DNA from: Hydrolagus colliei
Lineage: Eukaryota
Length of the DNA: 64,000 nucleotides
Assembly (NCBI GenBank): GCA_035084275.1
Contig: CM068742.1
Coordinates: 21,576,001-21,640,000 of the forward strand
Direction of reading: 5' to 3'
Shown: one piece after another, positions 1 to 64,000 of the stretch
How the letters are laid out: each line of letters begins with the position of its first letter
Numbering within the stretch: the stretch's first letter is position 1
The notes under the pieces: model-generated
Databases searched by the model: none
Seen by the model: only the letters and a program-made list of their open reading frames with translations
Told to the model about the DNA's origin: nothing
Translations under genes and position numbers: made by a program

Positions 1-360
1 GATGTGAATGTGTGGGGGCCAGGGTCTGTGTGAGCCTGAGGTGATGTAAATGTGTGTGAGTGTGGATATGAGTGTATGTGGTTTTATGTGAATATGGGTA
101 TGTCTGTGTGTAGATATGAGTGTGTATGGGTGTGTGAATGTATGTGGATGTGAGTGTCTGGATGTGTGTGGATGTGAGTGTATGTGTGTGGATGAGAGTG
201 TGTGTAGATGAGAGTTTGTGAGTGGATGTGAGTGTGTGTGGATATGAATGTGTGTGGGTCTGGGTGGATGTGAGTGTTTGCACGTGTGTGGTTGTGAGTA
301 TGAATTGAGTGTCTTTGTTTAGAATGTATGAGTGTGGCTGACTGTGTGTTTAAGTGAATA
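1..360. repeat. Degenerate (GT)-rich microsatellite
   Basis: Continuous imperfect TGTG/GAGTGT repeats from the window start. Confidence 0.9.
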
Positions 361-597
361 TGTTGCTGGACGCGGATATGTTTCTGGGTATGAAGTATTA
401 ATTTGAACGGGAAATATTTAGCAAAATCTTTTATCTGATGGGAGTTGGCATCTTGTCATGGTTGGCAAACGCAGAAGAATTCTTTCCTACTGTTCCAGTC
501 TTCTGTAGAAATGTTTAATTTACTGATCACTTCCTTCGTCTCAATGACAGATGATTTGTCATGTTTAGACTATAACATTGTCTTTCCTTGTGTCCAA

Positions 598-1463
598 TAG
601 GGTCCGGCAATATATCGATATATCGCTAAAACCCAATATAATTTTCACATCGATATGACGATATAGACATTTCAAGAATATCGATATATCGAAAAATTGA
701 TATATCGAGGTAAAAAATCGGGATGCGAGCACACTGAACTACAAGACCCAGAATGCTCATCTCTATACACAATGCACAGACGAAGGGGCAAAGCCGCCAT
801 ATTGTATTCACAGTCCTCGAATACAATATACAGGTATGCAAGGGGTGGGGGTGAGAGAGATGGCTGGGGGGTGGGGTGGGGGGTGAGGGGGAGGGAGACT
901 GCTGGGGGAGGGGCCACGGGGAGAGAGACGACTGGGGGGTGGGGGAGAGAGATGGCTGGGGGGAGAAGGGGAGAGAGACGGCTGGGGGGAGGGGGAGAGA
1001 GACGGCTGGGGAGAGAGGGAGGGAGACGGCTGGGGGGAGGGGGAGAGAGACGGCTGGGGGGAGAAAGTTGGCTGGAGGGGGGAGAGAGATGGCTGGGGGG
1101 GGGAGGGAGAGAGAGATGGCGGTGGGGGAGGGAGAAATAGACGGCTGGGGGGGTGGTGGGCGAGAGAGACGACGGGGGTGGGGGAGAGAGGGAGAGAGAC
1201 ACAGATACACACAGACAGAAAAACACAAAGATGGAGAGAGTGAGAGACACACAGAGAGAATGATATTTACCTCCTGAGAAGATAGGCCCCAAATGCGCGT
1301 GCACCCGGAATGCGCGCGCACCAGGAACGCGCGCGCATTCCGAATGCACGCACCGCGCGCGCATGTGCAGTACGAAAAACCCGAAAATATCGATATTTCG
1401 GTATATCTCGATATGAGCCCATCGATATATTTAATCGGAAAATTTCCATATCGACGGACCCTA
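598..1463. mobile_element. Non-autonomous hAT DNA transposon (MITE), copy 1
   Basis: TIRs TAGGGTCCGGCAATAT ... ATATCGACGGACCCTA; exact 8-bp TSD GTGTCCAA at 590-597 and 1464-1471; ATATCG subterminal repeats; internal GGGGGAGAGAGACGGCT minisatellite; no transposase. Confidence 0.92.
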
Positions 1464-1696
1464 GTGTCCAAGTCACTTTGACGTGAGGTAGTGCATTAGC
1501 CACAACACAGATCAGCATTACAGCGGATTCCATCAGAACCTGTTTCTGTGAAGGCGGCAGGAAATAGACCTTGACATCTCCACAGGGACCCTCAGTTTCT
1601 AGAAAATGAAAAGAAGCTTCAAAGTCAAATAATAGCCACTATCAATGATAATAATAATAATAATAATAATCCATGCCTTTGAGGTAGCATTTTGCA

Positions 1697-2243
1697 CATA
1701 AGAACATAAGAACATACGAATTAGGAGCAGGAGTAGGCCATTCGGCCCTTTGAGCCTGCCCCACCATTCAATAAGATCATGGCTGATCTTCTCACCGAAC
1801 TCTGATTACCTGTCCTATCCCCATATCCCCTCATCCCTCTATTTTTCAAAAATCTATCAGTCTCAGCCTTGAAAATGTTCAAGGACTGAGCATCTACAGC
1901 CTTCTGGGGTAGTGAATTCCATAAATTCACTACCCTCTGAATGAAGAAATGTTTCCTCAACTCTGTTCTAAAAGGCTGACCCTTAATTTTAAGACTGTGA
2001 CCCCTGGTTATAGATTCTTCTACCAGGGGAAACAGTCCCTCAGTGTCTACTTTATCTAGCCCTTTAAGAATCTTATATGTTTCAATAAGATCCCCCCTAA
2101 TTCTTCTGTACTCTAGAGAATACAGCCCTCGTTTATTCAACCTATCCTCATAGGTCAGTCCTCTCATCCCAGGAACTAACCTAGTGAATCTACGCTGCAC
2201 CCTCTCTGAGGCAAGTATGTCCTTTTTTAAATAAGGAGACCAT
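1697..2243 (-). mobile_element. CR1 LINE 3' fragment (ORF2 C-terminus and tail)
   Basis: ORF 1721-2200: QRRFTRLVPGMRGLTYEDRL...RGDLIETYKIL...RGHSLKI...VVNLWNSLP, followed by an (ATAAGAAC)n tail. It sits inside a minus-strand SINE tail whose halves are at about 1647-1696 and 2250-2320. Confidence 0.92.
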
Positions 2244-2854
2244 CTTCTAGACAGCTTCTAGATGCCTCAAAGCGCTTCACGGAATATACTGTAAATTGAA
2301 TTGACTATATTTCTGGATAAAGTTCCCTTATAAGTTTCAGATTGGTCAAGTTAAACAATGACTGTATATGTTCTGGGTGAGCTGACCACAGACTGTTGTT
2401 TCCTAATGTTGCTATCAGTTGGTGTTGGAATAAGTTACTGGAAAGATGAGCAACACTTTCTGAAGCATTGCTTGATATTTGTACGATTGATTTCCAAATA
2501 TCTCTGATTGACAACCACTCAGCATTAAACACGTACATACATTGGTTGAGCTGTAACTCTGCAGTCTGTGTTTATCCGTATATCTGACCAGATTTACCAA
2601 ATCAAATCTTTATGATCAGAAACTGAGCGACACAGTGCGTCTGCGAGGCCATCTCCTGCTAACAATGGGAGGATCAGGTCCCAATTTCCTCATGTTCTAC
2701 AGATCCATAAACTTGGTTTCAAAGCTCATAACGTACATTGTTCCCAGTAAAATATCCCAAAGGGTACAACGTAAATTGATGCTCTGACCACTGAGCTACA
2801 GGACCCCACGCGTGAATTTGAAAGGAAACTGAGAGCCAGGTTGTTGCCATGTGT

Positions 2855-3170
2855 TGAGGACTTGGTGATGTTCTTGACAATGATGGTCTGGGTGGGGACA
2901 TGGGTGTAAACCGCGTCCCTCCTCCAGTTCTGGCCGGGACAGTCAGCCGGCTAGTGGTGCCGCTGGTCCCATTGTCTTCTTTAACCAAGGGAGAGGTCAC
3001 AACACCTGAGGCTATGGGCTGCCCATCCTTCAGCCAGTCAACCCTGAGGTTCTCTGGATGGAAAGCGGATATTAAGCAGACAGCAGTGGCCTGTTTGTTC
3101 AGTGTGATGTGTTCAGGGGAAATCTGTGTGAGGATCACAACTGGGGGCAATGGTGTCTGCAAAACATGAT
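2855..3170 (-). pseudogene. IGHM: Ig heavy-chain constant C1-set exon, IgM CH2-like, inactivated
   Basis: Acceptor ctgcAG at 3172-3171. Reads (D)HVLQTPLPPVVILTQISPEHITLNKQATAVCLISAFHPENLRVDWLKDGQPIASGVVTSPLVKEDNGTSGTTSRLTVPAR, then a 1-nt frameshift to WRRDAVYT-HVPTQTIIVKNIT with the second Cys motif deleted. Closely resembles shark IgM CH2 as recalled (PPTVILT...FHPESITVSWLKDGQ...FVTSP...TSRLTVPA). The 3' boundary is approximate. Confidence 0.78.
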
Positions 3171-3896
3171 CTGCAGCACATTCAGTAAGAGGTTATGGTT
3201 TGTTCGATGGGAATATTTCTTGTGTGTAATTGACATTGATATTAATATTGACATTGATATTAATATTGACATTCACCTCAGCCATGTTGTGGACACTTCT
3301 CTCTCAAGACTTATCCCTTTCAATCTTCCCAGTAAAGACCCCGTTTTAGAAGGATAAACACTGCAATCTCCTCAATGTTTACATGTGATATATTGCACTA
3401 AACTCTAACGTGGGCTTGCAGATGAAAATTCTTCTGTTCTGCCTGTCCTGTTATGTATCTGTCCTGCGACATCCTTCCGACATGAAAGGCGATCTATAAA
3501 TGTAATTTTATGGTTCTTGTTGTTGTATGATTGAACATTCCTCATGTCTTACTTCCAAAGCTAGATGACTCTCATTTTCAGAGTCCCACGTTCCCTCTGT
3601 CTAGTTTGTGTTGTAACTGTTTCTTGTCAAGCTGTTTGCCTATTTTCCCTGGACAATTAAAAAACTGTTTGAGTCCTCCCTATGCCGTTCATATTCTGCC
3701 CATTATCTCTAAGTAAAGCAGCACTCGGGAAATGAGGGAAGCATCATCAGGCCATTGCAGATTCTCTGTGATGGGAGAGTTCAAATAACTTGGTGAAGAA
3801 AACTAACATCCCCACAGCTACAATGTTGAGTGTCTGCCCTGAATGATGTGGGAGCAACATGTTTGATTGCTCTGTATATTGGCACCCAACTCTGAC

Positions 3897-4097
3897 CTGG
3901 CACATGGACATCCACAACTGGACACTTGTTGCTTTGATGTTCAACCTTACAGTGGATGTTGCCATTGTCCAGCTGAGATGCCGCGATTGTTAACTGGCTG
4001 CTCAGAGTGTAGAGGCCATTCTTGTTGAACACTGAGGGATAAGTCTTGACTTGGTCAGTAATGAGACGTTTGTTTGACGTCCAGATGAGTTGTCTCC
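3897..4097 (-). pseudogene. IGHM: Ig heavy-chain constant exon, IgM CH1-like, 5'-truncated
   Basis: Reads IWTSNKRLITDQVKTYPSVFNKNGLYTLSSQLTIAASQLDNGNIHCKVEHQSNKCPVVDVHVP G|gtcaga. The phase-1 donor at 3896-3895 splices in frame to the 3170 acceptor. Matches the recalled shark IgM CH1 motif KTYPSVLNKKGTYT.SSQLTI. The first Cys half is missing. Confidence 0.75.
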
Positions 4098-4150
4098 TAA
4101 CCCGGAGTATAAAATACAGACACTGGGGTAGGTAACAGACTGTATCCCCA
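4098..4150 (+). pseudogene. 3' end and donor of an NLR/RI-type LRR exon (fragment)
   Basis: aacccggagtataaaatacagacactggggtaggtaacagactgt aligns with 6580-6620 (aacccagagtgtaaaacacagatacagaggtaacagactgt), i.e. the NPECKIQ.L end of an LRR exon. Confidence 0.6.
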
Positions 4151-4169
4151 GAGACTGACTGACTTCAAT

Positions 4170-5580
4170 TGAGTCTGTCTGTCTGTCTGTCTGCCTGCCT
4201 GTTTGGGTGGGTGGGTGGGTTTGTGTATGCATGTGTTTGAGTGAGCGTGAATTTTGCATATGTTTGTTTTGTATTTGGTGTGTTTACATGTGTGGGCTTA
4301 TGTAGGTTGGGTGTATTTGTGTGTGTATTAATCGTGAGTACATAGGAATAGGAGTAGACCATCATTCAGCCTTTTAAGCCTGTTCTGCCATTTAATAAGA
4401 TCATGGCTTATCTGAAGCTCAACTAATCCTGACAATTCCTCACTTTCTCCCCATACATCCTGATATCCTGACCTACAAAATATCTATGTATGTGAATGGT
4501 TCTTTGTACACGTGTGTGGTTGGGTTTTTGTTTGTGTGTGTGTGGGGTTGGGGTGGGGCTGGGTGGGGGGGTTGTAGCTGCCGGTGTGTGTGAGATGTGC
4601 GCATTTGCGTGTGTGTATATTTGATGTGTGTGTATGTTTGTTTGGTGTGGGTGTTTGTACATGTGTGAGGTTGGGAGTGTACGTGTATGGGTTGTGTATG
4701 TGTCTGAAACACTGAATGTCCGTTGCCTCGGGATGTCCTCAAGATGTGAAAGGGCTATACACATGTAACTTTGTTGTTGTTGTTGGTGTGTATGGTGTGT
4801 ATATGTGTGCATATGTGGTGTGTGTGCATGGATGTGTGTTTGAGTGTGTGTATTTGTTGTGTGTTGTTTTTGTGTGTGTGTTGGTGTGTAAATGTTTTGT
4901 GTGTCTCTGTATGGTGACACGCCTCCTGTGCAGCGCCTTGGGACGTCCTCCCGACGTGAAAGGCGCTCTATAAATGTAATTTGTTGTTGTTGTTGTTGTC
5001 TGCATATGTTTGTGATGCATGTGTGGTCTTCATATATGTATACATGTGTAGTGTTCAGGCATGCATTTGTGTGTGTTTTTATTCTGTGTCTGTACATCTG
5101 AATATGTCTGTGTGGTGTTAATTTTGTGTGTGTGTATTTCGTGTGTGAATATGTTTGAATGTGTGTTGTGAATGTTTGTGCTGTGTGCCATATGTCAGTG
5201 TGCTTCTGTGCGGTGTACACGTTTGTGTGTCTTTGTTTTGCGTGTATATGTGCGTGCGTTTGTGTGTTTGTATATCCATGTGTATCTATGTGTGGTGTGT
5301 GTTTCTATGTTTGCTGTGCGTGTGTGTATCTATATACAGTATGTCTTTGTGTATGTTTGTTTTGTGTGTGTTTGTGTGTGTATGCATGTGTTTGTGTATG
5401 GGTTATGTGTGTGCCTGTATTTTGTGTGTGTGTGTGTGTGTGTGTGCTGTGTGATTGTGCGTCTCTCTGTTTTTGTGTGTGTGTGTCTCTCTGTCTTTCT
5501 GTGTTTCTGTGTGTGTGCTTGTTTTTGTGTGTGTGTTTGTGTATCAGTCTGTTTTTTGTGTGTTTGTGTGTGTACATATG
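4170..5580. repeat. Long degenerate (GT)n/(GTCT)n array with embedded CR1 and L2 tails
   Basis: About 1.4 kb of imperfect GT repeats. A CR1 tail lies at about 4341-4490 (minus), and L2-type tails ending in (GTT)n lie at about 4720-4785 and 4925-5000. Confidence 0.88.
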
Positions 5581-5639
5581 TAGAAAGCTGGAGCTGAGGA
5601 GCTTTATCATTTAGCATCTATACAATAACAACATGTGGG

Positions 5640-5945
5640 CAAAACAACTGCCCCAGAATAAAGTCTACCGCTGTTCTAGACTGTGTCTCAAAGCGCTTCA
5701 CAGAATATACTGTAAAGTAAATTGACTGTATTTTTGTGGGAGAAATGCGGCAGCAAATTGTGCAGAGCAGTGTCCCCACAAACAGTCATGGATTGAAATG
5801 ACCAATTTATTATTTTTTGAGGGATTATTATTAGGTGTGTGGAGTAAGGAAACTTGCCCAAAGTCTCGCCCTGACCTGCCTGAAATCGAACACAGTCTCA
5901 AGCTTGGAAGGTGAGGGCTCTAACCACTGAGCTACAAGACTCCAC
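5640..5945 (-). mobile_element. tRNA-head Deu-domain SINE
   Basis: Reverse complement carries head TAGCTCAGTGGTTAGAG, core GCTCTGCACAATTTGCTGCCGCATTT and the tail TGTGAAGCGCTTTGAGAC. Confidence 0.8.
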
Positions 5946-5947
5946 TC

Positions 5948-6237
5948 AGTGGACTACAGCTCAGTGGTTAGAGCCCTCGCCTCGCAAGTCAGAGACCTGT
6001 GTTGGATTCTCGGTCAAAGTGAAACCTTAGGCAAGTTTCCTTACTCCACACGCTTCTGTTTACCAACTGTCAATAGGAACCCAGTTGTTAGTGGATTCAC
6101 AGATCACTTTTCCAGTGGTAATCCCTTCAAACTATAATTTTCTGCCATAAAATATACAGTAAATTCACTTGATGCTTTACCCTGTAAAGCGCTTTGAGAC
6201 ACCTGGAAGAGATGATAAGGCCAGGATTATTATTATT
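5948..6237 (+). mobile_element. tRNA-head SINE (internally shortened)
   Basis: Head ctacagctcagtggttagag...gaaaccttaggcaagtttccttactccacacg; tail gtaaagcgctttgagac...ggattattattatt. Confidence 0.78.
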
Positions 6238-6437
6238 TGATATATTATATCTGTATATCAGGAAACCCTCTGAATCCCCCTCACTGGAGATAGGGACTCT
6301 CTGCGGATCATTTCCATCTCTGTATCCGCTTGTGGCTTCAAACGCCTCTTCTTTCCCTGGGAGATGGCCTGTAGTGAGATACAGTGGGTTATACACACTG
6401 TGTTTACTCTGATCACTGTCATGTCTCTGATCTCCAG

Positions 6438-6608
6438 GCTGGACACTGTTTGTCTGACAGCTGATTGTGCCGAGGATCTGATCTCCACTCTCACTACGAG
6501 CCGCTCACTGACACAGCTGGACCTGGGCGATATTAAACTGGGAGATTCTGGAGTGAAGCAAGTGTGTTAGGCTCTGAGGAACCCAGAGTGTAAAACACAG
6601 ATACAGAG
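6438..6608 (+). pseudogene. Orphan NLR (NLRC3/NLRP-like) leucine-rich-repeat exon with premature stop
   Basis: ctccAG acceptor at 6436-6437, GTAACA donor at 6609. Length is 171 nt with phase 2-2, the RI/NLRP LRR exon size. Reads LDTVCLTADCAEDLISTLTTSRSLTQLDLGDIKLGDSGVKQVC*ALRNPECKTQIQ with TAG at 6568-6570. Confidence 0.85.
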
Positions 6609-7797
6609 GTAACAGACTGTGTCTCCAGAGATTGTGCATGTATGAGAGAGGGCGAGAGGCACTGGATTCGAACACAGGTCTCACGCTTGTAAGGCGAGTG
6701 CTCTAACCACTGAGCTCCAGGAGCTGCTATAAGCAGCTGACAGCTGTGTTTCCTCCACAACATGTACAGTCACTCCACTTTACAGTATATTCTGTGAAGC
6801 ACTTTGTGGCATCTCCACAGAATTAGAAGGTGTCTTATCAAGGGCAAGGATTCTAATTATTATTAAAAGTGAGGACAGGACGAGGATGTTGAATTTGATT
6901 GGTTGAGGAACAGGGAACGAGTGTATCTGGTCACAGAGCCTGCTGCGGGAGAGGACACGAGCTGCAGAGACCCGAACAGTCTGTAGCTTGTGGAGGAAAG
7001 AGCTGGGAAGCCCAGAGAGCAGAGAGTTGGTGAAGTGAAGCCAAGATGTGAGAACAGCATCAATAAGGCTAACAGTGGTCCCAGGGGAGAGGGAGAGGCA
7101 TATATAAAATGTATAGAAGTTTTACATCATAGAAGGAGGTCATTCGGCTGTTGTGTGGAGAAGCTTTCTGATCTTTATCAGCCTCACTCTCCTCACTGCC
7201 CCAACACATTCACTGAGTAAACAGATAAAATAAGTGATGAATGTAATTTAATTTAATCTGTAGCCTTTATTGCTTTATTTTAAAAGGTGCTTTATTTTAA
7301 AAGCATCTTGCAAATTAAGACTAAAACAACAACAAAGTTACATTTCTAGAGTGCCTTTCACGTCGGGAGGATGTCCCAAGGTTCTGGGACTAAGCGCTCT
7401 GAGACGCCGTCCGGCGTGGAGGGCGCTATATAAATCAAAGTTGTTGTTGTTGGGACTAGCATTTTTCCTCAATTTGGCAATGATTTATTACAGTCTATTC
7501 ATATCCCATAAAATAAACAGTCACTAAACTTTGCAGTGTATCCTGTAAACTGCTTTGAGACATCTGAACAATGCAATAAGGGGCTATGTTAGGCACTAGG
7601 ATTATTATTACATAAATTGCAATGAATTGATGACTATACGTATTTAATGATTTAAATGTTTTTAGGTATAAATGGCAATTAATTAATGGTTATATTTTAT
7701 TTATAAATATAGGTTAGTTCATGATAGTTAAGATATAAATGCTGAGGAATTGATCATTATATTATTTGTATCAGTGATGATGAGTTTCTGAACCAAA

Positions 7798-8858
7798 CTC
7801 CTCACCTGCACCAAACTTCACACCCCCATTACCCTAGTCCTTGCCAAACTGCTCTGAATCTCAATCACAGAGAGGATTGACTTCAAGATCCTCCATTCCT
7901 CTGTGCATCCCTTCCTCTCTAGCCTCCACTCTCCTCACAACAGTACCCACTGCCTCAAATATGCTGTGTCCGGCCTCCTCCTTGTCCCCAGAATCCTCCA
8001 CTCCATCATCGGCAGTTTTGCTTTCAGCCACTACACCTCGTAACTTTGGAAATCTCTCCCTCAACCTCTTCACCTCATTCCCTCCATCCCGATCTTATAT
8101 TTTGTGAAGCACTTTGAGGTCGGGAAGTCGTGAGAAGCGTTATATTAAACACAAGAATTATGATTATTATATTCGAGTCACACTGGAAAGCCTTTCCCTT
8201 TGACCGCGCCTGCAGTTACCTTCCCCCTCCCCCTGGCTCAGCCTCGGGCTCTGGCATTATTAAGCGCTTTGTGACTTTGCCAGGCATGTCTTTGTCACCT
8301 CTCAGCTGGACTATTCCAATGCCCTCCTCGCCGGTCTCCCCTCCACCACAATCCATAAAATCCAACTCATTCAAAACTCTGCCACCCACATTCTCAACCG
8401 CATGAAACTTCGCTTCCCCATTACCCCAGTGCTTGCCAGACTTCACTGACTCCCTGTCCCAGAGAAGATCGACTTCAAGATCCTCACTCTTGTTCTCAAA
8501 TGTCTCCACTCTTCTGCACCCCCCTACCTCTCTGACCTCCTCTCTCCTCAAACCAGCAGCCATTGCCTTCACTCCACCGGGTCTGGCCTCCTCCGTGTCC
8601 CCCGAATCCTCTGCTCTACCCTCAGTGGCTGTGCCTTCAGCCACTACTCTCCGAGGCTCTGGAATTCCCTTCCTTACTCCCTTTGCCTCGCCCCCTTTCT
8701 TCCCAGTTTCAGGTCCCAGGTAAAAACCTTTCTCTTCAACCTTGCCTTTGGTCACCTTTCTACCCCTGCCCCTGGCTTGGTCCCGGGATCCATTGTGAAA
8801 TGCTCTGAGACGCCATCCGGCGTGGAGGGCGCTATATAAATCGAAGTTGTTGTTGTTG
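7798..8858 (+). mobile_element. Cluster of L2 LINE 3' fragments
   Basis: Two degraded copies (about 7798-8100 and 8285-8858) with LDYSNALLAGL/RIDFKILTL motifs. The second ends tgtgaaatgctctgagacgccatccggcgtggagggcgctatataaatcgaagttgttgttgtt. Confidence 0.85.
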
Positions 8859-8967
8859 GACGGCGCTATATAAATGCAGGTTGTTGTTACTGTCGACTAA
8901 ATTGGTTTATTTGCTTTGATATCTGTGAGGGACCTGTAATTCTGTATGTGGCACATTTCATATCTAT

Positions 8968-9285
8968 GGATTCTAGTAGCTCAGTGGTTAGAGTACTCGT
9001 CTTACAAGCATGAGATCTGTGTTAGAATCCAAGTACGTCAGGGCAAAACCTTGGGCAAGTTTCATTCCTTCACACGCCTAATAATAATCCCTCCAAAAAA
9101 ACCATAATAATAAATTGGTCATTTCAATCCACGACTGTTTGTGGGACGCTGCTGTGCGCAATTGGCTGCCGCATTTTCGCCCACAAATATACAATCAATT
9201 CACTTTACAATATATTCTGTGAAGGGCTTAGAGACGTCTTGAAGACATGAGAGACGCTATATCAAAATGCAAGGATTATTATTAT
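8968..9285 (+). mobile_element. Full-length tRNA-head Deu-domain SINE
   Basis: A-box TAGCTCAGTGG, B-box-like gttagaatcc, core gctgtgcgcaattggctgccgcattt, L2-like tail ending gcaaggattattatt. Confidence 0.88.
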
Positions 9286-9742
9286 ATTTATTAATATGTA
9301 GCTGGCTGCTGTTTATTATATGGTAAATATTTCACTTGGGGGTTTAGCTGAATTGCTCTATGTAATATCTAGGTGATGAGTGTCAGTGTGTTCCCGGTGT
9401 GAGAATCTGTGTTGATGTGAAATGTGATGTATAAACAGTGAAGCCCTCACTCTGCTCTCAGTGGGGCTGTCAATCAGCAATAAAACTGCTGCCAGTATAA
9501 CGGCTTTTGGGCAGATGTGTCTGTGGTTTTCCCATTTCAAACCTCCCTGGGGCCCAGTCTGACTGTAAGTGCTGCAGCTTCACTGTATGCGTGTGTGTGT
9601 CTATGTAGTTTTGTCTGCAGCATATAAGTGTGTTTGTGTATGTGTGTCTCACTGTGTCAGTCTCGTGTGTGTGGGTTTGTGTGTGTGTGCGTACAGAGAC
9701 TTGCATTTGTATATATTTGTGTGTGAGTGTGCTTATTAACTG

Positions 9743-10600
9743 AAGAACATAGCAACATAAGAAATGCGAGACGGAAAAATACCTAAATTCAATCTAGTTC
9801 ACCTTCTTGTCGGTCATACGTATATATATCCTGTGCTATCTAGAATGTTATTTCCTAAAATAAAACAAATCTGTGTTTGAAGGAATCTACTCTTCCTGCT
9901 TCAACTGCCTCCCTAGAGAGCCTGTCCCACATGTTCACTATTTGCTCACTGATATAGTGTTTGCGTAGATTCATTCTGAACTTACACTGCTTGAATTGTA
10001 GCTCATGTCCTCTGATTTTACTATTCTGGACAGGTAGAAGTTTTAAATACAGCAATAATATCACCTCTCAATCTTCCAACAACAACAACACAATTACACT
10101 TGTATAGCTCCTTTCACATTAGGAGGCGCTGGACAGTCATTGTTCCAGCGTGAAATACTCAAGTTACTTAGTGGCTCCTCAGAGTTCAATCCTTCCATTA
10201 CCTCAATTATCTTGCTTACCCTCCTCTGTATATTTTCGATTTCTCCAATATCATGTTCACACTGCAGGAATCAGAACTGTACACAGTTCTCTCAGTGAAT
10301 TCTCACCAATGATTTATACAGTGGCAGGATTATCCCACTATTTTGGCTTGTTATTGATATCTTGATTCATCGCCAACATCTGGTTTGCTTTATTCATGGC
10401 CACAGAGCATTGTTGAGAGAGATTAAATTTATTGTCAATCAGAATCCCCAGGTCCTGATACACCAGGTTTGTCTACATAACAATTTCAATTTGTTAGTCT
10501 TTCGGGTGGGACCTTCAACCAAGTCCTCAATGTTTGGGTGGATATTAAATATTCTTTGACATTATTGATAAGAGAAGAGAGTTGTTCTTTGTATCCTGGC
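9743..10600 (-). mobile_element. Degraded CR1 LINE 3' portion
   Basis: Tail gaacatagcaacataagaa; ORF 9855-10064 RGHELQ...RKHY.SEQIVNMWDRL..EAVEA; upstream dinucleotide-decayed RT sequence. Confidence 0.75.
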
Positions 10601-10769
10601 CAGCAATATCCAGACTATGTGTGGGACACTGCTGTATGCAATTGGGTCCAGGTTTCTTCCAAAAAATATACAGTCACCACACTTTAAAATGTATTCTGTG
10701 AAGACTTTGAGATGTTTCAACAACGTGCTAAGACTGTCATTAAAAAGATTAAAAGGGTTAAACACGTAC

Positions 10770-11606
10770 CTTAAATGGTTAAAAGCGTGGCTGAAAGAGT
10801 GGTACGGGAGGGCAGGGGTTCCATTTTATATGCCATTGGCACCAGTATTGGGGAAAGGGGGAGCTGTTCAATTGGGATGGGCTAAACCTAAACCGGGCTG
10901 GGACTAATGTCCTGGTCAAATCGTTAACTGGTGGGTAGACAGAGCTTTAAACTAATAAGGGCGGGGAGGGAGGGTTGTGGTTAAATGTAAATCAACAAAG
11001 CAAAGACAAGGCTATAAAACAGTGTAGTGACTTGGGGGATCAAGAACAGAGTGTTTTAAGTAGGGACAAAGAGTTCAATAAAGTACATAGGGCAATAATG
11101 AGCAGGGGAGATAGTAAAACGTTAGAATTAAAGGCACTACAACAGTATGCACAAAGCATTCATAACAAGTTAGACAAATTAATGGAACAAATAGAGATAC
11201 CCTGTACATGTAAATGGTTATGATCTACTAGCCATTACTGAGATGTGGTTACAGGGAGACCAAGGTTGGGAGCTAAACATTCCAGGATATTTGACATATA
11301 GGAAAGATAGGTAACATGGAAAATAAGGTGGGGTGGTAGCCCTGCTAATAAGGGATGAGTTAAAAACAGTGGAGAGGAAGGATCTTAAATCAGAAAATCT
11401 GGATGTAGAATCAGTATGGGTGGAGCTAAAAAACAATAAGGGGCAGAAAAAAAATAATAAATTTCTAAAGGGTAAAGGGATTAAGGGATATGGGGATGAA
11501 GCGAGGAGATGGAATTAGATTAGAAGATCAGCCATGATCTTACTGAACGGTGGGGCATGCTCAATGGGCTGAATGTCCTACTCCTGCTCCTAATTCCTAT
11601 GTTCTT
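10770..11606 (+). mobile_element. Internally deleted CR1 (ORF1 end, ORF2 endonuclease start, 3' tail)
   Basis: LKAWLKEWYGRAG.PF (ORF1 esterase end); AQSIHNKLDKL...DLLAITEMWLQGDQGWELNIPGY...GGVALLIRDE...ESVWVEL (APE); then an abrupt switch at about 11455 to the tail gatcagccatgatctt...ctcctgctcctaattcctatgttctt. Confidence 0.8.
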
Positions 11607-11624
11607 AAAACACTAGTGGGTGCA

Positions 11625-12130
11625 CAGGTAGACTCTGCTTCACATTGCTTTTGTCAACATTGTTTCGTTATTGTACTGCTGATACATAGGGAACATATAT
11701 CCATTTAACGTTGCGAGGTTCGCTATTAGGTCATTCGCCATCGGTGGAAAGGGGGCACAATGGCACTAGGGCCTATCCATCAAGAGAGTCGCAGGCAGGC
11801 TGGAGTGAACCAGGCCGCCAGCGAGAGAGAGAGGCAGGCTGGCAGCGAGTGAGACCAGCCAGCCGGTAGCGAGTGAGTTAGTCAGGCAGGCAGTCAGGGA
11901 GCGAGTGAGTGAGCCAGGCAGGTAGTCAGGGAGCAAGTCAATGAGCTGGGCAGGCAGTCAGGAAGTGAGTATAATGTTTTTTGAAGAACATTGTGACAAA
12001 AAATATCCAAAAGAACCTAACTCCAGTTTATACATTAATTCTTATGGTAAAAATGTGTTTGCTTCACGTTGTTTCGCTTAAAGCCGCATTTTTCAAGAAC
12101 ACAACTACGACGTTAAGCGAGGAATACCTG
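11625..12130. mobile_element. Tigger/pogo-type MITE
   Basis: Left end CAGGTAGACTCTGCTT; right end AAGCGAGGAATACCTG followed by TA. Confidence 0.65.
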
Positions 12131-13314
12131 TAGTTTAAAGACCTCTGAACAGTAGTTACAGTATTGGGCAGAGTATTATTCAGGAAATTAGAGGAGCATC
12201 TAACAATGTAATACAGTCATTATGGGTGATTGACTTGGCCAGTTCAGGCCAACTGTGTGTCCTACATTCCCCCCAACTCCACCATCACTGGCTATACTTT
12301 CAGCTACTATGGCTGACCCTCTGATACTCTCTGTCTCAATGCCCCCATCTTGTCTCCTCTTCCCAGTCTCCTGATCACTCCTGAAGACTTTCCTCTTCGA
12401 TTGTGTTACTGTCACCTTACCTTTCTCCCTGTTTCCAAATCAAACTCTATCATTGTTATGGTCTTAACCAAACTGTGGCTAAAGCTCCCAGGATTATATA
12501 AATATGATGTTTCCTGGAGTAATAGGTCCACTCCTGGTCAATGTCACACTTGGAGTACAACTCTGATCAGCCCACACCTGGAGTACAACAACAACAAAAT
12601 GACACTTGTGTAGCACCTTTCACAAAAGGAGGAGTACTATGTACAGCTTTATCAGGCCACACTTGGACTACTTTAACACTGCTTTGTCTGCACATCCCTT
12701 TAGCCCGTACATCACATTGAATGGTTCTGAAAGTCTGTTTATTTCCACACTTGTGTTTCTGATTTCAGGTTGTGGATAGTCAGGCTCCCAGAGAAGGTGA
12801 GTGACATATTATTGATGTTGGCTGTGAAATCAGTTCACTGACTGTGTGTAACCATGGCCGAGTCCCTACCACTGCTGATAGCCACAGAGTGAGAACTCCA
12901 TAACATTCCCCATCACAGCCTCCAGTGCAGTGCTCCAGCCTCCACCACCATTACTGACAGCCTGTTTCATTGATTAATTCCCCTCTGGTTAACAGACCTC
13001 TTAGCCTGCAGTCTGTCCTGAAATGGCCCTTTACAAAACTCTACATCTGTGTCCGCTTGTTCTCCTGTCATGATACAGCCTGAACTATTGATCTGGGTTT
13101 ATGATCTCAATCCCATCTAAAATTTAATTCAAGTCTATAAAGTCGCCTTCTCTAGAGCGAAGAGCCCCAGCCTGTATAATCAATGCTCCATAATTGGGCC
13201 AATAGAAAAGTGCGGAATGTGACAAATGTGGGTGGTGATTGGTGCTACTGAGGCCCAAACTCCCAAACTCTATGTTTTAACTGTATGGATATACTGTTAA
13301 CTAAATAGAACGAA

Positions 13315-13465
13315 AGGTTATTTCTGGTAGGTCAAGGGTTATGGGGGGAGAAAGCAGGAAATTGGAATTGAAAGGATCAGTCAAGATACAGATTAGCCAT
13401 GATCTAATTAAATGGTGGAGCAGGCTCAAAGGGCTAAATAGCCGCCTCCTGTCGCTATATTCATA
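13315..13465 (+). mobile_element. CR1 3' tail
   Basis: aagggttatggggg...agccatgatctaattaaatggtggagcaggctcaaagggctaaatagcc...cctgtc. Confidence 0.75.
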
Positions 13466-14077
13466 AATATTGGTTTGTTGAAATAAAATCTGTGTGAAGC
13501 ATTTGTGAGGACCAATGGGGGGTGTGGGAGAGGTGCGGGGGGTATAGGTGGGAAACACCACTCCCGCCCACTGACCACATCAACCATCTCCAGTAAGTGT
13601 TTTTTTAATTGTATTTTTACCTTATTTATATATTTATTAAATATTTATTCTAATTTTCAATACCAGTAGTGTTGTTTTTGGTCTATATTTAATATTAGTT
13701 TAAGAAAATTTAGACCAGAAATGTACCGAAGGAATGTAACACATATTTATACAATTAGGGCCTCTGCTCATTTAGGTCATTTAGGTTTCGCTATACAGTA
13801 CGTCGTTTCAATTAAAGTCGCACTTTTCAAGAACACATGTCTGACATTAATTGAGTGGTCCCAGTATAGCAGCACAGTGACCTTAACAACCTGCCAACTG
13901 CTCCCGGTAAACATGAGAAATCTGTCTCTCACATCCAAAGCCAGATAGCACTGAAAACCTTTGGAAATACGTAAATAGATTTGACTCTAAATGAACAGCA
14001 AAAGATCCATAGTGAACAGTACAATAAAAAAAAGCCCCCAAAGTAGACCCCATCCCCAACTCTAAAATTTAGCCCAC

Positions 14078-14610
14078 AACCCTAACGCCAACCCTAACCC
14101 CCAACGTGAACCCGAATTCTAACCCTAACCCCCAACCCTAACTCTAACCCAAACCCCCAATCCAAACCCCAACCCTAAACCCTAACTCTAACCCCCAACC
14201 CTAACCCCCATTCCGAGACCTATTCCCCACAAACTTTTCTCCCCACCCAAAAAAAAGATCTCCTCACTTAACAAAAGAAGCAAACACATTCAGTGCTCCA
14301 GCCGACACCACCATTCCTAACGGCCTGTTTCATTGATTAATTCCCCTCTGGTTAACATATCTCTTAGCCTGCAGCCTGTCCTGAAATGGCCCTTCACAAA
14401 ATTCTACATCTGTGTCTGCTTGTTCTCCTGTCATGATACACCTTGAACTATTGATCTGGGTTTATGTTCTCAATCCCTGAAATTTATAAAACCTAACTCT
14501 AACCCTAATACCAACCCTAACCCTAATTCTAACCCTAATCCAAATCCTAACACTAACCCTAATCCCAACCCTAATTCTAATACCAACCCGAAGACTAAAA
14601 CTAAGCCTAA
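14078..14610 (+). repeat. Interstitial degenerate (CCCTAA)n arrays, 5' group
   Basis: aaccctaacccc... tracts at about 14078-14215 and 14490-14610. Confidence 0.85.
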
Positions 14611-15501
14611 CTCTGGCCTAGTTTGAGAAAAACATTCATGCTGCCAGAAAAAGTGGGATCACAAATTGAGAGAGGGACAAAGGTTGAATGTGAACCTAAG
14701 CCTACATTCCCAGTCCGGGAAGGCAAAGGCAAACACAAACTCCAAAACCCCCCAAAAAAATACATCTCAAAAACCTTCCCTAAAACTAACAAACCTAACT
14801 CAATATTGCTTGAAACATCTAATTAAATTACACCTTAACAAAAAACATGAAACAAAATTCAGGAATAAACACACAAATGCCATCAGATCTAGTTGGGTGG
14901 AATATAATTTAATAAATAAAAACCCGAGTAGAAAGTTTCCACCAACGCCCTAGCCAGGGTAAAGGGATTAACTCTTAAACATTAGAATGAAACAATGGCT
15001 AAAAACACATCATATGGCGAGAGGGCCATTAACGCCATTAACACTAAAGCACATCTTGTGGGCTGTTTTGTCCCATCCACAAGTATAACTGAAACTTCCC
15101 TCCACACAGAAAATTTAAAAATCTCCTTGAAAAAGCCACAGGCATTGGCGAAGCATTGGAGGAGATATTTTTTGCCTTCCAGTTCGGAAATTCCCCCAAA
15201 CCGCAGAGAGTCAATATATGGAGCTGGGATCACCAGACCCCGACCCCTCCAAAGAAAAGCTCTCCCTCCCCTGCTCTTCCTCCTTTTCTTTCTCTCTTTC
15301 TCTCCCTCTCTTTCTCGATTTTTCTCAGCCTTTTTTTTCAGCTCCCCGGGCAGATAAGCATCGGAAACCACAGAGTAGTGGGCTGCGAAACTGGGATCTT
15401 GGGACCCCCAAACAAAGCTCCAGTCAGAGGCCCAATCTCCCGGGGTAAGCCCACTTCTCTTTCCTTTATACACCTTTCCACACCCCACCATCCAAAGCAA
15501 C

Positions 15502-16895
15502 ATGGTGCAGACTATATGCAGGTTGCAAAAATGCAACCGAACGTACCTGAGTGAGGCTGGTGGGCCCCAAAATAACACACACAGGGACACATTTGCAAGG
15601 GCATTCGGGGCCTTTTTTAGACTGATCCAAACATATCATCATTTAATTTTTTTAAAAGGTAATCCCGAAACCCCAAAAGGGATTCCAAACCAAGTAGAAA
15701 AATTGACGGAGTTAGTTAAACCAGCCACACCGTCAGAAGGAACGCTCTGTAAATTGGCCAAAAATGCAGAGATGTGGGCAAAATAGACCCGCAATATCCT
15801 TATCGAACATTATAAGAATAACATAATTGAACTAAATAATGAAATTAGGTCAATTGGACCAACAGACTGAAAAGAGGAGGACTTCACAGTGGCAATCTCC
15901 TGGGCAAGGAAAGCCCTAAAACAAAAATTTTAAATGTCGACCACAGATCGGACAAGGCAGAACATTTTTTAAATTAGCAGAGCTGAAACCCCACAATAAT
16001 GACACCCCAACTAACACTAACTTCAGTAAGTGCACTCCCACCCCACTCCCTGCAGTAAGAACTCTCCCGGCCAGGCACAACTGGAGTTCACTCCAATGTG
16101 TCTGTACACCTGGACCTCGATATTCTCCCGGCATCTCAAGAACAACCACAGTTACTGACGGTGACCGCTGGCACTTGGGATGCAGTGAGACCTGCTAGGA
16201 TAATACAGGCTAAGCCCACACCCCTACTGCAGATTCATCCCCCACACGTAGAACAACGGCAGCCAAGAGAGCGACCCCACGTCCTTCTACACAGCGACTG
16301 TCCCCAGGCTGTACAAAGTAGCAATAGCCCCTTCCCCACAGAGAGACAGTAGCACAGAGTCAGGAACAGAGATGGGAATTTCTCCCCTCCATGCCCAACC
16401 GGGAATTGATAAGAATTTAAATACAGTAACTGTCCACAAAAGTACAGATCGTAAAAATGCAGATGGGATATTAAAACCCTCAAAACCAATCATAATAATT
16501 CGGGACGAAAACCTCACAACAAAACAGGTTGTCCAAATGCACACACACAGGAGCAGGCTTTTCCAGAGGCAAACTTCCATCATGTGGATAAAACGTTAAA
16601 CAAAATCATACCCTGTGAGAAGACCACAAAGGTCTTCATTTTCTCCCTCGGTTTCCACAACTGGGGTCAGCAACCAAAGACTGCCATTAAACAATTGAAG
16701 GCTATGTTAAAAAGGGCCAGGCAAGGTTTCCCCAAAGCAGGAATCCTTGTCACAGAAAGTAATTTTAGCCACAATTTAAACCAAAAAGAAAGGACAACCT
16801 TAGAGGAAGTCAATATTTATTGAAAAAACAAGATTAAAAACAATAACACCCAATGGATTAAATTCCCAGTAATATGGTTAAATGGGAAGCCCCCA
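15502..16895 (+). pseudogene. Degenerate ORF: helical N-terminal domain, P/T-rich linker, SGNH-hydrolase-like domain
   Basis: caacATGG start. FRLIQTYHHL...KLTELVKPATP...NAEMW...LIEHY...VAISWARK, with in-frame stops. Then PIIIIRDENL (GDS block), FPEANFHH (after a frameshift at about 16550), IFSLGFHN, KTAIKQL...FPKAGI...NFS and NMVKW. Confidence 0.65.
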
Positions 16896-16932
16896 AAATA
16901 ATTCTCAAACCCAACTCTAAAATCCAGCCCAC

Positions 16933-17600
16933 AACCCGAACCCGAAACCTAACCCCCAACCCTAACCCTAATCCACAACCGGAACCCTAATCCTAACCCC
17001 TGATGTGAACCCTAACCCTAATGCGAACCCAAACCAAACACAAACCCTAACCCCCATCCCGAAAGCTATCCCCCCAAACCTTTCTCGCACACAAAAAAAA
17101 ATCCTAATTTAAGGAAAGAAGCAAACACATTCATGAGCCCAAACGAAATTTGACAAAACCCACAGGGGGTTATCAGGAAAACACAAGCCATGTGTATCAT
17201 GATCCCTGAATTTTATAAAACCTAACCCCAATCCCAACCCTAACACGAACCCTAACCCTAACCCCCATCCCTAAACCTATCCCCCAAACGTTTCTCTCCC
17301 ACAAAAAAAATCCTTACTTAAGGAAATAAGCAAACACATTCATGAGGCCAAGCGTAATTTGACAAAACTCCAGCACAGGGTGATTATCGGGAAACACAAG
17401 CCATGTGTATTATGATTCTCGAAATTTATAAAACCTAACCCTAACCCGAACCCAAAGGATGCCCTATCCCTAACCATAACCCTAAACCTAACCCGAACCT
17501 AGCAGTAACCCTAAACCTAAGGATGTCCTAACCCTTACCCTAACCCTAAGGATGACCTAACCCTCACCCTTACCCTTACCCTAATGCGAAACCTAACCAA
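16933..17600 (+). repeat. Interstitial degenerate (CCCTAA)n arrays alternating with a ~150-nt unique unit, 3' group
   Basis: Tracts at about 16933-17065, 17220-17277 and 17432-17600, separated by two copies of ctatccccc...aagcaaacacattcatgag...cacaagccatgtgtat...tttataaaacctaacc. Confidence 0.88.
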
Positions 17601-17860
17601 CTCTTTAATATTAGAAGATGTGGACTCCTTGTATTCTTAAATAACAACAGGAATGCTACCATTCCAATAGATCAAAGTAATACTGATGAAAGGTGTACAT
17701 TATTTATAGGTGTGGGCAGGCCAGGATTACTTCATTCAGCATTTAAAAGGTGCTTTCCAGGTAGATAATATTTCAGCCTACTTACTGAACATTCAGTTTG
17801 TTAATAATTGAGGAAGAGATTGTGCACCTGGTCAGTGCTGCCTCAACACAGGGATGAAAC

Positions 17861-18022
17861 ATGGATCTGTCTGTCTTGCCAAATAACAACCATCCTGACC
17901 TATTTATGCAGCTAGATGTAAAAGCATTATCTGTAACTCCCAATTTGGGTCATTTTGGGTTGCCGGGACTATCTGGAGCAGCTCTGAGTGGTCAACATTG
18001 GCACAACCATGTCTATTCAAAG
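17861..18022 (+). CDS. MINAR2: Membrane integral NOTCH2-associated receptor 2, coding exon 1
   Basis: MDLSVLPNNNHPDLFMQLDVKAL...QHWHNHVYSK matches the MINAR2 N-terminus (MDLSVLPNNNHPDKFLQLDVK); AAG|GTAAGT donor, phase 0. Confidence 0.94.
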
Positions 18023-18568
18023 GTAAGTGGCAGGAGAGTTTTTCATGCAATGGAGCTGAAATGGGAAGAGAGTGGGTGGGTTTTCTGAAAGGATCAGGTG
18101 AAATTGGCCAAAAGGCATTCTTCATCCAACCTCTGTTGGACTTAATGATCGCTGAATATCTGAGGATCCTGTACTCGTTTTTGGAGATTAGCTTTTAGAT
18201 GTATTTATGATGTTCTGGAGGCAGGGAGAATAAAACACTTTCAATTAAATAATAGAAGTTAAGCAGTCAGTTTAGTGTACTTGTAAATTAACATGAAGCA
18301 TATGGACTTCAATTAAGTGAGTGCACTGCTGTAACTGATCTGAAAGAACATCCATTATCAAATAGTTTACGTTAAACTCTTAAATCAAATTTGTGGAAAC
18401 CAAAATAATTTTTGCAACTTCTATTAAAATAGAAATACTAGTTGAAGCAAAATTGATTATATTGCGGAGGATATTGATGGCTTGGTCACAAATTAATTTT
18501 GCTAATAACCTGTGTGTTGTGAATTCCTTCATGGTTACTGAACCACCGTGGGTTCCATTTTTTTTCAG

Positions 18569-18811
18569 AACCCCAAAATATCAGAAAGGTTGAGCTTGCA
18601 ACCAAATGATGGTCGCCCTGCTGTCATTGATCCCGTCCTCAGCAAGCACATCACTCCCGTAACACTGAAAACCACCATCAAGAGGAATCCCCTGTTTGAA
18701 GACATACAGGGGATCGATAACCGACAACAGAGCAAAGCTCACCCATCCTGGACCATCCAGGAATATGATAGGCACTCAGTGCATTTAAACCTGACGGATT
18801 ACTTAACCAAG
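18569..18811 (+). CDS. MINAR2: MINAR2 coding exon 2
   Basis: ttttcAG acceptor; NPKISER...IKRNPLFED...HPSWTIQEYDRHSVHLNLTDYLTK (family motifs NPLY, PSWTIEEYDKHS); AAG|GTGATA donor, phase 0. Confidence 0.93.
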
Positions 18812-18989
18812 GTGATATATTAAAAGTACTGTAGTTAAGTGATTTCAGTATCCTAATTTTAATTCATTTGCATTTTTTTGTCTTTTGGACATAAAAAGTG
18901 CCCTCTGAATGTTTCACGTTTTCATTAAAAATCCCATGATACTAATTTTAAAAATGGGATTTTCTCTTGGACAACACTCCAGGAACTTA

Positions 18990-19650
18990 ATTGAACCTTG
19001 ACCTCATGTCACCTTCTACCACCTCCGACGGATCGCCCGTCTCCGGCAATACCTCACCCCAAAAGCCGCTGAAACCTTGGGCCATGCCTTTGTCGCCTCT
19101 CAGCTGGACTATTGCAATGCCCTCCTCGCTGGTCTCCTCTCCACCTCAATCCACAAAATCCAGCGAATTCAAAACTTTGCCGTTCGCATACTCACCCGCA
19201 CCAAGCTTCGTTCCCCCATTACCCCAGTCCTTGCCAGACTTCACTGGCTCCCTGTCTCTGAGAGGATTGACTTCAAGATCCTCACCCTTGTTTTCAAGTC
19301 CCTCCACTCCTCTGCACCCCCCCTACCTCTCTGATCTCTCTCCCCAAACCAGCACCTGCTGCCTTCGCTCCACCGGGTCTGGCCTCCTCCATGTCCCCCG
19401 AATCCTCCACTCCACCCTCGGCGGCCGTGCCTTCAGCCACTACACCCCAAGGCTCTGGAACTCACTTCCTTCACCTCGCCCCCTCTCTTCCCAGTTTCAG
19501 GTCCCAGCTCAAGACCTTTCTCTTCGACCGTGCTTTTTCACCTTTCTACCCCTGCCCCTGGTTCGGTCCTGGGATCTGCTATTGTGAAGCCCTCTGAGAT
19601 GCCATCTGGCATCAGGGGTGCTATATAAATCGAAGTTGTTGTTGTTGTTG
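18990..19650 (+). mobile_element. L2 LINE 3' fragment in MINAR2 intron 2
   Basis: HAFVASQLDYCNALLAGL...IQNFAVRILT...LHWLPVSERIDFKIL...GGRAFSHYTPRLWNSLP; tail ending atcgaag(ttg)n. Confidence 0.9.
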
Positions 19651-19844
19651 GCGGGGAGTTGTAAAAATAATAATAATAATAATATACATATCATTTATTT
19701 TTGTTGTGCTGTCCTGTCAAGCATCACATTCTAAAGGAGCCCCCCCTCTCGATGTCCTCATTTCTGAGCTGTTTTGTCCAGTTCTGAACTACTATCAGTG
19801 AGAGTTGTGGAGCTGAGGAAAGGGAGGGCAAAATATCTCTGACT

Positions 19845-20100
19845 CCTATAGCATAGTGTTTAGTGCATTGGCCTCACAAGAGAGAAGACTCAGGTTTATC
19901 AATTGGCAGGTCATTTTTCTAGGGTTGTAATCCCTTCAAAAAACAATTGGTCACAAAAGTGACTGTTTGTGGATCACTGCTGTGTGCAACTCGCTGCCAC
20001 ATTTACCTCCACTTTACAATATATTCTATGAAGTGCTTTGAAGCATCTCAACAATGTGATGAAATGCAATATCAAAACTAAGGATTATTATTATTATCCT
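19845..20100 (+). mobile_element. tRNA-head SINE (diverged)
   Basis: Head tcctatagcatagtgtttagtgc; core gctgtgtgcaactcgctgcc; tail aggattattattatt. Confidence 0.65.
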
Positions 20101-20875
20101 CCAGGCAATACATTTCATCCTCAATCCACTCAGTGTGTGTGTATGCTTATGTGTGTGACCCAACACCATTGTGTATTCTCTACCAAGCTGTGAAATCTCA
20201 TCCTATATATAGATATGTTGTGTTTAAAGAAGGAATGTCTCTCACTATCCAAAAAGGATTTAGGTACTCATGATAAAGAGAAGGCTGTGGGCTCCCCAGC
20301 AATTGGTATAGGACCAATTACCCTATCTTGGCAATGTATACATGCTGCCATGTTTGCCCACAAAATATACAGCCAATTCACCCATTAAAAGGCCTGATAG
20401 CCAGAAAACTGGCATTGAAGGCTTTGTTAGCTGATGTGCTAGTTAAAGGATTCTATTTGTTTTTTGTCCTTCAAATAATTGAGAAGTAGTCTGCCTATTA
20501 ATTGCAAAGTCAAGGAGCATGCAGTGCTTTATTTTCTCAAATAATTTGTTCAACCAAAAGATTGTGATGTGGTAACACTTTTGATCAGTTAGGCCCAAAC
20601 CAATAATAGGTGTTCTTTGCCATCTCTATGGGTGTGGCATCCCAACCTTGTTCGGTTCCACTTGTCTCCAGGCATCAGCAGTTCAAGAACCTTGCTCTCA
20701 CATTTAAATTCCTCCATCCTAATTTTTAGGTGTTCTTCAACTGATCTGAGTCCTCCTTTCGTTTAGTGAGCATCAGCCTGCTTCATGCCCTCGTGTTTCG
20801 CCCACGAATACAGTCAATTGACTTTACAGTATATTCTGTGAAGCGCTTTGAGACTGATAAAAAAAAATGTGAAAA

Positions 20876-21066
20876 NNNNNNNNNNNNNNNNNNNNNNNNN
20901 NNNNNNNNNNNNNNNNNNNNNNNNNNNNNNNNNNNNNNNNNNNNNNNNNNNNNNNNNNNNNNNNNNNNNNNNNNNNNNNNNNNNNNNNNNNNNNNNNNNN
21001 NNNNNNNNNNNNNNNNNNNNNNNNNNNNNNNNNNNNNNNNNNNNNNNNNNNNNNNNNNNNNNNNNN
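20876..21066. other. Assembly gap
   Basis: Run of N inside MINAR2 intron 2. Confidence 1.
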
Positions 21067-21335
21067 CAGTGAACAGGCTTCGGTCATTCTGCCCCATTCT
21101 TTGGAACTCTATCACAAAGTTCCACTGACTCCCTCCACTTGTTCAATCAAGTCTCAAAGCATCCTCTTGGACCAAAATTTCAATCAACTCTTTCAGCTCC
21201 CAACCCAACATGAGTGCCCATCCAGGATTGGTAAATGGTTTGAGATGTGATCTTGACATGAAAGGCACTGTATAAAATGTAAGTTGCATGTGTTTAGAAA
21301 AGGTTAAACACTTGGTTTCATTTGCTTCAATTTAG

Positions 21336-21527
21336 GAGGATCCAAACGACCTGAAATTTTGGATGGATGACATTTACACCCCAGGGTACGATTCTTTGTT
21401 AAAAAAGAAAGAGCTTGAAATGAAAAGAGCCAAATGCTGTAAAATAATAACACTGCTGTCATTGGTAGCCTGTACTATAATCACTGTAATTACTGTTTCA
21501 ATAGTTGTTGTTGGACGTACTCATTAA
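21336..21527 (+). CDS. MINAR2: MINAR2 coding exon 3 (C-terminal TM anchor, stop)
   Basis: tttAG acceptor; EDPNDLKFWMDDIYTPGYDSLLKKKE...KCCKIITLLSLVACTIITVITVSIVVVGRTH* with TAA at 21525-21527; spliced total 198 aa. Confidence 0.94.
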   Translation, partial: EDPNDLKFWMDDIYTPGYDSLLKKKELEMKRAKCCKIITLLSLVACTIITVITVSIVVVGRTH

Positions 21528-21759
21528 AATATGCAGCCAAAGAAAGTTAATATGATACAAATTTAACAGTAATTTTAATGTAATTGTATCAATTTTCACA
21601 ATGATGCATGACAGAGATTACATTGTTTTACAGACATTCAAAATTGTCTGCATCATATTTTTAAAAGAAAATGTCATGCTGACCTGTTGGTAATGCATTT
21701 TTAAAATAGATTTGCATAATGTGCATTTAGGAGATACAAACGTATGATCTTCTAACAAA

Positions 21760-21962
21760 AATAAATTGACTGTTAATGCTCTAACAATTTGCATACGTTA
21801 CCCATTTAGTTATTTCCTAAGTGCCCAGACATTGTTATTATTAATACTCAAAATGATGACTTGGATGAGCCAGGGATTACGCCATGACTTGGATTTTTAA
21901 AGCATAAGACACACAAGTACTCACTGTAGTGCAAGTTTTTGAATGCAAATGTTGGTAATAAA
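21760..21962 (+). terminator. Candidate MINAR2 polyadenylation signals
   Basis: AATAAA at 21760-21765 and 21957-21962 downstream of the stop codon; which one is used is unknown. Confidence 0.4.
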
Positions 21963-24609
21963 TTCAAGGATCTTCTCAATTAGCTGCAGAAAGATTAACT
22001 CTGCTTATACGTGAATCTGGAAAAATCATCTGGAAAATTCGGAGAGCATTGGTCCAAAGATTATGATTGTCATTCAGGTCCAGTGTAAGCGATTAAATGC
22101 TTTCTTCTTAAAGCACTGCACATATCAATGCAACAATTAGTATAATTGCTTTTATATTCTGTCGCTGCTGGAGAAGAAGTACTGATGGGGTCAACTACTA
22201 TTCTGAGTCACAATTTCCATATGAGTTACATTTGGGGCTCGGTTCATGCCTGAATCCTTTTCTGCTCATTTCCCAGAGATTACATTCACATTCTTGACTC
22301 CTTCACTCATTTGTTTTTCATCAGGCTAATTGCAGAATCATTTCCTGTTTTTTTTCCCCCCCATCTTTCAAATGGTCTTCTATGTTCCCCATGCCCACCC
22401 CAATGACAATAAGCTTCTTCTTGACATACCCTCTTGTACTTAAGTAAGACCAGTGTTCCATTAGTATGGGGCCTCCATGTTTATTCCAGTTCTCAATTCT
22501 GAGCATCTGGATGCAATACAACACAAATATATGGCTTCTGCACATATGGGCAGCTAAATTATGTTTGCATATTCACATAATTTGTGTTAATAAGGGCTAA
22601 TATGTAGATTATGTAAAATTGTTCCAAAATTCCTCTTCAACATTCCTTCAGCTTGAGTTCAGAATTTTTTGTTTGTACAGTAAAATCATTTTCCTCCCGT
22701 TCGGGTGTATTTCCCTCAGGTACAATTTAAATTGTCATTGTCCTGAATGACAATTAAAACGTTCCACAACCAATTAGCAGTAAATTACCTTCAAGCTGTT
22801 ATCCAATACAGTTTCCCAATTAGGATCGAATGTAATTTGTTGCCATCCTAGAATCTCCCCCCACTCCCCCCCAAGAATTAATTACAATCTAAATTCTGAG
22901 GTGTTTGCTTTCAAATGCAAAACAGTTATTAATCTTGCTTTCACAATATTGTAGTACTGTAGCCTAAAGCAAAGGGAGGAGGATTACATTTCTTTAGTGA
23001 TTTGTTTATTTAACAACACATATTGAGCTTGATTGTGGTGTTTCAAGGCAATATTGCAAAACTGTAATTTTCTTCTAGTTCGAGGACTGACTCCTTTTTC
23101 CTCCAAAAGAGTGCCATATACACAGAGCACCATTGCTAACAGGGAGGAGGAGATGAAAGCACATCACTTGTGTCCCAGATAAATGTGTGGTTTTGTGTGA
23201 GATTTAAAGAGGAATTTCCCTCTATTGTGTGTTAAAGCCATTAAGATTAAGTCAATTGGCAAATCCACATCTTTAGAAAAACAGGATAAATTGTGATTTT
23301 CCCCAAGATTGCAGCCCTGGTGTGATGAAGGGAACAAACCAATCATGTCATGGCATTTTTGCAGCTCTGTAATGACCATAGAAATGAGAAGCCAGTGAGC
23401 TGATTCATACAGCCAGAGGGGTAATGAAAGGAAATTGCTGGATTGTAAGCACATGCCTTTAATGCTTTGCAGTTATTATTTATTTATTTTAATTTGATCT
23501 GCTTGCTCTTTTCAGAAACCTCTTCAAATTGGACTAAAGGTTGTCAAGTGTAAATTAACTAAGCTTTTTGGTATGATTGCCATTGCTGATGTAGTCTTTT
23601 TTTATAAAAAATATTGTATATCAAGCAATTAACCTGTTGTTTAAATGCCTTTGATTTTATTTTGTTGCATTAGAGATAGAATACCTAATATAAGGTATTG
23701 GTTAGGGATAGCAAATTTAATGTAAGGTCTTATATTTTTAACAAAGAAGACTGAAATAGCCTAAAGCAAATTTTCCCTTTAAAATCATTAGTTCGGGATA
23801 GCTCATTTACTCTGCTGATTCTGTCATGCACACTTTTAAACCATATAATATTACAGTGCATAATCCCTGAATAAAACAGGAACTGTAACTCATTACTAAT
23901 TAACTAAGCACAGTCCAAGAGGAAAGGTTTCAGGTGGGACTTACCTGAAACCTTTAGGAGATGCTGGGAATGAATGGATTGGAACACATGAAGATCTTGA
24001 AGTCGATCCATTTGGCGATGGGGAGCTAGTGGAGCCTAGCCAAGTAATCAAGTAATTATGCATTTCAAAGTGTTGCAAAGTGTCTCCGTTAAGATTTCAG
24101 GCATATGATTCAACCAAATCATATTTGTATAACCTTTTTACAAGGTTAATACAGTACCTAGATTTCTTTGGAATACATTGTGAGAAATGAGTGATTGTGA
24201 GCTTATCTTTATACAGTATATGTGTGTGTGTGTGTGTGTCTGTCTGTCTATATATAATAGTCTTCAATAAACACATAACAAATGCAGTCCAATCAATGTG
24301 ACCCACTTCGGTCAAATATTACAAACAACAACTTTTATTGAAACTGTTATAGTGTATTTTAGCAGATGTGAATAAAGAAAGTGACTGTGTTCCACCATTA
24401 TTCATTGAATGTGAAATACTCAACAGCATTAATTGTTTGTTTTCATTTTAAAAATACCACACAACAGTGTCAAAAACAACAACACCTAAATTGGGTTAGG
24501 TGGGGTAAAGCTAATTTATGAGAATAGATTTTGTGTGACATAAACAACTAGTTATATGCAAAATAAAACTTAAACTGCAGACAGTTAGTGTACAAATTTA
24601 CAGAAAAAT

Positions 24610-25205
24610 AAACACAACAACTTGCACTTAAGTAGCCCCTTCCACGCTGGATAACATCTCAGAGCGTTTGATAGCAATGGTGGCTTATTTGGAGCCGATG
24701 GGGGGCGTGGGGAGGGGGAGGAGTTGAAGGTGAGTTGGCCATAAGCACTGTCGAAGAGGATGGTTTTCAGGCAGGATGTGAAAAGAGTGAGAGAGTCAGC
24801 AAGGTGGAGGGTTTGAAGGAAAGTGTTCCAGAGTTTGGGGGCGTAGTGGCTGAAAGCACGATCTCCGAGAGTGGGTCGGAGGGTGTCAGGGACGAGAAGG
24901 AGGCCGGTGCCAGTCAACCAGAGATGCCGGATGGTGGATTGAGGAGGTCAGAGATAGGGAGATACCAGGGAGTGAGTGGATTTGAACACGAGCGTAAGGA
25001 TCTTGGAGTCGATCCATATGGTGATGGGGAACCAGTTGAGCCTTGACCAGAACTGGTGAGATGGGGGGGTGCGGAGTTTGGTCCAGATATGCAGGCCACA
25101 GAATTCTGAGTCAGCTGAATCTTTTGAATGGTGGCTAGGGAGATGGGCGAGGAGTAAGTTGTAGTAATCTGAGCGGGAGGTGACAAAACATGCATGAAGC
25201 TCCAT
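24610..25205 (-). mobile_element. L2 LINE 3' fragment
   Basis: Minus-strand LGDRAFSHYAPKLWNT and WFPITIWIDSKILTL motifs; (GTT) tail at the left end. Confidence 0.85.
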
Positions 25206-25904
25206 TGGGTATAAGGTACGATCAGACGCTTGTGAATTGCTTTATTCACCTCACTTCCTTGAAGTCAAATTGTTGGTTGGCCTAAATAAACAAGACATAT
25301 TGTCCAACTCCAGGGCAACACTGAGGGGTGCTACATTTATTAAAGGTGCCGTCCATAGGATGTGAATTAAACCCTCTGCGTATCCAGGTACATGTTAAAC
25401 ACTCCATGGCACTATTCGAAAAAAAAGTTTCCCTGGTATCACTCCCCAGGACTTTCCTCTGTGTGAAGGGCAAACTGTTGTTGTTGTACTTCTTGTTTTT
25501 GTATCTAGACTAACATTCCTCACTCTCTTCATGGCTGTTGTGGGACATTGCTGTGGTCCAATCGTTTGCCTAGTAAAATACAGTGACTGCACTTTATAGT
25601 ATATTCTTGGAGTGTTTTGAGACATCCCCCTGTCAAGAAAGGCACTGTAAGAAATGCAAGCATTTTTATTTATTATATCGAAATACAGACTCTCTACCTG
25701 GATGGAGGCACTCTGCTTACCTAATTATGAAAGGTTCCATGTATACTATCAAATACAAGAATCATTATTACCACCTGCAAATGGAAATCACTGTGTTTGT
25801 AATGGCTTGTGCTCTCTCTCTCTCCAGAGGGATGTATCAACCAGTTCTGTAGAATACTAGGCATAGATTGATCACAAGATCCACATGTATTATTTTAAGT
25901 TCAA

Positions 25905-26768
25905 ATCTGATATATATCGGTTATACCCGATATAATTTTCATATCGATACGCCGATAGAGACATTTCAAAAAAATCGATATATCGGAAAAAGTCGATATA
26001 TCGAAAAAAATCGGAATGCGCGCGCACTGAACTACAAGACCCGGAATGCTCATCTCTATACACAATGCACAGACTGAGGTGCAAGCCGCCATATTCTATT
26101 CACAGTCCTCGAATACAATATACAGGTATGCAAGGGGTGAGGGGAGAGAGACGGCTGGGGGGGTGGGGGGGAGAGAGAGATGCCGGTGGGGGAGGTGGGA
26201 GAGACGGCGGGGGGATAGGAGAGAGAGACTGCGGGAAGGGGGGGGAAGAGAGACGGCGGCGGGAGGGGGGGAGAGAGAGAGACGGAGGGAGGGGGGGAGA
26301 GAGAGAGACGGCGGGGGAGGGGGGGAGAGAGAAACGGCGGGGAGGGGGAGGAGAAAGAAACGGCGGGGGGTGGGGGGAGAGAGACGGCGGGGGGTGGGGG
26401 AGAGAGACAGCGGGTGGGGAGAGAGATGGAGAAGAGGGGGGAGAGACGGGGAGGAGGAGGGAGAGACAGGGGTGAGAGATGGGGGGGATGTGATAATAGA
26501 CAGACAGACAGACAGACAGACAGAGATGGGGGGGTGTGTGAGAGAGGAGAGAGACACAGACAGAAAAACACAGAGATGGAGAGAGTGAGTGTGAGAGACA
26601 CACAGAGAGAGAGAGAGATGTTTACCTCCTGAGGAGATAAGCCCCGAATGCGCGCGCACCTCGCGACGCGTGCGCATGCACAATACAAAAATATCGATAT
26701 ATCAGTATATCTCGATATGAGCCCGTCAATATATTTAAATCGGAAAATTTGCATATCGACGGACCCTA
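25905..26768. mobile_element. hAT MITE, copy 2 (left TIR lost or rearranged)
   Basis: Same internal sequence and minisatellite as 598-1463; right TIR ATATCGACGGACCCTA ends at 26768; no matching left TIR or TSD found. Confidence 0.85.
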
Positions 26769-26907
26769 ATATTTAGGTATATTTGCCTTCTATCTTTAAT
26801 AACATTTTGTTTAATTCTCTATCTATCTCTATATATACATTATATAACAATCCTTGCATTTGAAATAGTGCTTTATCACATCTTTGAGACATCTCAAAGC
26901 ACTTCAC

Positions 26908-27439
26908 CGAATATCCCCTCCACCACAATCCACAAAATCCAGCTTATCCAAAACTTTGCCGCCCGCATACTCACCCGCTCTAAGCTTCGCTCCCCCATCA
27001 CCCCAGTCCTTTCCAGACTTCACTGGCTCCCTATCCCAGAGAGGATCGACTTCAAGATCCTCACCCTTGTTTTCAAATCTCTCTACTCCTCTGCACACCC
27101 CTATCTCTCTGATCTCCTCTGCCCCCAACCCAGCACCCGCTGCCTTCGCTCCTCTGGGTCTGGCGTCCTCCATGATCCCCGAGTCCTCCGCTCCACCCTC
27201 GGCGGCCTTGCCTTTAGCCACTACGCCCCGAGGCTCTGGAACTCCCTTCCTCACTCGCTTCGCCTCGCCCCCTCTCTTCCCAGTTTCAGGTCACAGTTGA
27301 AGACCTTTCTCTTCGACCGAGCTTTTGGTCACCTTCCTGCCCCTGCCCCTGGCTCGGTCCCGGGATCCGCTACTGTGAAGCGCTCTGAGACGCCGTCCGG
27401 CGTGTGGGCACTATATAAATCGAAGTTGTTGTTGTTGTT
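26908..27439 (+). mobile_element. L2 LINE 3' fragment
   Basis: ORF 26868-27455: IQNFAARILTRSKLRSPITPVL.RLHWLPI.ERIDFKIL...LWNSLP...FRSQLKTFLF; (GTT)n tail; joined to a SINE tail at about 26905. Confidence 0.9.
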
Positions 27440-28309
27440 ATATCCTGTAAAGTGAGAATTTACTTTTATTTTGTGAGTGAAACACGGCAGCGTCCCACAA
27501 AGAGTCGCGGATTGAGTGACCAAATAATTTTAGTTATTTTGAAGCAATTATTACCCTCGAAAAAGCGATTCACCAATCAACTAAAAACTGGGGTCCTACT
27601 TACTGTTAGGTAAATAGAGACATGTGGAGTAAGAAAACATGCCCAAAGTTTTGCCCTCCTAGGAATTGAACCCAGGTCCTCTAGCTGACGAAGCAAGAGC
27701 TCTAACCACTAAGCTACATGACTCCAAAACATTGTCATATTACCTTCTGAAAATATAAATACTGTATACAATATCAATTATATTCTTTTCTTCTATAACT
27801 TTAACCTCCTTAAAATCGTTCAATGAAATCAATTGCCCTTTTATTGTCATCAGTTAAACTGCACAACATCTATCTAACCACTAGATGGTGCAATTGGTTC
27901 TCCATTGCATTTCACCGAAACCAAATTTCACAGGCAATAGAAATAGGTGTTACATGTCACTGTAAAAGACCATATATTTTACAATATTCCTCAGTTGCTA
28001 ACTTTTTCAAAGTTAAGCAACTGCAAGAAAAGTATGGGTTTGTGAAAACAGGCCAGTTTTGTGAAATGCTACATTGTTGAAGGTGCTGTCTTTCAGATAA
28101 GGCATTAAACAAAATAATCATGGATGTAACAGATCCTGTGACAATACTGAAAAGAGTCCCTGTGGGTGAATTGGTTAATTAGCCATATGGCTGCCAGAGG
28201 TCATTTCTGGCAGTAATAGCTGGTGTGTTTACCTACAAAAATCGTCACTACACCTAACAGTAATTACGTGTGAGACATTTCGACATGATAAGGTGCTCCA
28301 ATGTTCAAT

Positions 28310-28990
28310 TTATTTCTTTACTATTGGTTCCCCCTTTAGTGACGTACCAGAAATATTGTAACTATTGTTCCCTCTTGGTGACATCATCCATGGACACAGT
28401 GGTAACTTCCACACGTATGCAAATGACACCCAAATCTAATCTTCCACTTCAAACCTTGACTCCAAGCCTATGATGTTCCGCCCTCTTTCCTGTAAGACAA
28501 CAAGGCTCGAATTAGCCAAAACTTCCTCTAATTTAACCTGGATAAAATGGATATAATCCTGCTCAGCTCCCTCCAAAGTCTTCCTTGCTCTAGTTCTGAT
28601 CTCCTTAACCTGCCTGTCCTCTTTCAAACTCTCCAAACCAATGTGCTACTTTGGGTCCAGCTTTCTTTTTTCCCTCATATGTGTTCCCTCACCAAGAAGG
28701 CTTTCCTTCAACTCTGCCGCATCACCTGCCTCCGCCACTGACTCACACTGACTCTCTCCAAAACACACATTTTCACCTTTGTCACATCCCTTTTAAGACA
28801 TTTTCAATGCACTCTTCACTGGTTTCTTTACTCCGCCATTCACAAACTGTAGATCATTCAGTTCTTACACCCCTAACCTCTAGAACTCCACTTTGTCTTG
28901 CCTCTTCTCTTTCGGTCAAGTCTTACCTAAAGTCCTCCCACTTTGAAAGCATCAGTAGACATCTCCCTCTCCCCTTGTCCCCCTTGCTGT
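28310..28990 (+). mobile_element. Old L2 fragment including decayed RT motif
   Basis: About 28390-28440 reads HGHSGNFHTYANDTQI (FHxYADDTQ motif); CT-rich L2-like sequence follows. Confidence 0.6.
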
Positions 28991-29013
28991 ACATCCAACC
29001 CTACTCAAGAAAC

Positions 29014-29338
29014 AATAATAATATAATCCTTGCATTTGATATAGTGCTTTTCACATCTTATCGACGTCTCAAAGCGCGTCAGATTATACTGTAAAATTGA
29101 TTGTATATTTGTGGGCGAAATACAGCAGCCAATTGCGCACAGCAGTGTCCCACAAACAGTCGTGCATTGAAATGACCAATTTTTTAAATTGCGTTTTTAA
29201 AACTTATTATTATTAAATACATTGTTTCACCCACAAATATACAGTCAATTCACTTTACAGTTTACTGTGAAGTGCTTTGAGATGTCGATAAGATGTGAAA
29301 AGCGCTATATCAAAATGCAAGGATTATTATTATTATTA
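29014..29338. mobile_element. Two SINE 3' halves in inverted orientation
   Basis: Minus copy at 29014-29180 and plus copy at 29226-29338, with both (ATT)n tails pointing outward. Confidence 0.85.
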
Positions 29339-29933
29339 ATTCTATGTACTGCATCTGGATTTATTTTGTGAAGTTTGGAAGTAAGAGTGGAGTCATTGTG
29401 CCCATTTCTTCCAAACTCAGGACTTGGGATATAATAAAATAGGAGGAAGGTTAAGGCTGATTTTTGTTCTTTTAATTATAAATTGTAATATGCATTGCAT
29501 TAGTCACATCTGTGAAACATTGTTTTTGATGCTATAGGTTTCAGGGTTTGGAACTCCACAGCAATTTCACCTTTTAATACTAAAAATAGTAAAACGATCT
29601 ACAAAGAAACGGAAACCGTTTCATTGAGCCAATACTCTACATGAGTCAATACTCTACTTCTGAGATACATTCATTTTGAAACATCGCTCTTTATCATTTC
29701 AACTGAGTTAGGTAGTGTTGGAACATTACCTTTACAGAATAATTTCAGGCCTGCACTACTTCTAAAGTCAAGGCTTTGGAAGTCAGCTAGACCAAGGATG
29801 CAATCAATTTTCTGTATGAATATATGAAAACTCACCCACTGACACTAACTACTATTGCCTTAGAGATTGTGCTCTTGAGAGTACTCTAAGACATTGTAGG
29901 ATTCTTTAATCAACCATATCTTATAATCAGTAC

Positions 29934-30801
29934 TAGGGTCCGGCGATATATCGATATATCGCTAAAACCCGATATCATTTTCATATCAATACGCCGATAT
30001 AGACATTTAAAAAATATCTATATATATCGAAAAATCAATATACGAGGTAAAAAATCGGAATGCGAGCACACTGAACTACAAGACCCAGAATGCTCATCTC
30101 TATACACAATGCACAGACCGAGGTGCAAAGCCGCCATATTGTATTCACAGTCCTCGAATACAATATACAGGTATGCAAGGGCTGGGGTGTGAGAGAGATG
30201 GCTGGGGGGGGAGGAGAGGGGGAGAGAGACGGCTGGGGGGAGGGGGAGAGAGACAGCTGGGGGGAGGGGGAGAGAGACGGCTGGGGGGGGAGAGACGGCT
30301 GGGGGGGGTGGAGACAGACGGCTGGGGGGGGAGGAGAGGGGGAGAGAGACGGCTGGGGGGGTGAGAGAGATGGCTGGGTGGGGAGGGAGAAAGAGACGGC
30401 TGGGGGGGTGGTGGGGGAGAGAGACGACGGGGGTGGGGGGTGCGAGAGAGGGACGGTGGGGGGAGGGGGGGAGAGACGGGGTGGATGTGATAATATACAG
30501 ATAGATAGAGATGGGGGGGATGTGAGAGAGGAGAGAGGGAGATAGACACAGAGACACACAGACAGAAAAACAGAGATGGAGAGAGTGAGAGACACAGAGA
30601 GAGAAAGATATTTACCTCCTGTGAAGATAGGCTCCGAATGCGCGCGCACCCGGAACGCGCGCGCACTCCGAATGTGCGCGCACTCCGAATGCGCGCGCAC
30701 ATGCGCAGTACGAAAAACCCGAAAATATAGATATTTCGGTATATCTCGATATGAGCCCATCAATATATTTAATCGGAAAATTTCCATATCGACGGACCCT
30801 A
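29934..30801. mobile_element. hAT MITE, copy 3
   Basis: TIRs TAGGGTCCGGCGATAT ... ATATCGACGGACCCTA; exact 8-bp TSD ATCAGTAC at 29926-29933 and 30802-30809. Confidence 0.93.
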
Positions 30802-30814
30802 ATCAGTACCCTTC

Positions 30815-31520
30815 AGTACTACCAATTGAATAACATTTTTTACAATTAAACATTGAAGGTGGCAGGACAGGTTGACCAAAGCCGTTAAGAAGGCATATGG
30901 GATACTTGGCTTTATAAATAGGGGTATAGAGTGCTGTCTAACCTCTATAAAACTTTGGTTAGGCCTCAGCTGGAGTACTATGTCCAAATTTGGTCACCAC
31001 ACTGTAGAAAGGATGTTAACGTATTAGAAAAGGTGCAAAGAAGATTTACTAGAATGGTACCAGGATTGAGGGACTTCAGTTATGAGGAAAGGCTAGATAG
31101 GCTAGGTTTATTCTCTTTAGAACAGAGAAGGTTGAGAGGAGACCTAATAGAGATTTATAATCTCATGAGGGGATTCGACAGGGTGAATAAGGAAAACTGT
31201 TTCCACTGGTAGGCAAATTTATGCCTCGTGGTCACAGATTTAAAATAGTTTCAAAACGAAGCAGAGGGGAGCTGAGGAGAATTTTTTTCACTCAATGGGT
31301 TGTTTAAATCTGAAATCTATTGTCTGAAAAGGTGGTGGAGGCTGATTCGATAACAGCTTTTAAAAGAGAATTAGATGTTTATTTAGGGAGAACAGGTCTG
31401 TTAAGTTATGGGGAGAGAGCTGAGCAGTGGAATTGAGTTGCTCTTTTCAAAGAGCCGGCACAGACTAGATGGGCTGAACTACCTCCTTTTGTGCCGTAAA
31501 ATTCTATGATTCTATGATTT
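30815..31520 (+). mobile_element. CR1 LINE 3' fragment
   Basis: [18 protein letters not shown]...[12 protein letters not shown]...[11 protein letters not shown]; tail attctatgattctatgatt. Confidence 0.9.
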
Positions 31521-31734
31521 GTGCTATTTGTTGAATCGTTAATAAATTATAGTTGCCCACCATGCTGATATTGCACTCATGACCTAGGCTGGAACTGCAG
31601 GGCAGTGCTGGTACTATTATATTGTTGAATGTGCCATCCTTTGGGTGATGTTAAACTGAGGTCTTTTCCATCTAGTCAGGTGTTCTTCAAAGATCCCATG
31701 GTACTATGTGAGACGAGAAGGGAGTTTCTCCCAC

Positions 31735-32910
31735 TGTCATAGAATTATACAGCACAGAAGGAAGCCATTCAGCCCATTGTGTCTGTTCTGGCTCTTTGAA
31801 AAAAGCTGTCCAAATCAATCCCACTCCCCTGCTCTTTCGTCATAGCTCTGCAAACTTGTCCTCTCCAAATAATTATGCACTTCTCACTTAATATATATTA
31901 TTAAACTGGCTTCCACCACTCAGGTAATGCATTCCAGATCTGAACAACTCGCTGCATGAAAAATTCTCTTCATCTCCCTTCTCTTTCTTTTAACTATTTT
32001 AAATCAGTGCCCCCAGGTTACCAACCCACTTGCCAGTGGAAATAGTTTCTCCTTGTTCACCCTATCGAATCCCCTCATAATTTTAAAAACTTCTATTAAG
32101 TCTCCTCTTAACTTTCTCTGTTCCAAGGAGAATATTCCTAGCTTCTCTAGCCTCTCCTGATAACTAAAATTCCTCATTCCTGGTACCATCCTGGTCAATC
32201 TCTTTTGCACCCTCTCCAATGCCTTTATATTCTTCTTAAGGTGTGGTGCCCAGAACTGAACACAATATTCTAGCTGATGCCTATCCAGTGTTTTATACGC
32301 TTCATCATACTTCCTGAATTTTTAATTCGATGCCCCTATTTATAAAGCCTAGAATCCTGTATGCAATTTTACCAGCTTTATCTACCTGTCCTGCACCTTC
32401 AAAAATTTACTTAGATTCTCCCCGAGGTATGTGTTCTTTCACCCCCTTTAAGATTCTACCATCTAGTGTATATTGAGTCTCCTCATTCTTCCTCACAAAA
32501 TGCATCACTTCGCATTTATCCACATTAAACTTCATCTGCCACATGTCTGTCCATTTTACCAGTGTATGTCCTTTTGAAGTCTGGTACTATCCTCCTCACA
32601 GTTTACTACTTTTCTTAGCTTTGTATCATCTGCAAATTTGGAAATTGTACTCCCTATATCCAAATCCAGGTCATTTATGTAGATCCAAAACAGCAGTGGT
32701 CCCAATACTGACTCCCTGGGGGACGCCACGCCACACTTCCATCCAGTCAGAAAAACAAATGTTCACCACCACACTCTGGTTTCTGTCTTCCAGCCAGTTC
32801 TGTATCTATGCTGCCACTGTCCCTTTAATACCATGGCCTTTTATTTTGCTTATAAGTCTCTTATGTGACACTTTATCAATGCCTTTGGAAAATCAATGTA
32901 AATTACATCA
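31735..32910 (-). mobile_element. CR1 LINE 3' fragment
   Basis: ERVQKRLTRMVPGMRNFSY.ERLEKLG.FSLEQRKLRGDLIEVFKIM; further upstream YIDFPKA and GVPQGSV(gactccctggggg) RT motifs. Confidence 0.88.
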
Positions 32911-33009
32911 ATAATGAAAATAATAATAATCCTTGCATTTGATATAGTGCTTCTCGTGTCTGCTAGACGTCTCAAAGCACCACAGAATAACAACAATAAC
33001 AACAACTTC

Positions 33010-34103
33010 GATCCAATGAAGATGGATCGAAGACCAAGGCCCTTACAATATGGGAGGAGCTTAAGCGGCAGGATGCTAGGCATCCACATGACGCTACGCA
33101 GAAAAAGCCAGTGGAAACTTTTGCTGCTAGCAACGGGAGACTTGATCGTTTTCGAAAGCGATACAAGCTACATTCTATCAAGAAGTGTGGGGAAGCTGCT
33201 AGTGCGGATGTTGCTGCTGCCGAACATTATCCAGATAAACTTAGAAAAATCATTAAGGAGGGTGGTTATACACTGCAACAAATTATCAACTTCGATGAAA
33301 CAGGGCTTAATTGGAAGAAGTTACCTGAGAAGACCTACATCTAAATCGGCCCCTAGAAAGCTTGCAACTGAAGAAATTCAGGATTTAACGAAGGAACAGA
33401 CAGCTGAGACTGATGATTTGCAATGAGGAGCCTAAGATTTTTAGTTTGAACGTTTTGAAAGCTTTTCTTTCGAAAGTAGACGAAGCAATTAATATTTGCA
33501 AAGACAACGATCCTGAAATGGATCGTAGCATTAAGGTTGCCCGTGGCATCAAGCAAACTATTCGTTGCTAACAAGAATTGTTTTTAGAAAAACTGTCGAC
33601 AGTCTTCTATCGATAGTTTCTTTAAGCCGACATCGTCCAAAGAACCAGTACCAAGTACGTCCGCTGACGATACAGAACCTATTGCTTTCTCACCAGATTC
33701 TCCCAATTCTCCAACCTCCTCCTCCTCCCCCTCCTCCTCCAGCAATAATTAAAACAAAGACTTCCTCCCTTCTCCTCACCTCATCTTATTACGGGAAGTA
33801 AGGGAACTTTTGTTTAGTGTTAAAAATGTACTAAATAAAATACTGTTCAGGTAAACAAAACAAACATTTTCATCTTGTATTCTTTCGTCTTGTAATTAAA
33901 GTACTGCAGCCTTCAATAGCAGTTCTACCTACCTTATGCCTTCACTGGTACACCGCAAATGTTAGCGCTAGGTACTGTTGGGAACAAAACAGATTTTTTT
34001 CACATATGGAAACACAGTAGGAACCTTCCACCAGTTTAACGAAATTCTCACTTTACAAGGAGTTTCAAAGTCCCTAACCCCTTCGTTAAGCGGGGTCTAC
34101 CTG
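33010..34103 (+). mobile_element. Tigger/pogo transposon remnant (transposase fragment and right end)
   Basis: FAASNGRLDRFRKRYKLH....GEAASAD...YPDKL..II.EGGY...QIINFDETGLNWKKLPEKTYI (CENPB-HTH / DDE_1 start); right TIR gttaagcggggtctacctg followed by TA at 34104-34105. Confidence 0.9.
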
Positions 34104-34567
34104 TACTTCCTCTCGGTTTATTCTTATCTTATCCAATTTCTCTACCCTCCACTCCACTCTGTGGGATTGGCTGCAACATTTATTTCGTGAAGACAGATGT
34201 GTCCTGGCGAACAATCCCCCAAATAAAATTGGTCATTCACTTTATGGCTATTTCTGGGACATTGTTGTGCAAAGATTGGCTGTTATGTTTGCCACCAAAT
34301 ATAATGTCACTGCACTTCAAAGTAACATCCAGTGAAATGCGTTCAGACTCATGAAGATATGATAAGATGCTATAACAAATGCAAGGTTTTTCTTTGCTGA
34401 ATGCAGTCAAGGTTCAAGTAAAAAAAAAAGAGACAAAGAAATAGAGGATGTCATGGAAAGTCAGACAGACAGAGTAAGCCACACAAAGCGAGACATAGGT
34501 GAAAGAGATTCAGGGTGAATAATACCTCATAGTGAAAGAGAAAGATATAGAGAAAGTGACAGAGACA

Positions 34568-34827
34568 NNNNNNNNNNNNNNNNNNNNNNNNNNNNNNNNN
34601 NNNNNNNNNNNNNNNNNNNNNNNNNNNNNNNNNNNNNNNNNNNNNNNNNNNNNNNNNNNNNNNNNNNNNNNNNNNNNNNNNNNNNNNNNNNNNNNNNNNN
34701 NNNNNNNNNNNNNNNNNNNNNNNNNNNNNNNNNNNNNNNNNNNNNNNNNNNNNNNNNNNNNNNNNNNNNNNNNNNNNNNNNNNNNNNNNNNNNNNNNNNN
34801 NNNNNNNNNNNNNNNNNNNNNNNNNNN
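34568..34827. other. Assembly gap
   Basis: Run of N. Confidence 1.
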
Positions 34828-35364
34828 AAGGCAAGTATTGTCTCACAGACTTTGTGTTCTCTTATATATAATAGTATATATTTGTGGAGTGGAAATATAT
34901 AATAATAATCTTTGCATTTGTTATTGCGCCTTACAATATCACCAAAATGTCTCACAGTTCTTTACAGGATTTACTGTTAGTCACTGTGTATTTGTAGGTG
35001 ACACAATTCATTTGCCTATTCCATTTAAAATTTCAAGCATAATGAAAGTAATTCTCCTCTCTTTTTTTCCTTCGGCACCAGATCCTTATTCCATCCGCTA
35101 CCCTCCCACTGCTGAACGTGCAGATGCAGCTTTATTCTTGTATTCTAACTCTTTTAGGTTTGTTAAACACCATGTTAACACCATGGGTCATCCTCCCGAG
35201 GTGAAAGGAGCTCTACCAATGTAATTTTGTTGTTGCTGTTATTGAAACTGTGAAGCTATAGTAAGCGTAGGGTTAAAGCATTAACCACTTTGGGTCAAGT
35301 CATGCTTAAAGAAGATGTTTCCCCTTAAGCACAACTGCCCAAAAGGCAGATCTGGTCTTAATAA

Positions 35365-35645
35365 TAACCTTTGCATTTGACATAGCTCCTTGTCACTAGG
35401 GTTAAGACGCCTCAAAGCACTTCACAGGATATACTGTGAAGTGGATTGATTATGTATTTTTGTGGACGAACGTGATAGCGGCGACACACAAACAGCTAAG
35501 GAGTGCTTGACCGATTTTATTTGGGTGGATATATTGGCCAGGACATCAGGGAAAACTCCCTTCTCTTTTCAAGTAGCGCTATGGGAATTTTGACACCCAC
35601 CTGAACAGGCAGGTGGGACCTCGGTTTAACATCTCATTCGAAGCC
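35365..35645 (-). mobile_element. Older Deu-domain SINE (SacSINE1/AmnSINE1-like)
   Basis: cacccacctgaacaggcaggtgggacctcggtttaacatctcattcgaa and ggccaggacatcagggaaaactcccttctcttttc, typical of this older family; same L2-type tail. Confidence 0.6.
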
Positions 35646-36727
35646 TTAATCACATTTTAGCAACTGTATGATAGAAAAACTATACACTGGGTGCGAAGGA
35701 AAACCGGGGTTTAATGTGAAATTTGCAACAACTTGATCTTTTGAAATCCAATACTGTACTGTACAGCCGTTTTCCCCCCTATAATAGCTGGCTGGTGCTT
35801 CTTTTCTCATATTACAGTACCTGACTTTGCTTCTTTAGAATTGGCCATTTTCCCAGTCTCCAATTATCCACATGTTTAACCATCTGCTCATTATTTGTGC
35901 CCCGGCTCTTTCCCTTCCTCCCTCCCTCCCTCTCCTTAAAGAAAGTAGAGTTTTTTTGTTTTGGAAAAAAAAAGATGCAAAAATAATTTCAATCGGCAAA
36001 AAAGGGAGTGAAAAACACAGAATAAAACACTGTCACTATAACGAAGGTTCAGTCGTTTGCTGTGTGTGTGTGTGTGTCTGTGAGGATTATTAATGATATC
36101 AGCCAACAATTGTTGAATGATAAACTGCAGAGGGCAGGACTGGGTTAGGGATAGGGTTCTGGTGAATGAACACTGACTGCCACTCGCCTCTGGCTTTGCT
36201 CTCTTCCAACGATTGTCTGTGTGGCAAGCTGAGCCACACTGAGCCAAGCCAGATGAAGCTCTCCCACCGCCAAGGCAGCACCGAGCCAGGTTTGGGGATG
36301 GGATAGGGAAGGGGGCGGGCAGATCTCCCTTCCCTTCTGGATCACTCAACGATTGGACTGAGCCAAGCTGGGAAACCAGGAGTAAACCTTTCACATGATA
36401 GTCCTGCTCACTGCAATACAGAGCGAGTGGTGAGATGGGCTGTCAATCTGTAGTGAACCCCCCCCCCCCCCCCCCCTCCAACCAACCAACCAACCCTCCC
36501 ACCTCCACAGCTGATTCCCTCCCTGTGACTGTGGACGCTGCTGCTCTGTGCATTAATATTAATACAGGGACGGCTTGAGAGAGAGCGGCGTTGAAGAGAG
36601 AGGAGGAAGGAAGGGAGGGGGGGAAGGAAGGAGAGAGAGAGAGGCAGAAAAAGGGGAAGGGGAAAAAAGGAGGAGGAGGAGGAGGAGGAGGTGGTGGGGG
36701 GGAGAAAGAAAAAAAAGTTATTTATCC

Positions 36728-36753
36728 TGACGTCAAATGTAAACAAAATGGCG
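36728..36753 (+). promoter_or_regulatory. Candidate CHSY3 promoter motif cluster (CRE, forkhead, YY1)
   Basis: TGACGTCA at 36728-36735, TGTAAACA at 36738-36745 and AAAATGGCG at 36745-36753, back to back in a repeat-poor purine/pyrimidine-tract region about 1.1 kb upstream of the ATG. Confidence 0.5.
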
Positions 36754-37678
36754 AGATGGGCTGAGAGTGGAGAAGAGGAGGAGGAGAGGAAGAAAAGAGT
36801 GGGAGTGAGTGAGTGCCCGACTCTCCTGTGATGGGCTCTTCCACAGGCATGTGGCGTCCAGCCTGACAAGAGCTTGCTTTGCCGGCAACTTTCTTTCCTA
36901 CTATACATTGCCTTGTGTCGGGGAGAGGAGAGGAGAGGGGGGAGAGATTGGGGGAGGAGGGAGGGAGAGAAAGACCTACCTACCTGTCTGTCTGTCTGTC
37001 TGTCTGGCGATCTATCTAGTCGATATTGTTAATTATGATTGGCTTTTGATGGTTCCCAAGAGCGACATCATGCATAAAACGAGAGACAGATGCAAACGCC
37101 GGGTGAATCTGTGCGAAGAGAGGAGCAGGAGTCCTGACTGGCCCCTGCCATCAGATGCAATAACTTCCCTTCAGGTTGTGTGACAACTTGGAAAGGAAAA
37201 AGAGAGGAGCCAGACTGGAGTTCAGCTGGTGGGCAGTGGGCACTACTTGACTGTGTAGAGGAATTCTTTCCTCTCTCTCTCTCTCTTTACCTTCCCTCTC
37301 TCCCAATTACTTCCACCCCCCCCCCCACACCACCACCACCACCACATTTTTATTTCGGGATAAAAGAAGAGGGGGAGAGGGGGGGGGGGGGGGGCTGTTT
37401 TTTTAAAAAAAATTAAAAACTCATTCAGCTCTGAAAGTTAACACTTTTTTTTAACATGTAAAAAAAAAGAAATCCCTCAACTTTGAGGTAGATTTCCTTT
37501 TTTTTTGGGTGGGGGGGGGGGGGGGGGGGGGATTTTTATGATATAATTAGAATTGATTTTATTAAAGGGACAGGTGGGCTCTTATTTGTTTTATTTTCTT
37601 CTTCTCTCACTTTCTTTTTCTCACACTCTTCTTAGTACCTCCCTTTCTCTTTTTTTTCCTTTCTCACACTATTATTAG

Positions 37679-37711
<33 letters not shown>

Positions 37712-37878
37712 TCCTCCCCACATATATCCACCACCACCCACCCACCCCACTCCCTCTCTCCCCTTTCCTCCCTCCTCTCTCTGTCTCTCTCTATCCCTAT
37801 CTCCCCTCTTCCCCTCCCTCTTGTGAGTGTGTGTTTGCCTGGACCAGGCAGGCAGACAGACAGACAGACAGACCCGGT

Positions 37879-38886
37879 ATGGCTGTGAGGTCTCGCCGAC
37901 CATGGCTGAGTGTAGTGCTGGGGCTGGTGTTGGGTTTCACGGCTGCCTCGTGGCTGGTGGTCCCCAGGGTGGTGGAAATCAATGGGAAAAGCAAAAAAAA
38001 CTCCAACCTCTGCTCCTCGCTGTTTAACCGGGCGGGACTCGGCAAAGCCGCGCTGGGCAAGAGCGGCAGCACCAACAGTGTGGGTGGCAGCAGCAGCAGC
38101 AGCAGCCTGGGCTGGCACAAAGACCATCTCCTCTTCAGCAAACTCCGCGAGGAGGAGGAGGAGGAGGAGGAGGGCAGAGGAGAGGAGGAGGAGGAGGAGG
38201 AGGGCGAAGAGGAGGAGGAAGAGGAGAAGGAAAGAGAGAAGAAGGTGGGGAGAGGTAGAGGAGGAGGTGGGCAGGAGCCGAGGAGCCGAGGTGGGGGCAA
38301 TGTGAGAAGCAAACGTTTCCTCTACGTGGGGGTCATGACTGCCAAGAAGTATCTGGACTCTCGGGCGGTGGCTGCCTACAGGACCTGGGCTCCCTCCATC
38401 CCGGGCAAAGTTGAGTTCTTCTCCAGCGAGGGCTCCCAGGAGGTCCCCACCTCCAGCCCCATCCCCCTGGTCTCCCTGGCGGGGGTGGACGACTCCTATC
38501 CTCCCCAGAAGAAGTCCTTCATGATGCTCAAGTACATGCACGACTCGTACCTGGAGCGCTACGAGTGGTTCATGAGGGCCGACGACGACGTCTACATCAA
38601 GGGGGACAAACTGGAAGAGTTCCTGAGGTCCTTGAACAGCAGCCAACCTCTGTACCTGGGGCAGACCGGCCTGGGCACCAGCGAGGAGCTGGGCAAGTTG
38701 GCCTTGGAGCCGGGCGAGAACTTCTGCATGGGGGGTCCCGGGATGATATTCAGCAGAGAGGTCCTGAGGAGGATGGTGCCTCACATCGGCGAGTGCCTGA
38801 GAGAGATGTACACCACACACGAGGACGTGGAGGTGGGCAGGTGTGTCAGGAGGTTCGGGGACACCCAGTGCGTCTGGTCCTATGAG
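37879..38886 (+). CDS. CHSY3: Chondroitin sulfate synthase 3, first coding exon (336 codons; gene continues beyond window)
   Basis: MAVRSRRPWLSVVLGLVLGFTAASWLVVPRV is the CHSY3-type N-terminus. Catalytic region FLYVGVMTAKKYL...GVDDSYPPQKKSFMM...WFMRADDDVYIKGDKLEEFLRSLNSS...HEDVEVGRCVRRFG..CVWSYE; GAG|GTGAGT donor at 38887, phase 0. Downstream of MINAR2 as in human. Confidence 0.96.
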
Positions 38887-39119
38887 GTGAGTGTGAGCTG
38901 GTGCAAAGATAACTGGGTCGTGGGTTGGGGGGGTGGGGGGTGTCGGTGTCTGAGGGAGGACATCACTTTGCAAACCGTGGCTCCCTTAAGTGACTGCACT
39001 TAAAACAGCTCTGGGTGAGGACAGGGTGAGCCATCGACAGCACAAGAATATATATATATATATATATAGATACTGTGTGTATATATACTATATAAATATA
39101 TATATATATGTCACCTGAG

Positions 39120-39350
39120 AATTGTTAGACAAAAGAAGACCCAAGATCTATCCAGTTTGACTTCACTATCCTGGCAGTCAGCCACATGCCCATGTTGTGT
39201 CCCGGACTGTGTAGTGTATCCCAATATATTAATTCCTGAAATAAACCTTGTTTAATTTGCTTTTGGAAGAATAAACACTCTGCTTCCACCATCTCCCTCG
39301 GGAGCCTGGTTCCATTGCATGTCCTTACTTCCATCACTGAGATAGTCTTC
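39120..39350 (-). mobile_element. CR1 3' tail
   Basis: ctctgcttccaccatctccctcgggagcctggttccattg (anti-sense of WNxLPREMVEAE) and a tail near 39125. Confidence 0.7.
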
Positions 39351-39651
39351 CCACAGATGGGATTGCTTGACCCTAGAGTTATGGTTAATTGGGAGTCACT
39401 GCTTGGACCCTCTTACAGGTTACTAGTATCTTCAGAATTTGATCTCTCTCTCTCTACAAACATATGCTTTTTTTAAAAAAGAAACAAATAAATTCAGCTG
39501 CCTTCAAGATGAGTTGAATCAACAATATTGATGTACAGTAATCAATTTGTGTCTATTTCAATCCTTCCGTGTGAGAATCTATTCCGATTGTGATATGGAG
39601 GAGTGAAACTAGGATGCAAAATATCCTGAATGCTTCTAAATGACCCACTTT

Positions 39652-39915
39652 ATAATAATAATAATCCTTGCATTTGATATGGCGCTTTTCATATCTTATC
39701 ATGTCCCAAAGTGCTTCACAGAATATACTGTAAAGTGAATTGACTGTTTATTTGTGGGTGAAATGCGGCAGCCAATTGCGCACAGCAGTGTCCCACAAAC
39801 AGTCGTGGATTGAAATTACCAATTTTATTATTGTGGTTTTTTTTGATGGATTGTTATTAGGCGTGTGGAGTAAGGAAACTTGCCCAAGGTTTCACCCTGA
39901 CCTGCCTGGATTCGT
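39652..39915 (-). mobile_element. tRNA-head SINE (head truncated)
   Basis: aataataataatccttgcatttgatatggcgc...gcagccaattgcgcacagcagtgtcccacaaacagtcgtggattgaaat...gtggagtaaggaaacttgcccaagg. Confidence 0.88.
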
Positions 39916-41470
39916 ACTTCGTCAAATGGTACAAGCTTAACAAAATGTTATCAATTACATTAGCTGAGTAACATTGATGTAAAATTGACCCGAAGACTTA
40001 ACAGAGTGAAAGAAAAAAAAATAAGCATGTTCACTTTTTTGTTACTTTTAAACCGTATACAAGAAACTGTGATTTTTGCAAGATGCAATAACAAAAGTGA
40101 AAGAACTCAGTTTGTGTCACGTTTGTGCAGTTGATGTAACTCAAATACATAATGTTTCTAGCAGGGGTGATACTAAGTAGCTCAACAGATTGATAGTTTC
40201 TCTTAAGATGTTCTCAGTGTCCTGGTCTACCTTTTTGCATGTAAATGGTGTTTTATACTCTTTTCATTGTACTGTACTTTTAAAAATCCCTGCTCGGGTA
40301 ATGAATGACGTTGACAGAGACACAGTTGTACAGGCCTGTTATTCTGGAGTCACAGAGTAAAGAATTATTGCAGAATAAATAAGGGAATTTATTCTGTTTA
40401 ATCATTTAATTTAATCATATAAAATGTTGGCAATTTATATGATTGGTTCATGTTTAGTGATAACTGTTTCATTTCAAGTCATTTGTCTTGTTCACCTGAG
40501 ATAATATGAATACAATTCAGAATTTCAAGAGGTTAAGTAAATAGGTAACCGGAATGCAAAATAATGACTTCCCTACATGTCTAAATGCATATTCCCGCTT
40601 TTGCAATGTTAGTGGGCTCATCCACAAAAAGGTGGTGGTTATAAAGAAGTCAGCATGGGTATTTGAACTATGAAGGTACCGATGAACACTATTCTCTGCG
40701 CTTTTAGGATTCCAAGGCACTGTATGTGAAAAAAAACAGTATCTTGTTTTATAACACAGTGCAGGAATCTTTAGCTAAAGTAGTGAGAGATTAAAAAAAA
40801 TCAATTGAGATTGCCTGTAATGATACTTTGTTGAATGGACAATGTAAGTAACAGAATAAAGCACGTGTCATCCATTGAGAATGCATACTGGTAATCTGTT
40901 CCATGCACATTTTATGCAATGAAGTTTCTTCTCTTTATAAAATACACTTTGTTTAGTTCTTTTGCAGGAATGTTTGTTTTTGTCACTGAGTTATGTGCAA
41001 GTGATAGGAAGCGCAAGGTCACATAAGCTTTGCTTTGTGATTCTTGTCCTTGGGATATGGCTGCTATCAAGTACACTTTGTTTTCTTATTTGGCAAAGTA
41101 CTGCATATCAAATTTGTGAATAGGGAATCTTTTATGTTCATCTTGAGTTAGCTAATATTGTCAAGAGCAATAAACAAGAGCTAATTGGTCGAGGCTCCCG
41201 CTTGTCATGAGTGATCTGAATGAGGACAAGATTGTACTTGTGTGATGCTCCGCTCTTTGTTTTTGTCTGTCTGCTGACTGCTGCTATATAAACTCATAAG
41301 AAGAAGAACCACTTGACCGATCCAGTGGAAGACTAAATGCTCGGAGAACCGTATGTTATCTTGACTCAAATGGCTTTAGAAATGGAGATGAAGGAAAGGC
41401 AAAAAAAAATGACTCGAGGATTGTTTGAATGATTTTCTATCCTATTTCGATTGGTTGTTGGTAAAACTGA

Positions 41471-41840
41471 GAACAACAACAACTACAATTACATTTGTTT
41501 AGCGCCTTTCACGTTGGGCGGACATCTCCAGGTGCTGGACAGTCAGTATTTCGGACCTGGGCTGAGGTAGGGATTGGGGAGGGTGGAGGGAAGTGGGGGT
41601 GACATGGCACAGTCGAAGAGGAGGGTCTTAAGGCAGGACTTGAAGGAGGCTAGGGAGGGGGGTGCGAGGTGGAGGGATTGTGGGATGGAATTCTAAATGT
41701 TGGGGGCAGAGTGGCTGAAGGCTCCCCTGCTGATGGTGGGCCTGGTGGGTTGGGGGACATGGAGCAGGCCGGAGTCCACTGAGCGGAGAGAATGGACAGG
41801 TTGGTGAAGGACTAGGAGGTTTCAGAGGTAGGGTGGGGCA
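41471..41840 (-). mobile_element. L2 LINE 3' fragment
   Basis: Tail aacaacaac...agcgcctttcacgttgggcggacatc; gaggagggtcttaagg...gagtggctgaaggctc (anti-sense of AFSH.AP). Confidence 0.75.
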
Positions 41841-42201
41841 ATACTTTGAAAATATTGTGACAATAGTCGCTATTTATGATGTAGTTTACTTTGTCAGTTT
41901 TGTATGTAGCTCCCTTTATTAAACACTTTGAAAAGAGATGTGCACCACGGCCTTACCTTTCATCAAACTACAGTATTTTGTTAGAAGATCACTAAATATT
42001 TCCTAGGTGAGTTAAAGGACAATGTACAGTGACATAGCATATTGAGAGTACTTTTAAAGTGCATTGTATAGGGACTTTAAAAATATAGGATGCAGTGTTA
42101 ATCCTTGCACTTCACTGAACTGTTATTAAGGTTGTATTAAGTAGTATTTAAATACTAGTATTAGTTTATTATTAATAATACTGGTATTTAAGTAGTATTG
42201 A

Positions 42202-42921
42202 GGAGTCCTGTAGCTCAGTGGTTAGAGCTTTACAAGTGAGAGACCTAGATTCAATTTCAGGCAGGGCGAAACCTTGGGCAAATTTCCTTACTTTAATTTT
42301 TTTTGGAGGGATTATTATTAATCATTTCAATCCACAGTTTGTGGGACACTTCTGTGTACAATTGGCTGCCACGTTTTGCCCCCAAAATATGATCAATTCA
42401 TATTCTGTGAAGAGCTTTGAGACATCTAGAAGATGTGAAAAGGACTATATGAAATGCAAGGATTATTATTTTATCTATAGTAGTAATAATAATAGTTTAA
42501 AATAATCATTGCTTTCAATATTGCAACTACAGCATGTTTTTGAGATGTCTCAAAGCAGTTCAAAATATACTTTAAAGTGAATTGATTGTATATTGTGGGG
42601 GCAAACATAATGTGGAGCTCCTGCAGCTCAGTGGTTAGAGCACTTGCCTTACAAGTGTTCAAATCCAGGCAGGTCAGGGTGAAACCTTGGGCAAATTTCC
42701 TTACTCCACACGCCTAATAATAATCCGTCCCCCAAAAAACACAATAATAAAAATTGGTCATTTCAATCCACGCCTGTTTGTGAGACACTCTTGTGCGCAA
42801 TTGGCTGCCGCGTTTCGCCCACAAAAATACAGTCAATTCACTTTAAAGTATATTCTGTTAAGCGCTTTGAGGCTTCGATAAGATGCAAAAAGCGCTATAT
42901 CAAATGCAAGGATTATTATTA
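42202..42921 (+). mobile_element. SINE cluster: two full-length plus copies flanking a minus 3' half
   Basis: Plus copies at 42202-42470 and 42614-42921 (heads GGAGTCCTGTAGCTCAGTGG / GGAGCTCCTGCAGCTCAGTGG); minus tail at about 42490-42610. Confidence 0.88.
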
Positions 42922-45104
42922 TGTTATTAACGTGATTTTTTTGTGGGCATGTGTTTGTTTAATCAAAATAAGCATTCTTTGACAGAGAAGAGGAACATTT
43001 TCTTTTAACTTTACTAAATGTTTGAAACTTGGAACCAGAAACAAACTGTCCTATATGAAATTTACAGTGTGCATCCAAGTTGTTGTTGTTTATTAACTGA
43101 TTAAACAACTTACAGTGTTTGGTACCAAAAGCTTTTATGAATGTGCAAGCTGTTTGTTTTTATTTAATAATTGTTGTTTCCCTTTTTGTGCTAAATCGAA
43201 ACGCTATTCATAAACATCAGGTGTAGTTGTACTGTAGTTGAATAATTTCTTTGTTTACCTTAAGATTATGTACGGTATTCACTTCTTACTGTATTTTAAA
43301 CTTAGCATTATTCAATGGCACACATTGAGCTTGGTCAACGATTAGGTCTGCTTTGTAATTTACTTGATGAAAACAAACCTTGCATTTGACAAAGCACCCA
43401 CCTTTCACAATAGGACAATATCCTAAAGCACTTCACTAGATTTATTGTGGAGGGGAGACACTGTGTATGAGTCGGCAAATATGGTAGCCTATTTGTAAAC
43501 AGCAATGTCCAACAAACAGCCATGAAATTAAAACGTTGACCAGGAGAAACTCCCTTCTCTTTTGGAATTGTGTGTTGGATTGTTTAATGTCTACAACATT
43601 TAGGACTCTGAGGTGAGAGTGCTACCATGTACAGTATATGTTTTTATCAAATCCCCTAAATTTGGATTGACCACTAAAGAGATTTCTGAAGGGAGTGCCT
43701 TACTGGATGTGGTTGGAGGAAAATTGAGATGAAAATGATTCTGTGGTTGTCGTTAGATGTGTCTTCTCATAACCACAGCCACGACACTAACAAAACATAA
43801 ACAATTAGGCTAAAAATAATATGTTTCACAAAAATATATTTCAGGACTCACAAAATATAGTCAGTTCATTTTACAGTATTATTAGTGAAGTGCTTGAGGC
43901 ATCTCAACAATGTGATGAGGCTCGCATGCAAGGATTATTATCACTATATGCCAGAACATAGACCTGGGTTGATACAGAAGGGAATGTTTCATGTTTTATG
44001 AGTAAAGCTCTGTAACTGTTTTGTGCTTTTGGGACTGAGTAGCTTTGTTGACACTTGACATTATACCTTCTTACTGAAGCAAACCAATGGCGAATTTGAG
44101 TACAGAGGTACATAAATGCATACTTATCTCACACCTGTCTGAGCCATATCTATAATAATAATAATAATAATAATATTTAGATGGCAATAGAAGCTTACCT
44201 CCATGGGTCAGTATCAATGCATGTAAAATATACAAAATTATTCGTGCATTTCGTATAGCAACCATATAGTGTCAGGGAGAATGTCTCAAAGTGCTTCATA
44301 GAACTTACTATGAAGCTTGATGACTGTGTATTTTGTAGGTGAACACAACAGTGTGTAAATTGGGCGGCTGAGAGAAAAAACACAGAATCCTGTGCAAAAC
44401 AACCTATGTATGGGATCTTTGCTTATTCAAAGTTTCACGTGGATATAATTAATGTCTATGTGTTGCAAAATTGTATGCACTTTTTTTTGAAAAAAGGAAA
44501 GCTTTTATTTCAGATTTTCAGCCTTTATAGTTTATCTTGCATGCTGTGAATTTTTTTTTTTAATTGCACCGCTTTGGTTGGTAAAGTTCTGTTCCTTTGG
44601 TAAATGTGAATATAATCACAGAATTCACTCGCTCTTTCTTGAAACAATTTGAACTTTGTTTATAACAGTTGTCGGTTCTCAGTTGTTGGTCTTGTGCCCA
44701 AAGCAATTTCTCTGCCAGAAGTGGGAAGAGAAGTCTCCATCAGATAAATGCAATTCTGTAAGTGCATATTATATGCAACATTCAGTGCTCACTCAGACCA
44801 ATTAACTTCAAAAGAAGCCTATCCTTGCTGGATCTAACAATATATTTAATATATGTGGATACCTTTCGCCCTCAAATATACAGTTAATTATATAGTCAAT
44901 TCACTTTACATTATATTCTGTGAAGTGCTTTGAGACGTGTAGATGTGAAAAGTGCAATGTTGAATTGCAAGAATTATTATCATTGTATACACCTGTTAGC
45001 ATTATGCTTGAATAAAGGAATATTGCTTCATGTGATGTATGAATACCCTGAAACTTAGTGACTTCTGGCCCCAAATTAATTAATAAAGACTATCTATAAT
45101 GCTC

Positions 45105-45540
45105 ACAGGTCTCAGCTTGGTTAAATTGGTAGCACTCTTATCTATGAATCAGAAGGTTGTGGGGTCATAGTCTGGGCTGATACCCTTTTGTAGCACTGGG
45201 GTACTCTGCTGCATTGTCAGAGGTGCTGTCATTTGACATTAAACCAAGATGCAGTTTATCTATTTATATGGATGCTAAAGATGAACTGTGCCCAGCTGCA
45301 TTATGCAAAAAGAGAACTAAATGCAAGTTTCTCCCAGTGTTCTAGCCAACAATCTCCAAGATAAAATGGTCATTCATTCTTTGACTGTTTGACAAACAGT
45401 CAAAGATGGGCACAAATTGGCTGTTGCAATTGCCTGCAAAAAATAAACAGCTTCCAGCGAAAATCCTGTGAAGCACTTTGAGATAATTCGGCAGCATGAT
45501 TAAAGCACTAGTTGAAAAGCAAGGATTATGATTATTATTT
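45105..45540 (+). mobile_element. Older Deu-domain SINE
   Basis: ctcagcttggttaaattggtagcactct...gaaggttgtgggg...gctgcattgtcagaggtgctgtc...cacaaattggctgttgc...tgtgaagcactttgag. Confidence 0.6.
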
Positions 45541-45630
45541 ATCATATACATAGATGTTTATCATGCTATGCAGATTATCGCGTGAAAATTATAATAATTT
45601 ATATGTGACCATTATAATAATAGGTAGCAC

Positions 45631-46200
45631 TATAATCCTTGCATTTGATACAGTGCCTTATCACGTCTCAAAGAGCTTCACAGAACATACTACAAAGTGA
45701 ATTTACTGTTTTGTGGGCAAAATGAAGCAGCCAATTGCACACAGTAGTGTCCCACAAATGTGGATTGAGGGACACCGTTTATTTGGAAGGGATTATTACC
45801 CACAGAAAATTGAACAGTCAATCGACTAACAACCAGGTTGCTATTTAGTGCTAGGTAAACAGGCATACCAAGTAAGGAAACTTGCCCAACATTTTGCCCT
45901 GCCCAGGACATCCAACCCTAGCTTACAAGGCGAGTGTTCTAATTGCTAAGCAATAGACTGATCAATAAAGATGTTCCATACAGATTATTACATTTCTCCA
46001 ATATTCTTATTGTGGAGTCCTGTAGCTCAGTTTGGAGTCCTGTAGCTCATTGGTTAGAGCACTCTTCTTGCAAGCGAGAGACCTGAGTTCAATTCCAGGC
46101 AGGATGAAACCTTGGGAAAGTTTCCTTACTCCACACGCCTGATAATTCATAATCTCCTCAGAGAACTGAGGACTTGCGCTTCGATAAAAGTCCTTCACAT
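45631..46200. mobile_element. Head-to-head SINE pair
   Basis: Minus copy at about 45631-45950; plus copy from about 46015 with a tandemly duplicated head (ggagtcctgtagctca x2). Confidence 0.75.
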
Positions 46201-48580
46201 AGAGATGTGTATACTCTGTATATTTGAAATAAGGTGTTCATTTTGTTCCTTTTCCTCCCTCCCCCACATAAATACATTGTTGAGTTGGTTGAAATGTTTT
46301 GCTAAAGCACGTCACCTTCAAGCATTCTCCCTTTTGCCTCAAAATGCAGGGGGTTCAAACTCCCCTCCCACCCCCCCAACCAACATGTAGTACATGCTGA
46401 CGCTCCAATGCAATGCCACAGTGTGTTGGTTGGAGTTGCCATCCTTCGGATAGACGTTAAGCCAAAAAACCTGCTGCTGTGGTGATGAATGTTATATATC
46501 CCATGGCAGTATTTGTAAAGAGAAAGCGTTTCTTGTGTTCTGTCCAACAATCTCCCAAATAAAATTATGCGCAGCACAAGACTCTTTATGAGATATTGCT
46601 GTACAGAATTACCTGCCACATTTGCCCACAAAATACACAGTTGATTCATTTTACAATATATCCTGTGAAGTGCTTTGCGATGTTTTCATTTTGTGATATC
46701 AAATGCAAGGATTATTTTCATTTAATAATGCTGAAGGTACGATGTGTTTGCAGTGTTGTTTCATTAACGAAGCTACAGCTAACATGATGGGATTGGGTGT
46801 ATATATATATATAGGCAGTTTGTGTATAATCCGAATGCAAAATGTTTGAAAACTGCAATGTTATAATTCCTGCTATGTCTGCTTTTGTATGAGCATCTCA
46901 GAAATTGTAGCATAGGAGGTGGCCACCCAGCCCATTGAGCTGAAAATGCTGCTAACTCATCCAGTGAAGTTAACTGCTGTACTGGAATCTGAATTCCCTC
47001 TATACCATCTACCAACACTCATGTGAAAGTCTGCAATTATAACTGTGCTGTTTATCAATCAAAGTAATAAACTTTCAATCCATATCACTGGAAGATTAAA
47101 GAAAAGATGGATGGAGTATTAGAGTGATCAGTAATAGTTCTAAAGGTTATTTATTCCCTTTGGAATTTGAGAGTGTATTTAAAGGTAAAATGTTTAACAC
47201 AGTGTTTCATTTCCATGTGTGGGATCCGTTCTGATATATTTATGCATTAGAAAAGTACTAAAGAATTACCAACTTCAAGACATTAACTAAGACTGAATCT
47301 CTAGCATACACTATACATAAGTGTCCAGTCAACAATATTCATCAACATCATTTTAATAATGTCAGATAAAAGACATAACTAAATGTCTGTGTCTCTTCCT
47401 TCCCTACCTAGTATCCTGATGCTACAGACACACTGTCTAAATCGTAAAGTAGGTTTGAACTTATGTATATTATGCAATGAGATGCAGTGTACAATATGCA
47501 TAGTGAAAAGTTCAGATATGACCTTTTTAAAATTAAAAATATTTAAATTCTTCCCTTCAAATTTAAAGAGTTTGATTAACAACAATTATACAAGATGCGA
47601 TATAAACCTTTTTTTTAGCAATATTTTAAGCTGTTCATTTTCTGAATTATAATTCATTAATATTTACCTATATATGGATCTGAAATATAGTTGGTCTAAC
47701 AGTTTTCATTTTGATCTATGGTTTTCAAAGATCATTCAAGATGAAAATGACCGCATAATATAAAGAGCTCTATATACAGCTTACATATTATTTACTGGCA
47801 AATCAAGGTATAGGGCAAATGTGCAGTAAACCACCAAGATTAAAAAGAGTAGTGAAAAGACAACATGAATCTACTTGAATTGACTGTTGTGTCAAATTTT
47901 GAGAATTAAGAGGTTAGATTGGTATGTGTGTGGGTGGGTGGTGGTAGTGGGGGTTGTTGAAAATTAAGGAAGCAAAGGGTTCTATGGTTTTGAGGTACTG
48001 TGAAAGAATGAATCGCGGTTAGAATCAGTGGTATGGGTTTAATTTAAACACGGGGAAGATACATGGAAGAAGGAAGAGTATGTGGAATGAATTACCTACT
48101 GGAGATTAGCTGAAGCTAGAAATGGAAAGAGCAGAAAGGCATTGATCACAATGGTGTTGGTGAAATAGAGAAAGAATGTACTGTATGCCTCAGTGATCAG
48201 CTGGGCAATGCTAGTCATCACCTTTTCATTTCCACTGATTTATCAATGCTGAAGTTCTGTTCTAAAAAGGTAGAGAAGAACTAATTCTTCTTATTTCTTC
48301 TCACCTGCTGTGCCTTGGTTGACTGACTCTGTCCCAGCAGATATGGATTATTAAACTCTGACAAATTGGGGAATCTTGAACAGATCTTGAGTCCATACCC
48401 ACCATACCGTCCATTCAGCTACAAATGACAATGCTGGAAAAGACTGACCCATTGAGCAATGTTTATTTGGTACAATACATCAAATGATTGAAATAAATCA
48501 CTGTGGATTGCAGACAAAGCTGTAAAGAATTGAAATTTAAGTCTGATTTGAAGATGAGTCCTTGAGAGTTTTCTCATGTA

Positions 48581-49409
48581 CTGGTAGACCCCGCTTAACA
48601 AAGGGGTTAGGGACTTTAAAACCCCTTGTAAAGTGAAAATTTTGTTAAGCGAGTGGTAACCCGCTATATATTTCTGTATGGGAAAAAATCAGTTTAGTTC
48701 CTAGTGGTTCCCAGCATTAACATTTTCGGTGCACGGGTTGAGCGTCCAAAATCCAGAATTCCAGAATCTGGACTCTGGGACGATTGGTGGCAGGGTCGTC
48801 CGGAATCTGTAAAATGTTCCCGAATCCGGACACCCTGTCAAACCTTTTCTGCCGCCAGCCGGGCCCAGGCATTGCAAAAACAAGAGAGGGAGGCTTACTA
48901 TGCGTTGCGAAGAAACGAGGACTACAAGACCTGCAAGGAAACGAACTACAAGGTGATGTCCAAAAACCGGAAATATCCCAACCTGGGACCAGGCATTTCC
49001 GGATTCGGGATGTGCTTCTGGCGTTCCGAAGTCCGGAAATACCCAATCCTGGGCTTGGGCGTTTCCGGACTTCGGACATCAGAAACATGTTCCGAAGTCC
49101 AAAAATACTCGAACCTGGGCTCAGGCGTTTCCGGACTTTGGACATCAGAAACACGTTCCGAAGTCCGGAAAAACACCAAAACTGGCTCAGCCTCTGTCCC
49201 GAGGTTGCTGGATTCAGGACGCTCAACCTGTACTAGTGAAGGGCTGAGCATGTGTTGCGGGGGCAGCCGGGAGAGAGGAGAAGCGCGTGAGATTTAAACA
49301 TTCGTTATAGCGAATGCAGCCTTTGCTAAGCGGATAGGTAGTACAAATATAAACATTAGTTATAGTGAACATTCATTGATCGAGCGTTCATTAAGGGGGG
49401 GTCTACCTG
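48581..49409 (-). mobile_element. Tigger-derived MITE (outer element)
   Basis: TA-CTGGTAGACCCCGCTTAAC ... TTAAGGGGGGGTCTACCTG-TA. The first ~145 nt are the reverse complement of the Tigger right end at about 33960-34103. Confidence 0.85.
48734..49230. mobile_element. Second TA-targeting MITE nested inside the outer one
   Basis: TIRs CGGGTTGAGCGTCCAAAATCC ... GGATTCAGGACGCTCAACCTG-TA; internal TTCCGGA/TCCGAA repeats. Confidence 0.8.
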
Positions 49410-49920
49410 TACTTCAAACCATATGAGAAATGGTATTTGTATAATTTCTGAAGCTTCTAATTTTGCATTGTTTCAAAATTTATGCACCTTGAAAAGATAT
49501 GAATCATATTGATACCAATATTATCATGCTCTATGGGGTGTGGTTTATTATTAATAGTGTCTGACTTCAGTTAATATTGTGCTTCCTCCTCTGATACGAA
49601 TAAACATGGATGCTTTACCAGTGGGAAAAAATTGTTACTGTTTAGCAAAAAAAAGTGGTGGCTTCTGTGATTCCTTTGCTTTGGTAACTCCCTGTTCAAA
49701 GATTTTTGATTACAAAATTGATTACAGATTTTGTGAACTGTAATACATACACAGACTTTTTTTTAATGTATATTGGTTAGCTTGTCTTGGTTTGGTTATT
49801 CGAGATGTGATTATTCCCCCTGAGCTCCTGTTGATCCTATAAAAACAAAGCCCTAAAGGGAAGGTTGATCCAATTGAATAACCAGTGGGAAGTTTGCCAG
49901 ACAATGACAACAACAAAATT

Positions 49921-50037
49921 AAACGCAAGATACTGCAGATGCTGGAAGTCTGAAACGAAAAGTGAAATTGCTTGGAACACTCAGCAGGTCACGCAGCATC
50001 TGTGGAGAAAGGACAGTCAGTCAACATTTTGGGTCCG
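49921..50037 (-). mobile_element. Remnant of a shark Penelope-type terminal repeat
   Basis: Minus strand reads gacccaaaatgttgactg...ctccacagatgctgcgtgacctgctgagtgttcc...ttccagcatctgcagtatcttgc, resembling a recalled abundant shark repeat; not searched. Confidence 0.45.
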
Positions 50038-50059
50038 TGGATAATAATGCAAGGATTAT

Positions 50060-51305
50060 TATTGAATTGAATCCTCAGCGCGATGGGAAGCCAGTGGAAT
50101 CGGGTCAAGATGGAGGATGATAGGGTCATGGAGCTTGGTGCGGGAGAGTTCTGGATGATCTGAGCCTAAGGAGGGACGATTTGGGGAGGCCGACATGCAG
50201 GGCTTTAACATAGTCAAGCATAACAGTAATAATAATAATAATAATCCTTGTATTTGATAGAGCGCTTTTCACGTATTCTAGACATCTCAAAGTGCTTCAT
50301 AGAATATACTGTAAAGTGAATTGGCTGCCTATTTGTGAAGAAAATGAGACAGCCAATTGTGCATAGCAGTGTCCCACAAACAGTCGTGGATTGAAGTGAC
50401 AGATTCAAAAAAAATTGTGCTAGAGATTATCATCAGGCATATGGAGTAAGGAACCTTGCTCAGGAAACCTGCCTGGAATTGAACTCAGATTTCTTGCTTG
50501 CAAAGCAAGTGCTCTAACCACTGAGCTACAGGACTCCATGTGGACATAATGAAGGCATGAATGAGAGTTTCAGCGGCCTAAGGGGTGAGGTAGTGGTGGA
50601 ATTAGGCAATGTTGAGGAGGTGAGAAAAAGCAGAGCGGGTCATGGCTTGGATAGGGGGGAGAAAAAACAGTTGAGGATTGAACAAGACACCTAGGTTCCT
50701 GACTGACTTGGTAAGGTGGAGTATGCAGCCATGGAGTTTGATGCTGCCAGTGCCTGAGGTGCGAGGTGCTGCTCAAGCCAATCCAGAGTGACTTGGTCTT
50801 GTTGACATTCTGCTTCTGGAATCGAGGATGGAGGCAGAAAGATAGTGTTGGGTGTCATCTGCTTACAAATGAAAGTTGACCCCATGTCTATGGATGAAGT
50901 CAGCAAGGGAGAGCATATGGATGTTGAAAAGGGAAGGACCAAGGACAGAGCCCTAGGGGACCCCACAAGTGACGGTGTGGGGGCTGGAGGAGAAGCGATT
51001 AGTGGTGACAAAGTGGAGACAGTGGGAGAGTAAGATTAAAACCAGGCAAGGGAAGGTCCACAAAGATTGAGCTGAGAGAGAGGAGAGGAAGTGTAGGATA
51101 GAATGGTCAAAAATGTCGGTTGAGGGAGACAAGGAGGCAGAGGGAGCCACGGTCACAGATGTTCAGAAAGTCAATAGAGACTTTTACTAGGGCCATCTCT
51201 GTGCTGTGAGCAGCATGGAAACCACTTTGGAGGGGTTCAAAGAGGGAATGGTGGGAAAGGAATGAGCAAAGCTGGGATGTGACGACTCATTTAAGGGCCT
51301 TGGAG
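50060..51305 (-). mobile_element. L2 fragment split by a full-length minus SINE (50228-50537)
   Basis: HGVNFHL*ADDTQ motif at about 50845-50890 and GVPQG (gccctaggggacccc). The inserted SINE has a complete head (ctgagctacaggactcc) and an (ATT)n tail. Confidence 0.8.
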
Positions 51306-51436
51306 AGACAGTGCTCCAATGACAAGCCATGTGCTTTTAGCTGGATAAACGTCAGAGCACCTCAACATACTCTGGTGTTTCACATATTTTACTTGGATCA
51401 ATTTATAACACTTTCTTGGATAAAGTCAGCAGACTG

Positions 51437-51709
51437 TAATAATCCTTGCATTTGATATAACGCTTTTCACATCTTCTGGATGTCTCAAAGTGCTTCACAC
51501 AATATACTGTATATTGAATTGACTGTATATATGTGAATGAAATGTAGCAGCAATTGCGCAGTCGTGGATTGAAATTACCAATTGATTATTTTTTTGAGGG
51601 ATAGTTATTACGTGTAAGAAAACTTGCCCGAGGTTTTATCCTGCCTGGAATTTAACCCAGGTCTCTCGCTTGTAAGGCGGGTACTCTAACCACTGAGCTG
51701 CAAGGCTCC
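51437..51709 (-). mobile_element. Full-length tRNA-head SINE
   Basis: Tail aataatccttgcatttgatataacgc; head ctctaaccactgagctgcaaggctcc. Confidence 0.85.
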
Positions 51710-52759
51710 AGTCCTCCAGGGAGAGAATGCAAGCCATATTCCACATACAGAGAAATTACCACATGTATATGGCTGATATAATGTTTCATCAATGATATTG
51801 GAATAATTTAGCACATTCCCTTTTCATAATATTCTTTGTAACGACACACAAGTATAATTTTGTGGTTGTTGTTGTTATTGTTATATTCTTGTAAATGGAA
51901 GGAAAGCAGAAATGACTGAGATAAAGTGTTCTGTTACTAGGTAGTGTTACGTGAATCATTTATCATCCCTCTCCACATGATTTGCCGCTGTATAATTCTG
52001 TGTGTGTATGCGCGTGTACAAAAACAGTAAATTTTAAAGAAACAATGGAAATTGCCTGAAGCACTATTGGGGTTTGCAGAACATTCTCCTGTTCACTACA
52101 GTAACAAAATGATCATTATACCGCACTCTGGTTTCTAATGCTCCCTTCCTGTTGTGCAATTTCAATTGTAATAACTGCTAATGGGATCTTGACACTTTCA
52201 TGATCATTATCCTGAATTGAAATGAAATCATTTTAACTACATTTCCTGTGAGATTATACCATATGGTTGTAGTGATGTAATCACAGAGGCATGGTGATCC
52301 TCTGACTGATGCCAAGTCGTCTAAGCATACTACAATGACTTATTTTTATAGGTGTTATTCTTTGGCATGCATATGGATGATGTGGAGCTGTTGTTGCACA
52401 ATATATTGTTCAGGGAAGTGGTAAAAATACAGGATGGTATTAAATGCAGAGCAACAAACTGCAAGCAATAAATCAAGCTTCCACATGCGATCAACACTCA
52501 TTAATGCAGGAACAAAAGGATGGAGTGGGAGATAAAGGCACTCGCTGGTTCTAAGAATGCTTTGCTTTTGTAATCCTGCAGAGAGAGCTTGCATGTGTTC
52601 ATGGGCTGTGAGCAGTCCTAATGAGTGGGTGAATTTTCTTTCTTACATTGAGTTGCTTGAGTTTGCATGATTTTGAAGTCTTTGTAATTACATTTTTGAG
52701 AGAGGACAAAGTAAAATGAGATTCAAGCCAAGTACCCGCAGTTCTCGAAATGTGCAGTA

Positions 52760-53493
52760 CAGGTATTCCTCCCCAACTGCGATGGATACGTTCCTGTAAA
52801 CCTTCGTGGTTGGTAATATCGCGGTTGGAAAATGCAGCGCCCTATGGCAAACATGGGGATAGGGGGAGTACGTGCACTTTTTCGTGGTTGGGAAATGCAG
52901 GGCCCTATAGAAAACATAAGGATAGGGGGAGTAAGTTCGCGTTTAGTAAAACTAAACACAAAAAAACACAAAGTTATAACATACCTGTACATGGAGATAG
53001 GGGGAGTAAGGTTTGGCTTAGACAATAATGCTGTCTGACTGTGAGAGAGAGACACCAAGGGTGTGTGTGTGGGGGGGGGGGGGGGGGGGGGGATGAGGGC
53101 TGGGGGTGTGACATGGAGGGTGGTGGGGGTGACACGGAGGGCTGGGTGAGGGTGACACGGAGGGCTGAGGGGGTGACATGGAGCAGGGCTGGGGGTGCTG
53201 GAGAAGGTGAGGGAGAAGGAGAGGTGGGGGGAGGAGAAGGTGAAATAGAGAGGTGAGAGAGAGAAGGGGGCTGGGGGTGTATTTACCTTAATCGTAAAAG
53301 AGAAGCATTGTCACTGGTTGATTGCAATATCGTCCCTGGGTCCTAGTACTGTATGCTAGCTGTTTGAAAATTTAAACCCGTGGATTTAAATCACGGATGC
53401 GCAAAATGCGGTTTGCGAGGGTTGTCACATTTAGCAAACTGTGTATACATGAGTTTCGTGGTTGGCGAGGCTGCGGTTGGGGCGGGATATCTG
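52760..53493. mobile_element. Tc1/pogo-type MITE with G-rich interior
   Basis: TA-CAGGTATTCCTCCCCAACTGC ... GCGGTTGGGGCGGGATATCTG-TA; three internal cctat/gataggggagta repeats. Confidence 0.75.
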
Positions 53494-55044
53494 TAATTAC
53501 GTTATATCAGAAAGCAAGCAGTGGATAGTTTCAAGAAATGCAGCGTATACAGTATCAAGGATAATTTAAAAATATAAAAACAATTAGTAGAGGTACCAAT
53601 CAGCCATGATCTAATTAAATGGTAGAACAGGCTTGAAGGGCTGAATGGTCTACTCCTGTTCCTATAGAATATTGCCTCTAAAGTAAATATTGTATATCAT
53701 TAAAGAAAAAAAAAGTGTTAAATAAATCCCAAAAGGCCAAATCTTAACAAGCTTCCAGCTTTAATTTATGCACAGCTAAAAATGATCTCCAGACCGAAAG
53801 GTTATGAATATCCATTCAATCATTTTACTTGCTATCAAAGCTTTCTCCTGATGTGAAAGGCGCTCTATAAATGTAATTATGTTGTTGTTTAGTATTTTAG
53901 GATTACAGAAAGCTAATTTTGGAGACCATGGTATTTTCCAGTACAAGTTTAAATATTCCTGCAAGCTGCTTTATGAGCTTGCTAGTTTTTGTATGAGCAC
54001 TTAGACGCACAAATCAAATTTCCTTTGGCTCAAATTAAATGTTTATAACGTTGGACCGCACCCACTTTATAATTTTAATTTTTGCTGCGGTGATTGGTTT
54101 CAAAATGGAACATGAGAGTGTAATTGCATGACTATTCCTTTGTCCATTTGTTCTTGGCACTGCAATGGGTTGTAAATTTAACCATAGCTGTTTGTGGGAC
54201 TTCAATGGGGTAAATGGCTGATGTGCAAAAAACAGTGGTTGCACATAACAGTGATTCTCAGTAAAGTATTTTGACTCTGTAAAGACATTATAAAAATGGA
54301 AATGTAATTTGTTGTTGTTGTTGTTGTTGTTTTGCTATTTGGCTTTGTAAAGTAGAAATCAAAATGCTGTAATTCCATGTACTAATCGGTGCCTACATTA
54401 AATCCATTGCATTCTTTGCTTCTATTATACTGCCGCAGAGGTGATTTTGTTCATGTCTTTTTATATATGTCTATATATATATATGTGTGTGTATGTGTTG
54501 GGGAAGGGAGGGCAGATGAAGGGAGTTGAGATGAAACGTAAATTACACTAATTATATCTCATCCATCAACCAGCTGGTATATGAAATTTAGAACCAGATT
54601 AATGCATAACTGATGAATTCTAAATTTCCACAGACAAATTGCCTCTATAACATGTTTCATTAAAAGTGAAAAAGAATTGTAGTCCCCATTAGCGTTGCTC
54701 TGACACCATGATGTTTGCAATATATCATTGTCTGTGGACAAAAGTGTTGTTCACATGTTCAGAATTAGAAAATAGTGGTTGCTCAGCAAAGTGACATCTT
54801 TCTTTTTTTACTGTCACTGTAATAGCTAGGAGATATAATAAAGATACATTTATTGTTGTAATCGGATTATAAACCATAATGAATATTGTGCCATGTTAGG
54901 ATACTTAACTCATCTACACTTATTCATTTGTTCATTAGACTTTCATTTTCTCAAGGGAGCGTATGATAACTCTCATTGGGTAGGTTAAAATGCACTGAAG
55001 GAATGCTTGGCCATATTGGACAGCAACACAATTGACTCAATCGG

Positions 55045-55550
55045 AAAAACAACAACAAATTACATTTGTATAGCACGTTTGACGTTGAGAGGACATCCCA
55101 AGGCGCTGAACAGTCAGGGATTTAGACCGAAGCAGGCGGTTTCGTTTCGGAGGGAGGGTAGGAGTAGATTGGTGATGAAAAGCACTGATGAAGAAGAGAC
55201 ATACTTTGGGGTGGAGTTCCAAAGGGTGGGGCCAGAGAGGCTGAAGTCCCGACCGCCAATGATGGGGTGGGTGAGGTAGGATATATGGAGCTGGCTGTGG
55301 GTGGAAGGAGTGGATAGGTCGATGTGGCATTAGCAAGTCACAGAGATAGGGAGGAGTAAGGCCATGGAGGGCTTTGAAGGTGAGGGCAAGGATTTTGAAA
55401 TCTATCCTCTGGGAGATGGGGAGCCAATGGTGCCAGATGAGGGTGGAGGTGATAGGGTTACGGAGCCTGGTGTGGATGAGCACACAAGCTGCAGAGTTCT
55501 GGATGACCTGTAGGTTGTATTGAGATGAGTTGGGAATGCTGAGAAATGGG
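55045..55550 (-). mobile_element. L2 LINE 3' fragment
   Basis: ORF 55037-55573: LQVIQNSAACVL....RNPITSTL..HHWLPISQRIDFKILALTFKALHGLTPPYL. Confidence 0.88.
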
Positions 55551-57704
55551 ATATTTACCGTATCATTCCTCACGGTTTTATTGGCTACATTTGATTCTAG
55601 TACAGAGCAGTTATGACATTATTGTAATAGGATGCGTTAAAAGTTTCAGTTCATTGGGCATAAACCATTGATGTGATACTAATGCTGAGTGTCTGTACAT
55701 TCTTATAGCTGTGTTAGGTGGAGGAGGAGGAGATGGTTTAAGCTTTTTTTTATTTGGAAATGTTACTGGTATTAAGAATATCATGTTCTTCCTTTAATTA
55801 AATGAATATATCCTAATTGTTGCTTCTCCCTCTAATGCTTCCTTCAATTGAGCAAATTTGTCCATCAAGGATAATAATCAAGGATTGTTATAATAATAAT
55901 AATCCATGCATTTGACATAATGTTGTATCATGTCGTTGAAACGTCGCAAAGCGGTTCACAAAATATACTGTAAAATGAATTGAATTTTGTGGGTGATTAT
56001 TCTCTTTGACCACGCTTATGGTCACCTTCCCCTGGTTTGGCCTCGGGCTCCGTCATTGTGAAGCACTTTGAGACACCTATTGGCATGAAGGGCACTATAT
56101 AAATGCAAATTGTTGTTGTTTTAGTCATATTGTGCATCGGGAGTGAGTTTTTTGTTCTGACAAGGGGAATTGTGATAAATTTTCAGACAACACTGGCAAC
56201 TGCAAATATTTATTCCTTTTCGAGTGTCCATCCATCATTCTATCTGTGTCGCTTCATATACCTTCCATTCCATTTCTAGATATTTTACAATGTAATCTTC
56301 TATAAGAATGTGTTCACTGCTTGATATTGGTAGACTATTTTTCCCACAGGGATAAAAATAAGTGGAATATATTAACTTTCCCCCAAGCAAAGTTATTATA
56401 TGGAGAATTTTGCAGTATGCTTTCCATCAGGGCTACATTGCAACATCATTTGAGTTTAGATTCTCATAGATCATATGAAACCTAATAAAGAGATAAATTG
56501 TCTTAAGTGAGAATTATCTTGACTACAAGATACATATGTGCTACACTTTGCAGTAAAATTGTGTGTTTCAAGACATCCCCCCAACATGAAGGCGTTACGT
56601 CAAATTCACGGATAATTGTTATTATGGTTTAACAGGATAAAAAGTAAACAATAGAACAATATTTCCCAATATGCTAAGGTAACAGTGCAAAAAGGCATGA
56701 AAGCTATAAATAGGGTTCAGAAAACAAGATGCAATAAGATTGGTTTAGATGAAGATATATCTTCAGCCCATCTGATCTCATCAATCTAGAAAACCCACTT
56801 ACTACCCTCCCGTTAGAGCATCAAACTTCTTTTTTCAATGAGTCCAGTGTCTTGGCCTCAACCACCTTTTCTGGTAATCTGTTCCAGTTGTCAATTCAGT
56901 ATCTGTTTAGGAACTGCATTGAAAATTTGTTTTTATGGTTAACATTTGTACTGAGGTTTCACACCCATTGGAAATTGCATAAACCTACAATTCAACAATA
57001 ACAACAACTTCGATTTATATTGTACCCTCCATGCCGGACGGCATCTCAGAGCGCTTGAAATTTCCAATAGGATGTTTAGAGTCAGCAGGTGAGGGATCCT
57101 TTGCCTGATCAGTCTGGGCTGAATCTAATTCAAAAAGTCCCAGCATATGAGATGAACATAAGTTTAATTCACACATTTCCTTCAGTGTTATGGTTTTATA
57201 TATTCTTTTGGCGAACAAGTGTTTTTTGCAGTATAATCTATCAAAGTAAAGAATTGAGCTCACTCATTTTCAAACTAAAATCAGAATGTAAATTACAATC
57301 TCCCACATGTCTTACTGTCTAGTTTCCCAAACCTGTCTATCTACTATCTGAAGAAAGTTCTGTTTGTTTCCCTGCTCTTTTCCTCTCCACACACCAAAAG
57401 AGGTTCTTTCATGGTCTTTTTTCATGTTCATTTAGATCTAAAATTCTTTAACTGACAGTGTGCTTTGCATATCAACTCGATCAACTCCCTGGAAGGTTTG
57501 GTTCACCTTACATCTCTTCTACAGAGTAGCACATGTTCCCTTGCCAGTACAAAACTCCATAGATTAATCTACGTTCATGGTTTGGTTCAAAAGAAAGCCT
57601 GAAATTATTTTCATATAAATTTGTTAAATCCAGATTTGGAGTTGTCTCTGTTTTAGACCCAGATGACACATATGTTTTTTCACACATACAATAGACAGAA
57701 TGAG

Positions 57705-58075
57705 AATATCTGAGTAAAATTACTGCATACTTTGTAGGTGAATATGACAGCCAATTTGCAAAGAGCAATGTCCTACAAACAGCCATGACTAATTTTAGTG
57801 AATGGTTTTAGCTGGGGGATTGTTGGCCCTCAGACTATTAGAAACTCCCATCTCTTTTCAAATAGTCAAATGTGATTGTTAATATCCAGTTGAACTGGGA
57901 GATGGGACCCTGGTTTAGTGTCTAATCTGAAGGATGGTACCTCCCAACAATGCAGCATTTTCGTTCAGCCACATAATGGAGTGTCAGTCTATGCTATTTG
58001 ATTTCAATGTTCTGATGTAGGGCTTAAACCCACATTTTCCTGAGTTGGAGACGAGGGATTCCAACTGGGCCAGTT
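57705..58075 (-). mobile_element. Older Deu-domain SINE
   Basis: gacagccaatttgcaaagagcaatgtcctacaaacagc...ggtttagtgtctaatctgaaggatggtacctcc...atgcagca...ggagtgtcag. Confidence 0.55.
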
Positions 58076-58961
58076 TGGCACCATGCAACTCTTTGGATCA
58101 TGATGAAGTTATGAGGGATTTATTGCAGAATGTGAAAACTAAGTCCACAATCACAGCTAATAAAACCTTTTATTCCCCCTTTCAAATCTATTAATTGGTT
58201 ATGAGCTGAAATTTGAAAAGCCTTTGGGATTAGACAAATTGCAAGTACAGTTATGAAGTATTCATGTGTCTGGTGAAGAAAGAGCTGTAAAGGAAAACGT
58301 TTTGTAATGTGTTGGGGATGGTTGATTCATTTGTATTTTATCATCTTAAAAAAACAACCTGGTAAACTCTATAAGGCTTTGCTCAGTGTACAAGCAGCAG
58401 ATGTACGCTTTGGTGTCTAACCCCGTTGGGTCTAGATGAAGAAAGTCCTTCGACCCATCCAATCTCATCCCTTGCGAACATCCACCTGCCATCGCCCAAT
58501 CACTATATGAAGCTGCTTTTTAAATGTACAGTGACCTACCTTTCCTGGCAACCTAGTTACAGTCATTGATTACACAAAATAAAGAAAAAACAGCCAGGAT
58601 TCCCATTCCCATTACAATATCTTCTATTAGTTGCACACATGTGTAACAGCTGGGTGGGGAAAGGTTGCCATCCTTTAATTGAGTGACCTGCTGACACTCA
58701 CGGCCAAGACTCATGAACTATGGCCCCTTGGGTGGTGTAGTGGAGGCCTATGGAGCCACACCCCAGCAAGAGGAGGCCAGACCAGTATCAGAAAGGTCAG
58801 TTGGGAGAGTTTTTTAAAAAATAATTGGACACTATTTTAAAATAAAAGATTCCCAGCTGCTCTCTGGTGCCTTGTTCAAGCAATCATTTGTTTTGCGTGA
58901 GATTCAACAGTGAATTTGACAATGGACACATCACAGCTTCTGTCTTTGCCCAACATGCATG

Positions 58962-59250
58962 TAATAATAATAATAATCCTTGCATTTGATGTAGCACTTT
59001 TCACATCTTCTAGTGATTCACTCTGTACAGTTGATTCACTCTGTAAAGTGAATCAACTGTATATTTGTGGGTGAAATGCGGCAGCCAATTGCGCACAGCA
59101 GTGTCCCACAAACAGTCAGTCGTGCATTCAAATGACCAATTTTATTATTGTGTTTTTTGAAGGATTATTATTTGGCATATGGAGTAAGGAAACTTGCTCA
59201 AGGTTTCACCCTGACCTGCCTGGATTCGAACACAGGTCTCACGCTTGCCC
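58962..59250 (-). mobile_element. tRNA-head SINE running into a gap
   Basis: Tail, core and B-box (ggattcgaacacaggtctc) are all present. Confidence 0.88.
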
Positions 59251-59254
59251 CATA

Positions 59255-59487
59255 NNNNNNNNNNNNNNNNNNNNNNNNNNNNNNNNNNNNNNNNNNNNNN
59301 NNNNNNNNNNNNNNNNNNNNNNNNNNNNNNNNNNNNNNNNNNNNNNNNNNNNNNNNNNNNNNNNNNNNNNNNNNNNNNNNNNNNNNNNNNNNNNNNNNNN
59401 NNNNNNNNNNNNNNNNNNNNNNNNNNNNNNNNNNNNNNNNNNNNNNNNNNNNNNNNNNNNNNNNNNNNNNNNNNNNNNNNNNNNNNN
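59255..59487. other. Assembly gap
   Basis: Run of N. Confidence 1.
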
Positions 59488-59855
59488 TCCTCCCTTCTTA
59501 GCCTCTCTCTACCCCTCTTTACTTCTCTCTTTCTTTCCCCCTCTTCCCTACTCTCTCTTCACCTCCTTTTTCCCCCCTTTCCTTCCTCTCGCTCTTTCAC
59601 CCCTACCCTCTCTATCCCCTTCCTTCCTTTCCCCTCTCTCTCTTCCCCCCTTTCTTCCCTCTTCTTCCCTCCCCTTCTTCTCCCTCTTCCTTCCCTCTGC
59701 TCCCCTTTCCCCATTCTCTCCCTCCCCCCTTTTCCCCTTCTCTCCCTCTTACCCCTAACCCCCCCTTCTCCCCCCTTTTCCTCCCTGACTTTACCCCACC
59801 CCACCTTTCCCTCACTCTCCCCCCTTACCCTCTTTTCCCCCTTTCTCCCCTAACC
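59488..59855. repeat. Polypyrimidine (CT-rich) low-complexity tract
   Basis: About 370 nt made almost only of C and T. Confidence 0.92.
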
Positions 59856-61294
59856 CCACTTCCACGACTGTTTGTAGGACTGCAGTGCGCAATTGGCTGC
59901 TGTGTTTCGCCCACAAATATAGTCAATTTTCCTACTCCCCTTCCCCTTCCCCCAATCTCTCCCCCACTGTTCTGGTACCGACCTGATTGTTCAGTGCCTT
60001 GGGACGTCCTCCCGACGTGAAAGGCGCAATATAAATGTAATTTTGTTGTTGTTGTAAGGCAAGTGCGCTAACCACTGAGCTACAGGTATTGGCACTTTAC
60101 TACAGTGTGCACTGGACAAAATCCTTGCATTTAAGTATTTGATGTCATGGTGTCAAAACGCCTCAAAGCTTCCCAGGATTTACTGTAAGGTGTACTGATT
60201 TGTGTATTTTGTAATAATCTATGTATTAACCCTACCTAGTCTGTCTTCTCCTCAGCCCAGGATGCTGAAGCCAATGTTTGATCCTCTTGTTGCTCCCTCA
60301 GTTGAGATCGGCTAACTGAATTGACCTCAAGTGCCAACTTTACCAGCTGAGCCATCAAAGAGGGTGGATTAGCAGAAATTTCAAAACTTTTTGGGTAAGT
60401 AGCAGAGAGATGCTGACAGCAATGCAGCTTCCAGAAACATCAGAAACAAGTTTTGCTCACACAGTTTTGAATAAAACTTCATTTTCCAAATATCATATGT
60501 AAGTGTCCTTGCTAAACACTGCATGTACCGATGGTAATGCACTGAAAAACCTGCTGGACATTTGCACTGGGAACCTTAGACACTTATTTATACCAGAGCT
60601 CATCACCAGGGCCAGCTGCAACACTCAATCCTTTTCACAAGATGTTGAAAAAATGAGAACAATGCTTGGAAGATTTAGAACCTCTAACCTTGCAGTACAT
60701 AGAATAATCTGTGGGGGAAAAGAGGTGTGAAGCACCATATCCCATTAGGTACTGCAGACATGAAATATCAGCATCAGAACAGGACTTTGGGCACTTAAGG
60801 AAAACATTGTTGCCATGTACATTACTAAGTTTATTATTATTTATTAAGTTTGCACAAATGCAAACAGAAAGGAAACTTTTTTTTAGGAATGACTCTGCTT
60901 GGTTGTTGGCAAATTGACCTGCTTTGGCAGAGAAATGTATCGGATTCTCCTCTGGTTGGGAAATTTACTGACCTTGGCTGCATGATCATATGATGCGTGT
61001 TTCCGGGACTGTTAGATTTACTGACCCATGGAAAACAAGATGTGCTTATTTTCCATGGACAGTAAATTTACCGGTAATTGAGAAAATTGTCTTCAGTAGG
61101 TAAAAGGGAACCGACTTCATAATTACTGATGAGATTTGTTGTGTAGTGAGACCACAACTGTTGGCTTGTGAATCTTGAGTAGTTGGTGGAACTGAGAGTT
61201 ACAGTTTCTCAGCTATTACCACTGTGTAGAAGACAGTATGTTGTGGCTGCCGACAGCAGTGGAGGCTATGACCTTTGGCTCTGTTACTTCATTA

Positions 61295-61540
61295 TGTGGT
61301 TTTCTTTACATAGGGCGGTTAGATTGTGGAATTTTTTGCCACAAACTGAAACTGAGGCAGAGTCCATAAATTATTCTAAAAGGGAATTTGATAGATGCTT
61401 GAAAGTAAGGGTTATTAAAAGGTATTAAAAGGAGCTAACGGGAGAGTAGTATTAGACACAGTGACGTACACAGGAAAAACATTGGTGCAGACTTGATCTT
61501 GGCCTTTCTCTGATGTGCTCTTAAGATTCTATGATTATGA
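61295..61540 (+). mobile_element. Old CR1 3' fragment
   Basis: HRAVRLWNFLPQ...EAESINYSKREFDRCL; tail ttctatgattatga. Confidence 0.7.
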
Positions 61541-63694
61541 ATGGTCTTTAATTGGTTCAAAATGGTTTGAAGGCTATCTTCTGCCTTGAGCAATAAAGAG
61601 GTCAGTAATTGCTCAAGCCTTGTTGGCAAACTTTGTAGCTATCATTCCTGTGCTGGGGAGTTTTGAGGCCCCATAACTCCATTGTTCCCACAGAGAGGAA
61701 GTTGACAGATTGTAATGAATTCAATTTAACTATAAAACAATGTACAGCTGCATAACAAAATGGAATCCATCCAAAAGTTATGATTTAAGTTTGTTAAAAT
61801 CTGTTATTTCTTGATTTCAAATTGTGATATGTTGATATTGTTCAAACTTTACTGTTGGATTGTTGGTTTAAGTGTTAAACCTGAAGTGAAAATTGAAGCC
61901 CAGCTGAGAGGTAGCAACAAAATGACTACTTTAAAGTAACATAACTTGCTTATATATTATTCCCGCATTTTAATTTTACAAATTAAAATTACGTTTAATT
62001 GGTCTTAAAATTGGATTTTTCCCAATTTCCACTTATCCTGTCACCAATGAAAATGTCACTTTCTCATGGAAAACTTGAGGTTTGTCTGGAGGCTTGCTTA
62101 TGCAGCAGTGGGCAGAGAATAGAGAAATTGGAACATGCTGTATAAATCCTTTCCAAATTAAACTTGCAAGTAGTTTTTAGTTACAATACATTATGCTCAA
62201 AGCTATTTATTGATTAAAAGAAACATACTGATCTATTTTTTTTAAAGAAAGTGTTGGATAATAATAATAATCCTTTAATTTGATATAGCACCCTATCATG
62301 AATTGAGATATTTCAAAACGCTTCACAGAATAAAGCCATAACTACAAGGATCTGGCAAACCAAATCCCTCGGTATTTGGTTTGCCTGTTCCTTGTAGTTA
62401 TGGCTTTACAATTAATTAGATTTGGGAATTGGGTTGTCCATTGGAAAATGTAATTTAATACAGACAAATAGCAGAGTATAGTGATAAAATTGGGAAACAG
62501 AATAAACATAATAATGATCTTTGCATTTGATACAGCGCATTTCATACATGGAGGACGTCTTGAAGTGTCACCGCAGTCACTGTAAAATGTAATGACTGTG
62601 TATTGTGTAGATATTAGTCTTCAGTACACAAGATGGCAGAAGGATGTGGTATAGATTAAATTACAGACAGGCAGCATATAAATGATTTAGGTAGGTTAGT
62701 AACAGATATGCTAAAACCAAAGATCAAGATAAAATAGATGTGTTGAAATAGATTTTTCAAAAAAGTCGTGGCTTTTGGGGAACTTTCACAACAAAAGCAG
62801 TTGATTATCTTCTTAAATAAAGAGCTTAGCATTTGACAACAATATTGGAGGATGGAGGATTAGGTAACGACTAAAATAAACAACATTTTATTTGCATTTA
62901 TGTACCACTCTACATGCAAGATAGCATCTTGTAAACAAATTATCCTAGGGACACAGTGAATTCTGTGCTGCTATCAGGCATTTTGTCTGCTCTTCCCCTC
63001 TCCACTCCCCTCCAATAATGTTACTGTAAGGAGAGTGAAAAGAAGGCCAAATGTGGGTAGAGATGGAAGAAAAGTTTAAAGTAATTGGTTGATTGCCTTT
63101 GGGGATCAGAGTGTATTCATATAGAGTGCTGTCACAGGAAACAGTTGTTGATGTAAAATCCATGACAAGGGTAGTTTTTTAGGTGATCTGTGGAATGGGA
63201 GAGCTGAATGGTTTGTTGCTCATTTCTTGCTTTGTTCTGGTCTTTCAAGTTCTTTATTGTTAGGGACTTGATTTAATATGGGTTTTGCATTATGTTAACC
63301 TCAAACTAAACAACGAACGTCTTGGGGAAATCACAGATCTTTCAAACCAGAAACAATATAAAAGACACCAAAATGCAATAATTCTGTTATTATTAAAAAA
63401 AGCTAAGTATTGTACCTTCTGAAACTATGGACTTTACAACAATTGATAACACTAACCACTAAATTCCTATTATATGAAGAATAAGAGAAGATTGAGATTG
63501 CAATTTTGATTGCTTTGAGATTAAAAAAATGGTGCTACATTAGATCCTGAGTTGAAAAATGCATAGCTTTTCAATTTATATTTGCCAAGGTCCTGAGCAT
63601 AGCGACTAATGTTTACTCACAAGTGCCATTTATATTTGATATATTGTCCCAAATGGACAATCTAAATGCCTGAGCACATACAATGGGGTGTTTT

Positions 63695-64000
63695 TGTGTG
63701 CAGTTTTGGTCTCCTTATTTAAAAAAGGACATACTTGCCTTAGAGGGGGTGCAGCGTAGATTCACTAGGTTAGTTCCTGGGATGAGGGGACTGACCTATG
63801 AGGATAGGTTGAATAAACTAAGGCTGTACTCTCTAGAGTACAGAAGAATTAGGGAAGATCTTATTGAAACATATAAGATTCTTAAAGGGATGGATAAAGT
63901 AGACACTGAGGGACTGTTTCCCCTGGTAGGAGAATCTATAACCAGGGGTCACAGTCCTAAAATTAAGGGTCAGCCTTTTAGAACGGAGTTGAGGAAACAT
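63695..64000 (+). mobile_element. Young CR1 LINE 3' fragment (continues past window)
   Basis: CVQFWSPYLKKDILALEGVQRRFTRLVPGMRGLTYEDRL...; nearly identical to the reverse complement of 1941-2243. Confidence 0.92.

Follow-up and report, generated by a model that had tools for sequence, protein, structure and literature searches.

Penelope-like elements (PLEs) with an esterase ORF1, in which a coiled coil and a linker come before the esterase, have been published (PMC3905857; PMC5408684), and Neptune-like PLEs of fish and molluscs carry such an esterase ORF1 (PMC5408684). Pseudo-LTRs (pLTRs) and non-autonomous PLE derivatives are likewise already known (PMC8557442; bioRxiv 10.64898/2026.07.22.740005). 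The esterases of Athena elements group with bdelloid LTR-element (ORF3) and host GDSL ORFs, and those of the non-LTR clades L2, CR1 and RTEX do not cluster with the Athena group (PMC5408684).

The PLE-derived block described here spans positions 14032-17600 of the window, i.e. of the whole 64-kb stretch of DNA that was analysed, and contains a decayed ORF (15502-16901) between direct repeats. With a probability of about 85% it represents a fossil PLE insertion that lacks ORF2 and belongs to a lineage with an ORF1 in which a disordered linker joins a helical multimerisation domain to an SGNH esterase. The element is a member of a known mobile-element class and not a new system. An earlier note on this DNA had put it forward as the best candidate for an 'undescribed system', a view not supported in light of the published esterase-ORF1 PLEs, pLTRs and non-autonomous derivatives (PMC3905857, PMC5408684, PMC8557442). 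With the Neptune-like, endonuclease-positive PLEs the element shares an ORF1 of helical or coiled-coil region, linker and SGNH esterase as well as partial-tandem pLTRs (PMC3905857, PMC5408684, PMC8557442). Its relatives have further features in common with this group, namely reverse transcriptase (RT) and GIY-YIG domains (CCHH), the CX2-5CxxC linker (L005 and L017), an upstream minimal hammerhead and head-to-tail arrays. In contrast to Neptune-like PLEs, the window copy is dead and has neither ORF2 nor an intact hammerhead.

The layout is that of a 5'-truncated copy (14032-14611) placed head to tail before one unit (14612-17600), the latter comprising a leader, ORF1 and 3' tandem units rich in sense-strand CCCTAA-like repeats. 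The following features were mapped:

14032-14611, + strand: 5' partial copy (pLTR; blastn, alignment, TRF), with ORF1-end codons, a telomere-like block (14078-14210), the beta segment to about 14290, a foreign patch (14291-14472), the gamma motif ATCCCTGAAATTTATAAAACC at 14473 and a telomere-like block (14492-14611)
14291-14486, + strand: later templated patch, foreign to the element, a 91% copy of window positions 12928-13126
14612-15501, + strand: leader from the 5' repeat to ORF1, with a possible hammerhead relic and an intron-like signal
15502-16901, + strand: decayed ORF1 (tblastn, 125 library matches for an 87-aa piece, alignment), with the helical N-domain at about 15580-15969, the linker at about 15970-16400, the SGNH domain at about 16440-16898 and the stop codon at 16899-16901
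16887-17600, + strand: 3' terminal repeat region (self-blastn, TRF, alignment, regex scan), made up of the alpha segment, which overlaps the end of ORF1, and about 2.5 tandem units of about 211 bp (telomere-like array, beta, sigma, gamma); the region ends in a C-strand telomere-like array

The copy is located interstitially, with unique DNA downstream and a CHSY3-like exon at a distance of about 20 kb on that side. Neither a target-site duplication nor an empty site could be defined for this insertion. The copy is long dead, as is evident from stops, frameshifts, a lost catalytic triad, diverged repeats and a later repair patch. This patch (14291-14486) stands in place of the 68-bp sigma spacer and shows the microhomologies CA and ATCCC at its junctions. 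Its interpretation as a long variant of the sigma spacer was rejected; because the similarity to 12928-13126 stops at the microhomologies, the patch is regarded as templated. The block is a dead transposon fragment showing no sign of host function, and it is therefore of little importance for the locus.

The conserved domains of the decayed ORF are interrupted by 4 or more in-frame stops and 2 or more frameshifts. Homologues matched the ORF by tblastn both at 15580-15969 (E down to 8e-26) and at 16527-16811 (E 4e-17). The 87-aa SGNH piece gave 125 protein matches (best E 3e-10), always near the C-terminus, and the matching proteins also match the N-domain of the window ORF. Both domains are homologous to the ORF1 of the relatives L004, L005/L009, L010, L016 and L017. 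In members of the family, a disordered linker connects an N-domain of five helices to an SGNH hydrolase domain at the C-terminus, and in the latter the SGNH/GDSL blocks I (GDS), II (G), III (GxN) and V (DxxH) are conserved. AlphaFold models of two family members showed a helical N-domain and a disordered linker. The SGNH domain was modelled as a flavodoxin-like alpha/beta fold (AF2 pLDDT 88), for which PAF-AH Ib, TesA and GDSL lipases were the top Foldseek matches (E 6e-8). The fold was shown by this route because PDB sequences gave no match by phmmer with the 87-aa piece or with a 20-sequence family profile. Pfam Lipase_GDSL_2 matched the homologues under the gathering score only, a Pfam scan of six ORF pieces from the window resulted in noise only, and a search seeded with the catshark protein P0001 returned only 5 proteins. 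The succession of helical domain, linker and SGNH-like domain, proposed earlier from the letters of this DNA, is thus borne out by the models and Foldseek, and the blocks named there, IIIRDENL, FPEANF and LGFHN, line up with family blocks I (GDSN), II (SYPGA) and III (GINN), respectively. In the window copy the catalytic blocks are mutated (GDSN to RDEN, GINN to GFHN and DxxHW to NNTQW) and the Ser/Asp/His triad is lost. The identification of ORF 15502-16901 as a PLE ORF1 with an SGNH domain is supported.

In every relative with enough flanking DNA, the homologous protein is ORF1 of a PLE, and ORF2 either starts at most 120 bp after ORF1 or overlaps it. ORF2 of L004 contains a GIY-YIG domain (E 2e-7) and a weak RVT_1 match, precomputed marks for DUF8422 and GIY-YIG are present in ORF2 of L010-L013 and L017, and ORF2 of the catshark loci L005/L009 is 44% identical to that of L004 over 731 aa. 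Altogether RT and/or GIY-YIG was found in ORF2 in 7 of the 9 genomic contexts. At the other two loci, L002 and L016, ORF2 is cut by the contig end; in L016 it overlaps ORF1 and received no domain call. Following the motif definitions of PMC8557442, the GIY-YIG cores of L004, L005, L010 and L017 have the internal cysteine pair typical of PLEs (CCHH), and the CX2-5CxxC linker was also detected in L005 and L017. Minimal hammerheads are located upstream of ORF1 in L002, L004, L005/L009, L010/L011 and L017, and they match the published minimal PLE hammerhead down to the bulged base at stem II (PMC4209133). In L017 two units are arranged head to tail, 6658 bp apart. At the nucleotide level, the window element showed similarity to none of the relatives outside the telomere-like arrays. 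An intact catshark ORF of 402 aa followed by poly(A) had first been read as an RT-less element; this candidate was rejected as part of a composite PLE, because the arrangement ORF1a-ORF1b-ORF2 recurs at two loci.

The ends of the window element have the character of pLTRs. By self-blastn, 14032-14292 and 16887-17133 are 74% identical over 266 columns (E 4e-43), and 17008-17283 and 17218-17494 are 82% identical over 283 columns (E 5e-68), with a tandem period of about 211 bp that extends to about 17600. Between 14473-14559 and 17202-17283 the identity is 77% (blastn), and overall the terminal repeat copies have diverged by 18-26%. The 5'-truncated copy (14032-14611), whose left limit falls within the 3' end of ORF1, lies head to tail with a full unit and repeats 16887-17600, as expected for a pLTR. 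The direct repeats of about 250 nt around the ORF and the downstream tandem units, both described in the earlier note, were thereby confirmed, and its proposal of a Penelope-type partial-tandem layout gained support.

All repeat copies of the block contain degenerate CCCTAA arrays on the sense strand. TRF reported period-6 AACCCT/CCTAAC arrays with 63-71% match, and a regex scan of the whole window detected 8 C-strand telomere-like blocks, 8 of 8 inside 14119-17576, and not a single G-strand block; the telomere-repeat content noticed earlier thus proved correct. Arrays of the same strand were found at both ends of L004, after ORF2 in L005/L009 and in L010, and they are near perfect in young catshark copies. 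The arrays are not universal in the lineage, since by the criterion used they are missing from L017, the relative whose N-domain is closest to that of the window ORF. In fish and sharks, PLEs that encode an endonuclease and an ORF1 repeatedly have sense-strand CCCTAA arrays in their 3' regions. In the literature searched, we found no description of a 3' region of CCCTAA-bearing tandem units for endonuclease-positive PLEs. Such arrays connect these elements with endonuclease-less PLEs, whose tails are telomere-complementary, and with the kinship of PLEs and telomerase.

Searching the 64-kb window with four PLE ORF2 proteins (tblastn, E<=1) revealed no remnant of ORF2 and neither a PLE-type RT nor a GIY-YIG endonuclease, in agreement with the earlier reading of the locus. 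The 5' repeat opens with the last four codons of ORF1 and the stop codon, AAG CCC CCA AAG TAG (KPPK-stop), which places the junction of ORF1 and repeat before the duplication. Upstream of 14032 there is no significant homology to the 3' part of ORF1 (133 of 300 shuffles). A junction predating the duplication favours a template that lacked ORF2, and it suggests past mobilisation of a PLE RNA that retained ORF1 but had no ORF2. Alternatively, a full-length PLE may have been inserted and lost ORF2 here by later deletion, so that a mobile RT-less element never existed. That only a single copy is known, that this copy is old and heavily decayed and that the locus underwent another local rearrangement, the templated patch at 14291-14486, would fit such a history. 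The deletion end, however, would need to coincide exactly with the nucleotide at which the 5' copy is truncated, as the KPPK-stop-to-alpha junction is identical in the 5' partial copy and on the 3' side and no homology was found upstream of the 5' copy; furthermore, no scrap of ORF2 is left. We therefore consider a later deletion unlikely, albeit worth serious attention.

Explanations outside the PLEs fare worse. In amphibians and fish, Ngaro elements (DIRS order) carry an SGNH_hydrolase ORF, located after the tyrosine recombinase, together with A1...B1-A2-B2 repeats (PMC9210276), and a 3' part of such an element would likewise present direct repeats and an SGNH-like ORF as seen in the window. 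Here the repeats form a partial tandem rather than A1...B1A2B2, the helical N-terminal domain is common to PLE ORF1s, and a tyrosine recombinase was encountered in none of the 9 genomic contexts of the homologues, as opposed to RT and/or GIY-YIG in 7 of 9, which renders a Ngaro origin hardly conceivable. Coiled coil, linker and esterase also make up the published ORF1 of ZfL2-1 and CR1-clade LINEs (PMC3905857), and the block might accordingly be taken for the 5' end of a CR1/L2/RTEX-type LINE truncated before ORF2. LINEs, however, lose their 5' rather than their 3' part by truncation and lack direct terminal repeats, and the hammerheads and head-to-tail units are traits of PLEs. Moreover, the homologues precede GIY-YIG-type and not APE-type ORF2s, no such ORF2 follows downstream in the window, and the ZfL2-1 esterase was not matched by sequence in PDB. 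The probability of a LINE is thus negligible, and the earlier statement that an ordinary LINE does not account for the block stands: CR1/L2 fails on the GIY-YIG-type ORF2 of the relatives, and Ngaro fails as well (tyrosine recombinase in 0/9). Finally, degenerate CCCTAA arrays with higher-order periods look like interstitial telomeric satellites, into which an unrelated ORF fragment could have fallen. Such independence of array and ORF is very improbable given that the repeat begins inside the ORF1 stop region on both sides, that arrays occur nowhere else in the 64 kb, and that the independent loci L004, L005/L009 and L010 have arrays of the same orientation in corresponding positions, behind ORF2 and a second time upstream of the hammerhead.

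For a fossil PLE without ORF2, the mode of mobilisation would resemble that of HAL1 (half-L1), which likewise lacks the polymerase ORF of its parent and retains the parental first ORF and 3' end (PMC5753468). Both would depend on the ORF2 protein of the parent in trans. An autonomous relative with the same 3' region would supply the RT/endonuclease that reverse transcribes and inserts the ORF2-less RNA, analogous to HAL1 and L1, and the ORF1 protein of the element itself would coat the RNA. The ZfL2-1 esterase offers an analogy by which this protein may also have bound to lipid or membrane. Annealing of the RNA 3' end to G-rich DNA for priming may be assisted by the C-strand telomere-like arrays at this end, which parallels a proposal for endonuclease-less PLEs. 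HAL1 differs in its derivation from L1 instead of a PLE, and it is firmly established as a multi-copy family with several origins, whereas the window element is known from one copy. Neither exact protein look-up nor word-index search with the 87-aa piece retrieved further copies, and a gapped pattern of the beta segment had no match in metagenome contigs. Four matches of a gamma-motif pattern in metagenome contigs were rejected as AT-rich chance matches showing no similarity past the seed. Trans-mobilisation is inferred from this single dead copy, as is the putative non-autonomous family keeping only ORF1 that the earlier note had suggested. Should such a family exist, a 'half-PLE' would be known for the first time, as a parallel to HAL1.

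The telomere-like arrays invite comparison with Athena and Coprina (Terminons), which likewise have reverse-complement telomeric repeats on the sense strand near the 3' end, and some Athena families carry GDSL/SGNH ORFs (PMC5408684, PMC8557442). These elements are located at chromosome ends and encode an RT without endonuclease, in contrast to the interstitial window copy with its GIY-YIG-encoding relatives; they also have a hammerhead beside the 3' arrays, whereas none adjoins the arrays in the window. It may be speculated, as a doubtful extension of these likenesses, that cartilaginous fish harbour a HAL1-like lineage of ORF1-only PLEs whose (CCCUAA)n RNA ends prime on G-rich telomeric or interstitial TTAGGG DNA and which parasitises an autonomous Neptune-type partner. 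If true, the telomere-attaching strategy of Athena and Coprina would have an endonuclease-era counterpart in vertebrates. Non-LTR retrozymes and non-autonomous Chlamys elements share with the window element the origin from PLE terminal regions, the tandem arrangement and the presumed mobilisation by PLE proteins (bioRxiv 10.64898/2026.07.22.740005, PMC8557442). Retrozymes, for which active hammerheads are the defining feature, have no protein-coding capacity, whereas the window element keeps a protein ORF and has no intact hammerhead in its tandem units.

An intact hammerhead motif (CUGANGA...GAAA) is absent from 14032-17600. A scan of 13500-18000 with Rfam (E<=10) detected no hammerhead either; Rfam also misses the clear minimal hammerheads of the relatives L002 and L004, and this negative result was therefore discarded as uninformative. 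Hammerhead queries from L002, L004, L010 and L017 gave no significant match in the element. The best local match of the catshark hammerhead, the one mildly unusual alignment among the five queries, lies at 15374-15406 and was reached by 6 of 300 dinucleotide shuffles. A decayed hammerhead relic in the leader at 15345-15406 is weakly indicated and no more than possible. A GT..AG intron-like signal at 15436-15496, seen by eye only, is also located in the leader.

The element is strongly C/A-rich on the + strand of 14032-17600 (GC skew ~-0.3, AT skew ~+0.2) and consists of the following parts.

Parts of the element
14032-14611, + strand: 5' repeat, a partial copy of the 3' repeat region
14612-15501, + strand: leader, between the 5' repeat and the broken ORF
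15502-16901, + strand: broken ORF (ORF1), stop at 16899-16901
16887-17600, + strand: 3' repeat region, overlapping the ORF1 end

Segments of the terminal repeats
alpha: first segment, begins AAGCCCCCAAA
array: follows alpha, degenerate CCCTAA
beta: from ...CCCCCATCCC... up to ...GCAAACACATTCA
sigma: 68-bp spacer
gamma: ATCCCTGAAWTTTATAAAACC

Self-blastn bore out the direct repeats around the ORF that the earlier note had described, aligning 14032-14292 with 16887-17133 (74% identity, E 4e-43) and 17008-17283 with 17218-17494 (82% identity, E 5e-68). A repeat search and TRF were concordant, and no inverted repeats were found in the repeat search. On the 3' side alpha is followed by ~2.5 x (array, beta, sigma, gamma), and the 5' side is ordered alpha, array, beta, patch, gamma, array. 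The interpretation as partial-tandem pseudo-LTRs (pLTRs) was right.

Frame-by-frame translation of ORF1 resulted in recognisable pieces that are interrupted by stops and by two or more frameshifts and in which Pfam found no domain. An 87-aa piece (16560-16820) scored against 1.84 billion representative proteins had 125 matches at a threshold of E<=1e-3 (best 3e-10, 43-45% identity), always located ~45 residues before the C-terminus in proteins 230-1100 aa long. Aligned back onto the window, homologues matched the N-terminal part at 15580-15969 (E down to 8e-26 for homologue P0128, with 3 stops within the alignment) and the SGNH part at 16527-16811 (E 4e-17). Fragment-to-family alignments gave the signature FKLIQxxHH...IKPxxPT...NxxxW...ILxxHY...WAxxR for the N-domain and the blocks GDSN, DSYPGA, GINN and DxIHWT for the C-domain. 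The window copy reads RDEN, AFPEA, GFHN and NNTQW at these blocks, and Ser, Asp and His are therefore all replaced. Lipase_GDSL_2 was sub-threshold in 7 out of 10 homologues, and PDB sequence searches gave no match. The best PDB structural matches of the AlphaFold model of homologue P0002 (45-sequence alignment, mean pLDDT 88, >93 over the domain) were all SGNH hydrolases (E 6e-8, probability 1.0), with PAF acetylhydrolase Ib alpha, a pneumococcal homologue, TesA/TAP, GDSL lipases and sialate O-acetylesterases. The best match of ORF1, P0001 ('uncharacterized protein [Scyliorhinus torazame]'), was modelled with five helices (residues 8-136, pLDDT >90), a disordered stretch (140-224) and an alpha/beta domain (230-402). 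The proposed succession of helical domain, linker and SGNH-like domain is thus correct, and esterase ORF1 proteins have been published with this domain order (PMC3905857). Elsewhere in the window, 57270-57398 (+) showed a weak tblastn match (E 0.016) to the block-I region of the PLE ORF1 homologue P0003, probably by chance.

The genomic contexts of such homologues (L001, L002 and L004-L017) indicate that the window protein family is ORF1 of endonuclease-positive Penelope-like elements (PLEs), because they contain the corresponding ORF2s and hammerheads, and tyrosine recombinase and AP endonuclease were absent from all contexts fetched. In L004 (6.6 kb), 120 bp separate ORF1 from a 766-aa ORF2 with GIY-YIG above the cut-off (E 2e-7) and weak RVT_1, and in L010-L015, L016 and L017 ORF2 overlaps ORF1. 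In the fully called ORF2s (L010-L013 and L017), precomputed annotation shows DUF8422 and GIY-YIG, in most cases together with HTH_animal, and in L017 also weak RVT_1; in L014-L016 ORF2 runs off the contig end and the partial ORF2 has no domain call. L017 comprises two head-to-tail units with a spacing of 6658 bp. In L001 and L002 an ORF beginning 30 bp past ORF1 opens with ...NLS..L......LLERGLTFIP, which we take to be the PLE N-terminal motif. The ORF2s of the catshark (S. torazame) and L004 share 44% identity across 731 aa, and the GIY-YIG internal cysteine pair was present in all four ORF2s examined (L004, L005, L010, L017). The class assigned in the earlier note, a PLE with an SGNH ORF1, is right, and its presentation as an undescribed system was overstated, since esterase ORF1s of PLEs have been published (PMC3905857), including Neptune-like PLEs of fish and molluscs (PMC5408684).

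The CX2-5CxxC linker, a mark of the Neptune and Nematis clades (motif definitions in PMC8557442), is present in L005 and L017 and absent from L004 and L010. The esterase-type ORF1 is paired both with the former ORF2s (Neptune/Nematis type) and with the latter (Penelope/Poseidon type) and therefore extends across more than one PLE clade.

No ORF2 remnant was detectable by tblastn with PLE ORF2 proteins across the 64-kb window, which agrees with the earlier note that RT is missing here. ORF1 ends in ...WLNGKPPK and a stop (16899-16901), and the repeat begins at the K codon at 16887. Because the 5' repeat opens at 14032 with the identical 15 nt (AAGCCCCCAAAGTAG), and the region upstream of 14032 has no resemblance to the ORF1 3' part, the 5' partial copy stems from a template whose ORF1 end was already joined to alpha. 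For this one copy, such a joint favours an ORF2-less PLE RNA that would have been copied by the RT/EN of a partner element, a situation like that of HAL1, the ORF1-only derivative of L1 (PMC5753468). Loss of ORF2 through a later local deletion is less favoured. Look-up, word-index and metagenome pattern searches reached no further copies, and one copy is too few to establish a family. ORF1-only 'half-PLEs' provide a lead that is testable on existing shark assemblies.

In the catshark, the PLE begins with a poly(A) and an intact ORF1a of 402 aa, continues with a second poly(A), ORF1b (40% identity with ORF1a) and ORF2 (RT plus GIY-YIG), and ends in a third poly(A) and CCCTAA tandem units. This composite arrangement was found at five places, namely L005-L008 (four copies at a spacing of 21.5 kb on JBKYKK010000836.1) and L009 (on CM105025.1). 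The duplicated ORF1 between A-tracts suggests that an ORF1-only retrocopy was captured.

Within the 64 kb, C-strand telomere-like blocks are confined to the element, always on the sense strand. Arrays in relatives likewise always have the C-strand on the sense strand. L004 carries degenerate CCCTAA-like runs 3' of ORF2 and mutually repeated contig ends (1-85 = 6511-6595, 94%), L010 an array ~1 kb upstream of the hammerhead, and the catshark copies tandem units 3' of ORF2 in which near-perfect CCCTAA runs reach 66 bp. No telomere-like arrays were found in L017 under our criterion. Because arrays of the same orientation occur in L004, L010 and the catshark and are absent from L017, we regard those of the window as an inherited, not universal, feature of these PLEs and not as a separate satellite. 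In L004 and L010 an array is followed, roughly 0.7-1.1 kb further on, by the hammerhead and then ORF1, and the window agrees with this order (array to 14611, possible relic at 15345-15406, ORF1 from 15502). Telomere-complementary 3' arrays in endonuclease-positive PLEs are a further lead for the existing shark assemblies.

Upstream of ORF1, the CUGANGA, stem II and GAAAC motif was found in L002, L004, L005/L009, L010/L011 and L017.

Minimal hammerheads in five independent PLE relatives
L002: 577-612
L004: 1244-1280
L005: 5277-5312
L010: 1170-1205
L017: 400-436 and 7058-7094

Those of L002, L004 and L010 show the bulged base described for PLE minimal hammerheads (PMC4209133). A motif scan found no intact hammerhead in 14032-17600. 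The stretch 15345-15406 reads CAGATAAGCA...CTGCGAAACTGG...GGGACC, resembles the catshark ribozyme and is a possible hammerhead relic; of five queries only the catshark one was mildly unusual, its alignment score being reached by 6 out of 300 shuffles. Rfam reported no hammerhead in the element region, which carries no weight because it also misses the relatives' ribozymes. Of the clear hammerheads, those of L002 and L004 were run against Rfam 15 and neither was reported even at E<=1, so that Rfam negatives are uninformative for PLE ribozymes. By eye, a GTAAG/GTATG donor, a pyrimidine-rich tract and AG were seen immediately 5' of the ORF1 ATG at window 15436-15496, and the same signal in L001 (~124-173) and L005 (~5695-5999). 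It may represent the 5'-UTR intron known from Penelope.

Inside the 5' repeat, a 196-bp stretch (14291-14486) stands in place of the 68-bp sigma and is a 91% copy of 12928-13126, 1.36 kb upstream. Both joints carry microhomology (CA and ATCCC), and the segment seems to be a patch of templated repair that postdates the element. The insertion itself is judged to be old and inactive because its repeats have diverged by 18-26% and the ORF is broken.

The element is interstitial and lies ~20 kb upstream of an ORF at 37831-39000 (+). This ORF (390 aa) has Fringe-like and CHGN Pfam domains, shares 64-69% identity with CHSY3 of coelacanth, lungfish, sturgeon, teleosts and birds, and probably represents the first exon of CHSY3 in the host. 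The evenness of these distances, taken with the catshark best match of ORF1, hints that the host is a cartilaginous fish. Five copies of a short interspersed repeat (...GCAGGCTCAAAGGGCTAAATAGCC..., 78-85% identity) were also present in the window.

Copies of the interspersed repeat
13364-13459
1728-1789 (-)
4364-4439 (-)
11525-11586
53583-53666

This repeat is probably a SINE or LINE tail of which the host genome has many copies.
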